From Thermoplasmatales archaeon SW_10_69_26 (GTDB lineage Archaea > Thermoplasmatota > SW-10-69-26), in NCBI GenBank assembly GCA_003009755.1, contig PXUB01000037.1, positions 64,972-80,915 on the forward strand: a DNA stretch of 15,944 bases, read 5' to 3'. The position numbers and the translations under genes were made by a program. Below, piece by piece: positions 1 through 15,944 of the stretch; positions within the stretch are counted from its first letter, which is position 1; each line of letters opens with the position of its first letter. The notes beneath the pieces are model-generated. The model was given only the letters and a program-made list of their open reading frames with translations. It was not told the origin of the DNA and did not search any database.

Positions 1-17
1 CTGTCTCGTTAAGCAGG

Positions 18-137
18 GCCGCGAAGGACACGAAGGATCGCCAAGGCCACGAAGGGCCTGTGTACTCGCCGCCGGGCGGCTTTGTCACGGCAGCTGCTCC
101 CCGTTGTGCCCTGGCGTCCCCTCGCGTCCTTGGTGGT
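18..137. repeat. Imperfect inverted repeat built from 9-10 nt tandem units (REP/MITE-like palindrome)
   Basis: The left arm has four units: ccgcgaagg / acacgaagg / atcgccaagg / ccacgaagg (19-55). The reverse complement of the right arm (99-137) reads accaccaagg acgcgaggg gacgccaggg cacaacgggg. Positions 18-47 match the reverse complement of 108-137 at 22/30. An inner mini-hairpin gccgc-cgg-gcggc lies at 68-80. Confidence 0.65.
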
Positions 138-184
138 CCCCCCGTTTCTTATCCTTACAGCGCGCCTGAAACCCGCCCCATACC

Positions 185-192
185 TTCTTTAC
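185..192 (+). promoter_or_regulatory. Possible archaeal TATA-like box for the sulfotransferase
   Basis: TTCTTTAC starts 30 nt upstream of ATG 215, the same spacing seen before other genes in the window. The match to consensus is weak. Confidence 0.3.
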
Positions 193-214
193 GCCGTTCG
201 CGTTGCCCGCACCG

Positions 215-1114
215 ATGCCCGGGCGTTGGCCCAACGCCTTCATCGCCGGCACCCCCAAAGCCGGCACCACGTCCCTGTACCGCTACCTCGCCCAGCACCC
301 GGCCATCCACATGAGCGAGGAGAAGGAACCGCACTTCTTCGACGACGTCTTCCGCGACACCGACCCCGACACCGAGGCCCGCCGCCAGGCTACGGAGGCC
401 TACCTCGCCCTCTTCGCCGACGCCGAGGAACCGATCGTCGGCGAGGCCACCCCCGGCTACTTCTCCAAGCCCGGTGTCTTCGAGCGCATCGACGAACGCT
501 GCACGGACCCGCGCTTCGTCGTCTCCCTGCGGGACCCGATCGCCGCCATCCACTCCGGCTACCTCATGCGGGCCCGCCGGGGCAAGCAACGCATCGAGGA
601 CGAACCCGAGGGCTTCACCGAGCACGTCCGCACCTCCCTGGCCGCCGACCCCGGGTCCCGGGACCGCTACAACATCGAGGGTCGCTTCTACGGCACCCAC
701 TACGAGCGGTTCTGCTCCGTCTTCGAGGAGGACCGGATCCACCTCCTCACGCTCGACGAGCTCGGCGAGGACCCCCGCGGCGTGCTGCGCGACATCGCCC
801 GCTTCCTCGACGTCGACCCCGGGGCCGTCGACGCGATCGACCTCGACACCCGGCACAACCCCTTCGGCGTCCCCAGCAACGAGCTGTTCCGCTGGCTGTT
901 GACCAGCGATCTGCCTCGCCGGGTCGCCCGGCTCGTGCTCCCGGAACCGGTCCGCGTGTGGCTGGGCGAGCACGCCCTCCTCGAGAAGACCGAGAAACCG
1001 CCGATGGGCGAGGAACCTGTCGAGCTACTCGCCGACGAGTTCGAGCCCGAGATCACCAAGCTCGAGAAGCAGACCGGCCGCTCGTTCGACTCGCTGCGCG
1101 CGAGCTGGAGCTAG
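215..1114 (+). CDS. PAPS-dependent sulfotransferase (Sulfotransfer_1/3-type, P-loop fold), 299 aa
   Basis: It has the 5'-phosphosulfate-binding loop PNAFIAGTPKAGTTSLYRYLAQHP, KEPHFF, GEATPGY, and the 3'-phosphate-binding motif LRDPIAAIHS. ATG 215 is preferred over TTG 203. Confidence 0.9.
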   Translation: MPGRWPNAFIAGTPKAGTTSLYRYLAQHPAIHMSEEKEPHFFDDVFRDTDPDTEARRQATEAYLALFADAEEPIVGEATPGYFSKPGVFERIDERCTDPRFVVSLRDPIAAIHSGYLMRARRGKQRIEDEPEGFTEHVRTSLAADPGSRDRYNIEGRFYGTHYERFCSVFEEDRIHLLTLDELGEDPRGVLRDIARFLDVDPGAVDAIDLDTRHNPFGVPSNELFRWLLTSDLPRRVARLVLPEPVRVWLGEHALLEKTEKPPMGEEPVELLADEFEPEITKLEKQTGRSFDSLRASWS

Positions 1115-1472
1115 ACTGCCGGACGTGTTTTGCTTACGCTCTCGCGCCGGTCTCGGGAGACCGGCCACGGTCTTCCGGGAGTACGGGCGCCAAGCCCGTG
1201 CGAATGAGCGAGGCAAAATCGCGGAGCCCGAGGAAGGAAACCCCCTGTGGGTTGTCGACGGAGGGCGACAACAAGATTGCCCGCCTCAGACCGGCGCCTG
1301 CACGCGAGGCCGGCCTCAGGCGGCGATGATTCGATCTTTGCAAGTTGTGAGGTTTCCAAGCGTTGTCGCCGTCGACATCGACGTAGCCTCCGGCTACTCC
1401 GTCGTCTCGGCTCCGCGCTTTCACCGCCTGAGGCCGAGCGAGAGCTTAACCCAAGCACAGCCGGCAGTCTAG
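1111..1472. mobile_element. Non-autonomous MITE/REPIN-like element (354 bp between two CTAG tetranucleotides)
   Basis: Terminal inverted repeats 1111-1145 and 1438-1472 match at 29/35, and the outer 12 nt are perfect (CTAGACTGCCGG / CCGGCAGTCTAG). CTAG at both ends is compatible with a CTAG or TA target duplication. The interior is packed with hairpins and has no credible ORF. Confidence 0.75.
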
Positions 1473-1572
1473 GTCGCCCGGTCCCCACGGTCGCTACCCG
1501 ACGCCCGTCGGCGCGCGAGGACCGATCTTGGGTCCGAGATCTCCGCCAGGTTCGGCATGGCTCGAGATCGAG

Positions 1573-1839
1573 CTATCCGTCGTCTGGCCGGTCGCCGAGC
1601 GCTGGTGAGGCTGGATGCGGGCAGTCCGAGGCGGTCACGTCGCTGACTGGAGTCTCCAGCTCGAGCAAGCCCCTCACGGCCATCGGATCGGCGTGCTCGA
1701 CCGAGTCGATCGTCAAGAGGTTGCAGGCGATCTCCTCGGCGTACGGGCTGGCCGGATCCACGAAGTACAGGTGCATGGCGTGGCCGGTGAGCGTCTTCTC
1801 CGTGACGGCCGCCAGCCTATCGTCGTTCTCGGGGCCCAT
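1573..1839 (-). CDS. Small acidic hypothetical protein, 88 aa
   Basis: ATG 1839 lies 11 nt after the stop of the GmhB-like gene and is preceded by purine-rich GAGAGGGG. The translation MGPENDDRLAAVTEKTLTGHAMHLYFVDPASPYAEEIACNLL... is acidic like the genuine proteins here. No family recognised. Confidence 0.5.
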   Translation of the reverse strand: MGPENDDRLAAVTEKTLTGHAMHLYFVDPASPYAEEIACNLLTIDSVEHADPMAVRGLLELETPVSDVTASDCPHPASPALGDRPDDG

Positions 1840-1850
1840 GGCCCCTCTCG

Positions 1851-2501
1851 TCAGCTCCCCCGTCGGGGAGAGACGGTCTGGCTGCTGGTTTCGGTCCTCG
1901 GGGTCGGCGGCTGCTCGGCCAGGATCCGATCCACGGCCGCCGGCAGATCCTGCGCGTGGTGGTCGGCCTCCGGCGCCGTCTTCCAGCGCTCCCACGGGAA
2001 CTTCGACCCCGTGATCTTGATCGTGTCCGCACCGAAGCGGCGGCCAGCCTCGACGTCGCTGGGCTTGTCGCCGACCATCCAGCTCCCCTCCGATGCCAAG
2101 CCCAGCTCCTCGGCCGCGGACACCAGCATCCCGGGCTCCGGTTTCCCGCAGGCGCACTCGTCGAAGAAGCCGTCCCGGCACGATCGGAACGCGTCGACAC
2201 GACCGCCGACCTCCTCGATGGCGGCCTGGATGTCCTCGTGGATGCGATCGAGGTCCTCGCCGTCGATGATGCCCCAAGCGACGGGGCGCTGGTTCGTGAC
2301 GATGACGATCCGGTAGCCGGCCTCGGTCAAGCGAGCGACGGCCTCGGGCACGCCGGGCAGGATCTCGAGCTGGGACTCGTCGCGCACGAGCGTGATGCTG
2401 CGCCGGTTGATCACGCCATCGCGGTCGAGGAACACAGCCGGGTCTCCCTCGGCCTCCTCGTCCCCAACCGTCGGCTTCTCGGCGTTGGCGTGCACCGCCA
2501 C
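1851..2501 (-). CDS. HAD-superfamily IIIA phosphatase, GmhB (heptose-1,7-bisphosphate phosphatase)/HisB-N-like
   Basis: Motifs AVFLDRDGVIN, IVIVTNQ, CACGKPEPGML and WMVGDKPSDVEAG are present. GTG 2501 is chosen because a BRE/TATA-like box begins 29 nt upstream. ATG 2519 and GTG 2495 are alternative starts. Confidence 0.85.
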   Translation of the reverse strand: MAVHANAEKPTVGDEEAEGDPAVFLDRDGVINRRSITLVRDESQLEILPGVPEAVARLTEAGYRIVIVTNQRPVAWGIIDGEDLDRIHEDIQAAIEEVGGRVDAFRSCRDGFFDECACGKPEPGMLVSAAEELGLASEGSWMVGDKPSDVEAGRRFGADTIKITGSKFPWERWKTAPEADHHAQDLPAAVDRILAEQPPTPRTETSSQTVSPRRGS

Positions 2502-2522
2502 ACCCGTGAGGGACCCCATCGA

Positions 2523-2537
2523 CGCAAAAACGTTTCG
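2523..2537 (-). promoter_or_regulatory. BRE + TATA-like promoter for the GmhB-like gene
   Basis: The minus strand reads CGAAACG-TTTTTGCG. It is the only AT-rich patch in this divergent intergenic region. Confidence 0.5.
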
Positions 2538-2615
2538 TGTCCGGTCCCGCTCACCCCGCTCGAAGCCTCCCAGCCCGCGTAGGGTCTATCCGAGGCCCGC
2601 CCCTGGGTGCCGTTG

Positions 2616-4039
2616 ATGGCGAGCCTCCTCTGGCTGGACAACGACCTGCGGATCCACGACCACGAAGCGCTGCGCGCCGCCCTCGCCGATCCCGGGCCCG
2701 TGCTCCCCATGTTCTTGTGGGCCCCCGAGACGCTGGGCGATTGGGCGCCGGGCGGGGCCTCCCGGTGGTGGCTGCACCACAGCCTGCAGGCCCTCCAGGC
2801 CCGGTTGGCCGACCGTGGAGCCAGTCTGCACCTCGCGCAGGGCGACCCCGGACAGCGGTTGCGCGAACTCGCCGAGGCCGTCGACGCCGACACCGTCCAC
2901 TGGACGCGACGGCTGGGACCCGAGCGCGCCCGCAGGGACGAGCGCGCGCGTGAGGTGCTGGCCGAGGCCAGCCTGGACGTCCACGTGCACGATGGCCGCA
3001 TCCTGCACGACCCCGCCGAGGTCGAGACGACCAGCGGGGGCCCCTACCGCGTGTTCACGCCGTTCTGGGACCGCTTCCAGGCCGAGGTGCACGTCCCCCG
3101 ACCCCAACCGGCGCCCGAGGCGATCGCGACCCCGAGCTCGGTCCCCGAGGGCTGCGAGCTCGTGGACCTGGACCTTTTGCCCACGCCCGACTGGGCCCAC
3201 GGCCTCCGCGAGACCTGGCGCCCCGGCGAAGCCGGCGCCCACCAGCGGCTGGCCACCGTCGTCGACGACCGCCTGGACGCCTACCTCGAGGCCCGCGACC
3301 GCCCCGACGTCGAGGGAACCAGCCGGTTGTCCCCCCACCTCGCTTGGGGCGAGATCAGCCCACGCACCGTCTGGTGGCGCGTCAAGGACGCCATCCTCGA
3401 CGGGGCCGTCGACCCCGAGGCCGCCCGCGGCTTCCTGCGCCAGGTCGGCTGGCGCGAGTTCGGCTACCACCTGATCCACCACTTCCCCCAGACCCCGACC
3501 GAGCCGCTGCGCGAGAAGTACGAGAACCTGCCTTGGCGCCGAGCCCCCGACGAGCTCGAGCGCTGGCGCCGCGGCCGCACCGGGTTCCCGCTGGTCGACG
3601 CCGGCCTCCGTCAGCTATGGCACGAGGGCTGGATCCACAACCGCGTCCGCATGGTCGTCGGCGCGTTCCTCGCCAAACACCTGCTCCTCCCCTGGCAGGA
3701 AGGCGCCGAGTGGTTCTGGGATACGCTCGTCGACGCCGATCTGGCGAACAACACGCTCGGCTGGCAGTGGGCGGCCGGCTGCGGCGCCGACGCCCAACCG
3801 TTCTTCCGCATGTTCAACCCGATGACGCAGGGCGAGGACCACGATCCCGACGGGGCCTACGTGCGGCGATGGGTGCCCGAGCTCGCCGATCTACCCGACG
3901 AGTACCTGAACCGGCCCTGGGAGGCCCCGCCCGAGGTGCTCGCCCAGGCGGACGTCGAGCTGGGCGAGGACTACCCCGAGCCGATCGTCGACCACGGCGA
4001 AGCCCGCGCCCGGGCCCAGTCGGCCTACGACCGGATAGG

Positions 4040-4043
<4 letters not shown>
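2616..4043 (+). CDS. phrB: Deoxyribodipyrimidine (CPD) photolyase, cryptochrome/photolyase family, 475 aa
   Basis: Motifs [62 protein letters not shown] and [30 protein letters not shown]. The start is ATG 2616, with GTG 2607 as an alternative. Confidence 0.95.
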
Positions 4044-6301
<2,258 letters not shown>

Positions 6302-6321
6302 GCCTGCCAGACACCGCGGAC

Positions 6322-6336
6322 CTTTTTAAGCGTTGC
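6322..6336 (-). promoter_or_regulatory. BRE/TATA promoter of maeB (likely leaderless transcript)
   Basis: The minus strand reads GCAACG-CTTAAAAAG. The first T is 28 nt upstream of ATG 6301. Confidence 0.65.
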
Positions 6337-6431
6337 CAACCGCGCCCGGCCCACCCGCGTCCGGGAACGGTGCGGTCGCTGGCCCCCGCTTGCGGACAGC
6401 CTTCACGGGCACCAGCGACCACCGGGATCCG

Positions 6432-7523
6432 ATGCCTCACCGCGGCCTCGCCCTGTTGCTCGCCCTCGCGCTCGCCACCGTGACCGCCACGCCCGCCGCC
6501 GTGGGCGGCTCCTCGGCCCGCTCGAGCCCCGACGTGGTCGAGATCGACGCCGCCACCGGCGAGCTCGTCTCCGCGCCCGCCGACCCCGGCACGAACGTCA
6601 CCGTCCGCGTGCACGGGGTCCCGGCCGGCGAGACCGGGTTCACTCTCCACGGACCGCCGGGAGAGCTGTTCGTGAACCAGACCTCCCGCGCCGACGGCGT
6701 CGTCGAGTTCTGGGACGTCCCCGCCGGGCCCGGCACCTACGAGATCGAGACCACCCCAAGCGCGGACGCTGGGACGCTCTCCGTCGAGATCGTGTCCGAC
6801 GACTGCGCCGTGCCCACCGGCTGCCGCACGACGAGCGACTGGTGGTGCAGCTCCACCCGCTCGGAGAAGCTGGCCGACGAGATCCACTGGACGCCGCTGC
6901 TCGGTGTCAACAGCCCCTCGGATGGGCAAGCCGTCGCCTCCAGCGAGTGGTCGCGCACCGAGGCCCTGTTCGTCTCGCCCGGCTCGTGGGAGAGCCGCAC
7001 CCAGCACAGCGAACGCATCGAGGCCACCGACGGGGAAAGCTGGGGCTTCTACCGGCTCGCCAAATGGGGCATCTACGAGCGCACGACCGACCCCTGCTTC
7101 GGTGAACCCGAGACCACGCGCGAAGCCAAGGTGATCGACTGGACGCCTCGCGGTTACGTCTCGGAGACCTCGATCGAGCTGACCCACAACGACCACTACA
7201 CCGACGCCGACAACCTCATCAAGACGGGGAACAACGACGAGAGCACACTCGTCCACGACCTCCGGTACAAGATCAAGGACCGCGAACGCGAAGGCCCCAA
7301 CGAACGTGCCATCAAGAACGAGGAGATCACCGCGATCGCGGGCGGCGTCTCCGCCGGCACCCATTACGTCAGCTTCGACATCATCCGCTTCGAGCTCGCC
7401 CACGAGGAGACGATCTCGTACACGTACACCTTCCCGCAGAAGGGCAGCTGGGCCATCGACGAGCTGCGGGGCAGCGACGGCTGGGCCTTCTGCCGCCCGG
7501 CGGAGGCCGACTGCTCGGGGTGA
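6432..7523 (+). CDS. Secreted hypothetical protein, 363 aa, beta-rich, 6 Cys
   Basis: ATG 6432 gives a Sec-type signal peptide, MPHRGLALLLALALATVTATPAAVG. The mature part is acidic. A small beta-sandwich-like segment (ADGVVEFWDVPAGPGTYEIET) precedes a Trp/Cys-containing domain. Confidence 0.8.
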   Translation: MPHRGLALLLALALATVTATPAAVGGSSARSSPDVVEIDAATGELVSAPADPGTNVTVRVHGVPAGETGFTLHGPPGELFVNQTSRADGVVEFWDVPAGPGTYEIETTPSADAGTLSVEIVSDDCAVPTGCRTTSDWWCSSTRSEKLADEIHWTPLLGVNSPSDGQAVASSEWSRTEALFVSPGSWESRTQHSERIEATDGESWGFYRLAKWGIYERTTDPCFGEPETTREAKVIDWTPRGYVSETSIELTHNDHYTDADNLIKTGNNDESTLVHDLRYKIKDREREGPNERAIKNEEITAIAGGVSAGTHYVSFDIIRFELAHEETISYTYTFPQKGSWAIDELRGSDGWAFCRPAEADCSG

Positions 7524-7527
7524 TCGC

Positions 7528-8199
7528 ATGCTCGGACACGACCACGCCCTCCTCCCCGGCGGGTTAGGGCTGGGCCTCGTCGTCGCCAGCCTGGCGGGTC
7601 TGTTCACCTACGCCGGGTTCGGCCTCGCCGCCGACCCGACGACCGTCACGGCAGACGCCGGCGACCGGCACGAGCTCACGTTCGCCGACGGTGAACCCGA
7701 CCGCCAGCACCGCTCCTGGTCGACCCAGCTCGTCTTGGATGGCCCGCCCGAGGCCTACGAGATCTCCGTCGGCGTCCCCTACACCGTCGACCCCCAGGAA
7801 CCCGACGTCCTCGGCGCCGACGTGTGGACGAACGCGACCGTGAACGGCGAGACCGCCACCCAGCATCGCTACCGCCCCTCCACCACGACGGTCGCCCTCG
7901 TCGTGCCCGGTCCCCACCTCGATACCCCGTCCTTCCAGGAGGGGACCAACACGATCGCCGTCGAAACCACCGCCCACCGCCCGCCCGAGGCGGAGGGCTC
8001 GGCCCAGGTCACGATCGGACCCCTGCAGGCCGAAGCCCAGCCCCAGGACACCGACGGCGACGGCATCGTCGACACCGACCAACCGGTCCACGGTCTCCAC
8101 ACGGCGTGGGTGGCCGCCGCCGGGGCCCTCCTCGCGGGCGTCCCGGCCACGTACCTCCGTCGCCGAGCCCTCGACGACGGTGAGGAGGGACGAGGGTGA
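7528..8199 (+). CDS. Membrane-anchored surface protein with DxDxDG motif and C-terminal TM+RRR tail, 223 aa
   Basis: An SD-like GGGGTGA precedes ATG 7528. The protein has an N-terminal hydrophobic helix, QDTDGDGIVDTD, and C-terminal VHGLHTAWVAAAGALLAGVPATYLRRR. Confidence 0.8.
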   Translation: MLGHDHALLPGGLGLGLVVASLAGLFTYAGFGLAADPTTVTADAGDRHELTFADGEPDRQHRSWSTQLVLDGPPEAYEISVGVPYTVDPQEPDVLGADVWTNATVNGETATQHRYRPSTTTVALVVPGPHLDTPSFQEGTNTIAVETTAHRPPEAEGSAQVTIGPLQAEAQPQDTDGDGIVDTDQPVHGLHTAWVAAAGALLAGVPATYLRRRALDDGEEGRG

Positions 8200-10406
8200 A
8201 CCGGATCCTGGCGATCGCCGTGTTGGCCACGGTCGCCATCGCCGGCCTCGCCGCCGGGCACCACCTCAGCGTCGGCGCCTCCCAGGGGAGGGTCGAGGTC
8301 TCCGAGCGGCCCGGCGATCCCTCCGTCGACCGCGAGCTGTACCACCGCGGCGTCGAGACCGACTGCCCGACGCCCCGGTTGGACCCGGCGGACCCCTCTC
8401 GCGGGAAGCAGGACCCGATGTGCGGCCGGCTGGTCTACCACGAGGGCACCGAATTCGAGCGCTGGGCGCCCGCCGACCAGGTGGTCTACGATCCGGTGGC
8501 CATCTTCGACGTCCAGCGCACCCACACCCTCGGCGTGGCCGCCCTGACGACGTGCCAGCCGTGGTGCCTGCAGCCATCCGTGACGTACCCGCTCTACGAC
8601 AGCGTGAACAATCTCGCCTACCGCGCCGGGCTCGCCCACAGCGACCGAGCCGACGAGGCCGATCACGGAACCCAGTCCTACGGAGGGGGCCTCCAACGGA
8701 CCCACGCCCTGACGATCGCCCGAGAGGATGCCGGCCTTGGCGAGGGCAACGGCTGGACGATCGTCTCCCACGACCGCAGCTTCGTCGGGATCCTCGAGGA
8801 CGGGGAGGGCTACCCAGTCGGGCCCCACAGACTGCGAGAGATCGCCGCCGACCGCAACCTCCCCGCCGCCGCCGAGCCGACCGTGTGCGGGTTCTCGCCC
8901 GACATCGACCTCGGTCACGACGGCTGCGAGCTCCCGTTCCGATGGGAAACCGAGGACACCAACCGGGGCGACAACCCCTGTCGCAGCCCCACCTACGTCT
9001 GTGCCCCCGGCGAGGGCAGCTGGCAGGCTCGCCTAACCTGCGCGCCCGCCCACGGCTGCGGCTCCCAGGCAAGCACGCTCACGGACTCGGACCGTCTCGA
9101 GAAGGACCAGGCCCACGACCTGGATCCTCGTCCCCAGGGGACCCGCCCGGTCGTCTGGCACTTCGTCGCCGCGCCCTCCGTCAGCGAGTGCGGCGGCCAC
9201 CGCGAACCCGGGTTCGATCCCTCCCCCGACGCCGCCAGCCGGGGGTTCCTCGGCCACGACCTCGACGTCTACACGACGCTCGACACCCGGCACGATGTCC
9301 ACGTCACCCCGCTCGTCCGCCACGAGACCGCCGCCGGCACCGCCAAGGTGGCCGATCTCGTTCACGAGGCTACGGATCCGGTCTGGCGGGAACCGGCGCC
9401 CGAGCCCAACCAGCCCGGCGAGCTCGGCGGCCTGCGGGACACCTCGGCCACCCACCCGATCGACCGCGACTGGCGGCACTGCCTGACCGTCGCCTCGCCG
9501 GAGACCCGCGACACTTTGGACCCCTGGGCCGACGTCGTCGACGCTCGCCTGGTGCCCGCCGACACCAGTGCCCACGTCGAGGGCACGCTGGAGGCGCCGG
9601 CCGGCACCGAGGGCCAGCGAGCCCGCACGGGCACCTACGTCCCCACCGGTCGCACCGTGTACGCGGCGGACACCGACGACGACGGCGACCGCGAGACCGC
9701 CGCCTGGGGGGACTGGTGGACGACCGACGGTGTGTACCCCGTCCTGTGGGACATGCACGTCACCCCCGAGGGCTGGCCCGACCCGGAGGCCGGCTGCCGC
9801 CTCCACGACAGCGGCATCATCCGTGAAGGCCAAACCCTGACCGAGGCCATGCTCGCCGCCGGCTACGAGGCCGGCACCGGGCTCGTCCAGGCGCTGGCGC
9901 TCGACGAACCCGTCGTCTGGACCCACCGACCCACCGGGACCGAGGTCCCCTTCCCCAGGGGCGGCGTGTTCGTGCTGGGCAGCCAAGCCGTCCACGAGCT
10001 CGGGCTCGGCCCATCCCCCCAGGCACCCATGGCCGAGCACGTCCGCACGGTCACGAACGCCGCCGCCGAGGCCGCCGGGCTCGCGGACCGGGACCCGATC
10101 GTGCTTCGCCAGGCCCTCGACGTCGACCCCGACGGCCAGACCGGATCCGACTGGCAACCCCAATGCGGGGAGCCCGCCGGCGGGTTCACCAGCCGATGGT
10201 CGCTCACCCGCGTCTGCACCGGCCAGGGCGAGTGCACGACGTCCACGGCCGTCACACGGCTCCTGTTCGAGATCTCGGACGGCGAGGACGCGTTCTTCGA
10301 CCACGCGACGTGGGCCCGGCCCTTCCCCGACGACCACACCGACGCCTTCCCCCGCGGCCAGCACAACTGGACCGACGTGGACCGGCTGGGCCCCGTGTCA
10401 CGGTGA
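8196..10406 (+). CDS. Large secreted Cys-rich hypothetical protein, 736 aa
   Basis: The GTG start overlaps the upstream TGA (GTGA) and follows a GGAGG SD. It has the signal peptide MNRILAIAVLATVAIAGLAAG, 16 Cys, a DTDDDGD motif and acidic composition. Confidence 0.82.
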   Translation: MNRILAIAVLATVAIAGLAAGHHLSVGASQGRVEVSERPGDPSVDRELYHRGVETDCPTPRLDPADPSRGKQDPMCGRLVYHEGTEFERWAPADQVVYDPVAIFDVQRTHTLGVAALTTCQPWCLQPSVTYPLYDSVNNLAYRAGLAHSDRADEADHGTQSYGGGLQRTHALTIAREDAGLGEGNGWTIVSHDRSFVGILEDGEGYPVGPHRLREIAADRNLPAAAEPTVCGFSPDIDLGHDGCELPFRWETEDTNRGDNPCRSPTYVCAPGEGSWQARLTCAPAHGCGSQASTLTDSDRLEKDQAHDLDPRPQGTRPVVWHFVAAPSVSECGGHREPGFDPSPDAASRGFLGHDLDVYTTLDTRHDVHVTPLVRHETAAGTAKVADLVHEATDPVWREPAPEPNQPGELGGLRDTSATHPIDRDWRHCLTVASPETRDTLDPWADVVDARLVPADTSAHVEGTLEAPAGTEGQRARTGTYVPTGRTVYAADTDDDGDRETAAWGDWWTTDGVYPVLWDMHVTPEGWPDPEAGCRLHDSGIIREGQTLTEAMLAAGYEAGTGLVQALALDEPVVWTHRPTGTEVPFPRGGVFVLGSQAVHELGLGPSPQAPMAEHVRTVTNAAAEAAGLADRDPIVLRQALDVDPDGQTGSDWQPQCGEPAGGFTSRWSLTRVCTGQGECTTSTAVTRLLFEISDGEDAFFDHATWARPFPDDHTDAFPRGQHNWTDVDRLGPVSR

Positions 10407-10452
10407 CGCCACGACCGGGGCATCTTTGAGGGGGAGGCCGGCTGCCCGGCCC

Positions 10453-11694
10453 GTGTCCTTGCCCGTCGGGATCGGGGACGTCGAAGCGGCCCGTCAGACG
10501 CTGGCCGACCCCCTCCAGCGGGGCGTCGTCGAGCACACGCCCACGATGCAATCCGAGGCGCTGTCCGAGGCGACCGGCGCCGACGTGCACCTCAAGCTCG
10601 AGAACCTGCAACGCACCGGCGCGTTCAAGATCCGCGGCGCCTACAACCGGATCTCGGCCCTCGACGAGGCCAGCCGCGAAGCCGGCGTCGTGTGCGCCTC
10701 GGCCGGCAACCACGCCCAGGGCGTCGCGCTGGCCGCCCGCGACCAGGGCGTCGAGGCCGTCATCTGCATGCCCGAGGACGCCCCGATCTCCAAGGTGCAG
10801 GCCACGCGCGAGCTCGGCGCCGAGGTCGTGCTCGAGGGCCGCGACTACAACGAAGCCTACGACCGAGCCCGCGAGATCGAAGCCGACCGCGGCCTGGCCT
10901 TCGTGCACCCCTACGACGATCCCGACGTCGTCGCCGGCCAGGGCACGATCGGGCTCGAGATCCTCGAGGCGGTGCCCGACGTCGACACGGTGCTCGTGTG
11001 CGTGGGCGGCGGCGGCCTGCTGGCCGGCATCGCGACCGCGATCAAGGCCCAGCGCCCCGACACGCGCGTCATCGGTGTCGAACCGACGGGCGCCGACGCG
11101 CTGCACCGCTCGCTGGCGGCCGGCGAACGTGTGGAGCTGGACGCCGTCGACACGATCGCCGACGGCCTCGCGACGCGCTCGTGCGGGGAGATCGCCTTCC
11201 AGGTGGCCCGCGAGCACGTCGAACGCGTCGTCACGGTCGACGACGACGCGATCGCCGGCGCCATCTTGCACTTGCTCGAGGACGAGAAGAGCCTCGTCGA
11301 AGGGGCCGGCGCCGCCGCCGGGGCCGCCCTGCTCGCGGACACCCTCGACGTCGAAGGGGAGACCCTGGCCGCGCTCGTCAGCGGCGGCAACATCGACGTC
11401 ACCCTGCTCGACAACATCATCGACCGTGGCCTGGCGCGCTCGGGCCGGCACCTCGAGATCGAGGTCCCTCTCCCCGATCGTCCCGGTACGCTGCAAAAGC
11501 TGTTGGACGTGATCGCGGCCTCGCGGGCCAACATCCTGGAGATCGAACACAACCGCCGTCGGCTCGACGTGGCGCTCAACGTCGCGCTCGTCCGCGTCTC
11601 GCTGGAGACCCGCGGCCCCGAGCACGTCGACGAGCTGCTCGCGACGCTCGAGGACGCCGGCTACGACGCGCGCGTCCTCTCGCAATCGCGGTAG
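10453..11694 (+). CDS. ilvA: Threonine ammonia-lyase (dehydratase), PLP-dependent, with one C-terminal ACT domain, 413 aa
   Basis: Motifs KLENLQRTGAFKIRGA (PLP lysine), SAGNHAQG, HPYDD, VGGGGL, SGGNID and the ACT motif LPDRPGTL. GTG 10453 lies 28 nt after a TTTGAG box. TTG 10426 is an alternative start. Confidence 0.93.
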   Translation: MSLPVGIGDVEAARQTLADPLQRGVVEHTPTMQSEALSEATGADVHLKLENLQRTGAFKIRGAYNRISALDEASREAGVVCASAGNHAQGVALAARDQGVEAVICMPEDAPISKVQATRELGAEVVLEGRDYNEAYDRAREIEADRGLAFVHPYDDPDVVAGQGTIGLEILEAVPDVDTVLVCVGGGGLLAGIATAIKAQRPDTRVIGVEPTGADALHRSLAAGERVELDAVDTIADGLATRSCGEIAFQVAREHVERVVTVDDDAIAGAILHLLEDEKSLVEGAGAAAGAALLADTLDVEGETLAALVSGGNIDVTLLDNIIDRGLARSGRHLEIEVPLPDRPGTLQKLLDVIAASRANILEIEHNRRRLDVALNVALVRVSLETRGPEHVDELLATLEDAGYDARVLSQSR

Positions 11695-11735
11695 AAGAAG
11701 AGGGACGACGGCGGGCGGCCACCGAGGGCCGCCGC
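11695..11735 (-). terminator. GC hairpin plus pyrimidine tract between convergent genes
   Basis: The stem is GGCGGCC (11714-11720) / GGCCGCC (11727-11733). On the minus strand it is followed by CCCTCTTCTT. Confidence 0.4.
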
Positions 11736-11746
11736 GCCCAACCGGC

Positions 11747-11995
11747 TCAGATCGGGAAGAACTCGCAGTACACGTAGTCGACGAACTCATCGACCGTGTC
11801 GGAGGCGTACCGCTCGTGGTCCTGGTGGTCGAGGAGCGCCAGCGTGTGGCCGGCCTGATCCTGGGCGGACTCGAGCTCGCAGTCGGGGTTCGTGTCCGGC
11901 TTCGGCGGGAAGCCGGCGGCTGCCGCCGGCGCCACGGTCAATCCCAGCAGGCTCAACGCGATCGCGATCGCCGCGGTTCGTCGCAGGTCCGTCAT
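11747..11995 (-). CDS. Small secreted protein, 82 aa (signal peptide plus ~55 aa acidic mature peptide with 2 Cys)
   Basis: MTDLRRTAAIAIALSLLGLTVAPAAAA is a clear signal peptide with an AxA cleavage site. The ORF fills an otherwise empty intergenic gap and has a TTGAAG box upstream (12033-12028). Confidence 0.75.
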   Translation of the reverse strand: MTDLRRTAAIAIALSLLGLTVAPAAAAGFPPKPDTNPDCELESAQDQAGHTLALLDHQDHERYASDTVDEFVDYVYCEFFPI

Positions 11996-12115
11996 GGTTG
12001 CCCACGGCGCGCAGCCTCGCTTCGGGACTTCAATGCTGTCGCGGTCCCGGTCGAACGGCGGGCGCCGGCTCAGGCGGGTCCTCGCCGCCGTCCACGGCGC
12101 AGACGTTGGGTCGGC

Positions 12116-12130
12116 CGAACCAGTTTTAAG
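12116..12130 (+). promoter_or_regulatory. BRE/TATA promoter of the etf/fix operon
   Basis: CGAACCAG-TTTTAAG, with the TATA part starting 35 nt upstream of ATG 12159. Confidence 0.65.
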
Positions 12131-12158
12131 GATGACGTTTCATCGGCCGCCGACGCCC

Positions 12159-12998
12159 ATGGATATCGCCGTCCTCGTCAAGGGTGTTCCCGACTTCTCG
12201 GAGGGCAGCGTGGAGTTCCACGAGGATAACACGCTGGACCGGGGGTCCACCGAGACCGTGTTGAACCCCAACGACCACTTCGCGCTCGAATGCGCGCGGG
12301 AGCTCAAGGTCAAGCACGGGGCCACCATCCACGTCGTGACGATGGGGCCCCCGAACTACAAGGAGGTCCTGCACGAGGCCGCCGAGTTCGCCGGCGACGA
12401 GTTTTACCTCCTCAGCGACGGCAAGTTCGCCGGCGCCGACACGTGGGCCACCGCGCACGCCCTCCACGCGGGCCTCAACGAGATCGGCGACCTCGATCTC
12501 GTGATCGCTGGCTTCAAGACGGCCGACGGCGAGACCGGGCACACCGGTCCCCAGACCTCGCTTATGCTCGACTGGCCGATCATCACGCACTGCGTCGAGG
12601 TCAACGTCCAGCCCGAGGCCGAGACGATCGGCGCTCGCCGGCAACTGTACGGCGAAGCCGAGCACTGCGAGGGCCCTTTGCCCTGCTTCATCGTGATGGA
12701 CCCCGACTACGAACCGTCCTTCCACACGGCCAGCCAGCGGCTGCGCCTCAAGGACATCCTCGCCGAGCAAGCGGAGATCGTCGAGGCCGAGGACTTCGGC
12801 GAGCACGTCCACACGTGGGGCCTGGAGGACCTGCCCGTCGACGAGCACGTCGTCGGGCTCCGCGGCTCGCCGACGATCGTCTCCGGCGTGGACCCGATCC
12901 CGCAACCGCCGGCCGAGCGCGATGCCGAGGAGTTCGGCACCAGCGAGGAAGAGCTGCGTGAGGTCGCCAAGCTCCTCGTCGAGAAGGGGGGTCTTTGA
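12159..12998 (+). CDS. etfB: Electron transfer flavoprotein beta subunit (FixA family), 279 aa
   Basis: Motifs MDIAVLVKGVPD, LNPND, VVTMGPP, LLSDGKFAGADTWAT, DGETGHTGPQ and VGLRGSPTIV. Confidence 0.93.
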   Translation: MDIAVLVKGVPDFSEGSVEFHEDNTLDRGSTETVLNPNDHFALECARELKVKHGATIHVVTMGPPNYKEVLHEAAEFAGDEFYLLSDGKFAGADTWATAHALHAGLNEIGDLDLVIAGFKTADGETGHTGPQTSLMLDWPIITHCVEVNVQPEAETIGARRQLYGEAEHCEGPLPCFIVMDPDYEPSFHTASQRLRLKDILAEQAEIVEAEDFGEHVHTWGLEDLPVDEHVVGLRGSPTIVSGVDPIPQPPAERDAEEFGTSEEELREVAKLLVEKGGL

Positions 12999-14170
12999 TG
13001 GATTACGACGTGTACGAGGCCACCCAAGACGCCTCCGTCGGGGACATGTGGGTGTTCTGCGAGTCGCGCGACGGTCAGCTTCGCGACGTCTCGCTCGAGA
13101 TGCTGGGCAAGGCCCGCCGGATGATGGACGACTACAACGAGGAGTACGACGCCGACGAGAACGTCGTCGCCCTCGTGCTCGGCCAGGACGCCCGCGGCCT
13201 CGCCGGCGAATGCGTCCAGCACGGCGCCGACGTCGTCTACGTCGCCGAGGACGAACAGCTCGTTCCCTTCCGCCTGCTCCCCTACACCACGGTCGTCGCC
13301 AACGCGGCCCTGATGCGCGACGAGTACAAGGACTACGACAAGCCGCGCTACTTCCTGTTCCCCGCCACGCACAACGGCCGGGACCTGTCCGCGACCGTCG
13401 CCGGCAAGCTCGACACCGGGCTGGCCAGCGACTGCGACGACCTCTACATCGAGGACGCCGAGATCAAGCACCCGTTCAAGACCGAAGGCGAGGAGACGGT
13501 CTTCGAGCGGACCCTCCACATGGTCCGCCCCGACTTCAGCGGGTTCGAGCACTCCACGATCCTGTGCCTGGACAACCCGCACCGCGATTTCCACCCGCAG
13601 TCGGCCTCGGTGATCCCGGGCAGCTTCCCGGTGCCCGAACCCGACCGCGACCGCCTGCAAGAGGGACGCATCCTCCAGCTACCGGTCAAGTTCCGCGAGG
13701 GTGACCTCGACGTGACGGTCACCGAACGCGAGCACCTCGACGACGGCGTCGACCTCACCGACGACGAACGCGTCGTCGCCGTCGGCCGCGGCATCGGGGA
13801 GGACCCCACCGAGGGCCTCGAGCTCGGCCTCGAGCTCTCCGACGCCCTCGGCAGCGGGTTCGGCCTCTCCCGCGGCGTCATCACCGCCAGCTACAACGTC
13901 GACGGCAACGTCGAAAGCTACGTGGCCGAGGAGCGCCAGATCGGCGAGACCGGGCAGATCGTCGAGCCCGACGTCTACATTGCCGCCGGCATCAGCGGCG
14001 CCGTCCAACACAAGACCGGCATGGACGAGTCCGAGTTCATCTGTTCGATCAACACGGACCCCGAGGCGCCGATCAAGGACTTCTCCAACGTGTACATCCA
14101 CGGGGACCTGTTCGAGGTCGTTCCGCGGCTCATCGACGAGATCGAACGCATCCGGGAGGGAGACGAGTGA
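12998..14170 (+). CDS. etfA: Electron transfer flavoprotein alpha subunit (FixB family), 390 aa
   Basis: TGATG coupling to etfB. Motifs ATHNGRDLSA, TGLASDC, VVAVGRGI, RQIGETGQIVEPDVYIAAGISGAVQHKTGM and INTDPEAPI. Confidence 0.93.
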   Translation: MDYDVYEATQDASVGDMWVFCESRDGQLRDVSLEMLGKARRMMDDYNEEYDADENVVALVLGQDARGLAGECVQHGADVVYVAEDEQLVPFRLLPYTTVVANAALMRDEYKDYDKPRYFLFPATHNGRDLSATVAGKLDTGLASDCDDLYIEDAEIKHPFKTEGEETVFERTLHMVRPDFSGFEHSTILCLDNPHRDFHPQSASVIPGSFPVPEPDRDRLQEGRILQLPVKFREGDLDVTVTEREHLDDGVDLTDDERVVAVGRGIGEDPTEGLELGLELSDALGSGFGLSRGVITASYNVDGNVESYVAEERQIGETGQIVEPDVYIAAGISGAVQHKTGMDESEFICSINTDPEAPIKDFSNVYIHGDLFEVVPRLIDEIERIREGDE

Positions 14171-15840
14171 CCGAGCGCTACGAGGCCGTGGTCGTCGGAG
14201 CCGGACCCTCCGGCCTGGCGACCGCTCTGGAACTGGCACGCCAAGACGTGGAGACGCTCGTCCTCGAACGGGGCAAGTTCCCCGGCTCGAAGAACGCCAC
14301 CGGCGGCATCATCTACGGGCAGACGAACACCGAGCACAACCTCGACGACGTCGTGCCCGACCTCCACGAGAACGCGCCGCTGGAACGCCCGATCGACGGG
14401 TACGAGTTCCACTGCATGGCGAACGAGAAGGTCCAAAGCTTCGACCTGACGGACCTCCACCAACACAACCACAAGTGGAGCTACACCGTGCTGCGCTCCA
14501 GGTTCGACCGCTGGCTCGGCGAGCGCGCCCACGAGGCGTGCCGCGAAGCCGGTGGTGGCCTGCTTTCCGACGTGCGCGTCAACGGCCCCCTCGTCGAGAA
14601 CGGCGAGATCGTCGGCGTCGAGACCGAGGAGCTGGACCCGATCCGCGCCGACATGGTCGTCGCCGCCGACGGTGCCACCAGCGAGATGGTGCGCCAGGCC
14701 GGCCTGCGCGACTGGGAGGAGCCCGAGGACTGGTTCCAGGGCGTCAAGGTCGTGCTCGACGTCCCCGAGGACCTGATCGAGGAGAACTTCGACCTCGACG
14801 ACGAGGGCGAGGCCCACCTGTTCGCCGGCAACATCTTCGAAGGCGTGCGCGGCGGCGGGTTCCTGTACACCAACGACGACACGCTGTCGATCGGCACCGT
14901 GTTCCATCTCGACTCCCTGGCCGAGAACGGCACCGAACCCCACCGCCTGATGGACCGCCTGCTCGAGCATCCGCTGGTCCAGGACTGGGTCGGCCCGGAC
15001 GCCGAGGAGGTCGAGTACTCGGCCAAGCTCATCCCCGACGGCAAGAAGATGCTCGTCGACCAGCCCTACCGCGGCCGGATGGTCGCGGTCGGCGACGCCG
15101 CCGGGCAGCTGCAAGCCCAGGGCCCGATCATCAAGGGCATGAACCTCGGCATCTCCGCCGGCATCCTCGCCGGGCGCTCCTTCGCCGAGGCCAAGGCCAA
15201 GAACGCTCCCGAGACCGTCGGCGAGCGCTACCACGAGGCCCTGCAGGACAGCTACATCCCGACCTCGGTCCGGCCCTCCAGCTACGAGATCGCTGCCTCC
15301 ACGAGCGAGAACGAGTTCGTGAACGGCCTGTTGGAGAGCTTCGCCCGCTCGTGGTTGGGCCGCAAGCTCATCGGCTCCGGCGTCGGCCAAGCCCGCCTGG
15401 AATCGATGATGAACAGCCCGTCCCTGATGGCCAGCGCGCCCGACATCCGGTTCAGCTACGTCACGCTGCCGGAGGTCATCGCCGAGGAAGCCGGCGAGCC
15501 CGTGCACGGCCCGCCCGAAGGCGTCGTGTTCGAGCCGCGCAGCCTCGACGACCGCATCGGTGATCTCACCTACGACGTCGACGCCGGCAACCCGCACATC
15601 GAGCTGCTGGACGACCGGCCCGAGATCTCCGCGACCGCCGTCCACACGTGCCCGGTCAGCGACCGCGAGATCTCCCGCGGCTGCTACCGGTTCGAAACGC
15701 GCAAGGCCAACGGCGGCAAGGAGCGCTTCGTCGCCCTCGACACCCAACCCTGCGTCGAGTGCGGCACCTGCGCCATCGTCGCCGACACCGACTGGGACCA
15801 TCCCAGAGGTGGGAAGGGCGTCGAATACGAGTACGGGTGA
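14167..15840 (+). CDS. fixC: FixC-like FAD-dependent ETF oxidoreductase fused to a C-terminal FixX-like ferredoxin, 557 aa
   Basis: GTGA coupling to etfA. It has the Rossmann motif VVVGAGPSG, ERGKFPGSKNATGG, AADGA, GGGFLYTN and VGDAAG. The C-terminal CPVS..GCY..CVECGTC..WDHPRGGKGVEYEYG is typical of FixX. Confidence 0.9.
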   Translation: MTERYEAVVVGAGPSGLATALELARQDVETLVLERGKFPGSKNATGGIIYGQTNTEHNLDDVVPDLHENAPLERPIDGYEFHCMANEKVQSFDLTDLHQHNHKWSYTVLRSRFDRWLGERAHEACREAGGGLLSDVRVNGPLVENGEIVGVETEELDPIRADMVVAADGATSEMVRQAGLRDWEEPEDWFQGVKVVLDVPEDLIEENFDLDDEGEAHLFAGNIFEGVRGGGFLYTNDDTLSIGTVFHLDSLAENGTEPHRLMDRLLEHPLVQDWVGPDAEEVEYSAKLIPDGKKMLVDQPYRGRMVAVGDAAGQLQAQGPIIKGMNLGISAGILAGRSFAEAKAKNAPETVGERYHEALQDSYIPTSVRPSSYEIAASTSENEFVNGLLESFARSWLGRKLIGSGVGQARLESMMNSPSLMASAPDIRFSYVTLPEVIAEEAGEPVHGPPEGVVFEPRSLDDRIGDLTYDVDAGNPHIELLDDRPEISATAVHTCPVSDREISRGCYRFETRKANGGKERFVALDTQPCVECGTCAIVADTDWDHPRGGKGVEYEYG

Positions 15841-15930
15841 GCGAAGCGAACCCGCACGCAGTATTCGACGACCTGAGTACGGGTCCGAGCGCCGCATCCA
15901 CCGGAGGAGCCAAGCGAGGACCCGTGCGAA
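15819..15930. repeat. Two tandem related stem-loops overlapping and following the fixCX stop codon
   Basis: Hairpin 1 pairs CGTCGAATAC-GAGTACGGGT (15819-15838) with ACCCGCACGCA-GTATTCGACG (15850-15870), loop GAGCGAAGCGA. Hairpin 2 pairs GTACGGGTCC (15877-15886) with GGACCCGTGC (15918-15927), loop GAGCG...AAGCGA. Confidence 0.7.
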
Positions 15931-15944
15931 ATCCGGGATCCAAG

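Follow-up and report, generated by a model that had tools for sequence, protein, structure and literature searches.

What kind of genetic entity places two inverted copies of a structured module, with shared words and unlike helices, in the gap between two convergent genes of an archaeal genome? We examined this question in a 15,944-nt stretch of DNA (hereafter the window) from the MAG Thermoplasmatales archaeon SW_10_69_26. In a preliminary description of the window, module A (1217-1278, + strand) and module B (1420-1358, - strand) had been presented as the signature of selection on a single-stranded fold; the module strings, coordinates and pairings given there proved to be exact. We think it probable (about 0.6) that the modules are subterminal segments of both arms of a 362-nt gene-less MITE-type element bounded by terminal inverted repeats (TIRs), lying in a halophilic archaeon at a CTAG that provides a stop codon. 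The features on which the argument draws are these (copies numbered P0001 to P0013 are described further below):

1111-1472, no strand: whole non-autonomous element, 362 nt, with CTAG at each end, an inverted repeat and an exact terminal 12-mer
1111-1145, + strand: left terminal inverted repeat, with the left CTAG at 1111-1114
1438-1472, - strand: right terminal inverted repeat, through which the peptide tails of other copies are read
1151-1205, + strand: variable extra left-arm segment with two hairpins in predicted folds (1154-1163/1168-1177 and 1181-1188/1194-1201)
1217-1278, + strand: module A, with P1 at 1217-1220/1275-1278, P2 at 1226-1229/1263-1266 and the apical hairpin P3 at 1239-1243/1249-1253
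1281-1323, + strand: central hairpin with 15-nt arms, 87% complementary, formed in three of four minimum-energy folds
1311-1326, + strand: 5' strand of a 16-nt stem, 94% complementary to its partner 1421-1436; this stem can enclose module B in a right-hand domain
1327-1357, + strand: less G+C-rich spacer, kept in P0001, P0006 and P0010; P0002, P0004 and P0005 have different sequence here
1358-1420, - strand: module B, read from 1420 to 1358, with the apical hairpin at 1383-1388/1392-1397
1421-1436, + strand: 3' half of the 16-nt stem, pairing with 1311-1326
203-1114, + strand: sulfotransferase-family gene (Pfam Sulfotransfer_3, E 8e-13) whose 3' end overlaps the left end of the element
1573-1860, - strand: small acidic coding-like ORF, separated by 100 nt from the element's right end and ending at the TAG at 1573-1575
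1851-2519, - strand: HAD-IIIA phosphatase gene, upstream of the small ORF

An element with inverted termini between convergent genes

The TIRs span 35-38 nt, with the 38-nt inverted repeat being 82% complementary, and both tips carry the identical 12-mer CTAGACTGCCGG (1111-1122 on the + strand and 1461-1472 on the - strand). The element occupies the gap between the convergent genes, such that its left CTAG includes the TAG (1112-1114) with which the sulfotransferase gene stops, and a run of four T lies 12 nt past that stop codon. Two fully open reading frames span it. Read inward from either end, the order of parts is alike, namely the terminal repeat, a short GCCGG..CT.AGGCGG-like word and the module, with the left arm alone having an extra segment of approximately 50 nt ahead of its module. 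Judged from tblastn frames, P0012 has this segment (1151-1205) and P0013 lacks it. A global alignment of the arms had raised the suspicion of a third, degenerate module in 1141-1216; neither covariance model (see below) detects one, and the segment is better described as a variable insert. The two modules, lying inverted and 79 nt apart within a single TIR-bounded element, had been likened to REPINs in that each strand carries one copy; this arrangement is instead the two-fold symmetry of the element itself, with A and B being arm segments read inward.

The CTAG at the ends is its own reverse complement and fits a TA duplication, a CTAG duplication or a part of the TIR; any target duplication would be hidden due to this palindromic nature. 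In P0013 the left flank reads TAY ahead of ACTGCC and, hence, only the TA is constant at this flank. TA or CTAG ends are typical of IS630- and IS5-type elements. The window has a G+C content of about 69% and its encoded proteins are acidic, which together fit a halophile.

Several observations concern the surroundings of the element. The small ORF at 1573-1860 (- strand) lies in another frame than the HAD-IIIA phosphatase gene and directly downstream of it, has a high GC3 by eye and has no match in Pfam or NCBIfam. The stretch immediately to the right of the element (1473-1572) holds several short palindromes, such as 1491-1503/1506-1518 and GAGATCTC near 1538, which are unrelated to it. Further along, two ORFs on the + strand (6333-7523 and 8196-10406; 396 and 736 aa) have a strong GC3 (0.92) and no family was found for them in Pfam or NCBIfam. 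At 11892-15840 (+ strand) lies an electron-transfer flavoprotein cluster with ETF beta-like and ETF alpha-like proteins, together with an FAD oxidoreductase that has an ETF-QO 4Fe-4S domain at its C-terminus; in the first protein of the cluster, about 110 residues precede the ETF domain.

Pairing within and between the arms

The collinear pattern GCGGAGCC..GGA-15 nt-GTCGA..GACAAC is found in the window in modules A and B only and in 0/200 shuffles, a circular test as the pattern derives from the same data. The observation that the helices differ in sequence and yet stay paired stands: when A is aligned with B, standard pairs occupy 27 of the 28 cells (the remaining one being unpaired), and six of the 14 pairs have changed on both sides with none changed on one side only. 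In slid controls, with the partners moved by 1-3 columns, 27-46% of the cells are paired with 0-1 double changes. The observed pairing and double-change values are reached by 12/500 column shuffles of an alignment that was fitted to a three-helix model built from B and thus leans towards structure (MAFFT had misaligned the helices). The apical hairpin is indeed a flush 15-mer in both modules (1239-1253 and 1383-1397); flush hairpins with at least five Watson-Crick pairs make up 39 of the 15,548 15-mers outside the element. P1 and P2 show one compensated change each between A and B and no uncompensated change, and these two changes are the only evidence that would favor a fully local module fold. 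Every stem consists of Watson-Crick pairs alone, whichever strand is read, and a strand-specific G-U signal is absent; the local alignment of the arm interiors, ungapped words included, is marginal (score 22, matched by 20/500 dinucleotide shuffles).

A covariance model built from B alone retrieves A at 27.0 bits and a coding site at 6524-6578 at 25.6 bits. This site on the - strand, inside a coding region, falls to 16.4 bits with the two-copy model, and we attribute its match to chance, the coding DNA there being G+C-rich with abundant GTCGAC-like words. The two-copy model scores A at 82.6 bits and B at 87.4 bits, the best other score being 20.2 bits. The covariance search that had been proposed as a check of the fold found no further copy in the 15.9-kb window, nor in 99 of the 117 unrelated loci listed by a contig scan (described below).

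Thermodynamically, the modules are unlike each other. Module B alone folds at -30.8 kcal/mol (z -4.3; 0/200 shuffles as stable), with GGA and GTCGA partly paired in its minimum-energy fold, and module A alone at -17.8 kcal/mol (z -0.34), with 72/200 shuffles being as stable. The whole element is far more structured, at -198.5 and -188.5 kcal/mol for the two strands (z -9.1 and -7.4; 0/100 shuffles each). For both full-length strands, we computed minimum-energy folds as well as pair probabilities with RNA and DNA parameters. The shared words, which had been regarded as unpaired, are complementary from arm to arm and pair in this manner in three of the four predicted full-length folds, through 1220-1233 with 1405-1417, 1256-1263 with 1397-1404, and 1265-1272 with 1362-1369; in the folds with such pairing, P1 and P2 have pair probabilities of 0-0.16. 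Of the four folds, that of the + strand RNA alone is Y-shaped with a self-contained right-hand domain, closed by 1311-1326/1421-1436 and holding the entire complement of module B. The P3 hairpins persist at pair probabilities of approximately 0.7-1.0 in seven of eight full-length contexts. The robust picture from these predictions is one of a TIR stem with helices between the arms; at matching sites, two hairpins whose sequence is free would project from it to form a four-way or Y-shaped junction.

Other copies of the element and their hairpins

A search with the translation of the + frame recovered three ‘hypothetical proteins’ of the MAG Thermoplasmatales archaeon SW_10_69_26. A profile search against 1.84 billion representatives gave ten matches at E <= 1e-3, of which six were accepted; P0007-P0009 and P0011 (815-2023 aa, with 5-12 matched stretches) were left out uninspected as repetitive and of low complexity. 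A third protein search gave nine matches at E <= 0.1 among 8,000 scored candidates, and the translation of the - strand open frame (1114-1488) gave none that was significant among 199 candidates. In all, nine ORF products are read from other copies: P0001-P0004 are encoded on four different contigs of this MAG, and P0005, P0006, P0010, P0012 and P0013 come from other ENA/JGI records. These copies are known from translated ORFs alone, so that codon positions 1 and 2 are informative and third positions are unknown.

The closest copy, P0001, is identical to the window in 68 of 75 residues over 1245-1469 (tblastn). With a copy at another locus being about 90% identical, the divergence of the arms is a trait of the family rather than decay of this particular copy. 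Three of the seven amino-acid differences of P0001 from the window are Val-to-Phe, each a G-to-T at the first codon base, and two of these three sit in words flanking hairpins. Frame switches inside the element occur in P0003, P0006, P0012 and P0013 (tblastn), and a reading as a small coding gene was rejected on account of the switches between copies. The internal length differs as well: P0003 is without the element center, the P0012 copy extends over approximately 540 nt, and P0013 is without about 1151-1205. The right end is always read through ..CCGGCAGTCTAG in one of two frames, yielding tails that end in ...SESLTQAQPAV* (P0001-P0003) or ...KPKH.RQS (P0006, P0010 and P0012). P0001 and P0013 are unrelated, apparently real ORFs that run into element copies; the C-terminal tails that the element gives them stop either with the TAG inside the terminal CTAG or with the contig. 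The copies on separate contigs, the shifting frames and the conserved termini together establish a dispersed, non-coding, MITE-type family of variable length. The element is short (below approximately 600 bp), lacks a conserved coding frame, has TIRs and occurs in multiple dispersed copies, amounting to four of the five MITE hallmarks that were addressed.

At the nucleotide level, blastn of the element found no match among plasmids and phages. A scan of genome contigs with TAGACTGCCGGNNGTG (14 specified bases) returned at least 117 loci in unrelated organisms, which are chance matches of a pattern too short to detect copies or a parent IS; blastn of 1050-1899 against these listed loci found nothing past the 16-20-nt seed, and the module pattern occurs in 0/117 of them.

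The peptides of the other copies bear on the hairpins. For a perfect hairpin of 6 bp with a 3-nt loop in register with the frame, codons 5 and 4 must be reverse complements of codons 1 and 2, respectively. The peptides at the site of the module B hairpin are as follows:

VASGY (window, P0001, P0002, P0003): perfect hairpin allowed
VASGC (P0010): one G-T pair needed
VASGP (P0006): mismatch
RPCGP (P0004): perfect hairpin allowed
MPFGH (P0013): perfect hairpin allowed
MPFRA-F (P0005): of the MPFGH type if one extra base is allowed, as read by hand
LRSGR (P0012): compatible only when shifted out of register by one codon (RSGRT)

Three of the six distinct aligned peptides are strictly hairpin-compatible at this position, against a background of 2,594 of 30,218 five-mers (8.6%); finding two new compatible types has a p of approximately 0.007. 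This is suggestive, not decisive, of at least three unrelated stem sequences occupying the B hairpin site with the pairing kept. In module A of P0012, a Thr-to-Pro and a Leu-to-Val change, each at a first codon base and read by hand, turn the P3 pair 1240-1252 from A-T to C-G. A predicted 15-nt hairpin sits at the same place in each arm, its sequence differing between arms and between copies and its pairing being kept. The two wobbles seen by hand in other copies point to opposite strands.

The rest of the module is less constant. In P0001 and P0013 (two of eight other copies), a Val-to-Phe change in module B entails loss of the inner P2 pair, and in P0003 two codons are missing on one side of the module. 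As had been pointed out, the loop words are identical between A and B; across the family they vary: the GTCGA beside the B hairpin becomes YTCGA in all eight alignable other copies (an Asp codon becoming Glu) and that of A becomes TTCGA in P0001; the GACAAC of A, retained in the window and P0003 only, becomes GACGAY in five of six alignable other copies (P0002, P0004, P0005, P0012 and P0013); and the GCGGA of A is altered in both alignable other copies (P0012 and P0013). Of the earlier interpretation, the paired helices of unlike sequence and the apical hairpin, whose shape is kept in further copies, are supported; module A by itself is no more stable than its shuffles.

Origin of the structure and its known parallels

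If the MITE-type reading is right, a transposase supplied in trans would recognize the conserved termini and cut at the TA/CTAG target. The arm hairpins would be kept by selection acting on the element itself, as is suggested by their preservation not at a single locus but throughout copies and sub-families. One strand by itself, either unwound DNA or read-through RNA from either of the convergent genes, would fold through the TIR stem and arm-to-arm pairing, and the two apical hairpins would stand out from this stem, giving a Y-shaped or four-way junction. Hairpins that project in this way would make for a signal of shape rather than of sequence. As a by-product, both 3' UTRs would carry a fold of about -190 kcal/mol, which probably prevents read-through or decay from the 3' end.

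The compensated changes could also have arisen with no structural selection at all, from arms that are decaying inverted copies whose palindromes are renewed by intrastrand template switching (quasi-palindrome correction). During replication, template switching carries a mutation in one half of a hairpin over into the opposite half and thereby mimics covariation. Such a process would account for the stems that are perfect on both strands without strand-specific G-U pairs, the two wobbles on opposite strands, the unexceptional stability of module A and the marginal similarity between the arms. However, it sits poorly with a hairpin that, in both arms and across sub-families with at least three unrelated stems, is bordered without a gap by the same words, and with P1 and P2 each having one compensated and no uncompensated change between A and B; we regard it as unlikely, though it is the most serious of the alternatives. 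A host cis-acting RNA or small RNA gene, such as a 3'-UTR stabilizer or a terminator of the convergent genes that merely resembles a mobile element, is suggested by the placement between these genes with a stop codon inside the left end, by the very stable fold on both strands and by the four-T run 12 nt after the stop codon. Such a gene would hardly be expected to have copies in other records and on four or more further contigs of one MAG, beside unrelated sequence and fused to unrelated ORFs, nor to possess TIRs with identical tips, and it has no Rfam family. Promoter and terminator signals are likewise not above those of shuffles (0 promoters; one terminator-like site versus 0.6 expected), a scan that is bacterial-type and carries little weight for an archaeon; a separate check for tRNA-like structures found none. 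We consider a host RNA of this kind very improbable.

The hairpin shape, kept while its sequence varies, argues against sequence-specific binding of the double strand and would instead be in keeping with a REPIN-like, HUH-mobilized element, in which a Y1/HUH transposase (RAYT- or TIRYT-like) would recognize the arm hairpins as folded single-stranded DNA and the long TIRs would belong to this palindromic system as well. Further, the inverted dimer folds either as separate hairpins or as one long stem, as described for head-to-head REP dimers in the relevant part of PMC3733652, which also reports RAYT-like genes with long flanking TIRs (‘TIRtrons’), some with double palindromes. Against this, the module measures 62 nt as opposed to the 20-40 nt of a REP, the constant GTAG/CGTC tag is absent (GTAG being seen only within one hairpin type), no HUH gene was found in the window, and CTAG/TA ends with a 35-nt TIR are typical of DDE elements. 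We hold HUH mobilization to be quite doubtful. The broader notion of an archaeal non-autonomous family recognized through a folded single-strand shape, an arm-paired four-way junction bound by a structure-specific enzyme (a TIRYT/RAYT-like HUH enzyme or another) rather than a DDE transposase, likewise appears to us a distant prospect. If true, it would extend the REPIN- and attC-style recognition of single strands to halophilic Thermoplasmata-like archaea.

Returning to the MITE-type reading, its closest parallels are well known. MITEs with long stem-loop folds, open frames and gene fusions are described in PMC3184786, and Correia, Nezha and the Haloquadratum MITEs resemble the present element, as far as they are treated in the pertinent parts of PMC3184786 and PMC3119063, in being short, gene-less, TIR-bounded and dispersed, with a strong single-strand fold and ORF fusions. 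The element differs in bearing a long imperfect palindrome in each arm and in having no sequence match in Rfam, plasmids or phages; no parent IS, transposase or empty site was found for it. The Rfam comparison yielded 0 matches at gathering thresholds, in line with the preliminary description, which had assigned the module to no named family; the best sub-threshold hit (E 0.38) is to an unrelated eukaryotic snoRNA model. A precedent for hairpins maintained by compensatory changes is bcr1 of the Bacillus cereus group, a mobile repeat in which, according to the account of it in PMC3184786, such changes keep two stem-loops, comparable to the two arm hairpins with compensatory changes here. As outlined there, bcr1 is bacterial, approximately 155 bp long and flanked by 5-bp direct repeats, and it has no sequence relation to our element, where an independent arm domain appears in one of four predicted full-length folds and the apical hairpins alone are robust.

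REP dimers and REPINs are similar in having two inverted palindromic units with a 20-100-nt spacer that fold separately or as a single stem (covered in part of PMC3733652), and the inverted pair studied here can also fold separately or as one long hairpin. The same source describes, in its treatment of heterodimers, inverted partners with differing stem or loop sequences. The REP units characterized in that portion of PMC3733652 are nonetheless 20-40 nt long, tagged by GTAG/CGTC at one end, without long TIRs and linked to RAYTs; an identity with them was rejected given modules of 62-63 nt with no constant tag and with hairpin sequences that differ between A, B and the other copies. In archaea, the PATEs and SMRs of Haloquadratum walsbyi are comparable as transposase-free repeats with near-terminal palindromes (PATEs) or ITRs of an unknown mobilizer (SMRs), the SMRs being defined, in the passages of PMC3119063 devoted to them, by the absence of a target duplication and of a related transposon. 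The PATEs, which are IS200/IS605-derived, are described in those passages as being without terminal inverted repeats, and the clear TIRs of the present element set it apart from them.

An integron attC site was also considered and rejected: attC sites form arrays of one orientation behind cassettes, and the two modules stand in opposite orientation within a single TIR-bounded element. Moreover, GACAAC/GTTGTC, by eye, presumably does not fit the attC core-site (R''/R') consensus.

In light of bcr1 (PMC3184786) and the REP heterodimers (PMC3733652), in so far as these sources describe them, calling the module an undescribed system was too strong: the hairpin observation is real and has precedents. 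The kind of element is already known, and the family itself appears not to have been described before, no description of it having been found in open-access papers. Explaining this striking motif as the arms of a mobile element guards against its annotation as a new RNA gene or ‘system’. Gene prediction has time and again produced spurious ‘hypothetical proteins’ and C-terminal extensions from this family. The explanation also adds a MITE-type family from an uncultured lineage of halophilic archaea. If the conservation of hairpin shape holds at the nucleotide level, this family would offer a natural test of structure- versus sequence-recognition of small transposons.
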